NCBI GenBank assembly: GCA_965204865.1
Contig: OZ242027.1
Coordinates: 3,779,986-3,843,985 of the forward strand
Reading direction: 5' to 3'
DNA from: Dehalococcoidia bacterium
GTDB lineage: Bacteria > Chloroflexota > Dehalococcoidia > Lucifugimonadales > UBA3495
Length of the DNA: 64,000 nucleotides
Shown here: one piece after another, positions 1 to 64,000 of the stretch
Position numbering within the stretch: position 1 is the stretch's first letter
How the letters are laid out: each line of letters opens with the position of its first letter
Notes under the pieces: generated by a model
What the model saw: the letters and a program-made list of their open reading frames with translations, nothing else
Told to the model about the DNA's origin: nothing
The model's database searches: none
Program-made: the position numbers and the translations under genes

Positions 1-542
1 GCCAGGACATCTGCTTCATTCCGCTGGGCGACTACCGCGAGTTCCTGCGCCAGCGAGCCGAGGGGGCGCCGGGTGAAGTCGTTGACCTTAACGGCACCGT
101 GTTGGGCGGTCACCAGGGCATCGAATACTACACTGTGGGCCAGCGCCGGGGCTTGGGTTCGCTGCCGTACAGCGATGAGCCGCGCTACGTCGTCCGGCTG
201 GACGCCGCCGCCAACCGCGTGGTTGTCGGGCCGGAGAGCGCCCTCTACGCCGGGGAGGCGTGGCTGTCGGGCGTGAACTACGTCAGCGGCCACCCGCCCA
301 CCGACGGCGCGCCTGTCGCAGTCAAGATACGCTACAAGGCATACGAGGCCCCGGCGACGCTGCACCCCCGGCCCGGCGGTGCGCTGGTGCGCTTCCGCGA
401 CCCGCAGCGGGCCGTCACGCCAGGCCAGGCCGCGGTCTTCTATGACGGCGACACCTTGCTGGGCGGAGGCACCATCGAGCCGGAGGGTGAGGGTGGTCAC
501 AATCAGGAATCTGTGCCGATGAGTTATCGAATACTGGCATGA
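1..542 (+). CDS. mnmA: tRNA 2-thiouridine(34) synthase MnmA, C-terminal part (5' end outside window)
   Basis: Frame 3 reads QDICFIPLGDYREFL from base 3. It runs into ORF 99..542 (GIEYYTVGQRRGLG, VKIRYK) and is open to the window edge. Confidence 0.9.
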   Translation, partial: QDICFIPLGDYREFLRQRAEGAPGEVVDLNGTVLGGHQGIEYYTVGQRRGLGSLPYSDEPRYVVRLDAAANRVVVGPESALYAGEAWLSGVNYVSGHPPTDGAPVAVKIRYKAYEAPATLHPRPGGALVRFRDPQRAVTPGQAAVFYDGDTLLGGGTIEPEGEGGHNQESVPMSYRILA

Positions 543-925
543 GTCCAGGCGAAGAACGCGTAACTAAGGAATGCCGGTTGCGTCGAGCGTTTGAGGATTT
601 GCCCAAAAGCAGGTACTGGAGAACGCGAGCAAATGCTCACTTAGGGCGAGGAGGATTGACTCCGAAAATAATAGCTTCAGTACTTGAATTGCCAACGGAA
701 ATTGATTCCCAAATTCGGAGGAAAGGTCCACGGCGGGCGTTTTTCCGATACTATCCGAGTGGTTCTGGAGGAATAGTCGGGTTAACCGACGCGGAGGGTG
801 GAGCTTGGTTTCGAGTTGTCCTAGATGACACCGGAGCCCTTTATACTGCATTCTGTGACTATTTCACTGAAAAAGAAGGAGGTGTGTATTCTTGTCCTAC
901 TCCGAGCACGAAGACAAACTTTTGA
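539..925 (+). CDS. hypothetical protein, possible DUF4258-like toxin
   Basis: 128-aa ORF in a visibly low-GC islet. Its ATG overlaps the mnmA stop (ATGA). The C-terminal half (GIVGLTDAEGGAWFRVVLDDTGALYTAF) only loosely resembles DUF4258 toxins, which usually pair with DUF2283 proteins. Confidence 0.4.
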   Translation: MSPGEERVTKECRLRRAFEDLPKSRYWRTRANAHLGRGGLTPKIIASVLELPTEIDSQIRRKGPRRAFFRYYPSGSGGIVGLTDAEGGAWFRVVLDDTGALYTAFCDYFTEKEGGVYSCPTPSTKTNF

Positions 926-1191
926 CCAAAAGTCATCAGCAACCCATCACGCCTGCATCCCTGCCTCGTGAAATAGAGTACGAACCAGAGTCAGACACAT
1001 TGTGGATAGGGAACGGAAGGCCCTCTCCAAACGGAATGGATTTGTTCGACGGTTGCATAATATTCTTTGACGAAGAAAAGCGAGTTAGCGGGATAATGGT
1101 AGAGGACGCCAAGGAACTCTTGTTACCTATACTCAACGGCGAAAATTCGGGGCATTCGAAAAGCGAGACGCCGAAGAGGGCTACCGAATAA
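892..1191 (+). CDS. DUF2283-like small protein (putative antitoxin)
   Basis: TTG start lies 9 nt after a strong GAAGGAGG. EYEPESDTLWIGNG...IIFFDEEKRVSGIMVEDAKELL fits the DUF2283 pattern. Confidence 0.5.
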   Translation: MSYSEHEDKLLTKSHQQPITPASLPREIEYEPESDTLWIGNGRPSPNGMDLFDGCIIFFDEEKRVSGIMVEDAKELLLPILNGENSGHSKSETPKRATE

Positions 1192-1193
1192 GA

Positions 1194-1838
1194 ATGCCCG
1201 ACTTCTCGCTGGAACTAGCGTTGCTGCGGCGGGGCGTGCGGCCGGTGGCCGGGGCCGACGAGGCCGGGCGCGGGCCGCTGGCCGGGCCGGTGGTGGCCGC
1301 CGCCGTGGTCCTGCCGCCGGAACTCACCGGGTACGAGGGATGGTTGCGGCTGCTGAACGATTCCAAGCGGCTCACGGCTCCGCGGCGAGAGCAGGCGTTT
1401 GAGGCGGTGCAGGAACACGCTCTGGCCTGGGCCGTGGCAGTGGTTGAGCCGGAAGAGATTGACCGCATCGGCGTAGGCGTTGCGGCGTTGCGGGCCATGC
1501 TGACGGCGGCGGACGCCCTCAGCGTCAGGCCCGCTCACCTGCTCCTTGACTACATCCCGGTGCGCCACTGCCCCTATCCCCACGATGCCGTGGTCAAGGG
1601 CGACAGCCGAAGTTACAGCATCGCCGCCGCCTCCAATGTGGCAAAGGTCACCCGCGACCGGATTATGGGCGACTACGAACAGGCATATCCCGGCTACGGC
1701 TTCGCCCGGCACAAGGGTTACGCCACCGCCCTTCATTTGGAGAAACTGCGCGAAATCGGCCCCTGCGACATCCACCGCCGTTCCTTCGCTCCAGTGGCCC
1801 AAGCCCGCCTCGCCTTCCGGGAGCAGTCCCTCCGGTGA
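1194..1838 (+). CDS. rnhB: ribonuclease HII
   Basis: GADEAGRGPLAGPVVAAAVVL catalytic motif, DSKRLT, and full-length RNase HII architecture. Confidence 0.95.
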   Translation: MPDFSLELALLRRGVRPVAGADEAGRGPLAGPVVAAAVVLPPELTGYEGWLRLLNDSKRLTAPRREQAFEAVQEHALAWAVAVVEPEEIDRIGVGVAALRAMLTAADALSVRPAHLLLDYIPVRHCPYPHDAVVKGDSRSYSIAAASNVAKVTRDRIMGDYEQAYPGYGFARHKGYATALHLEKLREIGPCDIHRRSFAPVAQARLAFREQSLR

Positions 1839-2212
1839 CCAGCCGCGCCAGATTGGGGCAGTGGGGCGAGCGGCAGGCCCGGCTATACCTGGAGGCCGAG
1901 GGTTACGGCATCGTCGCCGCCAACTTCCGGTGCCGCACCGGAGAGATAGACATCGTTGCCATCGACGGCGACGAGCTGGTCTTCGTGGAAGTGAAGACCC
2001 GTCGCGGCGACGCCTACGGATTAGCAGAAGAATCCATATCCCCGGTCAGGGCCGAGCGGCTGGTCGCTGTCGCCGAAGAGTTCTTGCAATCGCGCAGCGC
2101 GTTTCCCTACGACTCCGAAACGCCCTGGCGCATAGACCTCGTGTGCGTGAACTTGGACAGCAATGGAAAGCTGTTCAACGTCAATCACATCAGGCACGCG
2201 GTGGAGTTCTAG
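1835..2212 (+). CDS. YraN family (UPF0102) endonuclease-like protein
   Basis: GERQARLYLEAEGYGIVAANFRCRTGEIDIVAIDGDELVFVEVKTRR. The GTG start overlaps the rnhB stop (GTGA). Confidence 0.85.
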   Translation: MTSRARLGQWGERQARLYLEAEGYGIVAANFRCRTGEIDIVAIDGDELVFVEVKTRRGDAYGLAEESISPVRAERLVAVAEEFLQSRSAFPYDSETPWRIDLVCVNLDSNGKLFNVNHIRHAVEF

Positions 2213-2257
2213 GAAGTATCGCCAAAATGGGTTGTCATACGTGCGACATTGTCATTT

Positions 2258-2357
2258 CCGTCATTCCGACGAAAGCCGGAATCCAGGTGTTTCCCTGTAA
2301 ACAAATCTTTCTGCGGCGTAGAGTGATTCTGGATTCCGGCTTTCGTCGGAATGACGG
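2258..2357. repeat. Family A paired inverted-repeat element (CCGTCATTCCG-N-GAAAGCCGGAATCCAG units)
   Basis: Unit at 2258..2286 and its reverse complement at 2329..2357, separated by a 42-bp spacer. The same units recur at 17242, 38451 and 63019. Translation gives the VIPTKAGIQ / SGFRRNDG artefact peptides. Confidence 0.85.
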
Positions 2358-2498
2358 AAAGGGTGGCGTGAGGCGAGGCGATGTGTAGAGACTCCGCCGG
2401 TGTCGGGCTGAGGGGCAGAGTGAGGCGGCACGTCATCCCCCAGAAAATGAAAATCAGCGCCAACAGGAGCGCGAGCATAAGGCAACCTGCTCGGCGGT

Positions 2499-3317
2499 TC
2501 ACGGTTGCGGCTGCTCCTCGGCCTGTTCTCCGGCTTGTTCCAAAGATGGAGCGGCGCGGCGGTTTATCTGGGCGGCCAGGTATCCCGCGCCGAAGCCGTT
2601 GTCGATGTTGACCACCGCCACCCCGGGGGCGCAACTGTTCAGCATCGCCAGCAACGCCGCCAGCCCCTCGAAGCTGGCCCCGTAGCCAGCGCTGGTGGGC
2701 ACAGCGATGACCGGGGCCGAAACCAGCCCGGCGATGACCGAAGGCAAGGCCGCGTCCATCCCGGCAATCACGATGATGACCTTCGCCTCACGTATCTCCG
2801 GCAGGCGGGCCAGCAGCCGGTGCAGCCCGGCCACGCCCACGTCGGCGATGAGGGCGGGGGCCTGCCCCATCAGTCGCGCCGTCAGCAGGGCTTCCTCCGC
2901 CACCGGCAGGTCGGCGGTGCCAGCGGTGACGATCAACGCTCCCGGCGTACCTGGCTTGCTCGACTCTGCCGGTATAACGACAGCGCCCGCAGGTTCGTGG
3001 TATTCAGCTTCAGGCGCGACTTCCAGAACCGCGGCGTAGACGTCCCACCCGGTCTTGGTGACCAGCACGGGATGGCCGCGCCCCCGCAACGCACTCACGA
3101 TGCCCGCCACCTGCTGCGGCGTCTTGCCCTTGCCCAGCACCACCTCGGGCGAGCCGGTGCGCAGCGGGCGGTGGTGGTCAATGCGGGCGTATCCCAGGTC
3201 CTGGTAGGGCAGGTCGCGCAGCCGCTCCATCGCCTGCTCGGAGGACAGTTGCCCGTCGCGCACCTGCTCCAGCAACCTCTGGATGCCGCCGCCGTTGCTT
3301 GCCGGATTCGAGGCCAT
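2499..3317 (-). CDS. larB: pyridinium-3,5-biscarboxylic acid mononucleotide synthase LarB (NCAIR-mutase-like)
   Basis: AGTADLPVAEEALLTARLMG and VIIVIAGMDAALPSVIAGL motifs. The start is taken at MASNPAS; an upstream ATG at 3356 would overlap larC. Confidence 0.85.
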   Translation of the reverse strand: MASNPASNGGGIQRLLEQVRDGQLSSEQAMERLRDLPYQDLGYARIDHHRPLRTGSPEVVLGKGKTPQQVAGIVSALRGRGHPVLVTKTGWDVYAAVLEVAPEAEYHEPAGAVVIPAESSKPGTPGALIVTAGTADLPVAEEALLTARLMGQAPALIADVGVAGLHRLLARLPEIREAKVIIVIAGMDAALPSVIAGLVSAPVIAVPTSAGYGASFEGLAALLAMLNSCAPGVAVVNIDNGFGAGYLAAQINRRAAPSLEQAGEQAEEQPQP

Positions 3318-3321
3318 TGGT

Positions 3322-4560
3322 TCAGTCCAGGAGCTGCTGCCGGGCGGCTTCGGCAACTCGCTGGTAGACTTCCTGGAAGGGCAGGCCGGTCGAGATGGCG
3401 ATGCGGCGGCAGTCGTCCGGCTCCGGGGCGGCGCTGACCGGAGAGCCGTCCAGCGACTTTACCTTGACGCTGACCGGGCCAAGCTCGGTTTCGATGGTGA
3501 CGCTGTGGCGGTGGGCCACGTAGCGGTCCACCAAGCGCGAGCGGATGCCCAACGTAGGGGTTTCCCTCAGCATCAGCTCGACGGCGGCCTGCTCCAGGTG
3601 CGGAGGCACCAGCGCCGACAGCACCGCGCCTGGGCGGTTCTTCTTCATCTGCACCGGCGTGTGCCACACGTCCAGCGCGCCCAGGGCGAACAGCCGCTCC
3701 TGCGCGTAGCCCAGCACCAGCCCCGGCGCGTCGTCCAGGTTGGTTTCCAGCAAGACAACGCTGGCCGGCTGGAAGATGCCCTGAATCCCCTCTCCCTCTG
3801 GGAGAGGGTTAGGGTGAGGGCGTTGTGGCGCATCGGCAGTCTCCCCCAGCCACACTCGCAGGGCGTTGGGGAAACCCGGCGGGTCTTTCATCCCCAGGCC
3901 GACGCCCACCTTCTGCACGGAGAAGGCGGGGCGGCGGAACTCGGATAGCGTAGTGATGAGCGCGGCTCCGGTTGGCGTGGTCAGCTCGCCGGACCCGGCG
4001 TGGGCCGGGCTGTCGGCGGCCACCGGCGCTCTGGTCGCGGCTATCAGTTCCAGCGTGGCCGGCGCGGGGTTGGAGTAGCCGCCGGGCCGTCGCGGCGGCG
4101 AGGGTTCGCCCAGCACCAGCGGCGCGGCGTACACTTCCCCCACGCCCAACTCCCGCAGGCCAATGCAGAACCCAACGACGTCGACCAGCGTGTCCACGCT
4201 GCCCAGCTCTTCCAGTTCCAGGGCTTGCTCCGGCTCGCCGTGTACTCTGGCTTCGGCTTTCCACAGAATTCGCAGGACTTCGCTGGCCTGCTCCTTCACA
4301 GCCGGGTCGAGGGGGCTGGTCTCGACTGTGCGGAGCAACACGGCGGGAGAGTAGCGAGTGCGGTCTTCCAGATGGACCTTGAGGTGGGTGCCACGGATTT
4401 CGCAGCGAGTTTCTTCCGCGGCGTCCAAGGAGTATCCGTCTACGGGCAGCTTCGCCAACTCACTCCGCAGCAGTTCCAGTGAGAGGCCCGCGTCAACCAG
4501 CGCGCCCAGCAGCATATCGCCGCTGGCGCCGCCGATGGACTGGATATAGACGATCCGCAT
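3322..4560 (-). CDS. larC: nickel-pincer cofactor nickel insertion protein LarC (DUF111)
   Basis: MRIVYIQSIGGASGDMLLGALVDAG N-terminus. Single uninterrupted 412-aa ORF. Contains an in-frame repeat-derived insert, PHPNPLPEGEGIQ. Confidence 0.9.
   Translation of the reverse strand: MRIVYIQSIGGASGDMLLGALVDAGLSLELLRSELAKLPVDGYSLDAAEETRCEIRGTHLKVHLEDRTRYSPAVLLRTVETSPLDPAVKEQASEVLRILWKAEARVHGEPEQALELEELGSVDTLVDVVGFCIGLRELGVGEVYAAPLVLGEPSPPRRPGGYSNPAPATLELIAATRAPVAADSPAHAGSGELTTPTGAALITTLSEFRRPAFSVQKVGVGLGMKDPPGFPNALRVWLGETADAPQRPHPNPLPEGEGIQGIFQPASVVLLETNLDDAPGLVLGYAQERLFALGALDVWHTPVQMKKNRPGAVLSALVPPHLEQAAVELMLRETPTLGIRSRLVDRYVAHRHSVTIETELGPVSVKVKSLDGSPVSAAPEPDDCRRIAISTGLPFQEVYQRVAEAARQQLLD
3787..3821. 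repeat. Family D GC-rich hairpin repeat (CCCCTCTCCCTCTGGGAGAGGGTTAGGGTGAGGGC) inside larC
   Basis: Near-identical copies at 16444..16479 and 27053..27086 (inverted), plus a partial copy at 56781..56801. Confidence 0.9.
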
Positions 4561-4563
4561 ACG

Positions 4564-5412
4564 CTAACGGGGAGGCACCGCAACGGACAGCTTCAGTTGG
4601 TCGTTGAGGCTGCCGGAGCGCAGAGGAGCTAGGTCCAGCGAGACCCACAGGTAGCCGATCTTCTTCAGCCCGGCAACGATTTCCTCGCGGTGGCGGAAGG
4701 CGATTTCCATGTCGGCCTCGGACGCCTCGACGCGGCAGAGCTTGTCGTGGTGCCGCGCACGCACTTCCCGCAGGCCCAAGCCGCGAAGGAAGTCCTCGGC
4801 CCGTTCGATTTTCGACAGCGTTTCCACGGTGACGGGCGTGCCGTAAGGCACCCGCGACGACAGGCAGGGCTGGGCGGGTTTGTCCCAGACGGGTATGTCC
4901 AGTTGTCGGGCTATGGCGCGCACCGCCGCCTTGTCCAGCCCGGCCTCCAGCAGCGGACTGCGGGCCTTGTGCTCCGCTGCCGCCTCCATGCCGGGGCGAT
5001 AGTCGCCCTGGTCGTCGGTGTTGGCGCCGTTGGCGACCCAGGCGTAGTTTTCGGCGTGGGCCAGCGCGGTCAGGTGAGTGTACAGCTCGGTCTTGCAGAA
5101 GTAGCAGCGGCGGGGTGAGTTAGCGGTATAGCCCTCGCGCTCCATCTCATTGGTGCGTATGACGCGGTGGGCGAAACCGAACTGCCGGGCCAGCCCCTCG
5201 GCCTCTTCCAGCTCGCGGGCCGCCAGCGCCGGAGAAACCGCGGTCACCGCCAGCGCGTGGCCGCCCAGCGTCTGGTGCGCGGCCACGGCCACCAGCGCGC
5301 TGTCCACGCCCCCGGAGAAGGCGGTCACCACCGACCCCATCTCCCACAGGATGCGGCGCAGCGCTTCAAGCCGTATGTCCAGACTTTCCGTTTCCAAGTT
5401 AATGTCCGCCAA
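4564..5412 (-). CDS. larE: ATP-dependent sacrificial sulfur transferase LarE (PP-loop ATPase)
   Basis: AFSGGVDSALVA PP-loop, a conserved Cys-containing region, and a position 3 nt upstream of larC. Confidence 0.9.
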   Translation of the reverse strand: MADINLETESLDIRLEALRRILWEMGSVVTAFSGGVDSALVAVAAHQTLGGHALAVTAVSPALAARELEEAEGLARQFGFAHRVIRTNEMEREGYTANSPRRCYFCKTELYTHLTALAHAENYAWVANGANTDDQGDYRPGMEAAAEHKARSPLLEAGLDKAAVRAIARQLDIPVWDKPAQPCLSSRVPYGTPVTVETLSKIERAEDFLRGLGLREVRARHHDKLCRVEASEADMEIAFRHREEIVAGLKKIGYLWVSLDLAPLRSGSLNDQLKLSVAVPPR

Positions 5413-5421
5413 AATCAGACG

Positions 5422-6192
5422 TTAAGTGCCTTCATTGAGGAACGCCGTCACCGCGTCGGCGAAGGCGTCGGGCTGTTCCAGCATCAGCAGATGCCCGGCG
5501 TCGGCTACGGTTCCCGTCCGCGACCCGGCAATCAGACCCTGGAAGTCGGCGGCGTAGGACGGCGGATTGATGCGGTCCTGCTCGCCCCACAGGATGAGCG
5601 TCGGGGCCTTGATGCGGTAGGCGCGGCGATGCAGCCCCTTGTCGGGCAGGGGCCAGAGGAACTTGCCAGCGGCGGCGATGTCCTGCATCCGGTCGCGGGC
5701 CAGCATATCGGGCAGTCCGTTGAGGGATGCCGCACCGTCGGGGGTTGCGGTCAGACGTTCCGACAGTTCGTTGGCGTTCAGGGCCAGCAGGTCGGCTACC
5801 GGCTCCTCGTCGCGCCACACTCCTGCCGGCGAAACCAGAGCCAGCCGGTTCACTGACTGCGGCGAGAAGGCGGCCATCTCGGCGGCAATCATCCCGCCGA
5901 GGAAGTGGCCCACGACGTGGGCGCGTTCAACGCCAAGGGCGTCCAGCAGCGCCAGATGATACAGGGTCAGGTCGGTGAGGTCGGCCAGATGCTCCAGCCC
6001 GGCGGCCTCGCCGTAGCCGGGGATATACGGGGCGTAGACGGTGAACTGGCGCGACAGCCGCTCCAGGAACGGCGCCCACCCCTTCTGCCCTACCGCCCCG
6101 TGCAGGTACAGTAGCGGCGGCCCGTCCCCGCTCGTCTCGACGATGGCGCGAAAGTCGCCGCCGCGCATTTCCAGGTTGATAGTTTCAGGCAT
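5422..6192 (-). CDS. alpha/beta-hydrolase-fold protein with Phe at the nucleophile position
   Basis: LLYLHGAVG, the nucleophile elbow reads VVGHFLGG (canonical G-H-S-x-G-G), and the C-terminal His is present (DAGHLLMLEQP). Confidence 0.75.
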   Translation of the reverse strand: MPETINLEMRGGDFRAIVETSGDGPPLLYLHGAVGQKGWAPFLERLSRQFTVYAPYIPGYGEAAGLEHLADLTDLTLYHLALLDALGVERAHVVGHFLGGMIAAEMAAFSPQSVNRLALVSPAGVWRDEEPVADLLALNANELSERLTATPDGAASLNGLPDMLARDRMQDIAAAGKFLWPLPDKGLHRRAYRIKAPTLILWGEQDRINPPSYAADFQGLIAGSRTGTVADAGHLLMLEQPDAFADAVTAFLNEGT

Positions 6193-7717
6193 CGTTGCTC
6201 CGCTGGTTCAAGATACTTTGCGGCACCGGAAAGTCCTTGATAAACGACTTGGCGTAAGACATCCAGCCCCCTTGATATGGCCGGCTGGTTTGACGGATGA
6301 AAAAGTCCATGTCGTCCGAATTTAGCACATCCTGTAGTGCGGTCATGTCAATCGTCTGCTTGGGTTTGATGCAGTATCCTGAATAGAAAGTCGCTTCCGG
6401 ATTAGGGCAGCGCTGGAAATTCGGATGCCGGTTCATGCCGGAGGTCAGGATCTTGTCGCCAAAACCGGATAGTATCGAAACCTGGCGGCCGAATCCGTAC
6501 CACTTGGTTGGGTCAAATTTACCCTTGTCCCGGTTCAGCAAGCGGTTTTTATGGAGCGACAGCCATTCGTAAGCTGCTGGGGCCTGCTCTGCGATATATT
6601 CCTCCGTCAGTAGCTTGCCGTCAGCGGAGTAAGGGAAGATGACAACCCGGTTTACCGGGTCTTCCCCTCCTTTCATAACGGACGCCTTGACTACATCCCG
6701 CAATATCCAGCTTTCCAAGTATACGGTTTCTCCGCCAATGTCGCAGGGCAAACAATCAGCGTCCTTACGATTAACCTGGCTCTGTCCGGCCAGCGGCAAG
6801 ATGAACACGTCGTCGGCCAGCGTCTGGAGGCCGACGTGAATATCCGCTATATCGGACAAAACCGGGCCGCGCATCACCAAATCGTTCATGCGCTCCCGCT
6901 CAGCGCCGGTTGAGGCCACCCACGATTGGGACGGGTTGGCGTAATCAACGGATATTGTGCCAGCATCTTCAAAACCCGAGCCATTAAATCTTTCCGCTGG
7001 TATGGACACGCACATCCCGCCTTTCTTGATTATCGCTATGACGGTGTACGTAGTTGCGTCATCAAATACTTGATGCTCAGCGAAATCTATGATTTTCCTT
7101 ACCGTATGCTCAGTGACCAGCATACGGCGCAGCATGGAACCGGAATCCGAGCGCAGCCAGCTTGACGGCGAAATGTAGCCTAATACGCCGCCCTCGCGGA
7201 GCAGGTCTAGCCCAAGTTCGTAGAACACCAGATACAAGTCGGTAGCCCCGCGAATCACATCCCATTGACCCGCAATGCGACTGCGCCCGGATTGCTCCAA
7301 ATGCTGAACTCTCACATACGGCGGATTTCCGACTACGTGGGTGAAACGTCCGAAATCGCCTCTGAACGTCTTCTTATCAAGGGCGTTTCGCTGGCGCAGC
7401 CGCCATTCAATCCGCTCCTCGGGATACCAGCCGGACAACACCCCGTCCAGCCGGTTGCGGCAAAGGGCGATGGCCTCCCGGTCTATGTCGTAGCCGGTCA
7501 TCCTGCGCAACACGGTCAGCGCATCGTCTCGTTGCAGCCGGGTCAAGACCCGCTGTGCTACCGACGTCAGAAAAGCCCCGTTGCCGCAGGCTGGGTCGCA
7601 TATAACCGAGTCAGCCAAATCCCTTGCCTGAACAGGCAAGACATTATCCAGGATGAGGCTGACAATCGGCTCCGGCGTATAGACTACGCCGTGCCGCTTC
7701 TTTTCGGATGTAATCAT
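6185..7717 (-). CDS. N6-adenine DNA methyltransferase, Eco57I/TaqI-like gamma class (type II R-M)
   Basis: GVVYTP (motif X), CDPACGNGAFL (motif I), VVGNPPYV (motif IV), and a long C-terminal target-recognition region. GC is lower than the flanks. Confidence 0.85.
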   Translation of the reverse strand: MITSEKKRHGVVYTPEPIVSLILDNVLPVQARDLADSVICDPACGNGAFLTSVAQRVLTRLQRDDALTVLRRMTGYDIDREAIALCRNRLDGVLSGWYPEERIEWRLRQRNALDKKTFRGDFGRFTHVVGNPPYVRVQHLEQSGRSRIAGQWDVIRGATDLYLVFYELGLDLLREGGVLGYISPSSWLRSDSGSMLRRMLVTEHTVRKIIDFAEHQVFDDATTYTVIAIIKKGGMCVSIPAERFNGSGFEDAGTISVDYANPSQSWVASTGAERERMNDLVMRGPVLSDIADIHVGLQTLADDVFILPLAGQSQVNRKDADCLPCDIGGETVYLESWILRDVVKASVMKGGEDPVNRVVIFPYSADGKLLTEEYIAEQAPAAYEWLSLHKNRLLNRDKGKFDPTKWYGFGRQVSILSGFGDKILTSGMNRHPNFQRCPNPEATFYSGYCIKPKQTIDMTALQDVLNSDDMDFFIRQTSRPYQGGWMSYAKSFIKDFPVPQSILNQRSNDA

Positions 7718-8403
7718 GGCGACAGATGCCTCAACTCAATGCGCCGGGCCATCCTCACGAAGAACAGGTTTAGGCTGAGGGCATTCGCCAGTGCGCCGCG
7801 GCTGTTTTCGCTTATATCCAAGTCTGCCGGATTAGTAATTCCGGTTACAGCATCCTGCTCAATGTCCAGCTCAACGATCCCTAGCGCCATTTCCTGTGGC
7901 GCGTGTATATGTTCGTGGTCGGCTCGGAGACTGGCGTACCGCTGGATGTCATGCTCCCTGATAGCTTCCAGTCTGGTAATTTCTCCGGCCCTGTTCTTGT
8001 AGGGTATGGGATTGGTGACACAGAACAGATTGCCGTATACCACATTTCGGCGGCGCAAGTTGGCGGTTTCGCCGATTTGCTGTTCCAAGTAGTTGATTGA
8101 ATTTTGCCAGTAATTTGAGATAACGAATTTAATGCTAATCACGCCAAGCTCTTGCCCGTCCCTTGATACTAGGACGTCAACGTCCTTGCCGTAGTACATA
8201 CCCTCAACGTTAGCTTCGTGAGTGCTTGCTGGCGATTGGCCGGTGAAAGCGTAACCGGCGCCTAACTCCCTGCGGAGTTCGTCTTGAACCCAACCGTGAA
8301 GAACTCTCGTTTTCTGGTTGGAGCGAGTCCCATACTCCAGCACCATCTGATATGACCGTTGCATCGCTGCCAAGAATCGCTGCTGTATATCAGCGTTGAC
8401 CAT
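7714..8403 (-). CDS. putative type II restriction endonuclease (PD-(D/E)XK-like)
   Basis: Its stop overlaps the methyltransferase start (ATGA). GKDVDVLVSRDGQELGVISIKF fits a D-X(n)-S/E-x-K nuclease core. No recognisable family; the start is taken at MVNAD. Confidence 0.55.
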   Translation of the reverse strand: MVNADIQQRFLAAMQRSYQMVLEYGTRSNQKTRVLHGWVQDELRRELGAGYAFTGQSPASTHEANVEGMYYGKDVDVLVSRDGQELGVISIKFVISNYWQNSINYLEQQIGETANLRRRNVVYGNLFCVTNPIPYKNRAGEITRLEAIREHDIQRYASLRADHEHIHAPQEMALGIVELDIEQDAVTGITNPADLDISENSRGALANALSLNLFFVRMARRIELRHLSP

Positions 8404-8420
8404 ATTCTTATTGCCCGCGG

Positions 8421-9317
8421 CTACAACCCCGCGTACCACTCCGCGATGGCCGCGCCGATTTCGTGGGGCGAGTCTTCCTGGATGAAGTGAACGCCGGGGA
8501 CGGTTACCTCGCGCTGGTTGGGGAAGGCGCGGCAGAACTCACGTTGCGGGCCGGTTAGGATGGCGCCGGGTTCAGCGTTTATGAACAGCTTGGGCGTGGG
8601 GGTTTGCGACAGCCATTCAGCGTAGTCGGCGACGATTGCCACTACGTCGGGCGGCTCGCCATCGATGGGGATTTCGCGGGGCCAGGACAGCGTGGGGCGG
8701 CGCGACTCGCCGGGTTCGGTGTAGCGGCGGCGGTAGACCTCCATCGCCTCGTCGCTGATGCCGTTGATGGTGCTGCCCGGTAGGACGCGCTCGACGAAGA
8801 TGTTGCGCTCCAGCACCATGCTCTCGCCCGCCTCGGAGCGGAACCCTTGGAACACCTGCTTCGCCGCTTCCGGCCACTCGTCCCAGGTCACCGGGCGCAC
8901 GATGGCCTCCATGTATACCAGTCCGCGAATCCGTTCGGGATTGCGACGCGACCAGTGGAAGCCGAGGGCGGAACCCCAGTCGTGCACCACCAGCGTCACC
9001 GGGCCGTCGGGCAGCACGGCATCGAACCAGGCGTCCAGGTAACGGCTGTGGTCGGCGAAGCGGTACGAACCTTCGGGGGTGGCGTCAGACTCGCCCATGC
9101 CCATCAGGTCGGGAGCCAGGCAGCGGGCCAGCGGCGAGACGTAGGGGATGATGTTGCGCCACAGGTAGGACGACGTGGGGTTGCCATGCAGGAACACCAC
9201 CGCGCCGTCGGACGCGGCGGCAGGGCTGCCGGTGTCCACGTAGACCATCTCGACGCCACCAATGTCGGCGCGGTGGCGGGGGTGGGGGTCGTGGGGGGAG
9301 ATCGGAGTATCAGTCAA
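8421..9317 (-). CDS. haloalkane dehalogenase (HLD-II type alpha/beta hydrolase)
   Basis: VVFLHGNPTSSYLWRNIIPYV, Asp nucleophile in VVHDWGSALGF, and C-terminal HFIQEDSPHEIG. Confidence 0.9.
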   Translation of the reverse strand: MTDTPISPHDPHPRHRADIGGVEMVYVDTGSPAAASDGAVVFLHGNPTSSYLWRNIIPYVSPLARCLAPDLMGMGESDATPEGSYRFADHSRYLDAWFDAVLPDGPVTLVVHDWGSALGFHWSRRNPERIRGLVYMEAIVRPVTWDEWPEAAKQVFQGFRSEAGESMVLERNIFVERVLPGSTINGISDEAMEVYRRRYTEPGESRRPTLSWPREIPIDGEPPDVVAIVADYAEWLSQTPTPKLFINAEPGAILTGPQREFCRAFPNQREVTVPGVHFIQEDSPHEIGAAIAEWYAGL

Positions 9318-9328
9318 AGATGCACTCC

Positions 9329-9622
9329 CTAAAGCTTAAACCTGCTGATGTCAAACGATGCATGATAAACACCAAGAATAGTGACATCCCTGCTTTCATG
9401 CACCAAGTAAGGTATTTGATAGCCACCGTAAAGTATGACTCAAATGTGCCGGTCTGAGTCGTGGTAGCGATGGCCCATTTCGGGAAAGTCTGCCAGTGGA
9501 AGGACGCGTTGTCTAACGCCTTCAATCGTCCTTGAAGCGGCCCTTCGGTTATCTTCGGCGATGTACTGGAATATATCGTCCAAACAGAGCTGCGCTTCTA
9601 TGCTCCAAGTTATTCTGCCCAC
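9329..9622 (-). pseudogene. parE: ParE/RelE-family toxin interrupted by an in-frame TGA
   Basis: The N-terminal 60 aa (WSIEAQLCLDDIFQYIAEDNRRAA...FPEMGHRY) end at TGA 9440..9442. The same frame then continues as VILYGGYQIPYLVHESRDVTILGVYHASFDISRFKL to TAG 9329..9331. Confidence 0.8.
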
Positions 9623-9795
9623 GATTTGATTCGCTGCGCCATCTCTTCATCCGAGATAACGCGGCCTGTGTCGGCATCCGCCAAACCGCGCATGATCATG
9701 AGATGGAAGGCCAGAGCTCGTGAAATCTCCTCAAGGGTACTCTCTTCAGGCTGCCTTTCAATTAGCTTGATCAATTCTTCCTTGGGTGTCGACAT
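9610..9795 (-). CDS. putative antitoxin of the ParE module
   Basis: 61-aa ORF overlapping the parE start by 13 nt. It has a helical N-terminus and a GLADADTGRVISDEEMAQRIKSW tail, typical of small antitoxins. Confidence 0.55.
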   Translation of the reverse strand: MSTPKEELIKLIERQPEESTLEEISRALAFHLMIMRGLADADTGRVISDEEMAQRIKSWAE

Positions 9796-9883
9796 CCTCA
9801 AGGACCTCTACTCTCTTCTCACATACGGGCGTCCCGTTGGCTGTGGGATGCCCACGATCTTGCTCTCGCTGTTCGACTGGGAC

Positions 9884-11125
9884 TTACACCGCCACCGGCG
9901 CGGGGGCGTTGGGGTTGGCGACGCCTTCGGGCCACCAGCGGGTCTCGTAGCCCGGCCAGATGTCACGGACGTAGGGCATTACCTCGCGGGCGAATAGCTC
10001 GGTGTTCTTCATCGCCAGCTCCTTCGGCATATCGCCGAACTGGAGCAGCAGCATCAGGTTGCCCACCTTCAGCTCCTTGATGGCATGGGTCAGGTGTTCG
10101 CGCACTGTCTGCGGGCCGCCGACGATGACGTTGCCCGCCTCCAAGTAGTCGGTCCAGGTGAACTCCTTGAGCTGGTCTTCCCGCGACTGGGTGGTGGAGT
10201 TGGCTACCGTGGAGTTGTTGCTGCGCACCGAGCGGTAGCCGGGCGGGTTGCCGAAGCCGGAGTGGATGTGCAGGCACTTCTTGAAGAAGTACTCGATGGA
10301 CTCCTTGTATTCCTCGGCCTGTCCGTCGGTTTCGGAAACCGCCACCAGTTGCAGGAACCCGGCGTGGTAGGGGTTGAACTCCTTGCCCTGCCGGTCCATC
10401 TCTTCCCAGAACCCGTCCAGCACCGTCTTGCCCACCTTGTAGCCGGAGTAGCTGAGATAGCAGTAAACGTAGTCGTTGCGGATGGTCCAGTCCCAGGTCT
10501 CCAGGCTGCCGCTGCCCGGCACCCAGATGGGCGGGCGCGGCTGCTGGTAGGGGCGCGGCCAGATGTTGACGTACCGCTGCTGGTTGTACTTGCCGTTGAA
10601 GGAGAAAGGCTCGCGCTCGGTCCAGGCCTTCACCACTAGGTCGTGGGCTTCCTGGTACTTCTCGCGCAGCGTGATAGGCACCTGGCCGTAGCCGAATATG
10701 GTGTCCATGGCCGTGCCCAGCGGGAAACCGGCGATGAGCCGCCCGCCGCTGAGGACGTCCAGCATGGCGAACTCCTCGGCCACGCGGATGGGCGGGTTGT
10801 AGAGCGCCAGGCTGTTGCCCAGCACCACGATGGCGGCGTCGGACGTGTCGCGGGCCATGGCCGACGCCATCAGGTTGGGCGAGGGCATCAGGCCGTAGGC
10901 GTTGGCGTGGTGCTCGTTGACGCAGATGCCGTCGAAGCCCATGGCCTCTGCGAACTTCAACTCGTCGAGGTAGTCGGTATACAGCCGGTGGCCCTGGGCC
11001 GGATCAAACAGCGAGTTGGGCACATCAACCCATACGCTGTGGTAATCTTGTTCAAAGTTGGCGGGCAGCCCCTGGTAGGGCATAAGGTGGAAGAAACACA
11101 GCTTCATAACAACACGGTCCTTCAT
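9884..11125 (-). CDS. LLM-class (luciferase-like) flavin-dependent oxidoreductase
   Basis: MKLCFFHLMPY...FAEAMGFDGICVNEHH and the length fit this class. The start codon is uncertain (MKDRVVMKL). Confidence 0.85.
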   Translation of the reverse strand: MKDRVVMKLCFFHLMPYQGLPANFEQDYHSVWVDVPNSLFDPAQGHRLYTDYLDELKFAEAMGFDGICVNEHHANAYGLMPSPNLMASAMARDTSDAAIVVLGNSLALYNPPIRVAEEFAMLDVLSGGRLIAGFPLGTAMDTIFGYGQVPITLREKYQEAHDLVVKAWTEREPFSFNGKYNQQRYVNIWPRPYQQPRPPIWVPGSGSLETWDWTIRNDYVYCYLSYSGYKVGKTVLDGFWEEMDRQGKEFNPYHAGFLQLVAVSETDGQAEEYKESIEYFFKKCLHIHSGFGNPPGYRSVRSNNSTVANSTTQSREDQLKEFTWTDYLEAGNVIVGGPQTVREHLTHAIKELKVGNLMLLLQFGDMPKELAMKNTELFAREVMPYVRDIWPGYETRWWPEGVANPNAPAPVAV

Positions 11126-11218
11126 GGGGGGCGTTTCGCAGGATTTTACACTGTACGGGAAGGCCCCGCCACCGGGCGCAACCCGTAACACCAGAGTCTT
11201 TCGGTTCTCGGGGCAAAT

Positions 11219-11304
11219 GTCTGAACTGTGATTCGTATGATTATTGGATTAGTATGATTTCCTAATCATGGTAATCTTGGAATCAGAGAAATCACAGTTC
11301 AGAC
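11219..11304. repeat. Family C MITE-like element, copy C1
   Basis: GTCTGAACTGTGATT...AATCACAGTTCAGAC terminal inverted repeats. The interior consists of periodic TGATT/AATCA arms. Confidence 0.85.
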
Positions 11305-11330
11305 AAAGGACGAATGACGGGAGCAAAGCT

Positions 11331-12164
11331 ATGCCAAGCATCGAACAGCAAGTCGAGTTGGTAAAGACCCTGGTAAACGGCATCCGCGGCAATACCGCCG
11401 CGCTGACGCCGGAGCAGTTGGCCCGGCCCAGCGCCTGCGCCGACTGGCAGGTGCACGACGTGCTGAGCCACCTCATCGGCGGGGCCGAGCGGCAGGCCGA
11501 CAGTATGCGCCGGGGCCGGGCCGGGGATTCCGGGCCCGCGCCGGGCTTCACGCCGATGGACAGCACGGCGATGTCGGCCACCAACGCCCAGCGCGACATT
11601 CAGCGCCGGGAGCAGTTGGGCGACGGCCTGCTTTCGGCCTTCGATACCGCCTACGCCAGCCTGCAAGAGCAGATTGACGCCCTCGGCCCCAACGACTGGG
11701 AAACACCCTGCTGGCACCTGCGCCGGGGAGACATTTCCGCCGCCGACTACCTGGAGCTTCGCATCCAGGAGCTGGCCATCCACGACTGGGATATGCGGCA
11801 CGGGCTGGAGGACTCCCCGCAGCTCAACGCCGACTGCGTCTCCACCCTGCTGAGCGCCACCCCCAAGTGGCTGGGTATGTGCTTCCGCCCCGGCGAAAAG
11901 CTGGATGCGCCCGCGGTCTACGAGTTCGACCTGGCCCCGCCCCACGAGACCAGCATCATCGTCCGGGTGGCGGGCGACAGCTTCGACTTCCCGACGGAGG
12001 ATGAAGCCCCGGAGCGCTGGACGGTATGCGCCGAAGCCCCGGCCTTCCTGCTGTTCATCTACGGACGTATTACCGGACGGGAGGCCATCGCCGCCAACGA
12101 GTTCGCCATCACAGGGGATCCTGCTCTACTGGATCGTTTCGAGAGCTGGTTCCGGGGAGTATGA
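11331..12164 (+). CDS. maleylpyruvate isomerase-family mycothiol-dependent enzyme (DinB/MDMPI_N plus SCP2-like C-terminus)
   Basis: LTPEQLARPSACADWQVHDVLSHLIGG, and C-terminal ITGDPALLDRF. Confidence 0.8.
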   Translation: MPSIEQQVELVKTLVNGIRGNTAALTPEQLARPSACADWQVHDVLSHLIGGAERQADSMRRGRAGDSGPAPGFTPMDSTAMSATNAQRDIQRREQLGDGLLSAFDTAYASLQEQIDALGPNDWETPCWHLRRGDISAADYLELRIQELAIHDWDMRHGLEDSPQLNADCVSTLLSATPKWLGMCFRPGEKLDAPAVYEFDLAPPHETSIIVRVAGDSFDFPTEDEAPERWTVCAEAPAFLLFIYGRITGREAIAANEFAITGDPALLDRFESWFRGV

Positions 12165-12185
12165 TTAGGTTACCCCGACATTTTT

Positions 12186-12283
12186 CGTCATTCCAGAAGC
12201 CCGTCATTCCCGCGAAGGCGGGAATCCAAACCCCCGTCGCCGGTTGATTGCGCCACCTAATTCGGAACGCTGCCGAATGACGG
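12186..12283. repeat. Family A variant (CCGTCATTCCCGCGAAGGCGGGAATCCAAACCCCCGTCGCC...CCACCTAATTC)
   Basis: About 70 bp are shared with 62910..62987. Confidence 0.8.
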
Positions 12284-12298
12284 GAGGGAGTTGATACT

Positions 12299-13423
12299 TT
12301 GAGAAACGCCGCCAAAGACGTTGTAGTCATCGGCGCGGGCATTATTGGCAGTATGAGCAGCTACCTGCTGTCCAAGCAGGGACTGAGCGTTACCGTTGTG
12401 GACGCCGATACCCCGGGCAGCCACGCCTCCGGGCTCGCCTTTGGCGGTCTGGACCCTCTGCATGGCATGGGGTTGCCGGAGCCGCTGCTGGATTTCAGCC
12501 TCCACTGCTTCCAGCGTCACCAGGACATGGCGAGGGAACTGTATGGCGCAACGGGAATAGACCATCACTTCCAGACCCGCGACCGTCTGTACCTGGCCTT
12601 TGATGAGGAGGACATCAGGGAGTATGACACCAACCTGTCGTGGATGAAGGACGTTTCGATGTTTGACGTCGGCTGGGTGGACGGCGACGCCGCCCGCCGA
12701 CTGGAGCCGAAGGTGAACCCTGCCTGCGTCGGCGCCCTCTACCAGCAGGGAGCGGCCTCGGTGGACGCCTACAACCTGACCCTGGCCGCCGCCCGCGCCG
12801 CCGAGCGTCATGGGACGGAGCTGGTGACGCAGCGGGCCACGGGCATCGAGCACCATGGCGGCCGGGTCAACGCAGTCACCTTCGCAGACGGCAAGGTAGC
12901 AGCCGGAGCGGTGATCATCGCCATGGGGCCGTGGTCGCAACTGGTGGCCGACTGGTGTGGCATTGAACTCCCGGTGCAGCCCCTGAAAGGCCAGATTCTG
13001 CGATTGCGCTACGACGGGCCAGCCTTCGACGTTGCCTTGAACTATCGTGGCAACTACGCCGATAGCAAACCCGACGGGCTGGTATGGACCGGCTCCACGG
13101 AGGAAGAGGCAGGCTTCGACGCTGAGACGACCTCGGCGGCCCGCGACATCATCCGGCAGAACGCCGCCCAGATGGCCCCGGACCTGGCCAACGCCCAACT
13201 GATGCAGCACACCGCCTGCCTGCGCCCGGTAACGCCCGACGGAATCCCCATCGTGGACCGGCTGCCGGGCTGGGACAACCTCTACGTCGCCACCGGCGCG
13301 GGCCGCAAGGGCATCCTCTGGAGCACCGGGATGTGCGACATCATCACCGACATGGTGATGCAGGATGGCGCCGAAGTGGCTGGGGCGGAGCACTTGAAGG
13401 CCGACCGTTTCGCCAGAGTTTGA
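12299..13423 (+). CDS. FAD-dependent oxidoreductase (DAO / glycine-sarcosine oxidase-like)
   Basis: VVVIGAGIIGSMSSYLLSKQGLSVTVVD Rossmann motif. TTG start. Confidence 0.85.
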   Translation: MRNAAKDVVVIGAGIIGSMSSYLLSKQGLSVTVVDADTPGSHASGLAFGGLDPLHGMGLPEPLLDFSLHCFQRHQDMARELYGATGIDHHFQTRDRLYLAFDEEDIREYDTNLSWMKDVSMFDVGWVDGDAARRLEPKVNPACVGALYQQGAASVDAYNLTLAAARAAERHGTELVTQRATGIEHHGGRVNAVTFADGKVAAGAVIIAMGPWSQLVADWCGIELPVQPLKGQILRLRYDGPAFDVALNYRGNYADSKPDGLVWTGSTEEEAGFDAETTSAARDIIRQNAAQMAPDLANAQLMQHTACLRPVTPDGIPIVDRLPGWDNLYVATGAGRKGILWSTGMCDIITDMVMQDGAEVAGAEHLKADRFARV

Positions 13424-13445
13424 GAGGCTGTGTGACAATGGGGTT

Positions 13446-13507
13446 TTCACCCCCATCCCTTCGGCAAGCTCAGGACAAGCCTAACCTTCCCCCTCAAGGG
13501 GGAAGGG
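13446..13507. repeat. Family D' repeat with a family E unit nested inside
   Basis: The TTCACCCCC...CTAACCTTCCCCCTCAAGGGGGAAGGG framework is interrupted by CCCTTCGGCAAGCTCAGGACAAGC. Confidence 0.85.
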
Positions 13508-13530
13508 ACTAAGTTGCCGTTGCGCCCAGG

Positions 13531-14235
13531 TCAGAGCACGTAGCGGCGCAGGACGTGTTTTCGCGCCACCAGCAACCCGTCCTCCCGGCTGATGCGCATG
13601 GCGAAGTCGTAGCGGTCAACCTCCAGAGCGAGGGCCACATCCTCCGGGTGATACTGCGGCTGCTTGTCGTCAAAGAACTTCTGGGTTGCGCCGCCGGTCA
13701 TTATCAGCGACTTGACGGCGTCGAAGTCGGGCTTGCGGCCTTCGATGATGTTGCGTAGGTAGATGCCGCACTGCTCGTCCTCGTCGGAGCGCACCCGGCC
13801 CTGGTCGCCCATGGCGATGATGGACAGCACGTCGGGCCGCTGGCGGCGGACGGCGTCGGTGGTGGCCTGGGCCACCACGAAGGAGCCGAGGTAGATGACA
13901 TCGGCGTTGAGGGCGGCGGCCACTCCCACGGTTCCGGCGCGGGTGGACTGCACCAGGCTTTTGCCTTCGACGTCGGCCTGCGAAATCTCATAGGGCGAGT
14001 TGCCGAAGTCGAACCCCTCGGGCCGCTTGCCGTCCACCTCGCCCATCAGCAGGTCGCCGACGCCGCTGCGGTGCAGTTCCAGCGCATCCTCCGCTTCCGC
14101 TACCAGCGTTATCTGCGTCGCCCCCCGGTCGAAGGCGATGGCGGCGGTGGTGAAGGCCCGGAATACGTCTATGACGATGGCCGTGCCGGTGGCTTCCCGG
14201 GCATCGCGCACCAGGCTGCCCATGCGTATTTCCAT
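13531..14235 (-). CDS. comB: 2-phosphosulfolactate phosphatase family protein (ComB-like)
   Basis: VIDVFRAFTTAAIAF and GEVDGKRPEGFDFGNSPYE signature motifs. Confidence 0.75.
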   Translation of the reverse strand: MEIRMGSLVRDAREATGTAIVIDVFRAFTTAAIAFDRGATQITLVAEAEDALELHRSGVGDLLMGEVDGKRPEGFDFGNSPYEISQADVEGKSLVQSTRAGTVGVAAALNADVIYLGSFVVAQATTDAVRRQRPDVLSIIAMGDQGRVRSDEDEQCGIYLRNIIEGRKPDFDAVKSLIMTGGATQKFFDDKQPQYHPEDVALALEVDRYDFAMRISREDGLLVARKHVLRRYVL

Positions 14236-14269
14236 TTAGTGCCTCGAAGTAGATTTGTGTTCTCGCCGT

Positions 14270-14674
14270 CTAGCTGGCCTGCCCGGTGAGTGGCTCAAGT
14301 ACGTCCAGCAGCTCTGCCGCAGCCTCCAACTCTCGCCTGATTATATTGGTGTTAAGAAACTGCTTGCGGGTGTAGTAGTTTCGGTGCAAGCCGTTGGCGA
14401 TTTCGCGCAGGGCCAGCAGGCGGTCATTGCCGGTCATAAGAAGCACATTGTTCAAGACAACATTGAAGTGCGCGTGCTGGTCATATTCCCGGTTCTGAGC
14501 CACTGCCACAGCCTTCGTCATCCACGCGGCTGCGCCCCACCCTTTTTCAGACGCTTGATGCAGGTCACCAGCGGCAAGGTATTCCTGGCTTTCCGCCAGG
14601 AAATCTCGTGCCTGCTGTTTGTAGTCGTCAATGGCCTCCGGGTCGGGAGGCTCGTTGATTGGTGGCTGAGCCAT
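14270..14674 (-). CDS. PaREP1/HEPN-like helical protein
   Basis: AESQEYLAAGDLHQASEKGWGAAAWMTKAVA resembles PaREP1-family helices. Low-GC islet with no partner gene. Confidence 0.5.
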   Translation of the reverse strand: MAQPPINEPPDPEAIDDYKQQARDFLAESQEYLAAGDLHQASEKGWGAAAWMTKAVAVAQNREYDQHAHFNVVLNNVLLMTGNDRLLALREIANGLHRNYYTRKQFLNTNIIRRELEAAAELLDVLEPLTGQAS

Positions 14675-14680
14675 GGCAAT

Positions 14681-15631
14681 TTATCCTATCTTGGTCAGCT
14701 TTTGCAGTGACCGTATCTCGCGGGGCGGGTTGAGGTGGCTGCCGGTGTGCGTCCACGACACCTCGCCGACGAAGATGTCGCCCCGAGAGTTGATGCAGAC
14801 GCCGTGGGGGGCGATGAAATGCCCCGGCTCTTCGCTCTCGGGAGCGTCGCCCAGCCGCGCCAGCACGTTGCCCGCTACGTCGTGGATGCCGACGCGGGGG
14901 CCGAGGCCGTAGGCTTGGGAGTTGGGGCCGATGGCGACGCCCAGCTCGCCGACGTAGACCTTCTGGTCGCCGCTCTGGTCTATGTACAGGCCGCAGGGGC
15001 GGGCCATGTTCTTCCACTGGGTCTCGAACTTGCCGTTCTTGTCGAAGACCTGGATGCGCTGGTTCTCGCGGTCGGCCACGTAGACCCAGCCGTCCTTGTC
15101 GGTGCAGACGTTGTGGGCGATGTTGAACTGCCCCTCGCCGGTGCCCGACTCGCCCCACGAGAACAGCAGCTTGCCCTCGGGGTCGTACTTGTGGACGCGG
15201 GCGTTGCCGTAGCCGTCGGACACGTAGAACTCGGCGGTCTGGGGGTCGATGGCGACGTGGGTGCAGCGGTTGAAGGGGTCGCCGCTCATGAAGGGCGCAG
15301 GCGTGCCGGGGATGCCGAGGGTGAACAGCACGGCGCCGTCCAGGTTGCACTTGCGGACGGTGTGGTCGCCGTCGTCGGTCAGGAAGATGGTGTCGTCGGG
15401 ACTCATGGTGATGCCGTGGGCCCGGGGATACAGCCCCTCACCCCAGGAGCGCAGGAAGTTGCCCTCGGCGTCGAACACGATTACCGGATGCTCGCCGCGA
15501 TTGAACACGTACACGTTGTCGTTGGCGTCGCAGCCAACGGCGGCGCACTCCTTGAACCCCCACCCGTCGGGCAGCTTGCCCCATCCCTCGGCAACCTCGT
15601 ACTTGTACTGGCCTTCACCCAATACCACCAT
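14681..15631 (-). CDS. NHL-repeat beta-propeller, peptidyl-alpha-hydroxyglycine amidating lyase-like
   Basis: Repeated D-x-x-G-x-VYVADRxNxRIQVF-type blades. No signal peptide. Confidence 0.8.
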   Translation of the reverse strand: MVVLGEGQYKYEVAEGWGKLPDGWGFKECAAVGCDANDNVYVFNRGEHPVIVFDAEGNFLRSWGEGLYPRAHGITMSPDDTIFLTDDGDHTVRKCNLDGAVLFTLGIPGTPAPFMSGDPFNRCTHVAIDPQTAEFYVSDGYGNARVHKYDPEGKLLFSWGESGTGEGQFNIAHNVCTDKDGWVYVADRENQRIQVFDKNGKFETQWKNMARPCGLYIDQSGDQKVYVGELGVAIGPNSQAYGLGPRVGIHDVAGNVLARLGDAPESEEPGHFIAPHGVCINSRGDIFVGEVSWTHTGSHLNPPREIRSLQKLTKIG

Positions 15632-15698
15632 TACATCGCCTCTCGCATTTCGGATTCTGGTTGTGTTGCCTGTGGACTCGGCTGGAATTGCCGGTCCT

Positions 15699-16277
15699 TT
15701 ACAGCTCCCGGAAGGTCGTGTAGCCCGCCGAGCCTGGAGCGTCAGGCTTGTCGTCGTCCGGGCCGGTGGGCCCGCCGCGGCGGGCCTTGGCGTTCCAATC
15801 CTCGATATGTACCTCCACCAAGGCCGTGACGCCCAAGTCGGAGGTTGGCGGCGGATTGTAGTCGCGCTCCAGCAGGCGGTCGGGGAAGTAGCGCTGCACC
15901 ATTTGGTCGAAGAGCGCGAACTTCTCGTCGTGGTCGGTCACCTCACGGGCGGTGCCGAACAGCACCACGCTCCGGTAGTTCATCGAGTGGTTCATCGCCT
16001 TGCGCGAGTACACCAACCCATCGGTCAGGGTAACGGTGACGCACACCGGCGAGCCGCTGGCCAACAGTTCCAGCGCGCGGCTGCGAATGGAGCCGTGCAG
16101 GTAGAGCCGGTCGGGCTGCTCGCTGTCGTAGTGGTACGAAAGGGGTATCACATAGGGCAAGCCGTTCTCGATAAATCCCACGTGGGCCACCAGCCCGGCG
16201 CTCAGGATTTCCGCCGTTTCTTCGGGCACGGCCCGCTCCGGGTGGTTCTTGATTCGGCTACGCTCGCTGATTTGCAA
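15699..16277 (-). CDS. pyridoxamine 5'-phosphate oxidase family FMN-binding protein
   Basis: AEILSAGLVAHVGFIENGLPYVIPLSYHYD and LYLHGS motifs. Confidence 0.8.
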   Translation of the reverse strand: MQISERSRIKNHPERAVPEETAEILSAGLVAHVGFIENGLPYVIPLSYHYDSEQPDRLYLHGSIRSRALELLASGSPVCVTVTLTDGLVYSRKAMNHSMNYRSVVLFGTAREVTDHDEKFALFDQMVQRYFPDRLLERDYNPPPTSDLGVTALVEVHIEDWNAKARRGGPTGPDDDKPDAPGSAGYTTFREL

Positions 16278-16443
16278 CTCTTTTAACCTCGACTCGCGTC
16301 AGCAATGTCCCGGCCTCTCCACTGCTGACTCAGTATCAATTATCAGGCTGCCTGCGATTTTAGCACGGCAGCCGTCGGCTGCGACGCAATTTGCCAGCCC
16401 CGACGCCCGGTTGCTAAGATGGCGGTAACACGACTATGAAAAT

Positions 16444-16479
16444 CCCCTCTCCCTCTGGGAGAGGGTTAAGGGCGAGGGC
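16444..16479. repeat. Family D hairpin repeat
   Basis: CCCCTCTCCCTCTGGGAGAGGGTTAAGGGCGAGGGC, ending 9 nt before the chdC start codon. Confidence 0.9.
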
Positions 16480-16488
16480 GTTTCTTTT

Positions 16489-17232
16489 ATGCCGCATCAC
16501 GAGGAACAGCAGTCCCGGCGCGATTTCGTCAAGTACACTTTCTTCAAGGTTGACCCGAAGTGGCGGACGCCTGCCAGGTACGATTTCGTTGGCCCGGAAA
16601 TCTCGGAAAACCGGCCCAGCCCGGCCAAGATGAAGGCCGAGTTCGCCGCCGTTCTCAATGAGTTCTCCGACCGGGTGGACGTTTCCAGCTACAGCCTGGT
16701 GGGGACTCGGGGCGACGCCGACATGATGCTGTGGATGGTCAGCCCCACGCTGGAGGCCATCAACGAACTGGCGGCCCAGCTCAACCGCACGGCGCTGGCT
16801 CCCTTCCTCTCGACGCCCTACTCCTACCTAGCGATGACCCGCCGCTCTCCCTACGTGGTCAACCACCGGCACGAGGGGCAGGAAGGAACGTCGTCCACCA
16901 TGCGCATGGTGGGGCGCAAGTACCTGTTCGTCTATCCCTTCGTCAAGACCCACGACTGGTATCAGCTCCCCAAGGAAGAGCGGCAGGAACTGATGAACGA
17001 GCACTTCGTCATCGGCCACAAGTACCCGGACGTGAAAATCAGCACGGCCTACTCCTTCGGACTGGACGACCAAGAGTTCGTGCTGGGATTCGAGACCGAC
17101 GACCCGTCCAACTTCCTGGACCTGGTGATGGAGCTGCGGGAGTCCAAGGCCCGGCCCTACACGCTGCTGGACACGCCCATATTCTCCTGCCTCAGCAAGC
17201 CGATTGCGGCCTGCCTGGACGATCTGGGGTAG
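16489..17232 (+). CDS. chdC: chlorite dismutase family protein / coproheme decarboxylase (HemQ/ChdC)
   Basis: FVKYTFFKVDPKWR and YLFVYPFVKTHDWYQLPKEERQELMNEH. Confidence 0.85.
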   Translation: MPHHEEQQSRRDFVKYTFFKVDPKWRTPARYDFVGPEISENRPSPAKMKAEFAAVLNEFSDRVDVSSYSLVGTRGDADMMLWMVSPTLEAINELAAQLNRTALAPFLSTPYSYLAMTRRSPYVVNHRHEGQEGTSSTMRMVGRKYLFVYPFVKTHDWYQLPKEERQELMNEHFVIGHKYPDVKISTAYSFGLDDQEFVLGFETDDPSNFLDLVMELRESKARPYTLLDTPIFSCLSKPIAACLDDLG

Positions 17233-17241
17233 GCTGATTTT

Positions 17242-17338
17242 CCGTCATTCCGGCTTTCGCCGGAATCTATACGCTGACACCGCCGGGCCGTCGGCTTTCC
17301 CAAGTTCCTCTGGATTCCGGCTTTCGCCGGAATGACGG
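17242..17338. repeat. Family A paired inverted-repeat element
   Basis: CCGTCATTCCGGCTTTCGCCGGAATC at 17242, and CTGGATTCCGGCTTTCGCCGGAATGACGG at 17310. Confidence 0.85.
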
Positions 17339-17431
17339 CATCGGCGCGACTCGACAGAGCAATAGTTTTAGGGGCGGGCAATACACACCCGCCCCTATAT
17401 TGTCGCTGGGGAAACCGGGGAATATCGAGAA

Positions 17432-17701
17432 CTACTTGCGCTTCATCTCAGCAGGGTCGGTGTTCTTGAAATAGTCGTAGTTCTTGGCGATGTAGTCCTG
17501 CCACTCGGCGGGAACGGAATCCTCGGCGAAGATGGCGGTGACGGGGCAAACCGGCTCGCAGGCGGCGCAGTCGATGCACTCGTCGGGGCTGATGTAATAC
17601 TGGTCGTCTTCGTCGCGGGTGTAGATGCAGTCCACCGGGCAGACATCGACACAAGCGGAGTCTTTCAGGCCAACGCAGGGCTCAGCGATGATGTAGGTCA
17701 T
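17432..17701 (-). CDS. ferredoxin (two Fe-S cluster motifs)
   Basis: CVDVCPVDCIY and CIDCAACEPVCPVTAIF. Confidence 0.9.
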   Translation of the reverse strand: MTYIIAEPCVGLKDSACVDVCPVDCIYTRDEDDQYYISPDECIDCAACEPVCPVTAIFAEDSVPAEWQDYIAKNYDYFKNTDPAEMKRK

Positions 17702-17843
17702 TGCAGTCGGCTCTCTTCAAGGAATTGGCGCCAAGCTCGCTAGACCGCTGGCGGGGCGGCAAAGCGTCCGGCACCAGCAGATTATAGCACAGCGGAAGGC
17801 GTTTGCAATAATCCGGGAGTGGCCCCAGAGCCCTTAGACCATT

Positions 17844-17881
17844 CCCTCCCCCTTGAGGGGGAGGGTTGGGGTGGGGGTGAA
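17844..17881. repeat. Family D' repeat (CCCTCCCCCTTGAGGGGGAGGGTTGGGGTGGGGGTGAA)
   Basis: Reverse orientation of the copies at 20324 and 37121; same orientation as the copy at 40717. Confidence 0.9.
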
Positions 17882-17900
17882 TCTCTGGGCGCAACCTTGC

Positions 17901-18341
17901 CTAGAGCACCAGGCCATAGGCCCGCTTCTTGATGGAGAGGTTGACGAAGGTCTGCGTGCCCTGCACGCCGTCCACCACGCCGACCTTGGTACGAAGGAAG
18001 TTGCCCAGGCTTTCCGCCGACTCCAGCCCGGCCCAAACGAAGACGTCGAAAGAGCCGGTGGTGATGGCGACGTAGTGGGCCTCTTCCATAGCGGAGATGG
18101 CGTCGGCCACAGCATCGGACTTGCCGGGGCCGGTGGAAATTCCGATGAGGGCGGTGGTGGCGTAGCCCAGCTTCTCCAGGTTGGGCACCGCGATCACCTT
18201 CACCACGTCCTCCTTGACCAGGCGCCGCAGTCGCCGCCGCACGGTGCCTTCGCTGACTCCCACCTCACGGGCAATCTTGGCGTTGGAGGCTCTTCCATCC
18301 AGTTGCAACAGGGCTATGATTTTCCGGTCCAGTTCGTCCAT
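17901..18341 (-). CDS. Lrp/AsnC family transcriptional regulator
   Basis: LDRKIIALLQLDGRASNAKIAREVGVSEGTVRRRL helix-turn-helix plus a RAM domain. Confidence 0.9.
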   Translation of the reverse strand: MDELDRKIIALLQLDGRASNAKIAREVGVSEGTVRRRLRRLVKEDVVKVIAVPNLEKLGYATTALIGISTGPGKSDAVADAISAMEEAHYVAITTGSFDVFVWAGLESAESLGNFLRTKVGVVDGVQGTQTFVNLSIKKRAYGLVL

Positions 18342-18459
18342 CGCGCTATGCTCCCTATATGCTAATATGGCATCCGCAGGCGAGGTTCAGCCACGTCCCT
18401 GTTGTCTTCCGCCGTTGGCCGGGACCGGCTCGAAGGCTGTTTACACGATGCAACATCAT

Positions 18460-18600
18460 ATTTCCCGCATTTCAGGGTGTCAATAGCGAATTTCAGCTTA
18501 TCGACGTTTATATTAGCGCATTTCGCTGGATATTGGCAGTATTGTCGTCCGATTTGGCAAATTCTCGCCGCATTTGCTCTGGATAACATTTTACATAATT
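18460..18600. promoter_or_regulatory. array of GCATTTC-containing direct repeats in the Lrp/FmdB divergent intergenic region
   Basis: gcatttcagggtgt (18467), gaatttcagcttat (18488), gcgcatttcgctggata (18517), cgcatttgctctggata (18569). The 460-bp spacer is AT-shifted. Confidence 0.3.
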
Positions 18601-18802
18601 CTTCCCGGCACCAGGGTCAGCGTTTGACAGTATGGGCCGTGGCTGATAAATTGTTTCAGTTAGCAGTCACCCCGTCCGAGTGCCAACCCTCCACCCGCCC
18701 GCTTGGCGCGGCGCAGCCCCAACCGCAGGCCGGACGCGCCGCCCAGCCGCAGCAGCGGCAATACTATGTAATGAAAAGCCAGGGAATGTCAGGAGATGAC
18801 CA

Positions 18803-19144
18803 GTGCCTCGATACGACTACCGTTGCGTTGAATGTGATAACTATTTCGAGTTGAGGCAGAGCTTCAGCGAAGCCGGCAAGGGAACCTGCCCGCAGTGTTC
18901 CGGCGAAGGCCGCCGAGTCTACCACGCCGTGCCGGTAATCTACAAGGGCAGCGGCTTCTACACCACCGACTACGGGCGCCCCAAGCCCCCCGTCGAAAAC
19001 GGCTCCGGCAAGAGCGGCAGCGAAACGTCCAAGTCCGGCAGCGACAGCAAGCCCGCCGAGACTTCCTCCGGCCCCGACAACTCAGGAAGTTCCAACGGTA
19101 GCGAGTCAGCGTCTGCCACCGCCGGGGCTGCTGCCTCCAGCTAG
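18803..19144 (+). CDS. FmdB-family zinc-ribbon protein with a Ser/Gly-rich tail
   Basis: MPRYDYRCVECDNYFE...CPQCSG CxxC pairs. GTG start. Confidence 0.8.
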   Translation: MPRYDYRCVECDNYFELRQSFSEAGKGTCPQCSGEGRRVYHAVPVIYKGSGFYTTDYGRPKPPVENGSGKSGSETSKSGSDSKPAETSSGPDNSGSSNGSESASATAGAAASS

Positions 19145-19268
19145 TTCTGTACGTCCCCGGGCTGCCCGGAGGATTCAGTCCATCCAGTGCCATCTCAGCC
19201 GGTTGCGCCATTGGGCGCACCGGCTGGTTTTCATAGTTTCCCATTCCCAGAAAAGAGTAGCATTGCCT

Positions 19269-19733
19269 ATGCGGGCGTTGGTGCAGCGGGTGTCCGAAGC
19301 CTCGGTGGAAATCGGCGGAGCGGAGGTGGCCCGCATCGGGCGCGGCCTGCTGATATTGCTGGGCGTCGCCGCTGACGACGAAGAGGCCGACGCAGAATAC
19401 CTGGCTCCGAAGATTGCCAACCTGCGCATCTTCGCCGACGATGCCAACCGCTTTAACCTCTCCGCCCTGGACGTGGACGCCGAGGTCCTGGTGGTCAGCC
19501 AGTTCACCCTCTACGCCGACACCCGCCGCGGCCGCCGCCCCGACTTCACCCGCGCCGCGCCCCCTGAACTAGCCGAGCGGATGTACAAGCACGCGGTTTC
19601 ACTTCTCCGGGAGACAGGGCTGACCGTCGCCACAGGCCAGTTCCAAGCCTATATGCAGGTCAAGTCGCAGAACGACGGCCCGGTCACCGTCCTGCTGGAC
19701 AGCGCGGACCGTCAGCGTTCCCGTTCATCGTGA
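19269..19733 (+). CDS. dtd: D-aminoacyl-tRNA deacylase
   Basis: MRALVQRVSEASVEIGG and SQFTLYADTRRGRRPDF. The last codons run into a family E repeat. Confidence 0.9.
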   Translation: MRALVQRVSEASVEIGGAEVARIGRGLLILLGVAADDEEADAEYLAPKIANLRIFADDANRFNLSALDVDAEVLVVSQFTLYADTRRGRRPDFTRAAPPELAERMYKHAVSLLRETGLTVATGQFQAYMQVKSQNDGPVTVLLDSADRQRSRSS

Positions 19734-19752
19734 GCTTGTCGAAGGATGAACG
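19721..19752. repeat. Family E repeat unit (reverse orientation)
   Basis: CCGTTCATCGTGAGCTTGTCGAAGGATGAACG. Overlaps the dtd stop codon. Confidence 0.85.
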
Positions 19753-19761
19753 ATAGACCCC

Positions 19762-20292
19762 TTAGCGGTGCCAGCCCATACCGAGGAACAGTCCCCGCAG
19801 GTAGGCAATCTGGCCACCGTGGGCCAGGTTGTCCCACATCACCTGCCCGAAGCAAGCGGCAATGGTGCGCGGCTCCGGCAGCGGCGGCAGCACGATCTCG
19901 CGGGCCAGTTCCTCCTCGCTGACCTGCGCCAGGTAGGCACGTATGGCGGCGTTGACGGCGTGGTAGTAACCCTCCAGCACCTCGCGGGACGGCGGAGTCC
20001 AAGCCGCCACCTGCTCGGCGGTCCAGCCTACGCCCCGGTCTTCAATGTCGGGCTGCACGTTGAACTTTTCCGCCCAGCCGTCCTTGGTCCATAGCTGTTC
20101 TGCATCTTGAAGGCGAAAGTGGACGAACATATCCATCACCCGGCTCAGATGCCACAGGATCCAGGCGGCGGAGTTGCACTGGTCGGCGGGTGCGCGGGTC
20201 AGCATCTCGTCGTCCATGCCTGCCAGCGCGGATTCAATCATGTCCCAGTTGCGTTCCAGGCAGTGGCTGATGGGATCGGTGGTGCGTGCCAT
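19762..20292 (-). CDS. DinB family protein
   Basis: AAWILWHLSRVMD and DNLAHGGQIAYLRG four-helix DinB pattern. The start is taken at MARTTD; the ORF's N-terminal extension is repeat-derived. Confidence 0.75.
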   Translation of the reverse strand: MARTTDPISHCLERNWDMIESALAGMDDEMLTRAPADQCNSAAWILWHLSRVMDMFVHFRLQDAEQLWTKDGWAEKFNVQPDIEDRGVGWTAEQVAAWTPPSREVLEGYYHAVNAAIRAYLAQVSEEELAREIVLPPLPEPRTIAACFGQVMWDNLAHGGQIAYLRGLFLGMGWHR

Positions 20293-20323
20293 AGTTCCCC
20301 CATTCGAGTTTTCCGGCGGAGGA

Positions 20324-20361
20324 TTCACCCCCACCCTAACCCTCCCCTTCAAGGGGAGGGG
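20324..20361. repeat. Family D' repeat
   Basis: TTCACCCCCACCCTAACCCTCCCCTTCAAGGGGAGGGG, between the nadC stop and the DinB start. Confidence 0.9.
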
Positions 20362-20362
20362 A

Positions 20363-21220
20363 CTATTGCTCAAATTCCAGGTCGAGGCTGATGTCCAGGG
20401 CGGATAGTGAGTGGGTCAGTTCGCCGATGGATATGAGGTGGACGCCGGTCTCGGCCACGGCGCGGACGGTGTCGAAGTTGATGCCGCCGGACGCCTCCAC
20501 CACGGCCTGGTCGCCGATGAAACCCATGGCCTCACGCATCATGTCCACCGGCATATTGTCCAGCATGATGATGTGGGCGCCGACGTCCAGCGCCTCGCGG
20601 GCGGCTTCCAGCGATTCGACTTCAACCTCGACGCGGATGGTGTGGGACGCCCGTTGCAGGGCCAGTTCAATGACCTGCCGCAGCCCCATCTCCCGGAAGC
20701 GGTTGGCCTCGATGTGGTTGTCCTTGATCAGTATGCCGTCGGCCAGGTTGTAGCGGTGGTTGTAGCCGCCTCCGGCTCGCACGGCGTACTTGTCGAGGTA
20801 GCGGTGCCCCGGCGCGGTCTTGCGGGTGTCCACGATGCGGGAGCGAGTGCCCTCAACAGCGCGGACGTAGCGGTTGGTCAGGCTGGCGATGCCGCTCATG
20901 CGCTGCATGAAGTTGAGGGCGATGCGCTCGGCCTGCAGGATGCCCGCCGCCGGGCCGGCCACGCGGGCGATGCCGTCGCCGGGCGACAGCGCCGCGCCGT
21001 CGGACAGCAGAGCCTCCAGCTCCAGATCCGGCTCGACCCGCCGGAACACGGCCAGCCCCACCTCGACCCCAGCCAGCACGCCGTGGGCCTTGGCCCGCAG
21101 CATACCGACGCCGCGAATCTCCGGCGGCACCACCGCGGCGGTGGTGGGGTCGTTGAAGGTCTGGTCCTCGGCGATGGCCGCGTCAATCAGGGCGTAGACT
21201 TCGGGGGGGAATTGGGGCAA
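20363..21220 (-). CDS. nadC: nicotinate-nucleotide (quinolinate) pyrophosphorylase
   Basis: RIALNFMQRMSGIA, TRKTAPG, and IKDNHI motifs. Confidence 0.95.
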   Translation of the reverse strand: MPQFPPEVYALIDAAIAEDQTFNDPTTAAVVPPEIRGVGMLRAKAHGVLAGVEVGLAVFRRVEPDLELEALLSDGAALSPGDGIARVAGPAAGILQAERIALNFMQRMSGIASLTNRYVRAVEGTRSRIVDTRKTAPGHRYLDKYAVRAGGGYNHRYNLADGILIKDNHIEANRFREMGLRQVIELALQRASHTIRVEVEVESLEAAREALDVGAHIIMLDNMPVDMMREAMGFIGDQAVVEASGGINFDTVRAVAETGVHLISIGELTHSLSALDISLDLEFEQ

Positions 21221-21248
21221 GGGTGACCTCCTGACGTATGTCCGGCTA

Positions 21249-21653
21249 CTACGCTCCCACTAGCCTGTTGAGGTTGGGAAAGTAAGTCTGGTAAAACCCG
21301 TCATCTCGCGTGAGAAATAAGTCGGCTGCCAAGAGCGCATGGGCGCCAATCAGAAAATCAGCAAGAATCCGGTTTCGACTCCCCCCTGCCCGGCGATACC
21401 GGGACCAACGAAGCCCCGCCTCATAGGCAGCATTATTATCTATTGGAGAGACAGTCAATTCCAACCTGTCCAGAGTGGCGTCAAGAGCCGCTCGACTCTC
21501 GAAACCATGAACCAACTCAGCGTAGACCACGTTGCAAATTACAATCGCACCCTGTTTACGTGCTTCCTGTAACCGCTCCAGCGAAAGCGGTCCATGACTA
21601 GGGTCGGCTAGGAAGATGTCTACCAGAACGTTTGTATCTGCGGCAGTGATCAA
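21249..21653 (-). CDS. vapC: PIN-domain toxin VapC
   Basis: ITAADTNVLVDIF. The TTG start overlaps the vapB stop (TTGA). Low-GC islet. Confidence 0.85.
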   Translation of the reverse strand: MITAADTNVLVDIFLADPSHGPLSLERLQEARKQGAIVICNVVYAELVHGFESRAALDATLDRLELTVSPIDNNAAYEAGLRWSRYRRAGGSRNRILADFLIGAHALLAADLFLTRDDGFYQTYFPNLNRLVGA

Positions 21654-21871
21654 CGTCTGCGCACTTCTTCCATGTAGTCGTCCGTATTCCTGCCGGTTCC
21701 CCAGATACCATACACCTGTTCAACGGGGTCCTTTTCAACCGGCAGCTTGCGTATGAGCAACCCTCTGGCCGTCACAGTAATGTCCACTTCGTCATTGGGG
21801 CGCATTCCGAAGTGGGCCAACAATTCCTCGGGGATTGTGATTTGTCGGCTCTTTGAGATTCTTACACTCAC
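21650..21871 (-). CDS. vapB: AbrB/MazE/SpoVT-family antitoxin VapB
   Basis: VSVRISKSRQITIPEELLAHFGMRPNDEVDITV. GTG start at 21871. The longer ORF that reaches into nadA was rejected. Confidence 0.75.
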   Translation of the reverse strand: MSVRISKSRQITIPEELLAHFGMRPNDEVDITVTARGLLIRKLPVEKDPVEQVYGIWGTGRNTDDYMEEVRRR

Positions 21872-21891
21872 CTTCTTACTCCCCTCAGCCC

Positions 21892-23094
21892 TTACCACAG
21901 CGCCAGCATCCGGTCCAACGCCACCAGCGCCTCCCGCTGGATGTCCTCCGGCACCGTAATCTCGTTCCTCACCCGCCCTTCCAGCAGCTCTTCCATCACC
22001 CACAGCACGTAGGCCGGGTGGATGCGGTACATCGTGGAGCAGGGGCAGGTCACCGGGTCGAGGCAGAACACCGTCTTGTCGGGGTTGTTCAGGGCCAGGC
22101 GGTTGACCAGGCTGATCTCGGTGCCTACCGCCCATACGCTGCCCGCCGGAGCGTTATTTATCCGGTTGCGGATGAACTCGGTGGAGCCAACCAGGTCGGC
22201 GGCCTGCACCGTCTCCATCACGCACTCGGGATGCACCAGCACGTTGACGTCCGGGAAGCGCTGGCGGGCCAGCTCAATCTGCTTGACAGTGAAGCGGGTG
22301 TGAACCGAGCAGTGACCCTGCCATAGCACCATCTTCGCCCGGCGCAGTTGCTCCGGCGTGTTGCCGCCCATGTTGCGGAAGGGGTTCCATACCACCATTT
22401 CGTCCAGCGGCACGCCCAGCTTCAGCGCCGTGTTGCGGCCCAGGTGCTGGTCGGGCAGGAAGAACACCCGCTTGCCCTGCTCGAAGGCCCACTTCAGCAC
22501 GGCGTCGGCGTTGGACGAGGTGCAGACGGCCCCGTCGTTACGCCCGCACAGGGCCTTGATGCCGGCGATGGAGTTCATATAGGTGACCGGCACGATTTCG
22601 CCCGGGCCCAGGACTTCCATCAGGTCGTCCCAGGCGTCCTCCACGTCGTCCATCGGGGCCATGTCGGCCATGGAGCAGCCGGCGGTGATGTTGGGCAGGA
22701 TTACCCGCTGGTGTTCCGCCGCCAGCACGCAGGCAGTCTCGGCCATGAAGTGGACGCCGCAGAAGATGATGTAGTCGGCATCGGGCTTGCTGGCCGCCTG
22801 CTGCGAAAGCAGGAAGGAGTCGCCCTGGAAGTCGGCGTACTTGATGACCTCTTCGCGCTGATAGTGGTGGCCCAGCACCGTCACCGAGCTGCCCAGCTTC
22901 CGGCGGGCGTCGTGGATGCGGGCGTCCAGTTCGTCGGCTGTGTAGTGGAGGTACTCGGTGGGAATCTGTTGCCAGCGGACATTTACAGACAGTTCTTCGG
23001 CCAGGGGCTTGGCGGGCAGTTCGTCTTCCGTCTTGCAGAAGGCCGAGTGTTCCAACTCGGTGATAGGTACGATGGGACGGCGACGGGTTGTCAT
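21892..23094 (-). CDS. nadA: quinolinate synthase NadA
   Basis: VLGHHYQREEVIKYADFQGDSFLLS, FCGVHFMAE, and CSMA motifs. Confidence 0.95.
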   Translation of the reverse strand: MTTRRRPIVPITELEHSAFCKTEDELPAKPLAEELSVNVRWQQIPTEYLHYTADELDARIHDARRKLGSSVTVLGHHYQREEVIKYADFQGDSFLLSQQAASKPDADYIIFCGVHFMAETACVLAAEHQRVILPNITAGCSMADMAPMDDVEDAWDDLMEVLGPGEIVPVTYMNSIAGIKALCGRNDGAVCTSSNADAVLKWAFEQGKRVFFLPDQHLGRNTALKLGVPLDEMVVWNPFRNMGGNTPEQLRRAKMVLWQGHCSVHTRFTVKQIELARQRFPDVNVLVHPECVMETVQAADLVGSTEFIRNRINNAPAGSVWAVGTEISLVNRLALNNPDKTVFCLDPVTCPCSTMYRIHPAYVLWVMEELLEGRVRNEITVPEDIQREALVALDRMLALW

Positions 23095-23170
23095 TTTCCA
23101 TTCCCTCTCAATGGGAATGCGGAGCGGGGTCTCGGTTCACCTCACTGCCCTTTCCCTCGCTCCGCAATCC

Positions 23171-24475
23171 TCATTCTATTTCGGTTGGCCTTGCTTGCAG
23201 CGACCACGGCCCGGCGCGTTCGACTTTAACGTTGACCAACTGGCCCAGCCGGTCGCCGTCGTCTTCTGCTATAGGGAAGAACACCAGCTTGTTGGAACGG
23301 GTGCGGCCCTGCCACTTGCCCTTGTTCCTGGCCTCGACCAGTACCTCGAACTCGCTGCCCACCAGTTCGGCGTTGATCTCGGTGAGGATGCTCTCTTGCA
23401 GGGCGTCCACCCGCTCGCGGCGGCTGACTTTCTCCTCTTGGGGTATGTCGTCCTCCATGGTGCGGTCTGCTATGGTTCCCGGGCGGGTGGAGTAGGCGGC
23501 GCAATGCACCTTGTCCATCCGCAGTTGCTCCACCAGCTCCAGGGTGCGCTGGAACTGCGTTTCGGTCTCGCCAGGAAACCCCACGATGATGTCGGTGCTG
23601 AGCGACGCGCCCGGCACGGTGCCGCGGATTTCCTCCACCAGCGAGATGTATTCGGCGCGGGTGTAGTTGCGGCGCATACGGGCCAGCACCTCGTCGTCTC
23701 CAGCCTGCACCGGCAGGTTGATGTGCTCGCACACCTTGGGCAGCCCGGCCACGGCCCCGATGATGTTGCGGCTCATATAGTTGGGGTGCGAGGTCAGGAA
23801 CCGGATGCGGTCGAGACCGTCCACGTCGTTCAGCCGAGTTAACAGCGTGGCCAGGTCGGGGCGCCCGCCATCGTCATCAGGCAGATCGTGGCCGTAGGCG
23901 TCCACCGTCTGCCCCAGCACCGTGACTTCCTTCACGCCCCGCGACACCAGCAGCTCCACCTCCCGCGCCACCTCATCCACCGGACGGCTGACCTGGCGGC
24001 CCCGGCGGTAAGGGATGATGCAGAAGGTGCACATCAGGTCGCAGCCGTGGATGATGGGGACGTGGCAGGCAACGTCGGGCCGGGTGGGCGCCAAGTTACC
24101 GACACAGCCCTCCCAGTCGAGGCTCAGCCGCTGGCCCACCAGGTCCAGCAACGGCTCGAACTGCTGCGGGCGCATGAATACGTCAACATAGGGGAAGCGG
24201 CGGGCCAGTTGGTCCGACTTCGGCCCCACCATGCAGCCCATCAACGCGATGACCCGGTCGGGGTCCTGCTTCTTCAGCCGCGACACGGCGCCGAGGTTGC
24301 CGACCACCTTGTCCTCTGCCGACTGCCGCACCACACAGGAATTGAGGACCACCACGTCGGCGTCCTTTGCGTTCCCGGCCGACTCCAAGCCCATCTGCTC
24401 CAGCGCGGAGGCGAGACGCTCGGAGTCTGCCGTGTTCATCTGGCAGCCGATGGTCCAGATGTGATAGCTGTTCAT
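23171..24475 (-). CDS. miaB: tRNA (N6-isopentenyl adenosine(37)-C2)-methylthiotransferase MiaB
   Basis: YHIWTIGCQMNTADSERL, radical-SAM CDLMCTFCIIP, and a TRAM C-terminus. The start is taken at MNSYHIW. Confidence 0.9.
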   Translation of the reverse strand: MNSYHIWTIGCQMNTADSERLASALEQMGLESAGNAKDADVVVLNSCVVRQSAEDKVVGNLGAVSRLKKQDPDRVIALMGCMVGPKSDQLARRFPYVDVFMRPQQFEPLLDLVGQRLSLDWEGCVGNLAPTRPDVACHVPIIHGCDLMCTFCIIPYRRGRQVSRPVDEVAREVELLVSRGVKEVTVLGQTVDAYGHDLPDDDGGRPDLATLLTRLNDVDGLDRIRFLTSHPNYMSRNIIGAVAGLPKVCEHINLPVQAGDDEVLARMRRNYTRAEYISLVEEIRGTVPGASLSTDIIVGFPGETETQFQRTLELVEQLRMDKVHCAAYSTRPGTIADRTMEDDIPQEEKVSRRERVDALQESILTEINAELVGSEFEVLVEARNKGKWQGRTRSNKLVFFPIAEDDGDRLGQLVNVKVERAGPWSLQARPTEIE

Positions 24476-24651
24476 AATAGCGATAGCGGCGAGTCCGTCG
24501 GGATAAAGATAAAGGCAGCGGCGACCGGAAACAACGTAAAATGCCACTGTCGCGACTATCGTCAAACGGCAGGTTCGACGCCTCACCACGATGAAACGAT
24601 TGTATAGGGCGCTGTGGTGGATAGCAAGCCCGTCCGGTTCAAAGAGTAATT

Positions 24652-24746
24652 GTCTGAACTGTGATTTATTTGATTTTGATGATTGGTATGATTTTTGATC
24701 CGAGAATCACGGCAATCAAATGAATCAGGCGAATCACAGTTCAGAC
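24652..24746. repeat. Family C MITE-like element, copy C2
   Basis: GTCTGAACTGTGATT...AATCACAGTTCAGAC. Flanked by AATT on both sides, the only clean candidate target-site duplication. Confidence 0.85.
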
Positions 24747-24861
24747 AATTACGCCGAGAATCGAAAGTCCCTGCCAACAGGGCGTAGCGATATTCCGTTT
24801 CGGGCAGCGGAAGCGGATAATAGGAAACCGATTCAACCGGATACCGGAGCGACAGAACATC

Positions 24862-25581
24862 ATGCGCAGTAAGGACGAAGTGCGCGAGGCGGTGTGGTCG
24901 GCGATGGAAGAAGCCCGCGCCGCCCATACCCGCAAGCTGCACGACAAGATACCGCACTTCCGGGGGTGCGAGGCCGCCGCCCAGCGGGTGAGCGAGCTGG
25001 AAGCGTGGCAGAAGGCCCGCGTAATCAAGGGCAACCCCGACAAGGCGCAGCGGCCCCTGCGCCAACTGGCGCTGGAACAGGGCAAGACGCTGTACATGGC
25101 CGTGCCGCGCCTGCGCCAGGAGCAGTGCTTCGTGGAGCTGGATCCGACGGTTATGGGCGCGTCGCCCGCCGAGGCTTCCACCATCTCCGGCGCCTTCCGC
25201 TGGGGCCGGCCAGTGTACGTGGAGGAGATGCGGCCAGTGGAACTGGTCATCTCCGGCTCGGTGGCGGTGAACCGCATGGGAACGCGGGTGGGCAAGGGCG
25301 GCGGGTTCGCCGATTTGGAGTACGGCCTGGCCATCGCCGCCGGGGTGGTGTCGCCGGAAACGCCGGTGGTCAGCACGGTGCATCCGATGCAGGTGCTGGA
25401 AGATGAGCTGCCTTACACCCGCCACGACGTGTTCCTGGACTACGTGGTCACCGCCGACGAAATCATCGAGTGCGACGGCGATATGCCGCGACCGTCGGGG
25501 ATTTACTGGGATGATTTGACGCCTGCCAAGATACGGCAGATTCCGCTGCTGAAGAAGCTGCAAGAGCGGGAAACGAGTTAA
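24862..25581 (+). CDS. 5-formyltetrahydrofolate cyclo-ligase family protein
   Basis: KARVIKGNPDKAQRPLR, LYMAVPRL, and GTRVGKGGGFADLEY (GxGGGYYD-like). Confidence 0.65.
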   Translation: MRSKDEVREAVWSAMEEARAAHTRKLHDKIPHFRGCEAAAQRVSELEAWQKARVIKGNPDKAQRPLRQLALEQGKTLYMAVPRLRQEQCFVELDPTVMGASPAEASTISGAFRWGRPVYVEEMRPVELVISGSVAVNRMGTRVGKGGGFADLEYGLAIAAGVVSPETPVVSTVHPMQVLEDELPYTRHDVFLDYVVTADEIIECDGDMPRPSGIYWDDLTPAKIRQIPLLKKLQERETS

Positions 25582-25614
25582 ACGCCGAGAGCGCAGAGAA
25601 CGCCGAGTTTTCAT

Positions 25615-26370
25615 TTACGGCGTAGCCGCACTCGCGCCAATCGTCCTGAGCTTTGGGATAACCAGCCACAGGCCGACGAGTATCAGCCAGATGAGGAAGG
25701 CGATGCCGGTGATGCGGTGTACGACGGTGGCGGCGTCCAGCCAGATAAAGAGCATCGCCACGCCCAGCACCGCGTCCACGACAGCGGTGACGCGCAGGAT
25801 GCCTCCCATCCGCCACTGAACCGGAGCGAGAGCAACAAGGGCCAAGCCCGCGAGGGTGAAGCCCAGCGACCCGGCGACCCAGCGGATGGCGAACAGGGAC
25901 TCCTCGGCTCCGAGGTCCTGAACTATTCCGAGAGTGTACACGCGGGTTGCCTGTGGTTCCGGCGCCATCACGGCCAACGCGACGGCGGCTGCGCCGGATA
26001 CTGCCGAGGCGATTCCTGATGCAGCCAGCAACAACGCGGCTATGCCCATGGCGGCAGGGTGGTACATTCTCATAGCCCGCCACAGGTAGAGGCCCGCAAC
26101 CAGCAGCATCACTCCGCCTGCCAGCCGGGCGGCCCCGCCGACGCCGTAGGCGTTGCTGGCTCCGCCGATGGCCGACAGCTTCTCCGACATCTCAAGACGG
26201 GCGATTTCCGCTGCGTCCAGGCTCGTCCTTTGGGCGAGGGAATCCGTGAGCGGCGTGGCGTCGGCGTCAGCCATCAAGCGCGCCGGGACGGATATGGCAG
26301 TTGCCAGAGCAGTCAGCAGAAGGAAAGTTCCGGCAGTGCGGTAATCGGGTATCAGCGCAGATATGGACAT
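25615..26370 (-). CDS. multi-pass membrane protein, unknown function
   Basis: Several hydrophobic spans (e.g. FLLLTALATAISV, GVMLLVAGLYLW, IAFLIWLILVGLWLV). Confidence 0.6.
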   Translation of the reverse strand: MSISALIPDYRTAGTFLLLTALATAISVPARLMADADATPLTDSLAQRTSLDAAEIARLEMSEKLSAIGGASNAYGVGGAARLAGGVMLLVAGLYLWRAMRMYHPAAMGIAALLLAASGIASAVSGAAAVALAVMAPEPQATRVYTLGIVQDLGAEESLFAIRWVAGSLGFTLAGLALVALAPVQWRMGGILRVTAVVDAVLGVAMLFIWLDAATVVHRITGIAFLIWLILVGLWLVIPKLRTIGASAATP

Positions 26371-26391
26371 TTGGAATGGAGCGGCCCGGCG

Positions 26392-27021
26392 TCAGATGAG
26401 GAGGTTGTAGCCGATGGGGAGGGCGGTTCTGCCGGTGAGGGCGTTGGCGAGGTCGGGGCCGCGGCCTTCGGCGACGGCTACGCCGGTGAGCACCTGGAGG
26501 GTAATCTGCGTTCCGCTGGCTGGGGGAGTCGCTTCGACGCCCAGGGCGCGGGCGAAGTCGCCGCCGTGGATGACCAGCTCCATGGTGCGTAGCTGGAGGT
26601 AGTCTATGAGGCGCATACCGCCCTGGGGGGTGGCCAAGATGAAGTCGTCATCCAGCTCGTTGACCCTCTCGCGGGCCATGTTCAGGAAGCCGCGCACCAT
26701 CATCTGCGGGTTGTCCATGATTTCCAGACCGGCGGAACGGCCCATCTCGGCAACGCGGTCCGGGTTCATATTCTGGCGGACATTGACAATCCACTGGGTG
26801 GTGGACTCGACGTCCACCTGCGGCGCGGCCTTTTCGGAGTAGCCGACGACGGTGTTGATGGAGCGGTAGGTGTGGCCCGCCAGGTCGCGGAGCGTCCACT
26901 GGCCCAGGGCGTGGTCCTCCCAGGCGTCAATGTCCACGCCGTCCACCAGCTTGGCGAAGAACTCGGCGGATTCCAGGTAGGCTTCTCTTATCTTGTGGCC
27001 GAAGGGAGTTCGGGTACTCAC
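26392..27021 (-). CDS. DinB/MDMPI-family (TIGR03083-like) protein
   Basis: ALGQWTLRDLAGHTYRS. GTG start 6 nt after GGAGG. The upstream ORF extension is repeat-derived. Confidence 0.7.
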   Translation of the reverse strand: MSTRTPFGHKIREAYLESAEFFAKLVDGVDIDAWEDHALGQWTLRDLAGHTYRSINTVVGYSEKAAPQVDVESTTQWIVNVRQNMNPDRVAEMGRSAGLEIMDNPQMMVRGFLNMARERVNELDDDFILATPQGGMRLIDYLQLRTMELVIHGGDFARALGVEATPPASGTQITLQVLTGVAVAEGRGPDLANALTGRTALPIGYNLLI

Positions 27022-27052
27022 GTGGTCCTCCGTGCTAATGGCGATTGGGGAC

Positions 27053-27086
27053 GCCCTCACCCTCACCCTCTCCCTGAGGGAGAGGG
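27053..27086. repeat. Family D hairpin repeat (inverted orientation)
   Basis: GCCCTCACCCTCACCCTCTCCCTGAGGGAGAGGG. Confidence 0.9.
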
Positions 27087-27088
27087 AA

Positions 27089-28141
27089 CTATGGCTCGCC
27101 TACCAGGTTCTCTACTTCGAGGGACTTCATCAGGCCGCTTATCTGTTCCCAGGTGTCGTCCTCGACGAAGATGCCTTCCTGGCGGCGGCGCTGCTCGGTG
27201 CGGTGCTCGATTTCGCCGGGGTAGAGGACCTCGGTGAAGCCGGCGGCGGGGGGCGAGTCCTTGATGAACTCGACGAACTCGCCCATGTCCTTCTTGAACT
27301 CGTCCAGCGGGCGGAAGTGCTCCAGGTTGAAGGCGGCGATGAAGCAGCCGTCGTTGTGGCGGCCCTCCGGGTCTATGCCGAAGCCGAGGCCGGTGAGCAG
27401 GCCGGAGAATACCTCCACCATAAAGGAAAGGGCGTATCCCTTGTGGCCCTGGTCGACGCCGACGGGCAGGATTGCGCCGCCGGAGAAGTAGTCGTTGGGG
27501 TCGGTGGTGGGGTTGCCGTCGCGGTCGACAATCCAGCCGAGGGGTATGGACTCGCGGCGGTTTCGGGACAGGGCAATCTTGCCCAGGGCAACGGTGCTGG
27601 AGGCCATGTCCATCAGCACCGGGCCTTCTAGGTCGCTGGGCATACCGATGCAGATGGGGTTGGTGCCCAGCTTGCGGGCGCGTCCGCCGAAGGGGGCGAC
27701 GTGCTTGGGGGCGGCGCCGGAGTCAGCGGTAATCAGGCCGATCATGCCCTCGGCGGCGGCCATGGTGGGATAGTCGCCCAGCCGGCCGATGTGGCTCTGG
27801 CTGTGGACGGTGATGGCGGCGACGCCGTGGGCGCGGGCCTTGTCTATGGCCATGCGCATGGCCCGCTCGGTGACCACGAATCCGAAGCCCCAGTTGCCGT
27901 TGATGACGGCGGTGCAAGGGGCCTCGCGCTCGACCACGAAGGGCGCGCCGGGGACGATGTGGCCGACGTCGATGCGCTCGGCGTAGGTAGGAATCTGGAT
28001 GACGCCGTGGGAGTCATGGCCGCACAGGTTGGCCTTGACCAGGTGCTTGGCCACCGTTTCGGCCTCGGCATCGGGCGTGCCCTTGGCGCGATACACGTGG
28101 TAGGCCACTTTCTCCAAATACTCGGCGGAAAAGACGGGCAT
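27089..28141 (-). CDS. Ldh_2 family (malate/L-lactate/sulfolactate dehydrogenase-type) oxidoreductase
   Basis: AETVAKHLVKANLCGHDSHGV and GHKGYALSFMVE. Confidence 0.85.
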   Translation of the reverse strand: MPVFSAEYLEKVAYHVYRAKGTPDAEAETVAKHLVKANLCGHDSHGVIQIPTYAERIDVGHIVPGAPFVVEREAPCTAVINGNWGFGFVVTERAMRMAIDKARAHGVAAITVHSQSHIGRLGDYPTMAAAEGMIGLITADSGAAPKHVAPFGGRARKLGTNPICIGMPSDLEGPVLMDMASSTVALGKIALSRNRRESIPLGWIVDRDGNPTTDPNDYFSGGAILPVGVDQGHKGYALSFMVEVFSGLLTGLGFGIDPEGRHNDGCFIAAFNLEHFRPLDEFKKDMGEFVEFIKDSPPAAGFTEVLYPGEIEHRTEQRRRQEGIFVEDDTWEQISGLMKSLEVENLVGEP

Positions 28142-28298
28142 GGCGGAACCTCTGGCGGTGCGGTTATGTCGGGCGGGAGAAATCGCCCTAAGTCTAGCCT
28201 TGCCTTACAGCATTGTCCAGAAAGGCCGCCGGGCAATCAGGCTATCGCATTTGCCCAGGGCGCGAGGGAATCATCGAATTGCTCCGGGAGGACAGGAA

Positions 28299-28661
28299 TC
28301 AGGCGGCGTTGGGGCGCTCCCAGAGGTCGGGGCGGAGGAGGGGGCCTTTCCTGGCCCAGGGGATGAGGGTGAAGACGACCTCGCGGGGTTCGGGGCCGGT
28401 CCTGTTTTGGATGCAGTCCAGGAAGTAGCGCACCAGCTCTTGGCCTCTGCCCAGGCGGAAGCCGGCCTGTCCCACCCGGGGCGGGAACATCATGCAGATG
28501 CCGGCGAGGTCGCGCTTATGGGGGTTTTCGCTGAGGACGGCCTGGTCGAACTCGTCGCAGAATTGCATGGCGAGGTTGCGGAGTTTGAGGATGGCGAGGA
28601 CGGGCTTGAGCCTTTTCTGGAGGGCGTCCACCTGGCGCCGGAGGTAGCTGATGGAGTACAT
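28299..28661 (-). CDS. hypothetical protein
   Basis: 120-aa ORF with GAGGAGG 8 nt upstream of the ATG. No recognisable family. Confidence 0.5.
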   Translation of the reverse strand: MYSISYLRRQVDALQKRLKPVLAILKLRNLAMQFCDEFDQAVLSENPHKRDLAGICMMFPPRVGQAGFRLGRGQELVRYFLDCIQNRTGPEPREVVFTLIPWARKGPLLRPDLWERPNAA

Positions 28662-28751
28662 CTTTATTCCTCCTCTGATGTTGCTGTTGGGGTTGAAATT
28701 TTTATTTTCCGGTCATTTCCGCCCATTTCCGGTCATTCAGCTTTGGGGTTG

Positions 28752-28775
28752 GCCCTTCGACAGGCTCAGGATGGG
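28752..28775. repeat. Family E repeat fragment
   Basis: GCCCTTCGACAGGCTCAGGATGGG. Confidence 0.7.
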
Positions 28776-28956
28776 AAGGTTGTGACGAGGGTTGGAAGGC
28801 TGCGGTTGGGGGTTTTACGGGCCTTTCTTCTGGGGTTCTGGGGCATTGGTTGGCACTGGGGCCTCAGTGGCGGGTTGGGTTTTGGGTTGCTGGGGAACAT
28901 ATGTTCGTATACTGTATTCTTATGGTACAGGTTGGGGGCGGGTTTGGCAAGGGAGT

Positions 28957-29044
28957 GTCTGAACTGTGATTTTTGTGATTCAGGGATGGGCAGGATGGCA
29001 CTGATTGATGATTCTCTGGATTCCGGCTTTCGCTGAAGTGACGG
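28957..29044. repeat. truncated family C left end fused to a degenerate family A unit
   Basis: GTCTGAACTGTGATTTTTGTGATT... lacks the right terminal repeat and runs into CTGGATTCCGGCTTTCGCTGAAGTGACGG. Confidence 0.75.
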
Positions 29045-29133
29045 GTGAGTGATTTCATATGCGATAGCCCTAAGACAAGGTGGAGGGCTGTTGTTGGGGG
29101 GCGGGGGCCCGTGCTATTATTTTGTAGTAGAGT

Positions 29134-29208
29134 GCCCCTGTAGCTCAGTGGATAGAGTGCCGGCCTCCGGAGCCGGAGACGAGAGTTCGATCCTCTCCGG
29201 GGGTACCA
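29134..29208 (+). tRNA. tRNA-Arg (anticodon CCG)
   Basis: Hand-folded cloverleaf. Acceptor GCCCCTG/CGGGGGT, anticodon stem CCGGC/GCCGG, loop CTCCGGA, T-arm GAGAG-TTCGATC-CTCTC, encoded CCA. Confidence 0.9.
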
Positions 29209-29247
29209 CCGCAACCCTTCCTCTCCATACTTCCCTCGCGTTTTCTC

Positions 29248-29322
29248 CGGGGCGTGGCCCAGCGGCAGGGCGCCTGGTTTGGGACCAGGAGGTCGGCAGT
29301 TCAAATCTGCCCGCCCCGACCA
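29248..29322 (+). tRNA. tRNA-Pro (anticodon TGG)
   Basis: Hand-folded cloverleaf. Acceptor CGGGGCG/CGCCCCG, anticodon stem CCTGG/CCAGG, loop TTTGGGA, T-arm GGCAG-TTCAAAT-CTGCC, encoded CCA. Confidence 0.9.
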
Positions 29323-29464
29323 TTTTGCAACACGGCTGCTGATTTCCCGGAAGGTGAGAACCAGGTTTGACCGCGACTCACCGCGGGCTCATAACATCGC
29401 CTCAATCCCGCAGCGTTCCAGCCACAACGGGCGACCTAACCCGAACCAAGGGGCAAGGTGCGAG

Positions 29465-30160
29465 ATGACCACAGAAAACACCATCCAGAGAGCGGGAACG
29501 TTCAGGTTGCCCGACCCACCGCCAAGAGAACTGGACGAAGTGACTGCATTTGAACAAATCTACGACCACGGTTATCTCCGTTACCTGGCCATCCACTTCG
29601 GCAACTTCGACACCACCCTGGTGACCGCCGACAAGTGGATGGTCGCCTCGCCCCACGACAACCGTGTGCGGGCCAGGAGACCCGACCTCCTCATCGCCTT
29701 CAACGTCAGCCCGGAGGACTACCGGGCCAGCAACGGCTACATCATTTCGGAGCAGGGCAAGCCGCCCGACTTCGTCATGGAAGTGGCCTCGGCCAGCACT
29801 GCGGATGTGGATACCGGGGCCAAGCGGGACGACTACGCCGCCCTGGGCATCCCGGAGTACTGGCGCTTCGACGAGACCGGCGAGCACCACCATACCCGGC
29901 TGGCCGGAGACATCCTGGAAGGGGACTCCTACCGGTCAGTACCCATAGATGAGGTGGCGCCGGGAGTCCTACAGGGGTATAGCCCGGTACTGAACCTCAT
30001 CATAAGATGGGACCACGGGCGGCTGGTCTGGGTGGACCCGTCTATGGAGCGGCCCATCCTCACCTACGAGGACCAGGAAAGCAGGGCCGACGAGGCCGAG
30101 GCCAGGGTCCGCATACTGGAAGAAGAGATCCGCCGGTTGAGAGGGGAAGAACTTCCCTGA
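29465..30160 (+). CDS. Uma2 (DUF820) family endonuclease with a C-terminal coiled coil
   Basis: PDFVMEVASASTADVDTGAKRDDYAALGIPEYWRFD. The start is taken at MTTENT. Confidence 0.8.
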   Translation: MTTENTIQRAGTFRLPDPPPRELDEVTAFEQIYDHGYLRYLAIHFGNFDTTLVTADKWMVASPHDNRVRARRPDLLIAFNVSPEDYRASNGYIISEQGKPPDFVMEVASASTADVDTGAKRDDYAALGIPEYWRFDETGEHHHTRLAGDILEGDSYRSVPIDEVAPGVLQGYSPVLNLIIRWDHGRLVWVDPSMERPILTYEDQESRADEAEARVRILEEEIRRLRGEELP

Positions 30161-30220
30161 AGCCACCGGGGCGTAAGGCCGGCCCCGCAACGCAATTCTG
30201 CCCTCTGGCTACGTGATTCC

Positions 30221-31012
30221 CTAGCCGTCCGGTCTGCGGCGGAAGTCGAGGATATATTCGAAGGTGGCGCCCATGGTGATGTAGTTGCTGGGCCAGCCGA
30301 AGATGCCGACCTTGTTCACTATGTTGGTGCGGTCCCAGATGATGGTGTTGCGGAACTCGTATCCGACGCCGCGTAGGGCCTCAATTACCGACAGGTGTAT
30401 CGTTATCCGCTCGTTCTCCCACCACATATCGGGGACGTTGACGACGCAATGCCCGCCGGGGCGCAGCAGCGGCAGCAGCCCGGCGTAAATTTCCGCCAGC
30501 GCATGAGAGTATTCTTCGAGGGGCATCGTGCCGAGGTCGCGGGCGTCTTGGGAATACTGCTCAATCTCGCCCAGTTGTTCATTCTTCCTGTCACGGCGGG
30601 ACTTGTTGCGCCGCTGGCGGTTCAGCAGGTTGGCGTAGGGCGGCGAGGTTAGAATCAGCCCAACGGAGTCCGGGGTTAGGTAATAAGGAACAGCCCTGGC
30701 GTCGTCCTGCACCGCTACCTGCACAGAATCCTCAGACTCGCCCAGCCTTTCGGCGGCAAGGCGGACATAGCCCTCCTGCAAGTCGAAGCCTACGGCGTTG
30801 CGGTTGGCGTCCTGCGCCGCCACCAGCGTGGTGCCGCTGCCGACGAAAGGGTCCAGCGCCAGCTCGCCCTCGTGAGTGAACAGTTCGATTACCCGGCGGG
30901 CCAGCGAAATCGGGAACGTCGCGGGATGCGTCTTCTTGTCCCGGACATCGCGGCGCTCGTAATTGAACTGCCATACCCCCAACTGGCTCTTAATCCACTC
31001 TTTGGCGGTCAT
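30221..31012 (-). CDS. DNA methyltransferase (N4-C/N6-A, PF01555-like) with motif X/I ahead of SPPY
   Basis: HPATFPISLARRVIELFT...DPFVGSGTT comes first and ILTSPPYANL later. The start is taken at MTAKEW. No adjacent nuclease ORF on the same strand. Confidence 0.8.
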   Translation of the reverse strand: MTAKEWIKSQLGVWQFNYERRDVRDKKTHPATFPISLARRVIELFTHEGELALDPFVGSGTTLVAAQDANRNAVGFDLQEGYVRLAAERLGESEDSVQVAVQDDARAVPYYLTPDSVGLILTSPPYANLLNRQRRNKSRRDRKNEQLGEIEQYSQDARDLGTMPLEEYSHALAEIYAGLLPLLRPGGHCVVNVPDMWWENERITIHLSVIEALRGVGYEFRNTIIWDRTNIVNKVGIFGWPSNYITMGATFEYILDFRRRPDG

Positions 31013-31288
31013 GCAGTTGAGATGGCCGGCCTTGCACCGGCAGGCCCTTTCGCCGGATAGGGGCAGAAGGGCGCGGTGAAGGTCATCACCCTCAAGCACC
31101 AGTCGTGGAGGGGCTGGCTGGGCAGAGCCGGATATGTTGCCGATGGCCGTTTCCAGGACCGTCCTCCCTGTCTGGATTTGCCGCGAACCTTACCGGGCGT
31201 TATGTTTGGCAGTCAACGGGCAAGTGTCAGTACCGCCGTATGATTTCGTCTATAATGGCGGGCGACAGCTTGGAAACGGAGGGTTGAA

Positions 31289-32041
31289 ATGCGGCTGGAA
31301 GGAAAGGTTGCCATCATCAGCGGCGGCGCTCGCGGCATGGGGGCCGAGGAAGCGCGCCTGTTCGCCCGGGAGGGCGCCAAGGTGGTCATCGGCGACGTGC
31401 TGGAGGACGATGGGCGGCAGGTGGAGGCGGAGGTCACCGAGGCCGGCGGGGAGTGCGTGTTCGTGCGGCTGGACGTCACCAGCGAGGACTCCTGGGCCGA
31501 CGCGGTGGCTACGGCGGTGTCGCGCTTCGGCAAGCTGGACGTGGTGGTCAACAACGCCGGCGTGGTGGCCCGCGGCGTACTGGAGGACACCAGCGTCGAG
31601 GAGTGGGACCGGGTGATGGACGTGAACGCCAAGGGGGTGTTCCTCGGCACCAAGTCCGCTATCCCCGAAATGCGGAAGGCCGGAGGCGGCTCCATCATCA
31701 ACATCTCTTCGATGTCAGGAATGGTGGGGCAGAGCTACATCCAGCCGGTGTACAACGCATCCAAGGGCGCGGTGCGCATCTTCACCAAGTCGGCGGCCAT
31801 CCAGTACGCCAGCGAAAACATACGGGTGAACTCGGTGCATCCCGGGCCGATAGACACGCCGATGGCCGGGGAGCGGCTGAACAACCCGGAGCTGCAACGC
31901 GAGGCGGAGGAGCGGAATCCGCTGGGCCGGACTGCCCACCCCATCGAGGTGGCCTATGGGGTGCTGTACCTGGCGTCGGACGAGTCGTCGTTCGTTACGG
32001 GAGCGGAGCTGGTGATTGACGGCGGGGCTACGGCGACGTAG
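31289..32041 (+). CDS. SDR family oxidoreductase
   Basis: KVAIISGGARGMG, NNAG, and YNASKGAV (YxxxK). Confidence 0.9.
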   Translation: MRLEGKVAIISGGARGMGAEEARLFAREGAKVVIGDVLEDDGRQVEAEVTEAGGECVFVRLDVTSEDSWADAVATAVSRFGKLDVVVNNAGVVARGVLEDTSVEEWDRVMDVNAKGVFLGTKSAIPEMRKAGGGSIINISSMSGMVGQSYIQPVYNASKGAVRIFTKSAAIQYASENIRVNSVHPGPIDTPMAGERLNNPELQREAEERNPLGRTAHPIEVAYGVLYLASDESSFVTGAELVIDGGATAT

Positions 32042-32061
32042 GGGCTCGATTGGCGCCCCGG

Positions 32062-32394
32062 TCAGCCAAGCTCGATGATGCCGCGGGCGGGGTCTTGCTC
32101 GAAGTCGAGGATTTCGTCGTAGTGGTCGCGGAGCAGGGATTCGACTACCGCATTCGGAGTATTGCCGGTACGAATCCAGATGACTTTGGGGGGATGGCCT
32201 CTCTCCCTGTTCAAGCGGCGATAGTCAGAGTCCTTGGTGACTATGACGAAGCCGTATTCTCTGGCATAAGACCAGATATTTGTATCCTTTTCCCGGCGCG
32301 GTAACACCTCGCTGATGTGCAGCGAACCTGGAAATTGATCCTGCAATAGTAGGCTGAGCTTATCTGACAGATTATGGTCGACCAGCAATTTCAT
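32062..32394 (-). CDS. DUF5615-family PIN-like toxin
   Basis: MKLLVDHNLS...FVIVTKDSDY. The start overlaps the stop of the upstream DUF433 gene. Confidence 0.75.
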   Translation of the reverse strand: MKLLVDHNLSDKLSLLLQDQFPGSLHISEVLPRREKDTNIWSYAREYGFVIVTKDSDYRRLNRERGHPPKVIWIRTGNTPNAVVESLLRDHYDEILDFEQDPARGIIELG

Positions 32395-32936
32395 TCAGAG
32401 ACACTGCTCCATGGCTCGTCAACTACTTCACTCGCCTCTCTCGTCCATTCAACTCCGTGAAGGGGCACCAGCGCGAAGCGGCGCTTGCGGTCGGCGACGA
32501 AGGCGATGCTGGCGAGGATGTCCTCAATCGTAAGATACGGGAAGTCGTCCAGTATCTCTTCGTAGGCCATGCCGCCAGCCAGATACTCTAGGATGTCGTA
32601 GACCGTCATGCGGATACCCCGGATGCAGGGCTGACCGCTGCGCTTGCCCGGCTCAATGGTGATGATGTGGGAGTAGTCGTTGACCGCCGGCATATCCGGC
32701 GGCGCCGTCACGCCGCGGCGCTCGCGGGCGGCGGCGAAGGCCAGGCAGGCTTTGATGTCTTTCCCGGTCAAATCCGGGAAGTAATTCAAGACCTCTTCCT
32801 CAGACATACCGGCGGCGAGTTGCCCGAGAACATCTCCCACGGTCACCGGGAGATCGCGGATGCAGTGCTTTCCGTATCGCTTGCCGGGCTCGACGGTGAT
32901 AATGTCAGTGAAGTCGATGGGGGAGTTGTCGGCCAT
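32391..32936 (-). CDS. tandem DUF433 antitoxin-like protein (two DUF433 domains)
   Basis: ITVEPGKRYGKHCIRDLPVTVGDVLGQLAAGMSEEEVL and ITIEPGKRSGQPCIRGIRMTVYDILEYLAGGMAYEEIL. The ATG at 32936 lies 9 nt after AAGGAGG. Confidence 0.8.
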   Translation of the reverse strand: MADNSPIDFTDIITVEPGKRYGKHCIRDLPVTVGDVLGQLAAGMSEEEVLNYFPDLTGKDIKACLAFAAARERRGVTAPPDMPAVNDYSHIITIEPGKRSGQPCIRGIRMTVYDILEYLAGGMAYEEILDDFPYLTIEDILASIAFVADRKRRFALVPLHGVEWTREASEVVDEPWSSVSE

Positions 32937-33027
32937 CGCTGGCATCCTCCTTGGGCGCGATGGTTTCATTTTAACATTGCCATGCCGGGCAAAGGCGCCC
33001 GGCGCATTTCCCCTGAAGGAGCGAGTG

Positions 33028-33876
33028 ATGCAGGAACGGCCCCTTGACGGCAAGATTGCGATAGTTACCGGCGCGGCCAGCCCGATGGGGCTGGGGCGGA
33101 ACATGACCGAGGCCCTGGTGCGGGCCGGGGCGCGGGTGTCGATGATGGACGTGAACCCGGAGTGGCTGGGGCAGTCGTCCAACGACCTGCGGGAGATTGG
33201 CGGGGACGACTGCGTTATGACGCAGGTGGTGGATGTGACGTCGGTGCGGGAAGCGGAGGAAGCGGTGGAGCGGACCATCGCGGAGATGGGCGGGCTGCAC
33301 ATCCTGGTGAACAACGCCGGAATCGCGCCACGCAATATGCTGCTGGGCGGCGATGCCCGCAACAACTTCTGGGAGGTGTCGGCCGCCGAGTGGGACCGGG
33401 TGATGGCGGTTAACGCGGGCGGACCGTTCTACATGACGCGGGCCGCGGTTCCCCACTTCCTGGCGCAAGGGTGGGGGCGCATCATCGGCGTCACCACCAG
33501 CCTGAACACGATGTACAACCCCGGGGGCACGCCCTACGGCCCGTCCAAGGCGGCCCACGAGGCGTTCATCGCCATGGCGTCGCGGGAGCTGGAAGGCACG
33601 GGCGTCACGGTGAACGTGCTGGTGCCGGGCGGGATGTCGAACACCAACCTGATTCCCGACGACGCCGCGCACCGCCGGGAGAGCATGATCCAGCCCGACG
33701 TGATGCGGGCGCCGGTGGTGTGGCTGGCGTCGGAAGCGTCGGACGGTATCAACGGGCAGCGGTTCATCGGGTACTACTGGGACGAGTCGCTGCCGCTGGA
33801 GGAGCGTATCCAGCGGGCGGGAGCGCCTGCGGCGTGGCCGCAACTGGGGGCGCAGGCGGTGCGGCCGGGGGAGTAA
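33028..33876 (+). CDS. SDR family oxidoreductase
   Basis: KIAIVTGAASPMG, NNAG, and YGPSKAAHEAF. Confidence 0.85.
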   Translation: MQERPLDGKIAIVTGAASPMGLGRNMTEALVRAGARVSMMDVNPEWLGQSSNDLREIGGDDCVMTQVVDVTSVREAEEAVERTIAEMGGLHILVNNAGIAPRNMLLGGDARNNFWEVSAAEWDRVMAVNAGGPFYMTRAAVPHFLAQGWGRIIGVTTSLNTMYNPGGTPYGPSKAAHEAFIAMASRELEGTGVTVNVLVPGGMSNTNLIPDDAAHRRESMIQPDVMRAPVVWLASEASDGINGQRFIGYYWDESLPLEERIQRAGAPAAWPQLGAQAVRPGE

Positions 33877-33921
33877 GAGTTGACGGCTGCCCTCCGTCGA
33901 ACCTGGAAATCCTGCTGCTTT

Positions 33922-33953
33922 CCCCTCTCTTCAAACCGGAAGAGAGGGGTTTC
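33922..33953 (+). terminator. rho-independent terminator candidate
   Basis: 10-bp perfect stem CCCCTCTCTT / AAGAGAGGGG with an 8-nt loop, followed by TTTCCTGCTT. Confidence 0.6.
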
Positions 33954-33991
33954 CTGCTTGACTGCCAAGTGGATTTTCCGGTCGCCAGTCG

Positions 33992-34020
33992 TTGACAGCC
34001 GCTATACCCGATGCTAATAT
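33992..34020 (+). promoter_or_regulatory. sigma70-type promoter candidate for the ABC importer operon
   Basis: TTGACA, a 17-nt spacer, then TAATAT. About 150 nt upstream of the substrate-binding protein start. Confidence 0.5.
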
Positions 34021-34167
34021 GCCGTGCAACTTGCGCTGAGTACAGGTTTCAGGACGATAAGGGCTTAATTAGGGGAATTAGATATAGTATTTGCCACCAA
34101 ATTTACGAAATCAGCAACTCCAACGGCGTAATCCAGCCTTATGTAACCAGGCCGTATCCAGCATCGT

Positions 34168-36048
34168 TTGGGAGGTCCAGCCGTGGGATTCAGAAGACTT
34201 CGGTATGTCAAGGCGATAATTCCGCTCATTCTGGCGCTGGCCCTGGCTGCCATCGTCTCCTGCGGCGGGGCGGCTGAGGACGAACCAGAGGCGACCACTG
34301 CGCCCGCGGCCCCGGCAGCCACCACGGCCCCGGCGGCCACCGCGGCTCCGGCGGCGACAACCGCGCCTGCGGCCCCGGCAGCAACGGCGGCCCCGGCGGC
34401 TACCACAGCCCCAGCCGCGACGGCTGCGCCTGCCGCCACTCCCGTGCCGCAGCCCGCGGCCACCAGCGCGCCCGCTCCCGCTGCGTCGCACACGCCGACG
34501 GGCGAACTTCGGGTGGCGATGGCGACCTTCGGCAACGAACGGTGGCTGCCCGGCGCATCGGCGGGCGCAGAGGCCACTTCCATGCATTCCATCTTCGAGA
34601 ACCTGCTTACCCGCGACCCTAGTACCGGCGACAACGTGGGTGAGCTGGCAGAGTCCTGGGAGATTCGCGACGGCGGCCTGGTCTGGGAGTTCCGTCTCCG
34701 CGAAGGCGCCCAGTGGCACAACGACAATGGTCCGGTGACCGCTGAGGACGTACAGTTCTCCTTTGAGAGGTTCGGGGCGGAGGACAGCGCCAATGCCCGG
34801 GCCCACCTGTTCCGCAAGATTGGCGGCTTCGAAATCGTCGACCCGCAGACCATCATCGTCAACTTCAAAGAGCCGGAAATTCTCTTCCACGGCGACCTCA
34901 ATTCGGGAATCCCCGGCACCCAGTACATTTACCCGAAGAACTACGTTGAGTCGGTGGGCGACGAGGTTGCCGACGTGGAGCCCATTGCCTCCGGTCCATA
35001 CAAAATGGTGAACCACGACCGCGGCGTGCGGATGGACTTCGAGGCGGTGGAAGGCCACTGGAAGCTGACCCCGGCCTTCGCCAACATGAGCTTCCTGAAG
35101 ACAGTTGAAAACTCCACCCGCGTGGCCCAGTTGCGCGCCGGCACGGTGGACATCATCGGCATCGGCGTGGACTTCGCCAACGAACTGAAGGCGGCTGAGG
35201 TGGAGATCAAGTCTGTGCCAGGGTTCGCCACAGTGGGCATCACCCTGGGCGGACAGTGGGAGACCAAGCCGACCTACGATCCCACGGTGCCTTGGGCGCA
35301 AGCCGACAAGGAACGCGCCTACAAAGTCCGCAAAGCCCTGGCCTTGGCCATTGACAAAGACACTGTCGTAGACGTGGCCCTAGGCGGTCTGGGCCAGGCC
35401 AACGTCTCCCTGCCCTTCTACTTCCAAGGCGAGCCCTGGACACTACCGGAGTTTGCGCCCATCGGCTATGACCCGGACGAGGCCCGTAGGCTACTGGCGG
35501 AGGCCGGCCACGAGGGGTGCTGGGAGTTCACCATAAACCTGGTGCCATGGCCGGGCCGCGCCTTCCTGCCGGCCGTTGGCGAGGCGGTGGCAACCCAGTG
35601 GGAGGCCAACCTGGGCTGCAAGATAACCCGGCGGCCTTTGGACCGGGCGGTGTTCGCCACCGACTTCCGGGAGCGAACCTATCCCGGCGTGGCGGTACCC
35701 TACGCCATGCCCTTCGTGGGGCGGGAACCGTGGCAACTGCTGCGGCTCAACTCCCACATTGACGGCGCGGCAATGCTGGCCTACGAGGACCAGACGTTCA
35801 GCGATTACCTGGATGAACTCGGCTCCACCGCCGACTTCGACAAGCGGATAACTCTGATGCAGGAAATGGGCCGGCATATGTACTCGCAGTTGCCGCGCAT
35901 TGAAATTGCAGAGGTGTTCGGCATCTTCGGCGTCGGCGAGTCTGTGAAGACCTGGGAGACCGCCCCGGGCAACGGCTTCATACATAACACCGCATACGTC
36001 AACCTGAACTGGGCTCCGCCGGGACAGCCGGTGACGCTGGCCGAGTAA
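34168..36048 (+). CDS. ABC transporter substrate-binding lipoprotein (family 5, peptide/nickel type)
   Basis: Lipobox LAAIVSC, then a long Ala/Thr/Pro linker, then SBP_bac_5-type core motifs. Confidence 0.9.
   Translation: MGGPAVGFRRLRYVKAIIPLILALALAAIVSCGGAAEDEPEATTAPAAPAATTAPAATAAPAATTAPAAPAATAAPAATTAPAATAAPAATPVPQPAATSAPAPAASHTPTGELRVAMATFGNERWLPGASAGAEATSMHSIFENLLTRDPSTGDNVGELAESWEIRDGGLVWEFRLREGAQWHNDNGPVTAEDVQFSFERFGAEDSANARAHLFRKIGGFEIVDPQTIIVNFKEPEILFHGDLNSGIPGTQYIYPKNYVESVGDEVADVEPIASGPYKMVNHDRGVRMDFEAVEGHWKLTPAFANMSFLKTVENSTRVAQLRAGTVDIIGIGVDFANELKAAEVEIKSVPGFATVGITLGGQWETKPTYDPTVPWAQADKERAYKVRKALALAIDKDTVVDVALGGLGQANVSLPFYFQGEPWTLPEFAPIGYDPDEARRLLAEAGHEGCWEFTINLVPWPGRAFLPAVGEAVATQWEANLGCKITRRPLDRAVFATDFRERTYPGVAVPYAMPFVGREPWQLLRLNSHIDGAAMLAYEDQTFSDYLDELGSTADFDKRITLMQEMGRHMYSQLPRIEIAEVFGIFGVGESVKTWETAPGNGFIHNTAYVNLNWAPPGQPVTLAE
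34291..34488 (+). repeat. coding low-complexity tandem tract (ATTAPAAPA-type linker)
   Basis: Iterated TTAPAAPAA / TAAPAATTAP units immediately after the lipobox Cys. Confidence 0.8.
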
Positions 36049-36060
36049 TAGAAGGGAGCA

Positions 36061-36155
36061 GTCTGAACTGTGATTCGTTTGATTAAGTGATTGCCATGAT
36101 TTGGCGCCCACCCGAATCAGCGTAATCAGCTAATCACAAAAATCACAGTTCAGAC
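36061..36155. repeat. Family C MITE-like element, copy C4 (between SBP and permease genes)
   Basis: GTCTGAACTGTGATT...AATCACAGTTCAGAC. Lies 12 nt after the SBP stop and 8 nt before the permease ATG. Confidence 0.85.
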
Positions 36156-36163
36156 AACAGCCT

Positions 36164-37081
36164 ATGACGCGATACATCGCTTTGCGATTTGTTCAGGCCA
36201 TCATCAGCCTGCTGGTGGTGATGACCATTGTCTTCATGCTGTCCCGGCTGTCCGGCGACCCGGTGCAGCTCCTGGCCGACATCAGCGCCAGCGAAGAGCA
36301 GATGGAGGCCATTCGCAAAGACTTGGGGCTGGACCGTCCTCTGGCGGTGCAGTGGGGCGCCTACGTCCGGGATATGTTCGTCTTCGACCTGGGCGAATCG
36401 GTGACCAGCCGCCAGCCGGTCAGGGAGCTAATCTGGCAGCGGCTGCCCAACACCTTGCAGTTGGGCTTCGCGGCCATGGCCATCAGCATAATCATCGGCC
36501 TGCCCATCGGCATCTACGCGGCGGTGAATCGGGGCACCCGGTGGGACGGGGTGGCCCGGCTGTTCGCCGTGCTGGGCCAGTCCATGCCCTCCTTCTGGCT
36601 GGGGGTGCTGCTCATCCTCATCTTCGCCGTGGTTCTGGGCGTGCTGCCGCCAGGGGGCAAGGAAAGCCCCCAGAGCATCATCCTGCCAGCCGTTTCCATG
36701 GGCTACCTGACCACGGCGGCGATAATGCGCCTCACCCGCTCCAGTATGCTGGACGTGTTGAACGCGGAATACATCAAGCTGGCGCGCATCAAGGGACTGA
36801 GCGAGACCAAGGTTATCTGGAAGCACGCGCTGAAGAACTCCCTCATCCCGGTGATAACCTTCTCGGTGGTGCTGTTCACCCTGTTCCTGGGCGCGGCGGT
36901 GGTGACGGAAACGGTCTTCGCCTGGCCCGGCCTGGGCAGCCTGATACTGGACGGCGTGCGCACCCGTGACTACCCGCTGATACAGGGCGGCGTGGTGGTG
37001 TTCAGCGCCATATACATCCTGGCCAACCTGCTGGTGGACATACTGTATGGGTATCTCGATCCCAGAATCCGTCTGACGTAG
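36164..37081 (+). CDS. ABC transporter permease (DppB/OppB-like)
   Basis: MTRYIALRFVQAIISLLVV and an EAA-like loop, YIKLARIKGLSETKVIWKHALKN. Confidence 0.9.
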   Translation: MTRYIALRFVQAIISLLVVMTIVFMLSRLSGDPVQLLADISASEEQMEAIRKDLGLDRPLAVQWGAYVRDMFVFDLGESVTSRQPVRELIWQRLPNTLQLGFAAMAISIIIGLPIGIYAAVNRGTRWDGVARLFAVLGQSMPSFWLGVLLILIFAVVLGVLPPGGKESPQSIILPAVSMGYLTTAAIMRLTRSSMLDVLNAEYIKLARIKGLSETKVIWKHALKNSLIPVITFSVVLFTLFLGAAVVTETVFAWPGLGSLILDGVRTRDYPLIQGGVVVFSAIYILANLLVDILYGYLDPRIRLT

Positions 37082-37120
37082 GGCTGTCGGAATCAGGATA
37101 GGAGTTAGGCAGTCGGAGAT

Positions 37121-37182
37121 TTCACCCCCACCCCCCGCTTTCGCGGGGGCAGGCTCTAACCCTCCCCCTCAAGGGGGAGGGG
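37121..37182. repeat. Family D' repeat carrying an extra inner hairpin
   Basis: TTCACCCCCACC[CCCCGCTTTCGCGGGGGCAGGCT]CTAACCCTCCCCCTCAAGGGGGAGGGG. Confidence 0.85.
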
Positions 37183-37213
37183 ATGGTTGGATATTGGCGA
37201 TGTGGAGTGAGCC

Positions 37214-38269
37214 GTGGCCGTAGTCGTTCTCGAACCGCCCCAGCGTAGACCGGGGGACTGGATAGGCTTCACCTATCGCGGCCTGCGCCAGTTGCCGTTG
37301 CTGCCTTCGGCCATTCTGATTCTGCTGCTGGTGACCGCCATCTTCGCCAACTTCATCGCCCCGCACTCGCCTACCCGGGGCGAATTGCAGGACAGCCTGA
37401 CTCCCCCGGTCTGGATGGGACAAAGCGTGGCGGAGACCAGGACAGTGGTGGAAGGGCGCGCTCTCGACTTCATCACCCAAATCAGCCTCAGTGAGGCCCA
37501 GCAGGAAATTGAAGAGGGCAAGGCCCGGGTGGCCGGCGGGGGTGAGCTGGTTCCCGGCGTCGAGTTGGAGCTCCTTCGCCCCGGCGGTTCCTGGACATAC
37601 ATCCTGGGCACCGACCTCCAAGGCCGCGACGTGTTGAGCCGCGTGATTCACGGCACCCGTCCCTCCCTGATTGTCTCCATCGTTGCGATTCTGGTGGCGG
37701 GAAGCATCGGCACTACCATCGGCCTGATTGCAGGATTCCGGGGCGGGCTGGCCGACGCTATCCTGATGCGTCTGACCGACATCGTGCTATCCATGCCGCT
37801 CATCCTCATCGCGGTGGTGGTGGCAGCCATCACCCAGCCCTCGTTGCAGAACATCATCATTATCATTGGTCTGCTGCTGTGGCCCCGGTTTGCCCGGCAG
37901 GTGCGCGGCGAGGCGCTGGCGCTGAAGCAGCAGGACTTCGTGGCCCGGGCGGTTGTGGCGGGCAGTTCCGGGCTGCGGATCAGCGTGAAGCACATACTGC
38001 CCAACATCGTACCTTCGCTGCTGGTGATTTCCACCCTGCAAGTGGGCTACGTCATACTGCTGGAAGGCTCTCTGAGCTTCCTGGGCGTGGGCGTGCCTCC
38101 GCCGCAACCGGCGTGGGGCCTGATGATAGCCGACGGCCGCGGCCTGCTGGCGACGGCCTGGTGGACGGCGCTGTTCCCGGGCATCGCCATGGCGCTGACG
38201 GTGCTGTCGGTCAACCTGTTCGGCGACTGGCTGCGCGACAAGCTGGACCCGCGGCTGCGCCAGATTTAG
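37214..38269 (+). CDS. ABC transporter permease (DppC/OppC-like)
   Basis: GTDLQGRDVLSRVIHG and FVARAVVAGSSGLRISVKHILPN. GTG start. Confidence 0.9.
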   Translation: MAVVVLEPPQRRPGDWIGFTYRGLRQLPLLPSAILILLLVTAIFANFIAPHSPTRGELQDSLTPPVWMGQSVAETRTVVEGRALDFITQISLSEAQQEIEEGKARVAGGGELVPGVELELLRPGGSWTYILGTDLQGRDVLSRVIHGTRPSLIVSIVAILVAGSIGTTIGLIAGFRGGLADAILMRLTDIVLSMPLILIAVVVAAITQPSLQNIIIIIGLLLWPRFARQVRGEALALKQQDFVARAVVAGSSGLRISVKHILPNIVPSLLVISTLQVGYVILLEGSLSFLGVGVPPPQPAWGLMIADGRGLLATAWWTALFPGIAMALTVLSVNLFGDWLRDKLDPRLRQI

Positions 38270-38298
38270 CAAAGGTCTTTCTATTCTCCGCGCAAAAT

Positions 38299-38384
38299 GT
38301 CTGAACTGTGATTCATGGGATTAATGGATTAGCGTGATTTTTAAATCATGGGAATCATGGAATCAGAGAAACCACAGTTCAGAC
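38299..38384. repeat. Family C MITE-like element, copy C5
   Basis: GTCTGAACTGTGATT...AACCACAGTTCAGAC. Confidence 0.85.
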
Positions 38385-38402
38385 GAAGAATCGAAAGACC
38401 TT

Positions 38403-38620
38403 GCAGATTTAGCAGGGCAATCGCGTCTTAAAAGGCGGAGGCCCCATAACCCGTCATTCCGGCGAAAGCCGGAATCCAGAGGGTTGGCCGCCCTTGAAAT
38501 AAGTTATGGAGAAGGCTGCCTGGATTCCGGCTTTCGCCGGAATGACGGCACTTTCGCGCTGGCGCCAGCCTGACCAGAGAGCAGAAAGTTAAGACGCGAT
38601 TGCCCTGGGAGATTTAGCAG
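38403..38620. repeat. nested palindrome: 19-bp outer inverted repeat enclosing a family A pair
   Basis: CAGGGCAATCGCGTCTTAA (38413..38431) and its exact reverse complement (38589..38607) flank family A units at 38451..38479 and 38519..38547. AGATTTAGCAG is a direct repeat at both outer ends. Confidence 0.85.
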
Positions 38621-38697
38621 TGGAGGCCAATGGAGATATGCGGCCAGTGGTATAATGGAAGTCGCGCGCCGCCATTGTCCGCGCATTTCAGACCCGT

Positions 38698-39006
38698 GTG
38701 TTTCCAAAGTATCGGCCAAGTGGGTTTAAGGACATGAGCGTCGAAGCCATAGCATGGTTATTCTTCGTCGGAGCGGTATTCCTCGGGATAATCGTCGCAG
38801 CGTTTCTGTGGCTACTGAGAACAATATACTCGGAAAGCCGCGACCTCCGGGTGGATATGAGGACGGAAGTCAAATGGCTGCGGGAGGACAATACCAGACT
38901 ACGCGAAGATAATTCCAGGTTGCGCAAGGAGATACGGGAAGAAAGAGGCAAGTTGCGCTCGGAATTGCTGGCGGAAATCCGCGCCCGCCAGCGCAGGGTG
39001 GCGTGA
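38698..39006 (+). CDS. small N-terminally anchored coiled-coil protein
   Basis: TM helix IAWLFFVGAVFLGIIVAAFLWLL, then LREDNTRLREDNSRLRKEIREERGKLR. The start codon is uncertain (GTG at 38698 or ATG at 38734). Confidence 0.45.
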   Translation: MFPKYRPSGFKDMSVEAIAWLFFVGAVFLGIIVAAFLWLLRTIYSESRDLRVDMRTEVKWLREDNTRLREDNSRLRKEIREERGKLRSELLAEIRARQRRVA

Positions 39007-39077
39007 AACCGCCCGGAAGCGGACATAATCGCCTTCCGCGATGCTATCCGCCGTTGATTATTAGGCTTGAATCAGTA

Positions 39078-39106
39078 TTGACAACGCCCTATGCAACGGC
39101 TTAAAT
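39078..39106 (+). promoter_or_regulatory. sigma70-type promoter candidate upstream of the DUF1800 gene
   Basis: TTGACA, a 17-nt spacer, then TTAAAT. Followed by a 9-bp-stem hairpin, GGGCAAGCG...CGCTTGCCC (39122..39151). Confidence 0.45.
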
Positions 39107-39260
39107 GGATGAGTGAGTAAAGGGCAAGCGGCCTTGTGCCTTCGCTTGCCCGTTGTTCGATTACCGAGTATCCCCTGCCCGGCGGGATATTCACCCACTA
39201 CGAGGACTGAAACAGCGACAAAAGGCCAAGACTAGAACGAAGCCGAAAAAGGAGGAATGG

Positions 39261-40700
39261 ATGTCGCATCACGAAGCATCTCAGGAAGACATTGCGCTGA
39301 TGGCGCACCTGCTGCGGCGGGCAGGCTTTGGCGCCAGCCGCGACGAGATCGAGGCCAGGGCGCACCAAGGCTATGACGCTGTGGTTGAAGAGCTGCTCAA
39401 CCCCGCCGATGACCCCGGCATCGATGAAGACCTGATGTATCGCGCCTATCCGTCGTATTTCGACAAGGCCGCTATCGAGACGGGCCAGACCGAGATCGTC
39501 TACCGGATGATCAACAACAAGCACCAGTTGAAAGAGAAGATGGCCCTCTTCTGGCACACCATTCTCTGCGCCGGCGACAACAAGGTGGACAACGCCCGCA
39601 CCACCTCTATGCAGTACGACACCTTCCGCGAGAAGGGCATGGGCAACTTCAAGGAGCTGCTGCTGTGGCTCTCCACCGACCCGGCGATGCTGTACTACCT
39701 GGACAACATCGAGAGCCACAAGACGGCGGTCAACGAGAACTATGGACGCGAGCTGCTGGAGCTGTTCTCCCTCGGCGTCGGCATGGACCAGGAGTTCAAC
39801 TACACCGAGGACGACGTAAAGGCCTGCGCCCGCGCCTTCACCGGCTGGAACCTGGCCCCGACGATCCCGGTCTTCCCCTATGGCCGCACCCCCTTCGAGT
39901 TCCGCTTCGACCCGGCCGACCACGACTACGGCGAAAAGACCTTCCTGGGCGAGACCGGCAACTGGAACGGTGACGACGTCGTTGACATCATCTGCAAGCA
40001 GCCCGCCGCCGCCCGGTTCGTAGCCCGCAAGCTCTACGACTTCTTCGTGGCCGACGAGCCGCCGGTTCCGGCGTGGCGCCTGAGCGAGCCGCGGGACATC
40101 GAAGCGATCAAGCAACTGGAGCAGGCTTACTTCGACTCCGGCTACGAGATCAAGGCAATGCTGGAAGTGCTGTTCAAGAGCGACTTCTTCAAGGCCGAGG
40201 GAGTCCGCTACGCCAAGGTGAAGAGCCCGGCCGACGTGGTCATCGGCACCATGCGCATGGCCCAGGACCACACCGAGCCCAAGCCCGGCCTGTTCTTCGT
40301 GGCCATGGAGCCGAAGTACATGGGGATGGACCTGCTCAACCCGCCCACCGTCGAAGGCTGGCACATGGGCCGCGAGTGGATTAACAGCGGCAGCCTCATC
40401 GACCGCATCAACTTCGCCTCCAAGGTGCTGGGCGACACCAGCCTGCCCGGCGTGCAGTCCATGGTCAACCGGCTGATGGCCCAAGGCGAAAGCCTGACCG
40501 CCGAGCAGATGGTTGACGGCTGCCTCGACCTGGTCGGCCCGCTGACCATCTCCGACGAGACCCACAGGGAGCTGGTGGGCCATGTGGCCCAGGGAGGCGA
40601 GTTGCGCCACGGCACCGAAGAAGAGCAGGCCGACTTCGCCCGCCGCGCCGGCGAGACCTTCCAGATGATTGCCACCACCTCGGAGTTCCAGTTCGGCTAA
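39261..40700 (+). CDS. DUF1800 domain-containing protein
   Basis: IALMAHLLRRAGFGASRDEIEA and a conserved core. AAAGGAGGAA precedes the ATG. No signal peptide. Confidence 0.85.
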   Translation: MSHHEASQEDIALMAHLLRRAGFGASRDEIEARAHQGYDAVVEELLNPADDPGIDEDLMYRAYPSYFDKAAIETGQTEIVYRMINNKHQLKEKMALFWHTILCAGDNKVDNARTTSMQYDTFREKGMGNFKELLLWLSTDPAMLYYLDNIESHKTAVNENYGRELLELFSLGVGMDQEFNYTEDDVKACARAFTGWNLAPTIPVFPYGRTPFEFRFDPADHDYGEKTFLGETGNWNGDDVVDIICKQPAAARFVARKLYDFFVADEPPVPAWRLSEPRDIEAIKQLEQAYFDSGYEIKAMLEVLFKSDFFKAEGVRYAKVKSPADVVIGTMRMAQDHTEPKPGLFFVAMEPKYMGMDLLNPPTVEGWHMGREWINSGSLIDRINFASKVLGDTSLPGVQSMVNRLMAQGESLTAEQMVDGCLDLVGPLTISDETHRELVGHVAQGGELRHGTEEEQADFARRAGETFQMIATTSEFQFG

Positions 40701-40716
40701 ACCACTTCCCCTCATT

Positions 40717-40753
40717 CCCTCCCCCTGAGGGGGAGGGTCAGGGTGGGGGTGAA
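40717..40753. repeat. Family D' repeat
   Basis: CCCTCCCCCTGAGGGGGAGGGTCAGGGTGGGGGTGAA. Confidence 0.9.
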
Positions 40754-40880
40754 TGGCCAATGACTGGAAATGACACGATTTGGCAGGGTTTCAGAATTTT
40801 CGCCATCCTGAAAATCCTAGAATCCGGTAAATCCTGATTCAGACAAACCATAACAGCACAGACTAAACGGAGGAATAGCG

Positions 40881-42017
40881 ATGGTATCCACCAGCAAGGA
40901 TCCGGTCCTGGCTGTAGTCTCCCTGTCCGGCGGGAACGACGGGATGAACACGGTCATCCCCTACACCAACCCGCGCTACCGCGACTACCGCCCGACCCTG
41001 GGGATCCCCGAAGAGATGATTGTTCCCCTGAACGACACCCTGGGCCTGCACCCGGCCATGGCTCCCTTCAAGAAGTATTGGGACGAGGGCAAGCTGGCCA
41101 TCATCCAGGGCATCGGATACCCCAACGGCAGCCTGTCGCATTTCCGCTCCATGGACATCTGGGCCACCTGTGAGCCGGTGGAGCTGGGCGTGGAAGGCTG
41201 GCTGGGCCGCTTGGTCAAGGAACTGGACCCCAACAAGGAAAACGTGCTGACCGGCGTCAACTTCGGCCGCGGCCTGCCCCGCGCCCTGGCCATGGAAGGC
41301 GTCCCCGTCGCCTCCGTGGGTGACCTGAACAGCTACGGCCTGCTCACCGAGCTGGAGCGGGAAGAGCAGCGGAACGAGGCCCTGGACCTCTTCGGCCGGA
41401 TGTACGGCCCGGCCATCGGGCGCGGCGCGGTGGAAGACTTCATCCGCAGCACCGGCGTTGAGGCCATGATGGGCGCCGACATCCTGGGCACCGCCCCCGG
41501 AATGTACCGGGGCGAGGAAGAATACCTGCTGGGCAACATCGGCGGCTACCTGCGCGACATGGTTCAGGTGCACAACGCCAACCTGGGCACCCGGGTGTTC
41601 TTCACCACGGCCCCCTACAACATCTTCGACACCCACGCCAACCAGGCCGTGGGCCAGTCCAACCTGCTCAACGACGTGGCCCGCAACGTGGACTCCTTCA
41701 TGGCCGACCTGCGGCACCACGGCATAGGCGACAACGTGGTAACGCTGCTCTACTCCGAGTTCGGGCGCCGCGCCATGGACAACGGCTCCGGCACCGACCA
41801 CGGCACCGGCGGCGTGGCCTTCGTCATCGGCGAGAACGTCAAGGGCGGCCTCTACGGCGAGTACCCGTCCCTGGAGCCCAACGAGCTGGAAGACGGCGGC
41901 AACCTGCTGCACAACAACGACTTCCGCTCCACCTACGCCACCCTGCTGGAGAACTGGATGGGCGTGGACTCCAAGCCCATCGTTGGCGGAACCTGGGAGA
42001 AGCACGACTTCATCTAA
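40881..42017 (+). CDS. DUF1501 domain-containing (sulfatase-fold) protein
   Basis: VLAVVSLSGGNDGMNTVIPY and GTDHGTGGVAFVIG. No Tat or Sec leader. Confidence 0.85.
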   Translation: MVSTSKDPVLAVVSLSGGNDGMNTVIPYTNPRYRDYRPTLGIPEEMIVPLNDTLGLHPAMAPFKKYWDEGKLAIIQGIGYPNGSLSHFRSMDIWATCEPVELGVEGWLGRLVKELDPNKENVLTGVNFGRGLPRALAMEGVPVASVGDLNSYGLLTELEREEQRNEALDLFGRMYGPAIGRGAVEDFIRSTGVEAMMGADILGTAPGMYRGEEEYLLGNIGGYLRDMVQVHNANLGTRVFFTTAPYNIFDTHANQAVGQSNLLNDVARNVDSFMADLRHHGIGDNVVTLLYSEFGRRAMDNGSGTDHGTGGVAFVIGENVKGGLYGEYPSLEPNELEDGGNLLHNNDFRSTYATLLENWMGVDSKPIVGGTWEKHDFI

Positions 42018-42125
42018 ACCGCCCGCCGGGTGAAACCCGGCCGGTTCAAGCAGGAAAAGGGAAAGACGCCGGAGCGCAGGCAATGAATATCCTGCGTTCC
42101 GGCAGGATGAAAAGAGAGTACCGAT

Positions 42126-42341
42126 ATGCCAGAAGAAACCGAAGCAACCCAGGAAGAAGGGCGCGGCATCATCCAGTTCCTTTTGGGAATTGTCAGGGCT
42201 GTGATCGGCGCTATCAGGTCTGCAATAACCGGCGCTGTGGACGCGGTCAGAGGCGTCATCAGCTCGCTGATGGAATGGCTGATCAACGCCATCAGTTCCA
42301 TCGCCCAACAGGTTATCGGCCGCCTGGCGACCGAAATCTAA
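42126..42341 (+). CDS. small amphipathic helical protein (71 aa), unknown function
   Basis: Acidic N-terminus, then GIIQFLLGIVRAVIGAIRSAITGAVDAVRGVISSLMEWLINAISSIAQQVIG. Weak purine-rich RBS. GC lower than the flanks. Confidence 0.35.
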   Translation: MPEETEATQEEGRGIIQFLLGIVRAVIGAIRSAITGAVDAVRGVISSLMEWLINAISSIAQQVIGRLATEI

Positions 42342-42409
42342 GGCGCTCCGTGCCCTCGTGACTGCTGGGATCTTTTCCCCGGTAACAGCAACAACTAAGG
42401 AGGCAAGCC

Positions 42410-43471
42410 GTGGCAAGTGTATTTCTCGGCATCAACGACCGGACGTACACCTACAAGTGGGTCGCCGGTCGCTCCGAGTTCCAAGGCACCGGGTTCCGAA
42501 ACCCGATGGACTTCGCCTTCGGGCCCGACAAGGCAATGTACGTCGTGAACCGCTCCTACGAGTCCCGTTCCGACGGCACCCGCATCAACCTGTTCTACCT
42601 GGACGATGAGGGCGCAGAGCAGTACGTAACCGAGTTCGGCGGCTATGGCGAAGGCCCCGGCCAGTTTATCTGGCCCATGTCCATCGCCCTGGACGATGAG
42701 ACCAACGTCTACGTATCCGACGAGTACCTGCATCGCATCACCATCTTCGACAAGGACGGCAACTACGTCAGCCACTGGGGCGCCCACGGCTCCGGCGACG
42801 GCGAGCTGGACCGCCCGGCTGGCCTGGCCATCCGCGACGGCGTGCTGTACGTGGTGGACAGCCGCAACCACCGGGTGCAGAAGTTCACCCTGGACGGGCA
42901 GTACATCTCCCAGTTCGGCAGCTTCGGCAGCGGCCCCGGCGAGCTGAACACTCCCTGGGGCATCGGTCTGGACAAGGAAGGCAACGTCTTCGTGGCCGAC
43001 TGGCGCAACGACCGCATCCAGTCCTTCACCCCCGATGGTGAGTGGCTACAGAGCATCGGGCAGCCGGGCAGCGGCGGAGACGCTTCCATCGCCCGCGAGC
43101 ATGGCGGCTTCCACTTGGTCAACCGCCCGGTGGGCCTCTTCAACCGCCCGACGGGCGTGGCCGTGGACAAGGACGGCGACGTCTATGTGGCCGACTGGCT
43201 GAACAACCGGGTGCAGGTGCTGACCCCGGAGGGCCGGTTCATCACCGAGTTCACCGGCGACGCCGCCCTGTCCAAGCTGGGTGTCCAGAAGATTGAGTCC
43301 AACCCGGACATGATCCGCCAGCGCAACGGCGTCCGCGACTTCACCCCCGAGAAGGTCCTCTGGGCCCCCGTGGCCGTGAAGGTGGACGACGAGGGCAATG
43401 TCTACATCGCCGACACCACCCGCCACCGCTTCCAGGTCTACCAGAAGAACACCGAGCCGGTGCTGGTCTAG
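42410..43471 (+). CDS. NHL-repeat six-bladed beta-propeller protein
   Basis: Repeated GxFxxPxGIAxDxxGNVYVADxxNxRIQxF blades. GTG start 6 nt after TAAGGAGG. No signal peptide. Confidence 0.85.
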   Translation: MASVFLGINDRTYTYKWVAGRSEFQGTGFRNPMDFAFGPDKAMYVVNRSYESRSDGTRINLFYLDDEGAEQYVTEFGGYGEGPGQFIWPMSIALDDETNVYVSDEYLHRITIFDKDGNYVSHWGAHGSGDGELDRPAGLAIRDGVLYVVDSRNHRVQKFTLDGQYISQFGSFGSGPGELNTPWGIGLDKEGNVFVADWRNDRIQSFTPDGEWLQSIGQPGSGGDASIAREHGGFHLVNRPVGLFNRPTGVAVDKDGDVYVADWLNNRVQVLTPEGRFITEFTGDAALSKLGVQKIESNPDMIRQRNGVRDFTPEKVLWAPVAVKVDDEGNVYIADTTRHRFQVYQKNTEPVLV

Positions 43472-43489
43472 TCCTGTACCGAAAGTCCA

Positions 43490-43571
43490 CCCGTTCATCC
43501 TTCGACAAGCTCAGGACGAACGGGTGGAGGCTGGCGACCCGTTGGTGGTGAGCTTGTCGAACCATCAACGG
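43490..43571. repeat. Family E pair (two inverted units)
   Basis: CCCGTTCATCCTTCGACAAGCTCAGGACGAACGGG, and CCCGTTGGTGGTGAGCTTGTCGAACCATCAACGG. Confidence 0.85.
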
Positions 43572-43645
43572 ATTAGGGCAACTCATAGCAAGATTTCCGA
43601 AACTTTGGGGCAGGCTTCGAGCCTGCCCCTCTTTATGGAGCGCCC

Positions 43646-44494
43646 ATGACCCAGAATCAGGAACAATCCAGTGGCACGTTAGCCCAGCAGATGTTCGGCC
43701 CGCAGGCCGGGGTCTACGCCCGGAGCAAGGTGCATATCAGCGACGACAGCCTGGAATCGGTGCAAAAGCTGACCGCCCCGGCCCTTCGACAAGCTCAGGG
43801 TGACGGGGCGGGCGCTCAGGGCGACGGGGAAGGCACGACGCCCTATCGCTGGGCCGTGGACATTGGCACGGGGGCCGGATTCACCGCCTTCGCCATGGCC
43901 GAGGTCTCGGAGCGCGTGATTGCCAGCGACATTACCCAGCCGATGCTGCGGCAGGCCGGGCGCATCAGCGGCGAGCGCGGGCTGCCCAACGTCGGGCTGG
44001 TGCAGAACGCCGCCGAGTCGCTGCCCTTCGCCGACGGCAGCCTCGACCTGATTACCTGCCGCAAAGCCGCCCACCACTTCCGCAACTTCGAGGCGGCCCT
44101 GGACGAGGCGCAGCGGGCGCTGCGGCCCGGCGGCTCGCTGGTGATGGCCGACACCGTAGCCCCGGAGGACGACGACATCGCCCGGTGGCAGAACGAAATC
44201 GAGCTGCGCCGCGACTTCAGCCACGTTGAGGACCGGAAGATTTCCGTCATCCGGCGGATGCTGGAGGACCGGGGGTTCGAGGTGGTGGGAAGCGAAGACG
44301 AGCGGGTCTACCTGTGGTTCAACGACTGGGTGATGCGGACAAGAGTGCCGGAAGACGAGGCTGCCGCCCTGCGCCGGGAGTTCCAGGAGGGAGCGGCGGA
44401 AATCAAGGAGGCGTTCCAAGTGGGCGAACCGGAGGAGGACGGCGACTTTCTGTTCTCGTTTCCCGTGTGGGTGTTCCGGGCGGTCAAGAGGTGA
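43646..44494 (+). CDS. class I SAM-dependent methyltransferase (Methyltransf_11-like)
   Basis: VDIGTGAGFTAFAMA (motif I) and LRPGGSLVMAD. Carries a repeat-derived insert, PALRQAQGDG. Confidence 0.8.
   Translation: MTQNQEQSSGTLAQQMFGPQAGVYARSKVHISDDSLESVQKLTAPALRQAQGDGAGAQGDGEGTTPYRWAVDIGTGAGFTAFAMAEVSERVIASDITQPMLRQAGRISGERGLPNVGLVQNAAESLPFADGSLDLITCRKAAHHFRNFEAALDEAQRALRPGGSLVMADTVAPEDDDIARWQNEIELRRDFSHVEDRKISVIRRMLEDRGFEVVGSEDERVYLWFNDWVMRTRVPEDEAAALRREFQEGAAEIKEAFQVGEPEEDGDFLFSFPVWVFRAVKR
43781..43808. repeat. Family E unit inside the methyltransferase CDS
   Basis: GCCCTTCGACAAGCTCAGGGTGACGGGG. Confidence 0.85.
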
Positions 44495-44510
44495 GATGCC
44501 GCGGGGCGGT

Positions 44511-44702
44511 TCATCCCAAATACTTGAGGATGAGGGTCAACGCCGCTAGCGCGACTCCTATGCCGGTCATCAACCAGCGCATGGCACGCATCTCGCCGCG
44601 CAACTCGCGCATCTCACCACGTAAATCAGCAATATCTTCTTTGGTGGCTATATGGGGGCTGGCTCCCTCCAGTCTGCTGACCCGGTCTTCAATAGTAGCC
44701 AT
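44511..44702 (-). CDS. small C-terminally anchored coiled-coil protein (XhlA/DUF1640-like)
   Basis: RVSRLEG...DLRGEMRELRGEMRAMR, then TM WLMTGIGVALAALTLIL. GGAGAAAG RBS. Confidence 0.5.
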   Translation of the reverse strand: MATIEDRVSRLEGASPHIATKEDIADLRGEMRELRGEMRAMRWLMTGIGVALAALTLILKYLG

Positions 44703-44809
44703 GGAGCTTTCTCCGGTTAGTTCAGGAACCTTGGCACTCTGTTGGACTTTCTGAAAGTGCGTTGTCTTACCGCTCAGTATACATCACAAAGGTTTTGGCC
44801 TCAACCGAA

Positions 44810-45505
44810 TCAACCCGGCCACTGCTCCAGCCGCCAGGCCATGTCCCAGAACTGGTACTCCAGACGCAGGCTGGTGACGTAGGCCGTCTCCATCGCGGCC
44901 TGCTCCGCCGGTGATGCTGCGCTGCCCAAGCCGTCGGTCAGCGTCCGCAGGTGCAACGCCAGGTCGCGGAACTCGTCGGACGAATACATCCCCACCCACT
45001 CGGCGTACAGCGGCGCGTGGGCCGTTTGGCCTGAGCCTGTCGAAGACCCGCCCCGGCGGGCCAGGTGCTCGCCGATCTCCCAGTAGCCCCACTGGCAGGG
45101 CAGCAGCGATGCGGCCAGCTCGCCGAAGCTGCCCTGCGACGCCACCCGCAGCAGGTACGATGTGTAGGCAACGGTGGTCGGCGCGGGGCGGGTGGCCTCC
45201 AGTTCCTCGCGGCTGATGCCGAACTGGGCGCAGTAGCCCCGGTGCAGCTCCATCTCGGTGTTCAGCGTCTCGTCCAGCAGCCCGGCGAACCACGACATTA
45301 CCTCCAGCTCAGGCGCCCGGGCCACCCCCAGCGCCAGCACGCGGGCGTAGTCAATCAGGTACACGTAGTCCTGGGCCACGTAGAACTTGAACCGCTCCAC
45401 GTCCAGGTCGCCCTGCCCGATGCCCACCACGAAGGGATGCTCCAGGATGGCCCGGCGGATGGGGAGCGCCCGCTCTTCGACGGTTTCTATGAAGCCCATG
45501 ACCAC
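44810..45505 (-). CDS. tenA: thiaminase II / aminopyrimidine aminohydrolase TenA family
   Basis: HPFVVGIGQGDLDVERFKFYVAQDYVYL, and the C-terminal YEAEW-like region YAEWVGMY. Confidence 0.8.
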   Translation of the reverse strand: MVMGFIETVEERALPIRRAILEHPFVVGIGQGDLDVERFKFYVAQDYVYLIDYARVLALGVARAPELEVMSWFAGLLDETLNTEMELHRGYCAQFGISREELEATRPAPTTVAYTSYLLRVASQGSFGELAASLLPCQWGYWEIGEHLARRGGSSTGSGQTAHAPLYAEWVGMYSSDEFRDLALHLRTLTDGLGSAASPAEQAAMETAYVTSLRLEYQFWDMAWRLEQWPG

Positions 45506-45508
45506 TCC

Positions 45509-46117
45509 CTACTCGCCGTCCCGGGGCGGGCGCCGACGGTGCCGGAATATATCGCCCAGCGGGATGGACAGGCCCGGTAGCAGAGGTGTGGTCAGGGTGT
45601 CATCGGCGCCTAGCACGGCCCGCTCGACGTACTCGCCGTCTTGCAGTTCCAGTTGGGTCACCGTGTCGTTGCGGGGGTCTATGGGCCAGTATTCCAGCAC
45701 ACCCGCCTCGGCGTATATCTGGCGCTTCCGCACCAGGTCCCTATTGCGGTCAGTGGACAGTATCTCGACGGCGATGTCGGGCGGGGCCTCAACTCGGCTT
45801 AGACCCACTATATCCCGGCGCTCGCTTAGGATAATGACTATATCGGGCTCCGGGGCTCGTTGCAGTTCCCGCGACAGGATGGTGGTCATTTCGTGGTAGA
45901 ACTGGGCTGGCGGGGTCTCGAAATCATCCAGATAATCGTCGAGACTCCGAGAAAATCTACGTATCAGAAATTGGTGGTCGGGTGTACCTGTTGCCATGAT
46001 ATAAAGCACTCCGTCGTCGAGCTCCCATTTGCCATCCGTCTCGTCAAGGGCCAGGAACTCGTCGAGGGACATCCGCATTCCGGTACGGTATTTTGTGGTG
46101 GTCATTACCGGCTCCAT
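45509..46117 (-). CDS. Uma2 (DUF820) family endonuclease
   Basis: EPDIVIILSE...PPDIAVEILSTDRNRDLVRKRQIYAEAGVLEYWPIDP. Confidence 0.8.
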   Translation of the reverse strand: MEPVMTTTKYRTGMRMSLDEFLALDETDGKWELDDGVLYIMATGTPDHQFLIRRFSRSLDDYLDDFETPPAQFYHEMTTILSRELQRAPEPDIVIILSERRDIVGLSRVEAPPDIAVEILSTDRNRDLVRKRQIYAEAGVLEYWPIDPRNDTVTQLELQDGEYVERAVLGADDTLTTPLLPGLSIPLGDIFRHRRRPPRDGE

Positions 46118-46228
46118 GTCCGCGCATTTGGGGATTCCGCGCCGGACAAGTTGATTGTATCAGAGCGGAATCGCTCATCAGGCATTGGAGCGACCTTTTA
46201 TATGCTCAAACCTGTGACGCCCGCCGCT

Positions 46229-46257
46229 TTCGCCGCGCCCCACAGTCGGCGTATAAT
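46229..46257 (+). promoter_or_regulatory. promoter candidate upstream of rplI
   Basis: TTCGCC, a 17-nt spacer, then TATAAT. Confidence 0.35.
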
Positions 46258-46293
46258 GTCGGCAATCCCTATAACACCACGGATGTGATTCCT

Positions 46294-46743
46294 ATGGAAG
46301 TTGTTTTCACCCAGGACGTGCCCAACAAGGCCCGCGCCGGCGAGGTGCGGCGGGTTCCCGACGGCTACGCCCGCAACTATCTCCTACCCCAGGGCCTGGC
46401 CCTGATGGCCACGCCGGAGGTGCTGAAGCGCCTGCACAAGATAAAGTCGGCGGGCGATCAAGTGCGTATGCGCGAGACCCAGGTGCTGGAAGAGCTTAAG
46501 GAAGCCCTGGAGGACACCGAAATCACCGTGCAGGCTCGCGTGACCCCCACCGGGCGCTACTATGGCGCCATCACCAGCACCCACATCTCCATGGCGCTGG
46601 CCGAGGTCACCGGGCGCGAGGTGGAGCGCCGCTGGATCGAAGTGGCCGAACCCATCCGCGAGCCGGGGGAGTACGACATAATGTTGCGCTTCTCCACCGA
46701 AATCGCCGCGACGATTCACGTGACCGCCGAGGCCGAAGAGTAA
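46294..46743 (+). CDS. rplI: 50S ribosomal protein L9
   Basis: MEVVFTQDVPNKARAGEVRRVPDGYARNYLLPQGLA. Confidence 0.9.
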   Translation: MEVVFTQDVPNKARAGEVRRVPDGYARNYLLPQGLALMATPEVLKRLHKIKSAGDQVRMRETQVLEELKEALEDTEITVQARVTPTGRYYGAITSTHISMALAEVTGREVERRWIEVAEPIREPGEYDIMLRFSTEIAATIHVTAEAEE

Positions 46744-46748
46744 CCGTG

Positions 46749-46782
46749 GCCCTTCATCCTTCGACCAGCTCAGGACGAACGG
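46749..46782. repeat. Family E unit between rplI and dnaB
   Basis: GCCCTTCATCCTTCGACCAGCTCAGGACGAACGG. Confidence 0.85.
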
Positions 46783-46789
46783 TTTCGCC

Positions 46790-48166
46790 ATGACCATGTA
46801 CGCGGAAAGGCTGCTGCCTCACAACCTGGAGGCGGAGGAAGCGGTCATTGGCTCGCTGCTGATTGACGGCGAGTGCTTCTCGCGGGTCGCCCCGGTGCTG
46901 CAACCCGGCGACTTCTACCGCGAGCGCAACCAGCTCTGCTTCGCCGCGGCCATGGCCCTGTTCCAGCGGGACCAGGCTATAGACCAGCTAACCCTGGCCG
47001 GGGAACTGGCGCGCACCGAGAAGCTGGACGCCGTGGGCGGGATGGCCTACCTTTCGCACCTGGTGTCCATCACCCCCACCTCGGCTCACTCCGAGGAATA
47101 CGCCGAAATCGTCTCGCGCACCGCCACCATGCGCAAGCTCATTGACGCCGCGGCCCAGATTTCGGCGCTGGGCTACAACGACACCGACGACGTGGACGCC
47201 ACGCTGCGGCAGGCAGAGGACGCGCTGTTCGCCGTCCGGGGGGCGGGCCAGGCCAGGGGCTTCATACCGCTGCGGCAGATTTACGACCAGTATCTGCAAG
47301 ACCGGGCGGGAGTGGCCGAGCCGCTGCTGGACGTGGGCGGGCCGGTGATGTCGGGCTATGCCGACCTGGACGAGTTGCTGGGCGGCATACAGCGGTCGGA
47401 CATGGTGATACTGGGGGCGCGCCCGTCGCTGGGCAAGAGCACCCTGGCGCTGAACATCTGCCTCAACGCCGCCCGCAACGGCTCCACTGCCGGCATCTTC
47501 AGCCTGGAGATGAGCCGTGAGCAGCTCGGTATGCGCATCCTGTCCTCGGAGGCCGAGGTTGACTCTCACCGGCTGCGGCTGGACCTGACCACCTTCGCCG
47601 AGCAGCAGCGCATCATTGACGCCATCGGCCAGCTTTCAGACCTGCCGGTGTACATAGACGACACGCCCTACCAGGGCATGGTGGAGATGCGGAGCAAGGC
47701 GCGGCGGCTGTCGCTGGAGCATGGCCTGGACTTGCTGGTGGTGGACTACCTGCAACTGGTGGAGGGCCCGAGGCGCGGCGGCTACGGCGCCAACCGGGTG
47801 CAGGAAATCAGCGAGATTTCCCGTTCCCTGAAAGCGATGGCCCGCGACCTGGGCGTCGCCCTCGTCGCCTGCTCGCAGTTGAGCCGCCTGGTGGAGAACC
47901 GCCCCAGCCACCGGCCCCTGCTATCCGACCTGCGCGACAGCGGCAGCATTGAGCAGGACGCCGACGTGGTGATGTTCATTCACCGCGAGGACGTCTACAC
48001 CAGCGAAGAGGAATGGGAGCAGCAGCGCCCCGGCCAGCCCTACCCCAAGAACATCGCCGACATCATAGTCGCCAAGCACCGCAACGGCCCCACCGGGAAC
48101 ATACAATTGGAGTTCCGCGACAACCTGGTGCGATTCGACTCCTTCGCCCGCGTCCCCGAGTACTAG
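46790..48166 (+). CDS. dnaB: replicative DNA helicase DnaB
   Basis: LPHNLEAEEAVIGSLLID, Walker A GARPSLGKST, Walker B LLVVDYLQL, and SDLRDSGSIEQDAD. Continuous 458 aa with no intein. Confidence 0.95.
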   Translation: MTMYAERLLPHNLEAEEAVIGSLLIDGECFSRVAPVLQPGDFYRERNQLCFAAAMALFQRDQAIDQLTLAGELARTEKLDAVGGMAYLSHLVSITPTSAHSEEYAEIVSRTATMRKLIDAAAQISALGYNDTDDVDATLRQAEDALFAVRGAGQARGFIPLRQIYDQYLQDRAGVAEPLLDVGGPVMSGYADLDELLGGIQRSDMVILGARPSLGKSTLALNICLNAARNGSTAGIFSLEMSREQLGMRILSSEAEVDSHRLRLDLTTFAEQQRIIDAIGQLSDLPVYIDDTPYQGMVEMRSKARRLSLEHGLDLLVVDYLQLVEGPRRGGYGANRVQEISEISRSLKAMARDLGVALVACSQLSRLVENRPSHRPLLSDLRDSGSIEQDADVVMFIHREDVYTSEEEWEQQRPGQPYPKNIADIIVAKHRNGPTGNIQLEFRDNLVRFDSFARVPEY

Positions 48167-48181
48167 ACGGGGGTGCTGGAC

Positions 48182-48228
48182 ATGGCCTTTAACGGCTTCC
48201 CCCGCGACACGCTCTACACGCCCACGCC
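48182..48228 (+). pseudogene. 47-nt remnant duplicating the 5' end of the dnaD-like gene
   Basis: ATGGCCTTTAACGGCTTCCCCCGCGACACGCTCTACACGCCCACGCC is 43/47 identical to 49076..49122. The reading frame dies shortly after. Confidence 0.85.
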
Positions 48229-48257
48229 TCCACAACATTTCGGAAGGAACCCAGAAT

Positions 48258-49070
48258 ATGACACAAGTAATGTCTGGCTACCCAGAACTTGACTCGTTCG
48301 TTAGCCTAGAACCATCCCAATTGGTAGTCATCGCCGGGCACACTTCTATAGGCAAGAGCGCCCTCGCTCTGAATATTTGCATCAATGCCGCCAAGAACGG
48401 TTCCCGAGTAGTCATTTTCAATCTAGAAATGAGAGCTGAAACCATCAACCTGCGCACCCTGTCTTCTGAGGCTGAGGTTGATTCCTATCGCCTGCGGCTG
48501 GACTTAACCACCTTAGCTGAGCAGCAGCGTATCATCGACGTCATCGGCTATCTTTCCGACCTGCCTCTTAACATTGACGACACCCCTGGCCAGACTGCGA
48601 CGCAGATCATAAGCAAAGCACGGCGACTGGCTCTGGAGCACGGTATAGACCTGATTGTAGTGGATTACCTACAGCTAGTGGAGGGGAACAGTGGTCCCGG
48701 AACAAGCCGAACTCAAGAAATTAGCGAAATCTTCCAGTCGCTCAAATTCCTAGCCCAAGAATTCGAAGTTCCGATCATAGTCTGCTCTCAGCTTAATTCG
48801 AGGGGCGAGGGCCCTTATAGCCGCCAACCGCAGTTGTTAGACTTGCCTGACTCCATAGCTCTTGAGGCGGATACGGTGATGTTCATCCATCGTGAAGACT
48901 TGTACATCACCGAAGTAGAATGGGAGATACTACATCCGGGTTACCTATATCCCCAGAATATCGCATACATCATCATAGCCAAGAACAACAACGGCCCGAC
49001 GGGTACCGTACAGCTCTTGTTCCGGGACTTTCTTACGCGCTTCGATTCCTATAATTGGGCCAGTGGTTAA
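48258..49070 (+). CDS. stand-alone DnaB C-terminal (RecA-like) domain paralogue
   Basis: Starts at VMSGYPELD, aligning with DnaB VMSGYADLD. Long shared runs (LSSEAEVDS-RLRLDLTT-AEQQRIID). Walker A and B are kept, but SDLRDSGSIEQDAD is replaced by LDLPDSIALEADT. AT-shifted codons. Confidence 0.8.
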   Translation: MTQVMSGYPELDSFVSLEPSQLVVIAGHTSIGKSALALNICINAAKNGSRVVIFNLEMRAETINLRTLSSEAEVDSYRLRLDLTTLAEQQRIIDVIGYLSDLPLNIDDTPGQTATQIISKARRLALEHGIDLIVVDYLQLVEGNSGPGTSRTQEISEIFQSLKFLAQEFEVPIIVCSQLNSRGEGPYSRQPQLLDLPDSIALEADTVMFIHREDLYITEVEWEILHPGYLYPQNIAYIIIAKNNNGPTGTVQLLFRDFLTRFDSYNWASG

Positions 49071-49075
49071 TTGAT

Positions 49076-49870
49076 ATGCCCTTCAACGGCTTTCCCCGCG
49101 ACACGCTCTACACTCCCACGCCCGACCCGCTCTTCGGCCCGCTGCTGGAGGAAATGCACGACATCGCGGAGCTGAAGGTGACGCTGCGGGGGCTGTGGCT
49201 GCTGCACCACAAGCGTCAGAGCGTGCGGGCCGTCTCGCTGGACGAGTTTCTGGCCGACACTACGCTGCTGCGGGGGCTGTGTCCTTCAACTGACACTAGC
49301 CCTTCGACAAGCTCAGGGCAAACGGGGGCGGAATCCGGAGACGTTGCCGAGGAAATACGGCGTGGCCTGCGGCTGGCGGTGCGCCGGGGCGTCTTCCTGG
49401 CCCACGAGGCCGGAGCGGGCCGGGTGTATTTCGCGGTCAACAACGACGCCGGACGCCGCACCATCGCCCGTATGAAGCAAACAGGCGCGGAGCCCAGCGA
49501 CGTTTCATTCGGTGCAGACGAGGCCCCGGCGGGAATGCAGGAGCGCCCCAACATCTTCGCCCTGTACGAAAACATCATTGGGTTGATCTCGCCCATCATG
49601 GCCGAGCGGCTCAAGGAGGCCGAAGAACGCTACCCGCCGGGCTGGATCAGGGAAGTATTCGAGATTGCGGAACTGGAAAACAAGCGCAACTGGCAATACA
49701 TTGACGCCATCCTGAAGCGCTGGGGATCGGAGGGCAAGGGCGGATGGAAGGGGGGAAGCAATGACGATGGAAAGCCTGGGCGACATTCTCCGCAGAATCA
49801 GCGCGGGAAGTATAGCCAAGACTACGAACGGTATCGGCGCCGGGCATCATCCAGAACCCGCGCCCGCTGA
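49076..49870 (+). CDS. DnaD-domain replication protein
   Basis: C-terminal NIFALYENIIGLISPIMAERLKEAEERYPPGWIREVFEIAELENKRNWQYIDAILKRW matches the DnaD/DnaB_2 repeat. Carries an in-frame family E insert. Confidence 0.7.
   Translation: MPFNGFPRDTLYTPTPDPLFGPLLEEMHDIAELKVTLRGLWLLHHKRQSVRAVSLDEFLADTTLLRGLCPSTDTSPSTSSGQTGAESGDVAEEIRRGLRLAVRRGVFLAHEAGAGRVYFAVNNDAGRRTIARMKQTGAEPSDVSFGADEAPAGMQERPNIFALYENIIGLISPIMAERLKEAEERYPPGWIREVFEIAELENKRNWQYIDAILKRWGSEGKGGWKGGSNDDGKPGRHSPQNQRGKYSQDYERYRRRASSRTRAR
49299..49326. repeat. Family E unit inside the dnaD-like CDS
   Basis: GCCCTTCGACAAGCTCAGGGCAAACGGG, encoding SPSTSSGQTG. Confidence 0.85.
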
Positions 49871-51140
49871 CCGCTGCGCCACCTGCAACGGCTCCGGCTG
49901 GGTGACCCGCCGTATGCCCGTCGGACACCCGGAGTTCGGTCAAGCCGTCCCCTGTCCCTCCTGCCGCAACGATGAGGAATCCCCGGCCCGCCGGGACTCG
50001 CTGCGGCGGTACAGCAACCTGGGCGCGTTAGCCGGCGTTACCTTCGCCGCCACCCGGGCGGAAGGCCCGCTGGCCGATCCCGGGGCGCGGCGGATGTTCG
50101 CCGAAGCCTTTGCCCAAGCCGCTTCATACGCCGAGAACCCGCAGGGCTGGCTGGTGCTGACCGGCCCCTCCGGCAGCGGCAAGACCCATCTCGCCGCCGC
50201 CATCGCCAACCGCTGCATCGAGCGGCAGCAGACCACCTTCTTCATCATGGTGGCCGACCTGCTGGACCACCTGCGCGCCGCTTACGCGCCCGACAGCCCC
50301 ACCACCTACGACGAGCTGTTCGAGCAGGTGCGCAACGTGCCGCTGCTGGTGCTGGACGACCTGGGCGTCCACAGCGCCACGCCGTGGGCGCAGGAAAAGC
50401 TGTTCCAGGTCATCAACCACCGCCACAACAACAACCTGCCAACCGTCGTAACCTTTCGAGGCCCGCTGGCCCGGATGGACGAATTGCTGCGCACTCGCCT
50501 GGAAGCCGCCGATGGGCGTTCCGCTGTCCTACAGTTGGGCCACTTCAACACCCGCCTGGCTCTGGGCATCGGCGAAGTGCGCCCTGAAATGCTGGAGCGG
50601 ATGAAGTTCACCAACTTCAATCCGGCGGGAAGCCCCAAGGCAACCGACAAGGACCGGGACACACTGGCCCACGCCGTCAGCGCCTCCCGCATCTTCGCCA
50701 GCTTTCCCGAGGGCTGGCTATTCTTCACCGGAGCGCGGGGTTGCGGCAAGACGCACCTGGCGGTCGCCATAGCCGGGGAGAGCCTGCAACAGGGGCGGCA
50801 GGTGTTCTTCGCTTTCGTGCCGACGCTGCTGGACCACCTTCGCACCACTTACAGCCCCGATAGTCCTGTGGGTTTCGACGAGATTTTCGAGCAGGTGCTA
50901 AACGTTCCCCTGCTTATTCTCGATGATCTGGGCGCGGAAAACAGCACTGCCTGGGCGGAGGAGAAGCTCTACCAGATAATCGTCCACCGCCACGAAGCTC
51001 GTCTGCCCACAGTAATCACCACCGCCTCGCAAATGGAAGATCTAGAGAGAGCAAGGCCCCGCATCGCCTCCCGGCTGGTGGACTGGCTGGTGGTGGACTG
51101 GGTGCCGATAGACGCCCCCAACTACCGCGACCAGCGTTAG
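49761..51140 (+). CDS. DnaC/DnaI-type helicase loader with two tandem AAA+ modules and an N-terminal zinc ribbon
   Basis: CATCNGSGW...CPSCRN. Module 1: LTGPSGSGKTHLAAAIAN...LLVLDDLG. Module 2: FTGARGCGKTHLAVAIAG...LLILDDLGAE. The two modules are clearly paralogous along their length. Confidence 0.8.
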   Translation: MTMESLGDILRRISAGSIAKTTNGIGAGHHPEPAPADRCATCNGSGWVTRRMPVGHPEFGQAVPCPSCRNDEESPARRDSLRRYSNLGALAGVTFAATRAEGPLADPGARRMFAEAFAQAASYAENPQGWLVLTGPSGSGKTHLAAAIANRCIERQQTTFFIMVADLLDHLRAAYAPDSPTTYDELFEQVRNVPLLVLDDLGVHSATPWAQEKLFQVINHRHNNNLPTVVTFRGPLARMDELLRTRLEAADGRSAVLQLGHFNTRLALGIGEVRPEMLERMKFTNFNPAGSPKATDKDRDTLAHAVSASRIFASFPEGWLFFTGARGCGKTHLAVAIAGESLQQGRQVFFAFVPTLLDHLRTTYSPDSPVGFDEIFEQVLNVPLLILDDLGAENSTAWAEEKLYQIIVHRHEARLPTVITTASQMEDLERARPRIASRLVDWLVVDWVPIDAPNYRDQR

Positions 51141-51829
51141 CGCTGTTCCGAGTAAGGGATGACGAAGACTGTCACTTCCTCCGCCTCCGCCTGTTCGGTG
51201 CGCGCGTCGTCTATCCGGGCGGTGATAACCACTGGCGTTACGTCGCCGCCGGTGATGGTCTCCAAGATATTGGCCCGTTGTCTGGCCCGCCGGACGTCGT
51301 GGGTATCCGCTGTGAGAGAGATCTCAAAGACGGCATGGCGGTTCTCTTCGTCCGAGATAATCAGGTCGGTCTCAAAGAGGTCGCCGGAATCCGCCCTAGT
51401 TGCCAGTTTATCCCGGGTTGCACGGGCAATGGTGCTGGTCAGTCTCGGATCAACGAGACCTGCTTCCTGACTGAGGGCAATGTAATAAGCCTCAAAACCG
51501 AGAACGATATGGGACCGGGCCATGGCCTTGGGTCGCACAACTCGCTCGTACTGCATACCCTCAAAGTTTCCGAACCGGCCCTCCATCCTGGCAAACTGCT
51601 GCCTGGTGTCCTCGTTAATTTCTTTTAGCTCGGCCAGCAGTTCAGATTGCTTCGCCAACATTTCGGACAGGTTCCGGTTGGTTTCCTCCTGGGATTGGAT
51701 GAACCGGTCTAACCGGGCGGGCAGGTCGAGCAGGTCTTCGGTAAGGAGCAGAGCCCTGAGCGTATCCGCCCAAGCGGGCTGTTCTCTCAGGATTCGGGCG
51801 AGGTCGTCAATGGTGTTTATCGTTGTCAT
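51137..51829 (-). CDS. hypothetical protein, coiled-coil N-terminus plus endonuclease-like C-terminus (DUF3782-like)
   Basis: LSEMLAKQSELLAELKEINEDTRQQFARMEG, then FETDLIISDEENRHAVFEISLT. Lower GC. Its stop overlaps the dnaC-like stop convergently. Confidence 0.4.
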   Translation of the reverse strand: MTTINTIDDLARILREQPAWADTLRALLLTEDLLDLPARLDRFIQSQEETNRNLSEMLAKQSELLAELKEINEDTRQQFARMEGRFGNFEGMQYERVVRPKAMARSHIVLGFEAYYIALSQEAGLVDPRLTSTIARATRDKLATRADSGDLFETDLIISDEENRHAVFEISLTADTHDVRRARQRANILETITGGDVTPVVITARIDDARTEQAEAEEVTVFVIPYSEQR

Positions 51830-52001
51830 ACCCGAATTGTACCCTATTGGGGACATGATGTTGGAATAGTTCCACGGGCTAGCCGTCGCCGGGCTTCTCG
51901 ACAATGGCGCTAACCATCACGGTTGCTAATGGCAACGGGCCGTGATAGAATCAACCCGGAAGTTAGATAAAGAAGAAGCAAGAGAAGCGAAGACGCGCCA
52001 A

Positions 52002-52268
52002 ATGCTAGACGGTGAAACCAAAGCCAATATCATCCGCGAGTACCGCATCAACGACCGGGACACCGGTTCCGCCGAAGTTCAGGTAGCAGTCCTTACCGAG
52101 AACATCAAGAGGCTCACCGAACATCTGCGGACACACCGCAAAGACGTTCACTCCCGTCGCGGCTTGCAGGGCATGGTCTCCCAGCGGCGGCGTCTGCTGA
52201 ATTACCTGAGCAAGGAAGACGTCAACCGCTACCAGACGCTCATAACAAGGCTTGGCCTGCGCCGGTAA
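52002..52268 (+). CDS. rpsO: 30S ribosomal protein S15
   Basis: [35 protein letters not shown]. Confidence 0.95.
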
Positions 52269-52279
52269 TTTCGCATCCG

Positions 52280-52309
52280 CAGCCCCGATGCTATCGGGGC
52301 TGATTTTCG
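52280..52309 (+). terminator. rpsO terminator / pnp leader hairpin
   Basis: CAGCCCCGAT-GCT-ATCGGGGCTG followed by ATTTTCGT. Confidence 0.6.
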
Positions 52310-52378
52310 TCTAGCCACGTCCCTCCCCCTGCTGTCTTCCCGCCTAACTCACCTTTGTGTGAGGTCATTCGTTTTATT

Positions 52379-54694
52379 ATGGCAACTGAACTTGCAACCC
52401 CCACAGTGGTCCACCGCGACATCGGCGGGGAAACCCTGGTACTGGAAACCGGCCGCCTGGCCTTCCAGGCCCATGGCGCGGTCACCGTCCGCTACGGCGA
52501 GTCCATCGTGCTGGCGACCGCCGTGATGTCGGACCGCCCCCGCGCCGAGGACATTGACTTTCTGCCCCTGACCGTGGACTACGAAGAAAGGCTCTACGCC
52601 GCCGGGCGCATCCCCGGCAGCTTCTTCCGGCGCGAAGGCCGCCCCGGACAGGAAGGCATCCTGGCCTCCCGGCTCACCGACCGGGCCATCCGGCCCCTGT
52701 TCCCCAAGGGCCTGCACAACGACGTGCAGATTACCCTGACCGTCCTCTCCGCCGACCAGGAGAACCCGCCGGAAATCCTGGCCATGGTGGGCGCGTCGGC
52801 GGCCCTCGCCATCTCGCAGATACCCTTTGAGGGCCCCATCGGAGCCTGCCGCATTGCCTACCGCAACGGGCAGTACGTCATCAATCCGACCTACCAGGAG
52901 AGCGACGACAGCACCCTGAGCATGGTCATCGGCGGCACCCGCGAGGCCATCATCATGGTGGAGGCCGGCAGCGACGAGGTGTCGGAGGAAGTCATCCTCG
53001 AAGCCATTCGGCGGGCGCAGGAAGCCAACAGCGAAATCATCTCGCTCATCGAGGAACTGACAGCCCAGGTGGGACAGCCCAAGGTGGAGGTCAAGACCGA
53101 CAAGGAGGCCGCCGAGAAACTGGATAGCAGCATCCGGGGAGTCGTAGGCACCCGGCTGGCCGACGCGCTGGAAGAAAACCTGGACAAGGTGCCGCTGGAA
53201 GCCCGCGAAAACGCCCTGCGCGATGAGGTCAACGAGAAGCTGGCCGAGGAATTCGGCGAGAAGGCCCTCTCCGAGGGTTTCAAGAGCGTGATGCGCGACG
53301 AGGTGCGCCGCCGCATCCTGGAGCGGCACATCCGCCCCGACGGGCGCTCGCTGGAAGAGATTCGCCCCATCACCTGCGAGGTGGGCGTCCTGCCCCGCAC
53401 CCACGGCTCCGGCCTGTTCACCCGCGGCATGACCCAGGTGCTGTCCACCGTGACCGTGGGTTCGCTGTCGATGAAACAGACCCTCGACACCGTGGGGCCG
53501 GACAACACCAAGCGGTTCATGCACCACTACAACTTCCCGTCCTTCTCCACCGGCGAGGCCCGCCGCGTGGGGTCGCCGGGCCGCCGCGAAATCGGCCACG
53601 GCGCACTGGCGGAGCGGGCCATCCTGCCCGCCCTGCCCTCGGAAGATGAGTTCCCCTACGCCATCCGCGTGGTGTCGGAAGTGCTTTCCTCCAACGGCAG
53701 CACCTCCATGGGCAGCGTCTGCGGCACCTCGCTGGCCCTGATGGACGCCGGCATTCCGGTCAAGGCCCCGGTGGCCGGCATCGCCATGGGCCTGGTGACC
53801 GGCGACGACGGCCAGTACGCCATCCTCAGCGACATTCAAGGCATCGAGGACTTCCTGGGCGATATGGACTTCAAGGTCGCCGGGACCGAGAACGGCGTAA
53901 ACGCCCTGCAAATGGACATCAAGTGGACCGGACTGACCCAGGAGATACTGGCCCAGGCCCTGGAGCAGGCCCGCGTGGGGCGGCTGTACATCATGGACAA
54001 GATGGCCCAGGCCATCACCAGCCCCAACCGGCAGATGAGCCCCCACGCCCCCAAGATGATTCGCCTGAAGATCAACCCCGACAAGATTGGCGCTCTCATC
54101 GGCCCCGGCGGGCGGGTAATTCGCGGCATCCAGGAAGAGACCGGCACCAACATAGACGTGCAGGACGACGGCACGGTCACCATCGGCGGCGTGGACCAGA
54201 CCATGCTGGAGATGGCGCAGTCCAAGGTGGACAGCTTGACCCGCGAGCTGGCCGTCGGCGACATCTTCACCGGCAAGGTGGTGCGCCTGACCAACTTCGG
54301 CGCCTTCGTCGAGCTGGTGCCGGGCCGCGACGGTCTCATCCGCAACGGCGATCTGGGCGACCTGGAAGAGGACCTGACCGAGGGACAGGAAATCACGGTG
54401 ATGATCCACGAAATCGACTCTCAGGGCCGGGTGAACCTGTCGCGCCGCGCTCTCTTCGGCGACGACAGCCCGCCTGCGCCTCGCACCGACTCCCCTCGCC
54501 CGGCCTTCGACCGCGGCGGACGCGGCGGCGACCGGGGAGGACGCAACGGCGGCTTCGGCGGCGGACGCGGCGGCAACGGCGGCGGCGGGCGGCGCAACGG
54601 CGGTGGCGGCGGGCGCCCCATGGGCGGCGGTCGCGGCCCCGGCGCAGGCCAGGAACGCCGCTTCGACGGCGGCGGACGCGGCCCGCGCAGCTAG
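52379..54694 (+). CDS. pnp: polyribonucleotide nucleotidyltransferase (PNPase) with an RGG-rich C-terminal tail
   Basis: Two RNase PH domains, KH (GPGGRVIRGIQEETG), S1 (GDIFTGKVVRLTNFGAFVEL), then about 70 aa of RGG/GGR repeats. Confidence 0.95.
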   Translation: MATELATPTVVHRDIGGETLVLETGRLAFQAHGAVTVRYGESIVLATAVMSDRPRAEDIDFLPLTVDYEERLYAAGRIPGSFFRREGRPGQEGILASRLTDRAIRPLFPKGLHNDVQITLTVLSADQENPPEILAMVGASAALAISQIPFEGPIGACRIAYRNGQYVINPTYQESDDSTLSMVIGGTREAIIMVEAGSDEVSEEVILEAIRRAQEANSEIISLIEELTAQVGQPKVEVKTDKEAAEKLDSSIRGVVGTRLADALEENLDKVPLEARENALRDEVNEKLAEEFGEKALSEGFKSVMRDEVRRRILERHIRPDGRSLEEIRPITCEVGVLPRTHGSGLFTRGMTQVLSTVTVGSLSMKQTLDTVGPDNTKRFMHHYNFPSFSTGEARRVGSPGRREIGHGALAERAILPALPSEDEFPYAIRVVSEVLSSNGSTSMGSVCGTSLALMDAGIPVKAPVAGIAMGLVTGDDGQYAILSDIQGIEDFLGDMDFKVAGTENGVNALQMDIKWTGLTQEILAQALEQARVGRLYIMDKMAQAITSPNRQMSPHAPKMIRLKINPDKIGALIGPGGRVIRGIQEETGTNIDVQDDGTVTIGGVDQTMLEMAQSKVDSLTRELAVGDIFTGKVVRLTNFGAFVELVPGRDGLIRNGDLGDLEEDLTEGQEITVMIHEIDSQGRVNLSRRALFGDDSPPAPRTDSPRPAFDRGGRGGDRGGRNGGFGGGRGGNGGGGRRNGGGGGRPMGGGRGPGAGQERRFDGGGRGPRS

Positions 54695-54701
54695 GGTTTT
54701 C

Positions 54702-54728
54702 GACGCAAAGGCGCAAAGACGCAAAGAG
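54702..54728. repeat. Family F short repeat (GACGCAAAGGCGCAAAGA)
   Basis: The same 18-mer occurs at 61112..61129. A related AACGCCGAGAGCGCAGAGAACGCCGAG lies at 25571..25597. Confidence 0.75.
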
Positions 54729-54765
54729 CGCAGGGAGCTTGTCTTTCTCTGCGCTCTTCGCTTTT
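54724..54765 (+). terminator. terminator candidate after pnp
   Basis: AAGAGCGCAG / CTGCGCTCTT 10-bp stem with a 15-nt loop, followed by CGCTTTT. Confidence 0.5.
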
Positions 54766-54789
54766 AATTATCCTGTTTAATCATCCCGG

Positions 54790-55587
54790 ATGGAGGCTAT
54801 GATGGCTGCGATTCGAGTTGTGATACATGGCGCAACCGGCAAGATGGGCGTCGAGACCGTCGCCGCCGTCTGCCGCGAGAGCGATATGGAGCTGGTGGGC
54901 GCGGTCTGCCGCACCGACCGGGGCGGCGTGCTGCCCACGCCGTCGGGCGATGTGCCGCTGTCCACCGACCTGGCGCAAATGCTGGACGACACCCGCCCCG
55001 ACGCGATGGTGGACTTCACCAACTCCGCCGCCTGCATGGAGGCCGCCCATGCCGCCGCCGCCCGCAAGGTCAACCTGGTGCTGGGTTCCAGCGGCCTCAA
55101 CGCCGACCATCACGCGCAGTTGGACGCCCTGGCCAACGACAATGGCGTGGGCATCATCGTCGCCCCCAACTTCGCCCTCGGCGCCATCGTGCTGAAGAAG
55201 CTGGCGGAGCAGGCCGCGCCCTTCTTCGACTACGTGGACATCGTGGAATCCCACCACGAGATGAAGATAGACGCCCCTTCCGGCTTCTCGCTGGCCCTGG
55301 CCAACAGCCTGGCCGGGCAGAAGCAGTTCACCCGCAACGTGACCGAGAAGGAGAACCTGCCGGAGACCCGGGGCGGCAACGTCAACGGCGTAACCGTCCA
55401 CAGCGTCCGCCTGCCCGGCCGGAGCGCCCACCACGAGGTGGTCTTCGGCGCGGCGGGCCAGACCGTCACCCTGCGCCACGACACGCTGGGCCGCGACTGC
55501 TATATGCCCGGCGTCGTCCGCTGCATCCGCGAAGCCGCCGCCAAGCCCGGCCTGGTGGTGGGGTTGGAGAACGTGCTGGGGCTGTAA
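54790..55587 (+). CDS. dapB: 4-hydroxy-tetrahydrodipicolinate reductase
   Basis: IRVVIHGATGKMG, and ESHHEMKIDAPSG (E-x-HH-x-K-x-DAPSGT-like). Confidence 0.9.
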   Translation: MEAMMAAIRVVIHGATGKMGVETVAAVCRESDMELVGAVCRTDRGGVLPTPSGDVPLSTDLAQMLDDTRPDAMVDFTNSAACMEAAHAAAARKVNLVLGSSGLNADHHAQLDALANDNGVGIIVAPNFALGAIVLKKLAEQAAPFFDYVDIVESHHEMKIDAPSGFSLALANSLAGQKQFTRNVTEKENLPETRGGNVNGVTVHSVRLPGRSAHHEVVFGAAGQTVTLRHDTLGRDCYMPGVVRCIREAAAKPGLVVGLENVLGL

Positions 55588-55722
55588 TTGAGGCCCACGG
55601 AGCGCTGGAATCGCTCGCGGTGTCACCGCAATTTCCACTTCCTTAGCAACCGGACAAGACCAATACCGCGGTCCCGTCTGATATAGTATTTTTACGAAAC
55701 TCAAAAAGGAGAAGGTGTTCCC

Positions 55723-56763
55723 GTGGAAGAATTGACCATTGCCGTTGTTGGCGCTACCGGAGCCGTGGGCGCAGAGTTCCTGCGCATCGTGGAGCAGCGC
55801 TATGCCAAGCCGCCCACCCTGCGGTTGATGGCGTCCCAGCGCTCCGCCGGCAAGCGCATCGCCGTAGGCGGCGAGGAACTGGTGGTCGAGGAAGCCGCGA
55901 AGGACTCCTTCGAGGGCGTGGACGTCGCGTTTATCTCAGCCAGCTCTGCGGTCAGCCGCGATCTGGCGCACCACGCAGTGGCCGCCGGGGCGGTGGTCAT
56001 AGACGACGGCTCGGCCTTCCGCATGGAGGCCAACGTGCCGCTGGTGGTGCCCGAGGTCAACGGCGAGGACGTGGAGTGGCACGAGGGCATCATATCCATA
56101 CCCAACTGCTCTACCACGCCGCTGGTGATGGCGGCCCACCCCCTGCGCCAGCTTGCGCCCATCCGACGCGTCATCGCCGACACCTACCAGTCGGTTTCCG
56201 GCGCCGGGGCGGCGCTGGTGGCCGACCTGCGCGAGCAGTCCGGGCGACTCATCGACGCCGACCACGCCGCCACCGCCAGCGAGCCGGGGCAGATTGCCTA
56301 CAACCTGATTCCCCAGATAGACCGCTTCATGGACACCGGCTATACCTACGAAGAACAGAAGATGCGGCAGGAATCGCAGAAGATTCTGCACGACCCGGAG
56401 CTGCAAATCTCCGCCACCTGCGTCCGCGTGCCGGTGTACGTGTCCCACAGCGCGGCAGTGCACCTGGAGTTCGAGCGCCCCGTATCCGTCGGCGAGGCCC
56501 GCGAGGCCCTGACGGCGATGCCCGGGCTGACCGTGCTGGACGACCCGGCCAACGCCGCCTACCCCATGCCCTGGGACGTTTCCGGCGAGGACGACGTGTT
56601 CGTGGGCCGCATCCGGCAGGACATCTCCAACCCCAACGGCCTGGCCCTGTGGATCGTCTCCGACAACCTGCGCAAGGGCGCGGCCCTCAACAGCCTCCAG
56701 ATAGCCGAGGAGCTGGTGAAGCGCGATCGCCTGAAGCCGCGCGCCGCAGCCGCCCGCGTCTAG
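55723..56763 (+). CDS. asd: aspartate-semialdehyde dehydrogenase
   Basis: IAVVGATGAVG and IPNCSTT (active-site Cys). GTG start. Confidence 0.95.
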   Translation: MEELTIAVVGATGAVGAEFLRIVEQRYAKPPTLRLMASQRSAGKRIAVGGEELVVEEAAKDSFEGVDVAFISASSAVSRDLAHHAVAAGAVVIDDGSAFRMEANVPLVVPEVNGEDVEWHEGIISIPNCSTTPLVMAAHPLRQLAPIRRVIADTYQSVSGAGAALVADLREQSGRLIDADHAATASEPGQIAYNLIPQIDRFMDTGYTYEEQKMRQESQKILHDPELQISATCVRVPVYVSHSAAVHLEFERPVSVGEAREALTAMPGLTVLDDPANAAYPMPWDVSGEDDVFVGRIRQDISNPNGLALWIVSDNLRKGAALNSLQIAEELVKRDRLKPRAAAARV

Positions 56764-56780
56764 GCATCAGGAGCCAACGT

Positions 56781-56801
56781 CCCCTCTCCCTCTGGGAGAG
56801 G
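56781..56801. repeat. Family D repeat, partial
   Basis: CCCCTCTCCCTCTGGGAGAGG. Confidence 0.8.
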
Positions 56802-56835
56802 AAGAACGAAAACCTCCCCTCGACGCGCCATAGGG

Positions 56836-56863
56836 TTGCGGCTATGTCAACCGCGCGTATAAT
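56836..56863 (+). promoter_or_regulatory. promoter candidate upstream of dapA
   Basis: TTGCGG, a 16-nt spacer, then TATAAT. Confidence 0.35.
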
Positions 56864-56911
56864 AGGCGCAAAAGCGAGCATCCGAGACATACGAATGAAG
56901 GGAGGGCAATT

Positions 56912-57802
56912 ATGGCTGAGATAGGCAGGCTCATAACGGCGATGGTCACACCGTTCGACGCCGAGGGGAAGGTGGACTACGAACAGGCCAAGCGGCTTGC
57001 CAACGCCCTTCTCGACTCCGGCAGCGACGGGGTCATCGTTTCAGGGACTACCGGCGAGTCGCCCACGCTGACTACCGACGAGAAACTGCGCCTGTACGCC
57101 GAGGTCAAGGAGTCTGTCGGCGAGCGGGGCGCGGTCATCGCCGGCACCGGCAACTACAGCACCGCCGAAAGCATCGAGCTGACCATGGAAGCCGAGAAGA
57201 CCGGCGTGGACGGCCTGCTGCTGGTGGTGCCTTACTACAACAAGCCGCCGCAGGAGGGGCTGTACCAGCACTTCAAGGCCATCGCGGAAAGCACCAGCCT
57301 GCCGGCCATCGTCTACAACGTGACCAGCCGCACCAGCCTGAACATGACCCACGAGACCACCATCCGCCTCAGCGAGATCGAGAACATCGTGGGTATCAAG
57401 GAAGCGGGCAGCGACATGGACCAGATAACCCGCATCATAGACGGGGCCAAGCCCGGCTTCCTGGTGTGGAGCGGCAACGACAACGAGACCTTCTACATCA
57501 TGGCCACCGGCGGCTATGGCGTGGTCAGCGTCGCCTCGCACCTCATCGGCAGCCAGATAAAGCAGATGATGGGCCTGCTGCTGGAAGGCGACGTGGAGGG
57601 CGCCGCCGCCGAGCACCGCCGGATGCTGCCGATGTTCAAGGTGCTGTTCGTGGAGTCCAACCCCATCCCGGTCAAGTACGGCCTGAACAAGGCGGGCTTC
57701 AACGTGGGCAACCCCCGCCTGCCCCTGATCCCGCCGTCCGAAAGGGCCGCCGCCGAAATCGACAAGGTGATGTCGCAGTACACCATAGACCTGCCGGTCT
57801 AG
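56912..57802 (+). CDS. dapA: 4-hydroxy-tetrahydrodipicolinate synthase
   Basis: TAMVTPFDAEGKVDYE, GTTGESPTLT, and YNVTSRT. Confidence 0.95.
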   Translation: MAEIGRLITAMVTPFDAEGKVDYEQAKRLANALLDSGSDGVIVSGTTGESPTLTTDEKLRLYAEVKESVGERGAVIAGTGNYSTAESIELTMEAEKTGVDGLLLVVPYYNKPPQEGLYQHFKAIAESTSLPAIVYNVTSRTSLNMTHETTIRLSEIENIVGIKEAGSDMDQITRIIDGAKPGFLVWSGNDNETFYIMATGGYGVVSVASHLIGSQIKQMMGLLLEGDVEGAAAEHRRMLPMFKVLFVESNPIPVKYGLNKAGFNVGNPRLPLIPPSERAAAEIDKVMSQYTIDLPV

Positions 57803-57925
57803 CGACGGCTGAACCTGCGGAACCCGCAGAGTCACGACGGAACAAAGATAGGGGGCGTATGCCCCCTATCGTTTCTTAAAGCCCGAATCCTCGACTTCCC
57901 AAGGAACAAAGAACGAGCGGGCTAA

Positions 57926-58207
57926 TCAATCAGTTGTGGCATGACGCAAAGGACTCGTTGACTGATTGGACGTTTCCATTGTAGCGAATTGGAAAACCCG
58001 CATTTCGATTGACCTGGTTGGGGCAGCCCCCTTGTTGACCATCCTACGCACCGTCTCAGCGGTTTCAAGGCTGAACGATTGCTCTCCGCAGCGAACACAG
58101 ACCTCGGCAGGGATACGTTCCACCAACACATACTCCTCGTCAATCTTGAAAACTTCGTCCACTACTTCAGAGCGGCTCTCCTTGCATCCGCAGACTGCAC
58201 ACTCAAA
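57926..58207 (-). CDS. YgiT-type zinc-finger protein (MqsA-like antitoxin N-domain)
   Basis: MFECAVCGC...VCVRCGEQ CxxC pairs. Lies 5 nt downstream of the DUF4258 gene. Low-GC islet. Confidence 0.7.
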   Translation of the reverse strand, partial: FECAVCGCKESRSEVVDEVFKIDEEYVLVERIPAEVCVRCGEQSFSLETAETVRRMVNKGAAPTRSIEMRVFQFATMETSNQSTSPLRHATTD

Positions 58208-58212
58208 CATAG

Positions 58213-58524
58213 TTACCTCCGAGTAGTGTAGTCGATCCAATCGGCCGGGTCAGGCTCGTACACTGTTATTACCCTGACAACACTGGTATCCGCCAGAGAT
58301 ACCTGAATATGCAGCGGCCTGTCGGCATAAGTGAATCCCAGCATAAGACAACTGGGTGAGTATTTGTCATCAGGGTACTCTTCAATGACGATTGCCGATT
58401 CCCCTGCCTGCCTGATTTCCGATTCGCTAATCTCCCGTTGAACAAGTCGCCTGACAACGTGCAGTGTAAGATCGAATTCGGAGTTTGAAAGCTGCCTGCG
58501 AACATCGTCCAGTGACTTTGCCAT
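58213..58524 (-). CDS. DUF4258 domain-containing toxin-like protein
   Basis: FDLTLHVVRRLVQREISESEIRQAGESAIVIEEYPDDKYSPSCLMLGFT...VVRVITVYEPD. Confidence 0.75.
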   Translation of the reverse strand: MAKSLDDVRRQLSNSEFDLTLHVVRRLVQREISESEIRQAGESAIVIEEYPDDKYSPSCLMLGFTYADRPLHIQVSLADTSVVRVITVYEPDPADWIDYTTRR

Positions 58525-58548
58525 TCATGTTGCTCTTTAACCGGTATC

Positions 58549-61080
58549 CTACCGCAACTGCGCCACCGTCACTCCCTCGCCGCCGGGGCCTTCGCCATCG
58601 CCTGCGCCGGACACCAGCGGGTGGTCCGCCAGGTACTCGCGGATGGCGCGGCGCAACGCCCCCGTCCCCTTGCCGTGGATGATGCGCAGCAACGACGCGC
58701 CGTCCAGGGCGGCGTCGTTGAGGGCGGTGTCCACGCGGGCGACGGCCTCGTCCACCCGCAGGCCGCGCAGGTCCATCTCCGGGTCGGGGCGGCGGGGCGC
58801 GGATGGGCGGTTGGCTGCCCGGTCGAGGTAGACCCCCTGGCGTGCGGCGGTGGGGTGGCCTTCGGCGAGGCTCTGCAACTGGTAGACCGGAATCTTGGCC
58901 CGCATGGTTCCCAGCAGCACCTCCACCCGCTGCGCCTGCGCCGGATTCCCGCCTTCGCGGGAATGACGGGAAGTGCGGGAAGGACGGGCGGGTTCGGGCG
59001 GCGTGATGACCTCCACCGGCTGGCTGATGCCGCGCACGTATACCCGGTCGCCACTCTTGAGCCGTTCCTGCCAGGGCGCACGCCTGATTTCGATGGGCTG
59101 CCAGTTGGCGGCGTCCAGCTCCCGCTGCACCTCGCGCAGGTCGCGCTGGCTCTCCCGCAGGTCATCCCGGCTCTCCTGCCCGGTAGCAGGCGCTCGGATA
59201 CGCCCGGCGGCGGGCTGGACTGTTGCTGCGCTGGCCGCCAGCTCCATTGACCGCTCCGCCCGTTGCAGGCGGTCCACTATGTCGGCGGTCCGCAGTTGCA
59301 GCTCGCGGCGGGCTTCCTCCACCAGCTCGGTCTTGGTGGCCTCCACCGACGATAGCTGCTCCTCCACTTCCTTCTGCATCCTGACAGCAGCCAGACGCGA
59401 CGACTCTGCCTCCTCTTTCAACTGCTCGACAGTGCGGCGTTCCTGTTGCAGCTCCCGCAGCAGCGTTTCGGTGGCCTGCTCCACCGGCGATACTCCGGCG
59501 CTGGCATCCTCGATGATTTCCTGCGGCAGCCCCAGCCGCGCCGCGATGGTCAGCGCGTAGCTGCGGCCCGGCAGCCCGACGGTTAGCTGGTAGGTGGGCG
59601 CCAGAGTCGTCGGGTCCAGGTCCACGCTGGCGTTCAGCATACCCGGGTGTTCCTGCACCGTGCGGGCCACGCCGCGCTGGTGGGTAGTGCCGACCAAGAA
59701 CACGCCCATCCGCTGGAAGTGGCGCAGCACGGCGCTGGCCAGCGCGGCCCCTTCCTCCGGGTCGGTGCTGGTTCCCAGTTCGTCCACCAGCACCAGCGAG
59801 CGGCCAGTGGCCCGGCGCATAATGTCCAGCAGGTTGGTGATGTGGGAGCTGAACGTCGAAAGCGACTGCTGGATACTCTGCTGGTCGCCGATGTCGGCAT
59901 AGATGCCGTCGAACCCCGGAAAGCGGGCGTCCTCGGCCGGGACGTGCAGCCCGGCGTGGGCCATCATCGCCAGCAGGCCGACGGTCTTCAGGGCCACCGT
60001 CTTGCCCCCGGCGTTGGGGCCGGTGACGAGCAGCACGCCGCGCTCCGAGTCCAGCGACAGGCTGATAGGCACCACGTCGCCGTCCTTCGACTGGCCCAGG
60101 AGCAGCGGATGACGGGCGCGACTCAGGCGCAGGCGGCGCAGCGTAGCCTGCTCTCCCTCGCTGTCGCTCTCCGCACCCTCGTCTTTGTCCTCAATAACCG
60201 GCGCCGTGGCCCGCAACGCCGCCGAATACCGCGCCTTCGCCACGTCCAAGTCCAGCCGCGCCACGATGTCCAGGGCCAGCAGCAGGTCCTCGCCGGTGTC
60301 GCCGACGCGGTTGGTCAGGTGCCGCAGCACCCGCTCCACCTCGCGCTCCTCGGCCAGCCGGGCCTCGCGCCAGCGGTTGCCCATATCCACCGCCGCCATG
60401 GGCTCGACGAACACCGTCGCGCCGCTGTCGGAAACGTCGTGGACGATGCCCGGCACGCGGTAGCGCATCTCGGTCTTGATGAGCAGCACCATACGCCCGT
60501 TGCGCTGGGTGATGAGCGGCTCCTGGACCACCTCTGACCGCTGGAAGCGGCGCAGGTTGCGCTCCATGATTTCGTTCAGGCGGTTCTGCGCCTGCCGCGA
60601 CTCGGCCCGCAGACGCCCCAGCAGCGGGCTGGCGTAGTCCAGCACCTCCCCGGCCGGGCTGATGGCCGCGCCGATTTCGCTGTCCAGATGCCCCAGCTCC
60701 GGTATGTTGCTGGCGAGACTGGACAGGAGCGGCAGACTTTCTTGGCGTACAAGCTCGTCGCGGTCGTAGCGGGCGGCGCGGGCGAAGGCGCGGACGGCGT
60801 ACAGTTCCTCGCCGCGCAGCAGGCCGCCCAGCATGGCGCGGTGAATCAGCTCGGTGATGTCGTTCTCCGGCCCGAACTCCAGCGAGCCGCCGCCGTCAAT
60901 GTAGCGCCGGGCTTCGGTGGTTTCCTGCTGCCGTGTCGCCACCTCCAGCAGGTCCTCCGACGGCTCCAGCGCGGCCACCTTCTCCCGCCCCAGCGCCGTG
61001 CGGCAGTACGACGCCACCTGCCCCAGCACCTGGTCGAACTCCAGCAACCGCCCGGCCTTCTCAAAACCGCCCAGAGTCAT
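58549..61080 (-). CDS. mutS2: endonuclease MutS2 (MutS paralogue with KOW-like and Smr domains)
   Basis: LEFDQVLGQVASYC, Walker A VTGPNAGGKTVALKTVG, LVDELGTSTDPEEGAAL, and Smr LDLRGLRVDEA...IHGKGTGALR. Confidence 0.95.
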   Translation of the reverse strand: MTLGGFEKAGRLLEFDQVLGQVASYCRTALGREKVAALEPSEDLLEVATRQQETTEARRYIDGGGSLEFGPENDITELIHRAMLGGLLRGEELYAVRAFARAARYDRDELVRQESLPLLSSLASNIPELGHLDSEIGAAISPAGEVLDYASPLLGRLRAESRQAQNRLNEIMERNLRRFQRSEVVQEPLITQRNGRMVLLIKTEMRYRVPGIVHDVSDSGATVFVEPMAAVDMGNRWREARLAEEREVERVLRHLTNRVGDTGEDLLLALDIVARLDLDVAKARYSAALRATAPVIEDKDEGAESDSEGEQATLRRLRLSRARHPLLLGQSKDGDVVPISLSLDSERGVLLVTGPNAGGKTVALKTVGLLAMMAHAGLHVPAEDARFPGFDGIYADIGDQQSIQQSLSTFSSHITNLLDIMRRATGRSLVLVDELGTSTDPEEGAALASAVLRHFQRMGVFLVGTTHQRGVARTVQEHPGMLNASVDLDPTTLAPTYQLTVGLPGRSYALTIAARLGLPQEIIEDASAGVSPVEQATETLLRELQQERRTVEQLKEEAESSRLAAVRMQKEVEEQLSSVEATKTELVEEARRELQLRTADIVDRLQRAERSMELAASAATVQPAAGRIRAPATGQESRDDLRESQRDLREVQRELDAANWQPIEIRRAPWQERLKSGDRVYVRGISQPVEVITPPEPARPSRTSRHSREGGNPAQAQRVEVLLGTMRAKIPVYQLQSLAEGHPTAARQGVYLDRAANRPSAPRRPDPEMDLRGLRVDEAVARVDTALNDAALDGASLLRIIHGKGTGALRRAIREYLADHPLVSGAGDGEGPGGEGVTVAQLR
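58943..58969. repeat. Family A unit inside the mutS2 CDS
   Basis: GGATTCCCGCCTTCGCGGGAATGACGG, translated in frame as SRHSREGGNP. Confidence 0.85.
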
Positions 61081-61111
61081 TCAGCAATCTCCATACTTCA
61101 CGGAAGGATTA

Positions 61112-61155
61112 GACGCAAAGGCGCAAAGATTTCTTTATTAGACCTGCTTTGCGTC
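61112..61155. repeat. Family F repeat forming a hairpin between the VLRF1-like gene and mutS2
   Basis: GACGCAAAG (61112..61120) pairs with CTTTGCGTC (61147..61155). No U-tract on the minus strand. Confidence 0.7.
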
Positions 61156-61156
61156 A

Positions 61157-61933
61157 TTACGTCATCGCGTTGAAATCAATGGTCCAAACCCGGCTCTCGG
61201 TCAGCATCGCGGCGACCTGCGGCAGGGTATCCCGTTTCGGGTCGCGGATGTTAAGGCGGCGTTTCAGTGTTATGGGCTGTAACGAGGCCAGCGCCGGGCA
61301 TTCCTTCAGTAGGCCGTTCAGGGTGAACCGTTCGCCGCCCAGCACCAGGTAGTCCAGTTGCGCCGTCGGGGGCATCAGGTGGGCGCGGGTTTCCTGGCAC
61401 ACCTTGTCGTACAGCCGCTTGATCTGCCCGTCGCGCACCCGCGTATAGCGCAACTGCGAGGTGCCACCCGCATGGTGCTTGCCCTTGACGTAGCGGGAAT
61501 CGGTTTTCGAGTCCAACAGCTCTCCGCCGCGAAAGACGGCTACCGAGAACCGCCCCAGTCGCACCAGAACCACCCCCACGGTAGCTTCGGCGTCCAGAAT
61601 CCGCCGCAGGGGGGCGTCATCCCAGTCGAGCGCCAAGAACGTCTCTTCAACCGGAAACGGCGGGGCAATCAGCAGCCCGCGCTCGCCGGCCCGAAGTCCC
61701 ACCAGCCCGCAGCTGTCGCGCAAAGCGCCTTCCCCAAACCCGGCCAAGGGCGTCGCCCACCCCGTCGCGGCCATCGCCGCCGGATCAGGGCTGTCGCCGG
61801 GAGCGAGGTACAGCGACGACGCGGCCGTGCCAGCGTCTTCCGCCAGCTCGTTTAGCATACGCCGCAGCCGGGCAGCGGAAACCGTTTCCCCGGTCATCGT
61901 GTTTCTGACGCTCATACATAACGATTGTATCAT
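61157..61933 (-). CDS. Vms1/ANKZF1-family (VLRF1, eRF1-like) putative peptidyl-tRNA hydrolase
   Basis: VGVVLVRLGRFSVAVFRGGELLDSKTDSRYVKGKHHAGGTSQLRYTRVRDGQIKRLYDKV matches the VLRF1 pattern (beta-hairpin GxFA-like, then a GG-x-SQ-x-R-F/Y loop with the catalytic Gln), followed by LVLGGERF. Confidence 0.7.
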   Translation of the reverse strand: MIQSLCMSVRNTMTGETVSAARLRRMLNELAEDAGTAASSLYLAPGDSPDPAAMAATGWATPLAGFGEGALRDSCGLVGLRAGERGLLIAPPFPVEETFLALDWDDAPLRRILDAEATVGVVLVRLGRFSVAVFRGGELLDSKTDSRYVKGKHHAGGTSQLRYTRVRDGQIKRLYDKVCQETRAHLMPPTAQLDYLVLGGERFTLNGLLKECPALASLQPITLKRRLNIRDPKRDTLPQVAAMLTESRVWTIDFNAMT

Positions 61934-61965
61934 CGCCGCCTTGCCGCTCGCGTCAGAAGGGAGGC

Positions 61966-62071
61966 ATCTGAACTGTGATTAGTTTGATTAAGGGATTTCT
62001 CTGATTTCGTCGCCTTTGCAATACACTAGCAATCATGGCAATCATATAATCAAACGAATCACAGTTCAGAC
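61966..62071. repeat. Family C MITE-like element, copy C6
   Basis: ATCTGAACTGTGATT...AATCACAGTTCAGAC. Ends 17 nt before the TTG start at 62089. Confidence 0.85.
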
Positions 62072-62088
62072 AATACAAGGAGAAGTCT

Positions 62089-62886
62089 TTGAGTCCCGAA
62101 GAAAGAGAATCAATCCTGCAACGGCGCGATGCCGCGCTGCAACGCCTCGACGAAGGGCATCAGGTTCTGCTGCAATCCCTGGAAGGGCTGGAAACCGAAG
62201 AGGCGTTCCTCGGCCAGCGATGGTCGGTGCGCGACGTGCTGCTGCACCTGGACTCGGAGCGGTACGTGGACGCGCTGGAGAAGATTGCCCGGGGCGAGAT
62301 GGAAATGCTGCCGCCCTTTTCCAGTCGCGAGGAGCATTTCCGGCAGGAACTCGAGCGCCAGGAAGCCACCCATCAGCGGTTTCGCGCCCTGCTCACCGAG
62401 CTGACGCCGGAGCAGTTGGCCCGTCCGGCGACGCCGCCCAACCCGGCCAACTCCTTCCCTGGTCTGACTCTGCTGGAGTTGCTGGAACGCTCGGCAGGCC
62501 ACGAGGCCAGCCACGCCCGGCAGATTGACCTCACCCGTCAGTTCATCGCCGCCTTCCGCTCGCAAGAGCGGGCGTTGAATATCGCCGCCCTGGGCGACGG
62601 CGACCCGGCCCGCCTGTCGCAACAGGTGAAGGACCTGCTGAACATGGCCGACTACGTGGTGGGCGAGGCTGACGCTCTGGCCGCCGTCAGCCACCTGGTG
62701 CGCGGCGTCCGGCTTACGATGCACCCCGGCAACCGCGAGGAGATGGTCAACCGAGCCGCCCGCGAGACCCGAGAAGGACTGTGGGCCATAGTCTGCGTGA
62801 TGGACAACGGCGGAGACGACGACGAAACGGTGGCCCTGGCCCGCCAGCACGCCGACGCAGTAGCGGTGCACCGGCCGGTAGCGTAG
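62089..62886 (+). CDS. DinB-family domain fused to a short tetrapyrrole-methylase-like C-terminal segment
   Basis: The N-terminal half is RWSVRDVLLHLDSE...ERSAGHEASHARQI (DinB_2-like). The C-terminal part LNIAALGDGDPARLSQQVKDLLNMADYVVGE...WAIVCVMDNGGDDDE resembles the first subdomain of TP_methylases. TTG start after AAGGAG. Confidence 0.6.
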   Translation: MSPEERESILQRRDAALQRLDEGHQVLLQSLEGLETEEAFLGQRWSVRDVLLHLDSERYVDALEKIARGEMEMLPPFSSREEHFRQELERQEATHQRFRALLTELTPEQLARPATPPNPANSFPGLTLLELLERSAGHEASHARQIDLTRQFIAAFRSQERALNIAALGDGDPARLSQQVKDLLNMADYVVGEADALAAVSHLVRGVRLTMHPGNREEMVNRAARETREGLWAIVCVMDNGGDDDETVALARQHADAVAVHRPVA

Positions 62887-62909
62887 CGAACTGCACTCGA
62901 CGTCCGGCC

Positions 62910-63144
62910 CTGGATTCCCGCTTTCGCGGGAATCCAAACCCCCGTCGCCTGTCAATTTGACCACCTAATTCAGAACCCTGCCGTCCGCCAACAGGTCAAT
63001 TGCATTATAGGCCGCACACCCGTCACTCCGGCGAAAGCCGGAGTCCAGAAACCATGGTGTGAACGAAATCGAGAGGATAATTGATGATTTCGCTCTCTGG
63101 ATTCCGGCTTTCGCCGGAATGACGGGGATAATGCGATTGCCCTG
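62910..63144. repeat. cluster of family A units
   Basis: 62910..62987 is homologous to 12201..12283. Paired units at 63019..63048 and 63097..63125, then GCGATTGCCCTG as in the palindrome at 38589. Confidence 0.85.
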
Positions 63145-63278
63145 CGCCCGCCAATGCCGCGCTTTCGTGTGGCGGGGTTCTTTGCTATACTTGATACTTG
63201 TGTTGCCGCGCCCTTCACGGGGACGGCTTCCTTTTGCGCGGGGCGCAGTCTATTTGTGTTATGTAAGGCGGTCTAGGA

Positions 63279-64000
63279 ATGCCGGCATACGCCGTTATCG
63301 GGGGCCAGTGGGGCGACGAGGGCAAGGGGAAAGTCATTGACTACCTTGCCGGGGAGGTGGATAGCGTCGTGCGATATGCCGGCGGCAACAACGCCGGCCA
63401 TACCGTGGTCAACGAGCAGGGAGAGTTCCAGCTTCACCTGGTGCCGTCGGGCATCTGCTGGCCCGACTGCGACGGCATCATCGGCAACGGCGTGGTGGTT
63501 GACCCCGACGTGCTGCTGGACGAGATGGAGATGCTACGCGGACGCGGCATAGACACCAGCAAGCTCCACGTCAGCGAGCGCGCCCACGTCATCATGCCCT
63601 ATCACGTGATGCTGGACGCCCTGGAAGAGCAGGCCCGCGGCTCCGGGGCCATTGGCACCACCGGCCGCGGCATCGGCCCGGCCTACGTGGACAAGACCGG
63701 CCGCGATGGCATCCGCGTCGGCGACCTGCTGGACTGGGATTCCCTGACGCCGAAGCTCAAGCGCGTGCTGGAGCGCAAGAACCAGCTCATCACGAAAATC
63801 TATGGCGGCGAAGCCTTGTCACTGGAGGAACTCAAAGACAGGTGCCGCCAGTGGGCCGAGCAGCTACGTCCTTACGCCCACCCAACCGAGCAGATAGTCC
63901 AGGACCGGCTGGCCGACGGGAGACGAGTGCTGCTGGAAGGAGCGCAGGGAACACTGCTGGACTTGGACCACGGCTCGTACCCCTACGTCACATCGTCATC
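63279..64000 (+). CDS. purA: adenylosuccinate synthetase, N-terminal part (3' end outside window)
   Basis: MPAYAVIGGQWGDEGKGKVIDYL, GGNNAGHTV, and GTTGRGIGPAY. Open to the window edge and absent from the ORF track because no stop lies in the window. Confidence 0.95.
   Translation, partial: MPAYAVIGGQWGDEGKGKVIDYLAGEVDSVVRYAGGNNAGHTVVNEQGEFQLHLVPSGICWPDCDGIIGNGVVVDPDVLLDEMEMLRGRGIDTSKLHVSERAHVIMPYHVMLDALEEQARGSGAIGTTGRGIGPAYVDKTGRDGIRVGDLLDWDSLTPKLKRVLERKNQLITKIYGGEALSLEELKDRCRQWAEQLRPYAHPTEQIVQDRLADGRRVLLEGAQGTLLDLDHGSYPYVTSS

Follow-up and report, generated by a model that had tools for sequence, protein, structure and literature searches.

A stand-alone copy of the DnaB motor domain with a degenerate DNA-binding loop lies between dnaB and dnaD in a sponge-associated Dehalococcoidia genome

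A half-copy of dnaB, encoding the motor domain only, lies between dnaB and the helicase-loading genes in the genome of a sponge-associated member of the Dehalococcoidia. We refer to it as CTD', and to the 64,000-nucleotide stretch of DNA that was analysed as the window. The gene order is rplI-dnaB-CTD'-dnaD-dnaC/I, with CTD' co-directional and a few bases from dnaD (Table 1). Core replication and ribosomal genes make up the neighbourhood, with no defence or mobile genes adjoining, and a promoter and terminator scan gave nothing above chance.

Table 1. Features of the dnaB-CTD'-dnaD locus, in window coordinates.
Feature	Position	Strand	Basis or remark
Resident dnaB, 458 aa, NTD + linker + CTD	46790..48166	+	Pfam DnaB + DnaB_C
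Native dnaB-dnaD spacer, 15 nt, with dnaD ribosome-binding region	48167..48181	+	Aligned to uninterrupted junctions L002, L003, L013
Repeat copy A, first 47 nt of dnaD (MAFNGFPRDTLYTPTP), left upstream of CTD'	48182..48228	+	43/47 identical to copy B
Remnant-initiated upstream ORF, 36 codons, overlapping the CTD' start codon in another frame	48182..48292	+	Translation
Decayed continuation of the dnaD-5' remnant, with CTD' RBS GGAAGGAA (48242-48249)	48229..48257	+	Alignment to L009
CTD' gene, 270-aa stand-alone DnaB RecA-like domain, without NTD and linker helix	48258..49070	+	Pfam DnaB_C only
Walker A / P-loop GHTSIGKS, retained	48336..48359	+	GKS/T kept in 5/5 paralogues
Degenerate motif H4 (ssDNA-binding loop) LDLPDSIALEAD	48837..48872	+	Bst R381 to P197, G384 lost, 2 residues shorter
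Beta-hairpin AKNNNGP, K418 equivalent kept, arginine finger (Bst R420) to N244	48978..48998	+	Alignment
Short AT-shifted spacer TTGAT, CTD' TAA to dnaD ATG	49071..49075	+	Homologous in window, L009, L010, L053
Repeat copy B, functional dnaD start	49076..49122	+	43/47 identical to copy A
dnaD-like gene (DnaB_2/DnaD domain)	49076..49870	+	Pfam PF07261; syntenic in all relatives
DnaC/DnaI-like loader, two AAA+ (IstB-like) modules, last gene of the cluster	49761..51140	+	Pfam IstB_IS21, two stretches

The CTD' ORF matched Pfam DnaB_C only (PF03796, 1.7e-66); the collar domain PF00772 was not found. Its product aligns with residues 186-452 of the resident DnaB at 60% identity. The first-pass annotation had described the ORF as the DnaB RecA-like domain alone, beginning at VMSGY (residue 186), and both the coordinates and Pfam agree. 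The start signals and nucleotide-binding motifs described there are likewise present: GGAAGGAA stands 8 nt before the CTD' ATG, and Walker A (GHTSIGKS) and Walker B (VVDYLQL) are accompanied by FNLEM, with the catalytic Glu, and CSQLN, with the H3 Gln. Against the NCBIfam TIGR00665 equivalog cut-off of 385 bits, the resident DnaB scored above (473 bits) and CTD' below (247 bits). An AF2 model of CTD' was confident (pLDDT 86.7) and resembled DnaB CTDs (TM 0.84-0.89), its sole disordered stretch adjoining motif H4. Many Dehalococcoidia DnaBs are 85-98% identical to the resident DnaB, which carries a canonical H4 (SDLRDSGSIEQDAD) and arginine finger (AKHRNGP).

That SDLRDSGSIEQDAD block had been taken for the arginine finger; it is in fact motif H4, and the true finger is Bst R420 in AK-x-R-NGP. 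R381, E382 and G384 of Bst DnaB have an ssDNA-binding role in H4 (PMC6391071). In the window copy H4 reads LDLPDS-IALE (numbering from alignment to Bst DnaB), and the H4 residues are lost in all five paralogues described below, with R381 replaced by P or A, G384 gone and the loop two residues shorter. The H4 arginine and glycine and the finger arginine were invariant in 82 of 82 other DnaB loci, viral ones included, this background being the canonical dnaB loci from a metagenome scan with the CTD' family profile; the scan returned canonical dnaB loci only and no further CTD'. The arginine finger was lost separately from H4, in the window copy only, and is kept in the other four paralogues. Mutation of this finger abolishes ATPase and helicase activity (PMC3236778). 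The P-loop, Walker B Asp and K418 are kept in five of five paralogues, and conservation of the rest of the ATPase site is patchy (catalytic Glu in four of five, H3 Gln in three, finger in four).

Relatives showed both the same insertion and the uninterrupted junction that the first-pass annotation had suggested looking for. The dnaB-CTD'-dnaD layout occurs in four more Chloroflexota contigs, making five lineages with the window (family and synteny evidence: L009; L010 and L011; L012; L053), and dnaB runs directly into dnaD in L002, L003 and L013. CTD' was absent from 40 of 40 species-representative relatives. The closest relatives (L001, L002 and L050, with 97.6% identity in DnaB) are without it, whereas the more distant L009, L010 and L053 have it. 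In phylogenetic trees, the window, L009, L053 and L010 copies formed one clade (support 100/99), with the host DnaB clade as its sister group (92/85; first tree, 94/89), while the L012 copy nested within the DnaBs of its own lineage (99/99); with the H4 columns removed, the paralogues formed one clade in 0% of bootstrap trees. These sequences indicate that CTD' arose by at least two independent duplications and that H4 loss is parallel in both paralogue lineages. The appearance of a second origin could alternatively reflect a single old one, later overwritten through gene conversion by the adjacent dnaB. A test for gene conversion between dnaB and CTD' gave only a weak signal: in the window copy, identity to the resident dnaB rises by 0.07 at about codons 60-105, and own-host affinity counts were not decisive.

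Several further candidates were set aside as family members. P0051, from a 1x long-read contig, is a dnaB with a frameshift, and P0096 and P0113 are canonical CTDs, the former in a ParA/toxin mobile-like context. Decayed CTD' copies do not account for the enlarged dnaB-dnaD gaps of some relatives (L001, L014, L019, L026-L032): BLAST gave no match, and what fills these gaps is either an unrelated 86-aa ORF or MITE-like repeats. One metagenome-assembled genome (L136; GCA_022572445.1, contig JACZVY010000012) carries a hybrid dnaB/CTD' gene on one contig, likely through assembly collapse; were it real, a DnaB with a CTD'-type H4 loop could be the sole helicase.

The AT-shifted segment that had been delimited at 48229-49075 (847 bp) was borne out, with a GC content of 0.50 versus 0.66 for dnaB. 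The accompanying statement that its differences from dnaB lie largely at third positions was not: codon-aligned identity is only 65%, dN is 0.30 and amino-acid divergence is 40%. Third-position GC (GC3) is 0.58 in the window copy, the lowest among the real genes in the window, versus 0.90 in dnaB. It is 0.47-0.58 in both independently arisen paralogue lineages, beside GC-rich dnaB and close to local non-coding composition; its recurrence in independent lineages fits relaxed codon or composition constraint, not import.

Selection on the protein was evident in every copy. Estimates of omega were approximately 0.16-0.2 for the window CTD' and 0.12-0.29 across the paralogues (dN 0.26-0.57, dS at least 1.9), compared with 0.23-0.25 for dnaD and 0.01-0.2 for dnaB, all rough values given that dS is saturated. 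On these figures CTD' is under purifying selection about as strong as that on dnaD, and on the tree it evolves at least 10 times faster than DnaB. All five ORFs are intact and all indels are in frame; a simulated neutral copy at 35% divergence was stop-free in only 0.05% of cases (~5e-4 per copy), and the other five frames of the segment contain 10-23 stops. The first-pass annotation had allowed for a decaying copy or private scar, with dN/dS near 1 and frameshifts in relatives. Neither suggestion is supported, as the same junction is filled in four other lineages by genes that are intact, under purifying selection and free of frameshifts and stops. CTD' is almost certainly a real, selected gene.

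As first described, copies of the dnaD start that agree at 43/47 positions stand on either side of the segment, copy A lying 15 nt past the dnaB stop; widened by 3 bases, the repeat is 50 nt long with 45 identities. Remnants of the dnaD 5' end lie upstream of CTD' in the window, L010 and L009, and are heavily decayed in the latter two. Beyond copy A, 'TTCGGAAGGAA..AATATG' in the window aligns with 'TTTGAAGGAAAG..AAATATG' in L009, and weakly with dnaD +48..62. The upstream ORF starting in the remnant is possibly translationally coupled to CTD', judging from its position; it is not conserved in other members, and its ATG is lost in L009. On the other side, the CTD'-dnaD spacer can be aligned to the dnaB-dnaD spacer, and a 14-nt deletion relative to the dnaB-dnaD junction is common to the window, L009, L010 and L053. 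The L012 boundary is of another type (TAG-ATG-GCA). The end of the unit is thus found at both borders, and the downstream junction is paralogous to the first, as in tandem segmental duplication.

CTD' very probably originated in this way. A stretch from mid-dnaB to the first dnaD codons would have been duplicated in tandem, the 47-bp repeat being the duplicated dnaD start and the CTD'-dnaD spacer a shortened copy of the dnaB-dnaD spacer. The repeat and the homology of the dnaB and dnaD flanks would then give homologous recombination a means of deleting the cassette or of passing it from one relative to another. The earlier proposal of a recombination scar, left by acquisition of a dnaB-3'/dnaD-5' fragment, holds in part: the repeat is a recombination or duplication footprint, but the AT shift as a mark of foreign DNA is not supported, as low GC3 is family-wide.

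An empty-site allele was found in a 99%-identical strain (X4), its joint running from 48199 to 49094, which indicates ongoing gain or loss of CTD'; the gene is clearly rare and dispensable. Recent import of a pre-existing cassette (old remnant, CTD', spacer and dnaD 5' end) from related Dehalococcoidia is a possibility of some weight. Homologous recombination would have relied on dnaB/dnaD-start homology at the left end and on dnaD at the right end, with a crossover at 48228 refreshing the upstream remnant. This would fit the abrupt change at 48228, where a near-native dnaD start gives way to old, decayed remnant and to DNA of 50% GC, as well as the heavy decay of the remnant in L009 and L010 and the presence of the gene in those distant relatives and L053 and not in the closest ones. 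It would also fit X4, whose identity falls from 99.2% in the dnaB 3' end to 92% in dnaD, and whose dnaD start equals copy A over its first 18 nt (48182-48199), where copy B differs at three discriminating sites. At the fourth such site, however, X4 follows copy B (by inference from a 20-nt ambiguity of the joint), and a dnaD start that is A-type at three sites and then B-type is equally the product of an A/B crossover deletion. Nor is there a clean end to a recombination tract in dnaD, because dnaD is more variable than dnaB everywhere; no known donor is closer than 57%, and low GC3 characterises the family as a whole and does not point to foreign DNA. Import concerns the arrival of the gene and is compatible with a pseudo-helicase reading of its nature.

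As to that nature, the chance that a chimeric or collapsed join has created CTD' is practically negligible. Paralogous repeats can mislead assemblers, as L136 likely illustrates, but Logan contigs of X1 and X2 span 47951-49600 with 0 differences, and an X3 contig from a separate sponge-metagenome study spans 47959-49123 with 6 differences over 1165 nt. These independent contigs cross both 48229 and 49075, where an assembly error had been considered, and an exact CTD' protein variant, I118V, is recorded from a Logan contig. A plain pseudogene or neutral duplication scar, still open by chance, is very unlikely. It would accommodate the AT drift towards non-coding composition, the lack, in the window copy, of two arginines that matter for catalysis, and a dispensable gene for which no run holding the stretch, X1 and X2 included, is labelled RNA; on the sequence evidence it nevertheless appears largely refuted by the five reading frames kept open across saturated dS, the omega values, the conserved P-loop, Walker B and K418, and the confident fold. 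Equally unlikely is an autonomous second helicase without an NTD, akin to single-domain DnaB-type helicases of plasmids and phages. The P-loop and Walker B are intact, an N-terminal truncation of Helicobacter pylori DnaB is still active, and so is the single RecA core of mycobacteriophage Wildcat Gp80 (PMC4523182). Yet the ssDNA-contacting H4 residues invariant in other DnaB-family loci are gone from every paralogue, the window copy has neither arginine finger nor the linker that a hexamer requires, and viral contigs yielded no related genes (best relatives only 25-32% identical). A decoy or guard that mimics the DnaB motor and soaks up or senses phage or plasmid hijackers (lambda-P-like or DnaC-like loaders, or helicase inhibitors) is improbable, if less so. 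Patchy, strain-variable distribution, fast evolution, the low GC3 and a fold and surfaces kept while DNA binding is predicted from the motifs to have been discarded would all suit it, and known loaders, phage and cellular alike, bind the CTD at the docking-helix/linker-helix nexus (PMC12214026). Against it, the gene sits in a core replication operon and not a defence island, omega well below 1 gives no sign of diversifying selection, and PADLOC-DB 2.0 gave weak local P-loop matches only (mad8, 15-24 bits); by these profiles CTD' seems unlike any known defence family.

We lean, with modest confidence, towards reading CTD' as a duplication-born, ATP-site-bearing, DNA-blind pseudo-helicase that acts via contacts with DnaB or its loader. 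With neither NTD collar nor DNA loop it would be unable to work as a translocating helicase, and it is probably not a helicase of any kind. Its DnaB-like fold, nucleotide pocket and subunit surfaces make protein-protein contacts the most likely mode of action, and since such copies have originated here on at least two occasions, a protein partner or regulator is probable, rather than a helicase or a dead scar. That DnaB or its loader is the target we suggest only tentatively. CTD' might contact DnaB protomers as a non-translocating partner that caps or poisons the ring, or alternatively the DnaD/DnaC-like loaders that recognise the DnaB CTD; either contact would modulate how the helicase is loaded or how active it is. 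The best functional guess remains the one first proposed, a partly inactive subunit that enters the helicase ring or regulates it. The linker helix, missing from the window copy, is variable among the paralogues, so that one common mechanism is not obvious.

Several known systems bear comparison. CTD' descends from host dnaB and shares with DnaB (TIGR00665; PF00772 + PF03796) the RecA-like fold, P-loop, catalytic Glu, Walker B and H3 Gln. It differs in the missing collar, the H4 loop destroyed in all members, the sub-cut-off score, dispensability and fast evolution; in this genome the linker helix is missing as well, and the window copy alone is also without the arginine finger. Stand-alone DnaB-type motors without an NTD also occur among mycobacteriophage RecA-core proteins, including the Wildcat Gp80 core, but those are encoded by phages, constitute a deep clade of their own and include a tested core that is an active helicase (PMC4523182), whereas CTD' is chromosomal, lies beside host DnaB in the tree and is without the DNA-binding loop. 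Engineered DnaB truncations (from E. coli, G. stearothermophilus, H. pylori and SPP1 G40P) have boundaries nearly identical to those of the natural CTD' variants; NTD-less DnaB forms a hexamer and hydrolyses ATP if the linker is retained, whereas removal of the linker as well leaves a dimeric or monomeric protein that is inactive as a helicase (PMC1888833). Unlike CTD', these laboratory constructs have H4 loop and arginine finger intact.

An exhaustive search found other proteins of ~280-320 aa, among them P0208, P0151, P0217 and P0245, that match DnaB_C only and have the H4 arginine replaced; these are not beside dnaB and dnaD where the context is readable, and in the tree they group with different DnaB lineages. 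The P0208 gene stands after a DnaC-like one in a module resembling a mobile element, and P0151 lies on an unrelated AT-rich contig. In the Rad51/RecA paralogues and the clamp-loader delta-prime subunit, an ATPase fold is kept while key residues are lost, and function, where known, is exerted via the active homologue. CTD' is alike in its kept fold and lost residues, and by analogy its partner may be DnaB. To our knowledge, no degenerate partner paralogue has been described for bacterial DnaB, and a literature search found nothing comparable to CTD'.

Bacteria commit to replication when the helicase is loaded, and control of this step is known to be exercised through loaders such as DnaC/DnaI, DciA and lambda P, all of which dock on the DnaB C-terminal domain. 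A selected copy of that loader-docked domain alone, its gene lying between those for the helicase and the loaders, would add a new kind of factor. CTD' is a natural reagent for roles of the CTD surface apart from translocation, and a clean case of an essential ring ATPase whose duplicate is kept without poisoning the ring. Annotation pipelines label such genes 'replicative DNA helicase', and assemblers can merge them into dnaB, as has probably happened in L136. It is conceivable, if rather doubtful, that Dehalococcoidia have at least twice made a DNA-blind motor-domain protein that plugs, caps or titrates the helicase or its loaders. If so, the parallel loss of the ssDNA grip would be an adaptive step that turned a poisonous extra subunit into a regulator, and CTD' would represent a previously unrecognised layer of control on helicase loading or replication rate, or a decoy that shields DnaB from mobile elements.

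Between dnaB and dnaD of the window lies an additional gene, CTD′, whose product matches the Pfam family DnaB_C only (1.7e-66) and is 60% identical to resident DnaB residues 186–452, the alignment beginning at residue 4 of CTD′ (VMSGY). A 47-nt stretch, the start of dnaD, is present twice, at 48182–48228 (copy A) and at 49076–49122 (copy B), with 43/47 positions identical. Copy A lies 15 nt past the dnaB stop, behind a normal dnaB–dnaD spacer, and the 847 bp separating the copies have 50% GC versus 66% in dnaB (GC3 0.58 for CTD′ versus 0.90 for resident dnaB). Each of these elements, the single-domain ORF, the repeat and the AT-shifted segment, had been described in the first-pass annotation and was confirmed; its statement that CTD′ and dnaB differ largely at third positions was not, as codon-aligned nucleotide identity is only 65% and dN is 0.30, so that divergence goes far beyond third-position drift.

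Features of the dnaB–dnaD region in the window and members of the CTD′ family at related loci
Feature	Locus	Coordinates	Strand	Length	Domain or gene order
rplI (L9)	window		+		upstream of dnaB
dnaB, full-length, resident	window	46790–48166	+		
CTD′ ORF	window	48258–49070	+	270 aa	Pfam DnaB_C; dnaB–CTD′–dnaD
DnaD-domain gene	window	49076–49870	+		
DnaC/DnaI-like gene	window	49761–51140	+		two AAA+ modules
P0105	L009			293 aa	dnaB–CTD′–dnaD
P0122	L010 (also L011)			311 aa	dnaB–CTD′–dnaD
P0289	L053			271 aa	dnaB–CTD′–dnaD
P0134	L012			306 aa	dnaB–CTD′–dnaD

The remnant at 48182–48292 retains the spacer, RBS and ATG and opens a 36-codon ORF that stops 32 nt into CTD′ in a different frame (TGA 48290–48292); through this ORF, CTD′ translation might be coupled to dnaB, although the other family members do not share it. 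In the downstream DnaC/DnaI-like loader, a Cys-rich N-terminus precedes two IstB-type AAA+ stretches; the gene call runs into the 3′ end of dnaD by ~110 nt and relatives are called at 408 aa, so its true start is probably further downstream.

Logan contigs from two sequencing runs (X1 and X2) covered 47951–49600 with 0 differences, and one that a different study obtained from a sponge metagenome (X3) covered 47959–49123 with six, giving independent support for both junctions of the insert. An assembly artefact through a chimeric or collapsed join, of which the first-pass annotation had warned, was thereby ruled out. A contig from a further run (X4) joins 48199 to 49094, with 894 nt missing, and so has an uninterrupted dnaB–dnaD junction in a strain that differs from the window at 2 positions over 250 nt of dnaB; presence of the insert therefore varies among very close strains.

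Residues were numbered by HMMER alignment to G. stearothermophilus/G. kaustophilus DnaB. The block SDL-R381-E382-S-G384-SIEQDAD, previously labelled as the arginine finger, is motif H4, where each subunit contacts two ssDNA phosphates through R381, E382 and G384 (PMC6391071); the finger is R420, in the β-hairpin AK418-Q-R420-NGP, and R420A abolishes both ATPase and helicase activity (PMC3236778; PMC12214026). In the window CTD′, H4 reads LDL-P-DS-IALE-AD, with Arg replaced by Pro, the Gly missing and two residues fewer, and, as a separate change, the finger reads AK-N-N-NGP (Arg to Asn). Walker A (GHTSIGKS) and Walker B (VVDYLQL), as first annotated, are kept, together with the catalytic Glu (FNLEM) and the H3 Gln (CSQLN).

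Among 5.8 billion proteins searched, none was more than 61% identical to CTD′ besides itself, and the best matches were full-length Dehalococcoidia DnaBs. One short match, P0105, had the derived characters of CTD′ and lay directly after a full dnaB and upstream of dnaD; further members came from exhaustive searching with a profile and from another search, based on words. CTD′ is a family always located at the dnaB–dnaD junction, and the comparison of related genomes proposed at first pass yielded this layout at L009, L010/L011, L053 and L012, with uninterrupted junctions in others. All five paralogues have R381 replaced (P, P, A, P, P) and an H4 loop shortened by two residues, and all five keep the P-loop, Walker B Asp and K418; the catalytic Glu is kept in 4/5, the H3 Gln in 3/5 and the arginine finger in 4/5, the window copy being the sole loss. 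A linker-helix-like N-terminal extension is present in L010 and L012, partial in L009 and lacking in the window and L053. By comparison, 82 other loci of the DnaB family, found in metagenomes and on viral contigs, kept both arginines and the glycine without exception, and none had a tandem second C-terminal domain. No curated family claimed the CTD′ proteins: paralogues scored 177–265 bits against the DnaB equivalog cut-off of 385 (resident DnaB, 473), and PADLOC gave P-loop noise only.

Synonymous divergence among the paralogues is saturated (dS 1.9 or more), with dN of 0.26–0.57 and ω of 0.12–0.29 (0.23–0.25 for dnaD by the same method), and all indels are in frame. In simulations of neutral divergence of the resident DnaB C-terminal domain to 35%, 0.05% of trials kept an open frame; reading the CTD′ segment in its other five frames gives 10–23 stops. 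These values indicate that CTD′ is under selection, and the earlier option of a decaying copy, for which a dN/dS check had been suggested, is largely refuted. A confident AlphaFold2 model (pLDDT 86.7, pTM 0.86) matched DnaB C-terminal domains with TM scores of 0.84–0.89 (4ESV, rmsd 1.6 Å), its sole disordered stretch being residues 183–186, just ahead of the degenerate H4 loop.

The window, L009, L053 and L010 paralogues form one clade (100/99) with a long stem, sister to the whole host DnaB clade (92/85; 94/89 in the first tree), with tips of 0.26–1.04 substitutions per site versus 0.004–0.07 for host DnaBs. Their downstream junctions have a common 14-nt deletion and an AT-shifted dnaB–dnaD spacer, and pieces of the dnaD start lie upstream in the window (fresh, traceable to about +62 nt), in L010 (TAG-spacer-ATGCCTTT...) and, weakly, in L009. 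Together these point to one old tandem duplication from mid-dnaB to the first dnaD codons, so the recombination footprint proposed at first pass, joining a dnaB 3′ piece to a dnaD 5′ end, holds as that of a tandem duplication, with dnaD pieces upstream and a spacer copy downstream. The L012 paralogue belongs to a different lineage and nests among the DnaBs of that lineage (99/99), also without the H4 columns, and 0/200 bootstrap trees united all five paralogues. Its start, TAG-ATG-GCA, is identical to the L012 dnaD start and marks a different duplication boundary; this nesting and boundary argue that the junction was duplicated at least twice. An alternative is a single origin followed by gene conversion from the adjacent dnaB that spared H4, which would also imply selection keeping H4 different. 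Read as separate duplications, both gave products with the DNA-contacting arginine lost, a loop two residues shorter, faster evolution and GC3 of about 0.5.

None of 40 species-representative Dehalococcoidia dnaB loci had a second DnaB_C region, and in the closest relatives (DnaB 94–98% identical) the dnaB–dnaD spacer is 14–16 nt (L002, L003–L006, L013, L048) or 51 nt (L050); CTD′ is thus a rare, patchily distributed and dispensable gene. Over its first 18 nt copy A is identical to the X4 dnaD start, including three discriminating sites at all of which copy B differs, while at a fourth X4 appears to match copy B; identity of copy A stops sharply at 48228, and the remnant is unusually fresh. 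Recombination of the cassette into the window lineage from a relative, with the left crossover at 48228, fits this pattern, as does its loss from X4 by crossover of copies A and B, for which the X4 sites are exactly those of an A/B recombinant. No end of a recombination tract was visible in dnaD, which is too variable.

Other sequences occupy the same spacer. L001:5372–5868 holds an 86-aa coiled-coil/TM ORF with its own strong RBS, of which L014:5375–5822 is a decayed copy; it resembles in style a 63-aa ORF at window 44511–44702 (−), whose positional counterpart in L053 has a PF10805 (DUF2730) match. A small family of mobile genes is one possible reading of these ORFs, and the dnaB–dnaD spacer is a possible hot spot for insertions. 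In several species (L026, L028, L030, L031, L032 and L051; about 5375–5665) the spacer is filled by a common repeat, 'GGTCGGATGGACGAACGATTCGGCTGAAACCATG...', which is at least about 35 nt long, is flanked by GC-rich arms of hairpin-like form and looks like a MITE/REP-type element.

GC3 is 0.47–0.58 in all five paralogues and 0.74–0.90 in adjacent dnaB; local non-coding DNA has 0.50–0.58 GC, and most real window genes have GC3 of 0.76–0.91, CTD′ being lowest. The AT shift is seen in both independent origins and therefore does not mark foreign DNA, contrary to the first reading of an acquired fragment; the best reading is that constraint on composition and codons is relaxed in a weakly constrained, probably weakly expressed gene. 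Such relaxation also accounts for paralogue dS well above that of neighbouring dnaB (0.43–1.46). The only other real window genes nearly as AT-shifted, an adjacent pair at 6185–8439 (−) of 510 and 241 aa (GC3 0.66 and 0.61), may be accessory or recently acquired.

No DnaB paralogue of this type was described in the literature searched. Mycobacteriophages encode single-domain RecA-core DnaB-like proteins, whose tested core has helicase activity (PMC4523182), whereas CTD′ lies on the chromosome, descends from the dnaB of its own host and is apparently stripped specifically of DNA binding. Laboratory DnaB truncations are also among the nearest described proteins, but CTD′ is natural, lies between dnaB and the loaders and has a degenerate H4 loop. 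Degenerate RecA/Rad51 paralogues and the clamp-loader δ′ are conceptual analogues, from which CTD′ differs in its origin from the host's dnaB and its setting between dnaB and its loaders. On a hydrothermal-vent contig (L137:3066–4603), a 186-aa DnaC/IstB-like gene is followed directly by the 310-aa DnaB_C-only P0208, whose H4 arginine is also proline (NLPQGG); the two may be the helicase and loader of a mobile element, the DNA loop being degenerate. L008:4001–4798 encodes a stand-alone canonical domain of 265 aa with H4 intact, among many small ORFs without known identity, a ParA-like gene and a YafQ/ParE-type toxin; this setting resembles the replication module of a plasmid or phage, in related Chloroflexota-type sequence, and 550 nt of uncalled upstream DNA may hide an N-terminal part.

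One locus bears on the loss of DNA binding. On a MAG contig, L136:4001–5356 (GCA_022572445.1, JACZVY010000012.1) encodes a 451-aa 'DnaB', the sole dnaB-like gene there, that is normal to about codon 266 and over codons about 267–451 has 100% nucleotide identity to the L012 paralogue, degenerate H4 included. L012, from the same population, has a canonical dnaB 3′ end and then the paralogue, so the hybrid probably reflects paralogous sequence that was collapsed during assembly. A real hybrid would call the view of CTD′ as DNA-blind into question. Annotation would label this gene as the replicative helicase of the genome.

Gene structure, selection, operon position and repeated, specific loss of the ssDNA loop with the nucleotide pocket kept are established for CTD′. 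Searches found no RNA runs holding the CTD′ stretch, and promoter and terminator scans gave chance-level results only. DnaB without its N-terminal domain retains hexamers and ATP hydrolysis if the linker is present; without the linker it is dimeric or monomeric and has no helicase activity (PMC1888833). The DnaC, lambda P and DciA loaders dock at the docking-helix/linker-helix nexus of the C-terminal domain (PMC12214026). A decoy against helicase-hijacking mobile elements is a less likely role for CTD′. We propose instead that CTD′ would not translocate on DNA, that the window protein would also fail to activate its neighbour's ATP site, and that the family would act, most plausibly, by binding DnaB protomers or DnaD/DnaC-like loaders, as a putative non-translocating partner, cap or titrator that would modulate helicase loading or activity.

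Follow-up and report, generated by a model that had tools for sequence, protein, structure and literature searches.

Conserved pairing of an acVLRF1-family gene with mutS2 in Dehalococcoidia: a candidate nascent-chain release step in bacterial ribosome quality control

In many Dehalococcoidia, the gene for an acVLRF1-family protein, kin to eukaryotic Vms1, is kept next to mutS2, which encodes the predicted ribosome splitter of ribosome quality control (RQC). This conservation is a new result, and no published report of an acVLRF1–MutS2 link was found; the linkage belongs to two subclades and is not family-wide. One such pair lies in the window (the whole 64-kb stretch of Dehalococcoidia DNA analyzed here), where the ORF listing places open reading frames of 258 aa (61157..61933) and 843 aa (58549..61080) as co-directional neighbors on the minus strand. 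We propose, at roughly even chances, that the operon encodes two consecutive steps in the rescue of stalled ribosomes, splitting by MutS2 and then nascent-chain release by acVLRF1.

The 258-aa protein contains VVLVRLGRFSVAVFRGG (aa 121–137) and KGKHHAGGTSQLRYTRVRDGQ (aa 150–170), segments in which the first-pass annotation had recognized the hallmarks of VLRF1. That reading stands for the wider family: Pfam PF18859 (acVLRF1) matches aa 118–249 over profile positions 2–129 of 130 (E=1.7e-28; 99.8 bits vs a cutoff of 27.1), with weaker matches to baeRF_family10 and eRF1_2. It does not stand for Vms1 in the strict sense, as the Pfam VLRF1 model gave no match at E<=0.1 and the protein is closer to aRF1. 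NCBIfam NF041024 scored 120.3 bits, slightly under its cutoff of 125, and TIGR03676 reached 44.3 bits where 234.7 is required. The AF2 model (pLDDT 93.1, pTM 0.87) predicts a small N-terminal alpha/beta domain joined to an RNase-H-fold M domain, the outline of a truncated eRF1/aRF1-like protein. Both a sequence search of the PDB and Foldseek returned aRF1/eRF1 as the best matches (aRF1 sequence E=1.5e-21), in an alignment confined to chain residues 1–266 and widely gapped across the N domain. At 258 aa the protein is shorter than aRF1 (373–416 aa). Pfam detected neither the N nor the C domain of eRF1 (eRF1_1, eRF1_3) in the protein, and no Rei1-type zinc finger, ankyrin repeats or VIM. Among the PDB chains matched by sequence at E<=1 there was none of Vms1, and Foldseek aligned the model to the Vms1-60S structures 6R84 and 6R87 with E=2.5e-4 and a TM score of 0.43, to Pelota/Dom34 with E about 1e-5, and to Balon with E about 1e-6.

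From the family-model match, the loop motif described below and the domain truncation, we assign the protein by its sequence to the acVLRF1 family (Pfam PF18859), kin of Vms1, which was described by Burroughs and Aravind in 2019 and includes members from Actinobacteria (PMC6514570). Direct comparison of sequence and predicted fold places it nearer to archaeal aRF1 than to Vms1. Two more specific identities were rejected: Vms1/ANKZF1 proper, the VLRF-1 of eukaryotes and bacteroidetes, given the unmatched VLRF1 model, the missing accessory modules and the weak fold match, and a class-1 release factor of the aRF1/eRF1 type, given the truncated N domain, the absent C domain and a threonine, Thr158, where the GGQ glutamine should be.

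That threonine sits in the putative catalytic loop, G156-G157-T158-S159-Q160, whose codons occupy 61454..61468 on the minus strand. The family consensus GGsSQrRF aligns with GGQSQRRY of aRF1, and so, as first proposed, the loop coincides with the catalytic GGQ loop; Thr158 takes the position of the canonical glutamine and Q160 lies two residues C-terminal of it. With this offset the loop follows the GGxSQ/GxuQ pattern of VLRF-1 families (PMC6514570) and is not a true GGQ. Among 201 family members G156 and G157 are conserved in 100%, S159 in 99% and Q160 in 76%, and the arginines of the following helix (R162, R165, R167) in 98–99%. The loop glutamine is missing in about 23% of the family, and about 20% have glutamine at neither loop position; about 20–24%, MutS2-linked members included, carry GGSSA or GGSSS. 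Gln-to-Ala variants of bacterial release factors keep much of their hydrolytic activity, so the loss of glutamine from these members is no proof of inactivity.

The neighboring gene (58549..61080, minus strand) encodes a protein of 843 aa that matches the mutS2 model TIGR01069 over aa 8–842 (723.7 bits; cutoff 400). Its ABC-type ATPase domain (aa 351–528; 59497..60030, minus strand) is recognized by Pfam MutS_V (E=1.5e-34) and bears the Walker A motif GPNAGGKT and the Walker B motif LVLVDELG. The C-terminal Smr domain (aa 770–843; 58552..58773, minus strand; E=2.4e-20) carries the motifs MDLRGLR and IIHGKGTG, the DLR and HGxG state of B. subtilis MutS2, a protein that splits ribosomes but does not cut mRNA (PMC10897456). 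Pfam found none of the MutS I/II mismatch-recognition domains in this open reading frame. Between the ATPase and Smr domains, the KOW-like region, a putative counterpart of the KOW domain with which MutS2/RqcU binds uS10, aligns with that of relatives, with a sub-threshold MSSS/SH3 match (13.8 bits, aa 677–695), and is broken by about 20 extra in-frame residues encoded by a REP-like palindrome, GGATTCCCGCCTTCGCGGGAAT (58935..58964, unstranded; repeat family D1/I5). In the MutS2 alignment this insertion occurs only in the window and at locus L002, is shorter at L003 and L005, and is absent elsewhere. The equivalog match, the Walker motifs and the non-nuclease-type Smr motifs together identify the predicted protein as a MutS2/RqcU orthologue.

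The two genes are separated by 76 nt (61081..61156, minus strand), from the acVLRF1 stop codon, which ends at 61157, to the mutS2 ATG at 61080, a spacing that bears out the arrangement first noted, with acVLRF1 upstream on the same strand. Folding places in this spacer an imperfect hairpin of CGCAAAG-type repeats (about 61112..61155); the 106-nt stretch that contains it has a folding energy of −28.4 kcal/mol (z = −2.2). The first-pass annotation had called it a repeat hairpin without a U-tract and had raised the question of termination. The label proves accurate, in that the sequence of the hairpin arm, GACGCAAAGGCGCAAAGA, is found again at 54702..54727 (3 matches vs 0.05 expected), and no U-run was found 3' of the hairpin. 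Nor does it resemble a terminator: the terminator scan returned 0 sites in 58000..62600, vs 2.7 expected. Its sequence is not conserved among relatives, being common to L005, replaced by another sequence in L002 and absent from L003, which has a spacer of 12 nt. A GGAG at 61089..61092, 8 nt 5' of the mutS2 ATG, is kept in its context among relatives, where paired genes are separated by 12–60 nt or overlap by 4–7 nt at their stop and start codons. The common strand, the short terminator-free spacer and the adjacency kept across divergent genomes make the two genes an apparent operon.

Across 80 species-level Chloroflexota genomes, MutS2 adjoins acVLRF1 on the same strand in 26, where by our own estimate chance would give about 80 x 2/3000 = 0.05 adjacent loci. 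On the acVLRF1 tree, the order VLRF>MutS2 fills the whole clade of the window's protein, down to 40% VLRF identity and with two losses, and the order MutS2>VLRF fills a separate clade, in which it is kept in 58 of the 63 informative metagenome contigs; a third arrangement, with an inserted gene, occurs at L045. The genes flanking the pair vary between loci and no other neighbor is conserved. MutS2 is the commonest neighbor of acVLRF1, followed by RpiB, SDR, alpha/beta hydrolase and methyltransferase genes, which are metabolic and clade-limited. Related genomes therefore do show the adjacency on which the initial proposal depended, in either of two gene orders, and no other neighborhood is conserved. 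Every refutation test of that proposal that was run in silico came out in its favor. In the remaining 54 genomes no MutS2 adjacency was found within ±10 kb, so either the link is clade-specific or the two genes act together from separate loci.

In the mechanism that we propose, the Smr and KOW-like domains of MutS2 would detect collided ribosomes and its ABC ATPase would split the leading ribosome, an activity that we infer from orthology and shared motifs; both sensing and splitting are established for the B. subtilis orthologue (PMC10897456). Splitting would leave a 50S subunit with peptidyl-tRNA still attached. Into the vacant A-site side of this obstructed subunit acVLRF1 may enter, bringing the GGTSQ loop with its two invariant glycines to the peptidyl-transferase center, where it could either hydrolyze the peptidyl-tRNA ester or cut off the tRNA 3'-CCA end, as shown for Vms1/ANKZF1. 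Its role would then be that of Vms1 on eukaryotic 60S subunits. Lacking both the stop-codon-reading N part and the GTPase-binding C domain, acVLRF1 cannot serve as an ordinary codon-dependent release factor. What acVLRF1 acts on (50S-peptidyl-tRNA), in which order the two proteins act and by what chemistry are all inferred for this pair.

Several observations run against such a mechanism. In B. subtilis, RQC is finished by Pth, a general enzyme (PMC11317155), so there is no logical need for a dedicated factor; most sampled genomes lack the adjacency, and Q160 is both incompletely conserved and offset from the GGQ glutamine. The acVLRF1 family is also found in Actinobacteria, where mutS2 was detected in 0 of 3213 genomes and rqcH likewise in 0 of 3213 (PMC11633108), the latter agreeing with 0% of 6679 genomes in a second survey (PMC11317155). 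Strict dependence of acVLRF1 on MutS2 is therefore impossible.

A survey of Chloroflexota detected mutS2 in 35 of 41 genomes (PMC11633108), and RqcH was detected in about 26% of 1306 genomes and RqcP in under 0.1% (PMC11317155, Suppl. Table 1), figures that suggest that many Chloroflexota possess a splitter without the canonical tailing machinery. A probe that Pfam recognizes as NFACT_N (579.8 bits) detected no rqcH in the 64-kb window or at 160 related loci, a sample of little power. Tentatively, MutS2 and acVLRF1 could form a self-contained, tailing-independent split-and-release RQC in those Dehalococcoidia lineages that have neither RqcH nor RqcP, a possibility to which we give somewhat less credence than its rejection.

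In a competing explanation, acVLRF1 is a stand-alone, codon-independent release factor that acts, like ArfB, on intact stalled 70S ribosomes in parallel to MutS2, and adjacency reflects co-regulation of alternative routes. A proposal by Burroughs and Aravind casts prokaryotic VLRF-1 proteins as single-component release factors for specialized contexts (PMC6514570). Also in favor are the presence of the family in Actinobacteria, where a survey found no MutS2, and the two thirds of sampled Dehalococcoidia acVLRF1 loci that are not beside mutS2; with arfB detected in only 11 of the 41 Chloroflexota genomes surveyed (PMC11633108), there is room for a further factor in non-stop rescue. However, acVLRF1 has no module for sensing a codon or an empty mRNA channel and no GTPase-binding C domain, so its delivery to the 70S A site is hard to explain, and tight pairing in two orientations, with overlapping stop and start codons, is more typical of proteins of one pathway. 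We consider this explanation unlikely, if the strongest of the competitors.

Less probable still is that acVLRF1 occupies the A site without catalysis, either as a Pelota/Dom34-like adaptor that aids splitting by MutS2 or as a Balon-like hibernation factor. The Foldseek matches to Pelota/Dom34, Balon and also eRF1 are compatible with such a role, as are the family members without a loop glutamine, and an ABC ATPase paired with an aeRF1-family protein has its parallel in the recycling of archaea and eukaryotes, for example by eRF1 or Pelota with ABCE1 (PMC10897456). Against it, B. subtilis MutS2 needs no cofactor to split disomes in vitro (PMC10897456), and acVLRF1 lacks the C domain by which Pelota, eRF1 and Balon bind their GTPase. 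The invariant Gly156 and Gly157 and the near-invariant Ser159 moreover indicate a stronger constraint on the loop than in the baeRF-1 families, where this region is poorly conserved, the glutamine is mostly absent and the proteins are probably inactive (PMC6514570); missing glutamine, as discussed, is no proof of inactivity. Finally, it is very improbable that the adjacency is functionally meaningless, an inherited Dehalococcoidia synteny beside a MutS2 that may act on DNA as a recombination suppressor, since the pair is kept while the surrounding genes vary, occurs in two opposite gene orders plus the third with an inserted gene, and lasts down to about 40% protein identity, and this MutS2 has collision-sensor Smr motifs and no mismatch domains, even though each arrangement falls within one acVLRF1 clade (few independent events, 2–3 architectures) and earlier literature gives MutS2 roles on DNA.

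The split-then-release proposal bears on what is the least understood step of bacterial RQC, the release of the nascent chain, for which reviews name no dedicated bacterial termination factor. The only paper that we found to describe bacterial VLRF-1 proteins states that they occur independently of other RQC components (PMC6514570), a 2019 statement that predates the recognition of MutS2 as a ribosome splitter; the literature searched yielded no experimental work on a bacterial VLRF-1. A conserved operon of a predicted splitter and a release-factor homologue is a concrete and cheaply testable candidate for the missing step, and suggests a simpler design of RQC, in which release would follow directly on splitting, for a phylum with RqcH detected in only about a quarter of its genomes and RqcP in nearly none. 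On the tailing-independent reading, acVLRF1 would rank as the first termination factor dedicated to bacterial RQC and would match Vms1/ANKZF1 in function on the prokaryotic side. The pair also bears on the evolutionary origin of the Vms1 step in eukaryotes.

Among known systems, Balon is likewise a bacterial member of the aeRF1 superfamily with a matching fold; it has about 360 aa and a C domain, whereas acVLRF1, at 258 aa, lacks a C domain and keeps its GG loop invariant. Balon binds EF-Tu and lacks a GGQ-type loop. ArfB (YaeJ) resembles acVLRF1 in being small, in its Gly-Gly loop and, as proposed here, in codon-independent hydrolysis of peptidyl-tRNA during rescue. It differs in its unrelated bacterial release-factor fold and in a basic tail at the C-terminus, with which it detects the empty mRNA channel of the 70S ribosome; the predicted fold of acVLRF1 is archaeo-eukaryotic and its C-terminus, which reads ...VWTIDFNAMT, has no such tail. 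The closest relatives in sequence and fold are aRF1/eRF1 and Pelota, which with ABCE1 also join an aeRF1-family protein to an ABC-type splitting ATPase. Unlike aRF1/eRF1, acVLRF1 has no NIKS/YxCxxxF stop-codon-reading N part, lacks the whole C domain and carries threonine at the GGQ glutamine, and MutS2 is no homologue of ABCE1 and binds collided disomes differently (PMC10897456). RQC in B. subtilis, which runs from MutS2/RqcU through RqcH with RqcP/YlmH to Pth, shares the MutS2 architecture, the DLR and HGxG Smr motifs and, as proposed here, the logic of splitting the ribosome and then dealing with the 50S-peptidyl-tRNA. There, the general Pth carries out release once Ala-tailing is done, and mutS2 has no release-factor gene beside it, whereas here a release-factor homologue lies in the same predicted operon. 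Vms1/ANKZF1 differs in its Rei1-type zinc finger, ankyrin repeats and VIM, none of which acVLRF1 has, in the double glycine of the GGxSQ loop of acVLRF1, and in relying on the eukaryotic splitting and Cdc48 machinery, where acVLRF1 would be partnered by the MutS2 ATPase. With Vms1, acVLRF1 shares the aeRF1 superfamily and the RNase-H-fold M domain, the Gly-x-small-Gln loop (GTSQ here fits GxuQ) with conserved arginine in the next helix and, if our proposal is right, the task of freeing the nascent chain from peptidyl-tRNA on the large subunit once the ribosome has been split.

The acVLRF1 gene (61157..61933, minus strand, 258 aa, including VVLVRLGRFSVAVFRGG and KGKHHAGGTSQLRYTRVRDGQ) and mutS2 (58549..61080, minus strand, 843 aa) lie where the first-pass annotation placed them, and its check on whether the two also adjoin in related genomes comes out in its favor. 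A scan with one genome per species gave at least 491 relatives, of which we kept the closest 80, all Chloroflexota and mostly Dehalococcoidia MAGs, from 91% down to 30% identity. With the window MutS2 as a tblastn query, 26 of these 80 genomes (the closest 80 of at least 491) have MutS2 immediately adjoining acVLRF1 and co-directional with it. On a neighbour-joining tree, the order VLRF>MutS2 in the reading direction marks the window's whole acVLRF1 clade, save two losses (loci L007 and L020), and extends to 40% VLRF and 49% MutS2 identity. The reverse order, MutS2>VLRF, belongs to a separate acVLRF1 clade (L030, L063, L068, L071, L072). A metagenome scan seeded from this second clade yielded 80 contigs, 63 with sufficient upstream DNA; MutS2 lies directly upstream of VLRF on the same strand in 58 of the 63, mostly at a gap of 14–60 nt. 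Spacers within the pair are short, and in some pairs the stop and start codons overlap. At one related locus (L045, 9917-13726), the gene of a 174-aa membrane protein (DUF6141) stands between acVLRF1 and MutS2, in that order, and overlaps MutS2 by 4 nt. We estimate that about 0.05 adjacent loci would be expected by chance among the 80; sampling is skewed to the query's relatives, and the two or three architectures stand for few independent events.

Many acVLRF1 loci are not adjacent to MutS2, and in the remaining acVLRF1 clades of the 80-genome set no MutS2 was found within 10 kb on either side. Moreover, the family was described in Actinobacteria (PMC6514570), where a survey found mutS2 in 0 of 3213 genomes (PMC11633108). 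Both points favor the view that acVLRF1 rescues 70S ribosomes on its own and shares no more than its regulation with MutS2.

Both gene families are already known and annotated. In a Pfam profile search, acVLRF1 (PF18859) matches residues 118-249 of the 258-aa protein (E=1.7e-28), as the proposed release-factor-like identity predicted, and baeRF_family10 and eRF1_2 match more weakly. The NCBIfam acVLRF1 model scores 120.3 bits, slightly below its cutoff of 125, and homologues near and far carry the NCBI names 'acVLRF1 family' or 'Vms1/Ankzf1 family peptidyl-tRNA hydrolase'. On these matches we assign the protein to the acVLRF1 family. From an alignment of 41 sequences, AlphaFold2 gave a confident model (pLDDT 93.1, pTM 0.87), whose fold is matched best in the PDB by eRF1 and aRF1 (E about 3e-10). 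The family profile likewise detects archaeal aRF1 (3AGK, E=1.5e-21) among PDB sequences. Direct comparison reveals a protein resembling a truncated aRF1, with a reduced N domain and without the C domain. The 'Vms1-type' label thus holds as family membership but not as closeness to Vms1: no Vms1 chain is found at E<=1 with the family profile against PDB sequences, and yeast Vms1 on the 60S subunit (6R84) matches the model only at E=2.5e-4 (TM 0.43). The label is a clade name from Burroughs and Aravind (2019; PMC6514570) and does not denote close similarity.

The same holds in part for the GG-x-SQ loop, which the first-pass annotation equated with the site of the catalytic Gln. The HMM alignment sets the family consensus GGsSQrRF on aRF1 GGQSQRRY, so the loop does fall on the catalytic GGQ loop; Thr158 of the window protein, however, takes the position of the canonical Gln, and Gln160 comes two residues beyond it, where a long helix begins in the model. 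GGxSQ is the motif given for aVLRF-1 and acVLRF-1 by Burroughs and Aravind (PMC6514570), with which the window loop agrees, and the Vms1 pattern GxuQ from the same work also accommodates the window GTSQ. Across 201 family members, G156 and G157 are 100% conserved, S159 99%, R162, R165 and R167 98-99%, H153 95%, and Q160 76% (Ala 17%, Ser 6%), while position 158 is Ser (57%), Gln (18%) or Thr (17%). The supposed catalytic Gln is less conserved than His153 and Ser159. Variants include GG[ST]SQ, GGQSQ with the canonical GGQ intact, GGQSA, and the Gln-less GGSSA and GGSSS; Gln is missing from both positions in about 20% of the family, MutS2-linked members included. Such Gln-less loops, together with the lower fold matches of the model to Balon (1e-6) and Pelota/Dom34 (1e-5), would suit a catalytically inactive A-site protein akin to Pelota or Balon, a reading opposed by the invariant GG-x-S loop and by the missing C domain. 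Catalysis in bacterial release factors depends less on the side chain of the Gln than on the Gly-Gly backbone, so the Gln-less variants need not be inactive.

The reading of the adjacency as meaningless inherited synteny is opposed by the two orientations of the pair and by its unconserved flanks. Retention of a pair in both orientations while its surroundings reshuffle usually marks a functional operon, despite the few independent events. Flanks vary by locus, and MutS2 is the commonest acVLRF1 neighbour in both the genome and metagenome sets; the next commonest are metabolic and clade-limited. Alternative partners at loci without MutS2 (RpiB, SDR, Abhydrolase_10, a TPP-enzyme fragment, RDD, UvrD-like, ABC ATPase, MscS-like) were considered and rejected, each being clade-limited and without a translation link. 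In a single case, L076 (9887-11085), acVLRF1 with a GGSSS loop stands beside an Smr protein other than MutS2; this neighbour, a stand-alone Smr-domain protein of 113 aa (Pfam E=1.4e-22), is encoded convergently, and a SelA-like gene can be read after it. In the window, what looks like a toxin-antitoxin module begins 24 nt past the mutS2 stop codon and runs in the same direction: a DUF4258 gene (E=3.9e-21) and an overlapping MqsA-like zinc-ribbon gene (57926-58524, minus strand). L002, the closest relative, has a DUF2283 gene there. Downstream of the pair, pnp, dapB, asd and dapA (52355-57802, plus strand) match a stretch of the closest relative encoding S15, PNPase, DapB, semialdehyde dehydrogenase and DHDPS (Pfam), which is ordinary conserved synteny.

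The spacer between the two genes (61081..61156, 76 nt) contains an imperfect hairpin with no U-tract 3' of it, as first described, and GGAG precedes the mutS2 ATG at 8 nt. The possibility that the hairpin acts as an efficient terminator finds no support, since a scan of 58000..62600 found no terminator-like site; a promoter scan of the same interval gave only irrelevant promoter-like matches, and an Rfam scan of 57500..63500 a single sub-threshold snoRNA-like match judged to be chance. The first-pass observation is correct, and every computational test named with it was passed. The hairpin is built of CGCAAAG-type short repeats (61112-61129), and because its arm recurs after the PNPase gene (54702..54727), we regard it as a small repeat. 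It was rejected as a conserved regulatory element, being common to L005 only, whereas L002 has other sequence in its place and L003 lacks it. Palindromic, MITE/REP-like intergenic elements of about 85–105 nt, with termini TCTGAACTGTGATT...AATCACAGTTCAGA (11 matches in the window versus 0.2 expected by chance), lie at 11220-11303, 24653-24745, 36062-36154, 38300-38383 and 61967-62070, with a lone end at 28958-28971; the copy at 61967-62070 occupies the divergent acVLRF1/DinB_2 intergenic region and is kept in L002. Copies of another repeat family, GGATTCCCGC(c/t)TTCGCGGGAAT, lie at 62904-62933, 63019-63049, 63096-63126 and, inside mutS2, 58935-58964.

The window MutS2 matches TIGR01069 over residues 8-842 (723.7 bits). 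Pfam identifies MutS_V and Smr domains in it and no mismatch-recognition domains; the protein has both Walker motifs, A (GPNAGGKT) and B (LVLVDELG), and the Smr domain carries DLR and HGKGTG motifs by alignment. The KOW-like region is identifiable by alignment and broken by the repeat copy, a REP-like palindrome that adds, in frame, about 20 residues (…SRHSREGGNPAQAQ…). This insertion is shared with L002, smaller in L003 and L005, and absent from every other MutS2 compared. No VLRF-MutS2 fusions occur among the loci examined, where all MutS2 ORFs are 788–870 aa.

For rqcH, tblastn gave no match in the window or in any of 160 related loci, 80 from genomes and 80 from metagenomes, a small sample of loci rather than genomes; the probe was a B. 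subtilis RqcH sequence, which Pfam identifies as an NFACT_N protein. Five window ORFs of 510-626 aa that were scanned contain no NFACT domain. RqcH is detected in about 26% and RqcP in <0.1% of 1306 Chloroflexota genomes (PMC11317155), whereas PMC11633108 reports mutS2 in 35 of 41; this phylum-level contrast makes an RqcH-independent route in Chloroflexota plausible. Burroughs and Aravind (2019; PMC6514570) predates discovery of the ribosomal role of MutS2, and the same bioinformaticians are among the authors of the MutS2 paper (PMC10897456), which does not mention the pairing. We found no published report of it in the literature on acVLRF1, VLRF or Vms1 with MutS2 or Chloroflexi; earlier notice is possible, and the conserved operon appears to be unreported.

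We consider a split-then-release mechanism evenly balanced between right and wrong. Judging from orthology and motifs, MutS2 would split the stalled lead ribosome of a collision. acVLRF1 lacks the N-domain parts and the C domain required by a codon-dependent, GTPase-delivered release factor; it would then act on the 50S-peptidyl-tRNA left by splitting, its GG loop entering the peptidyl-transferase centre to free the nascent chain. Release could proceed by hydrolysis of the ester, or the CCA end of the tRNA could be cut off as by Vms1; sequence alone fits either. B. subtilis MutS2 binds disomes formed by collision and splits them while leaving the mRNA uncut, and its DLR/HGxG-type Smr motif state is the same as that of the window protein (PMC10897456). 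Termination of bacterial RQC has been described as unknown (PMC8012679), and PMC11317155 states that no dedicated bacterial termination factor has been identified, Pth performing release in B. subtilis; the conserved MutS2-acVLRF1 operon suggests a bacterial RQC variant with a dedicated release factor.
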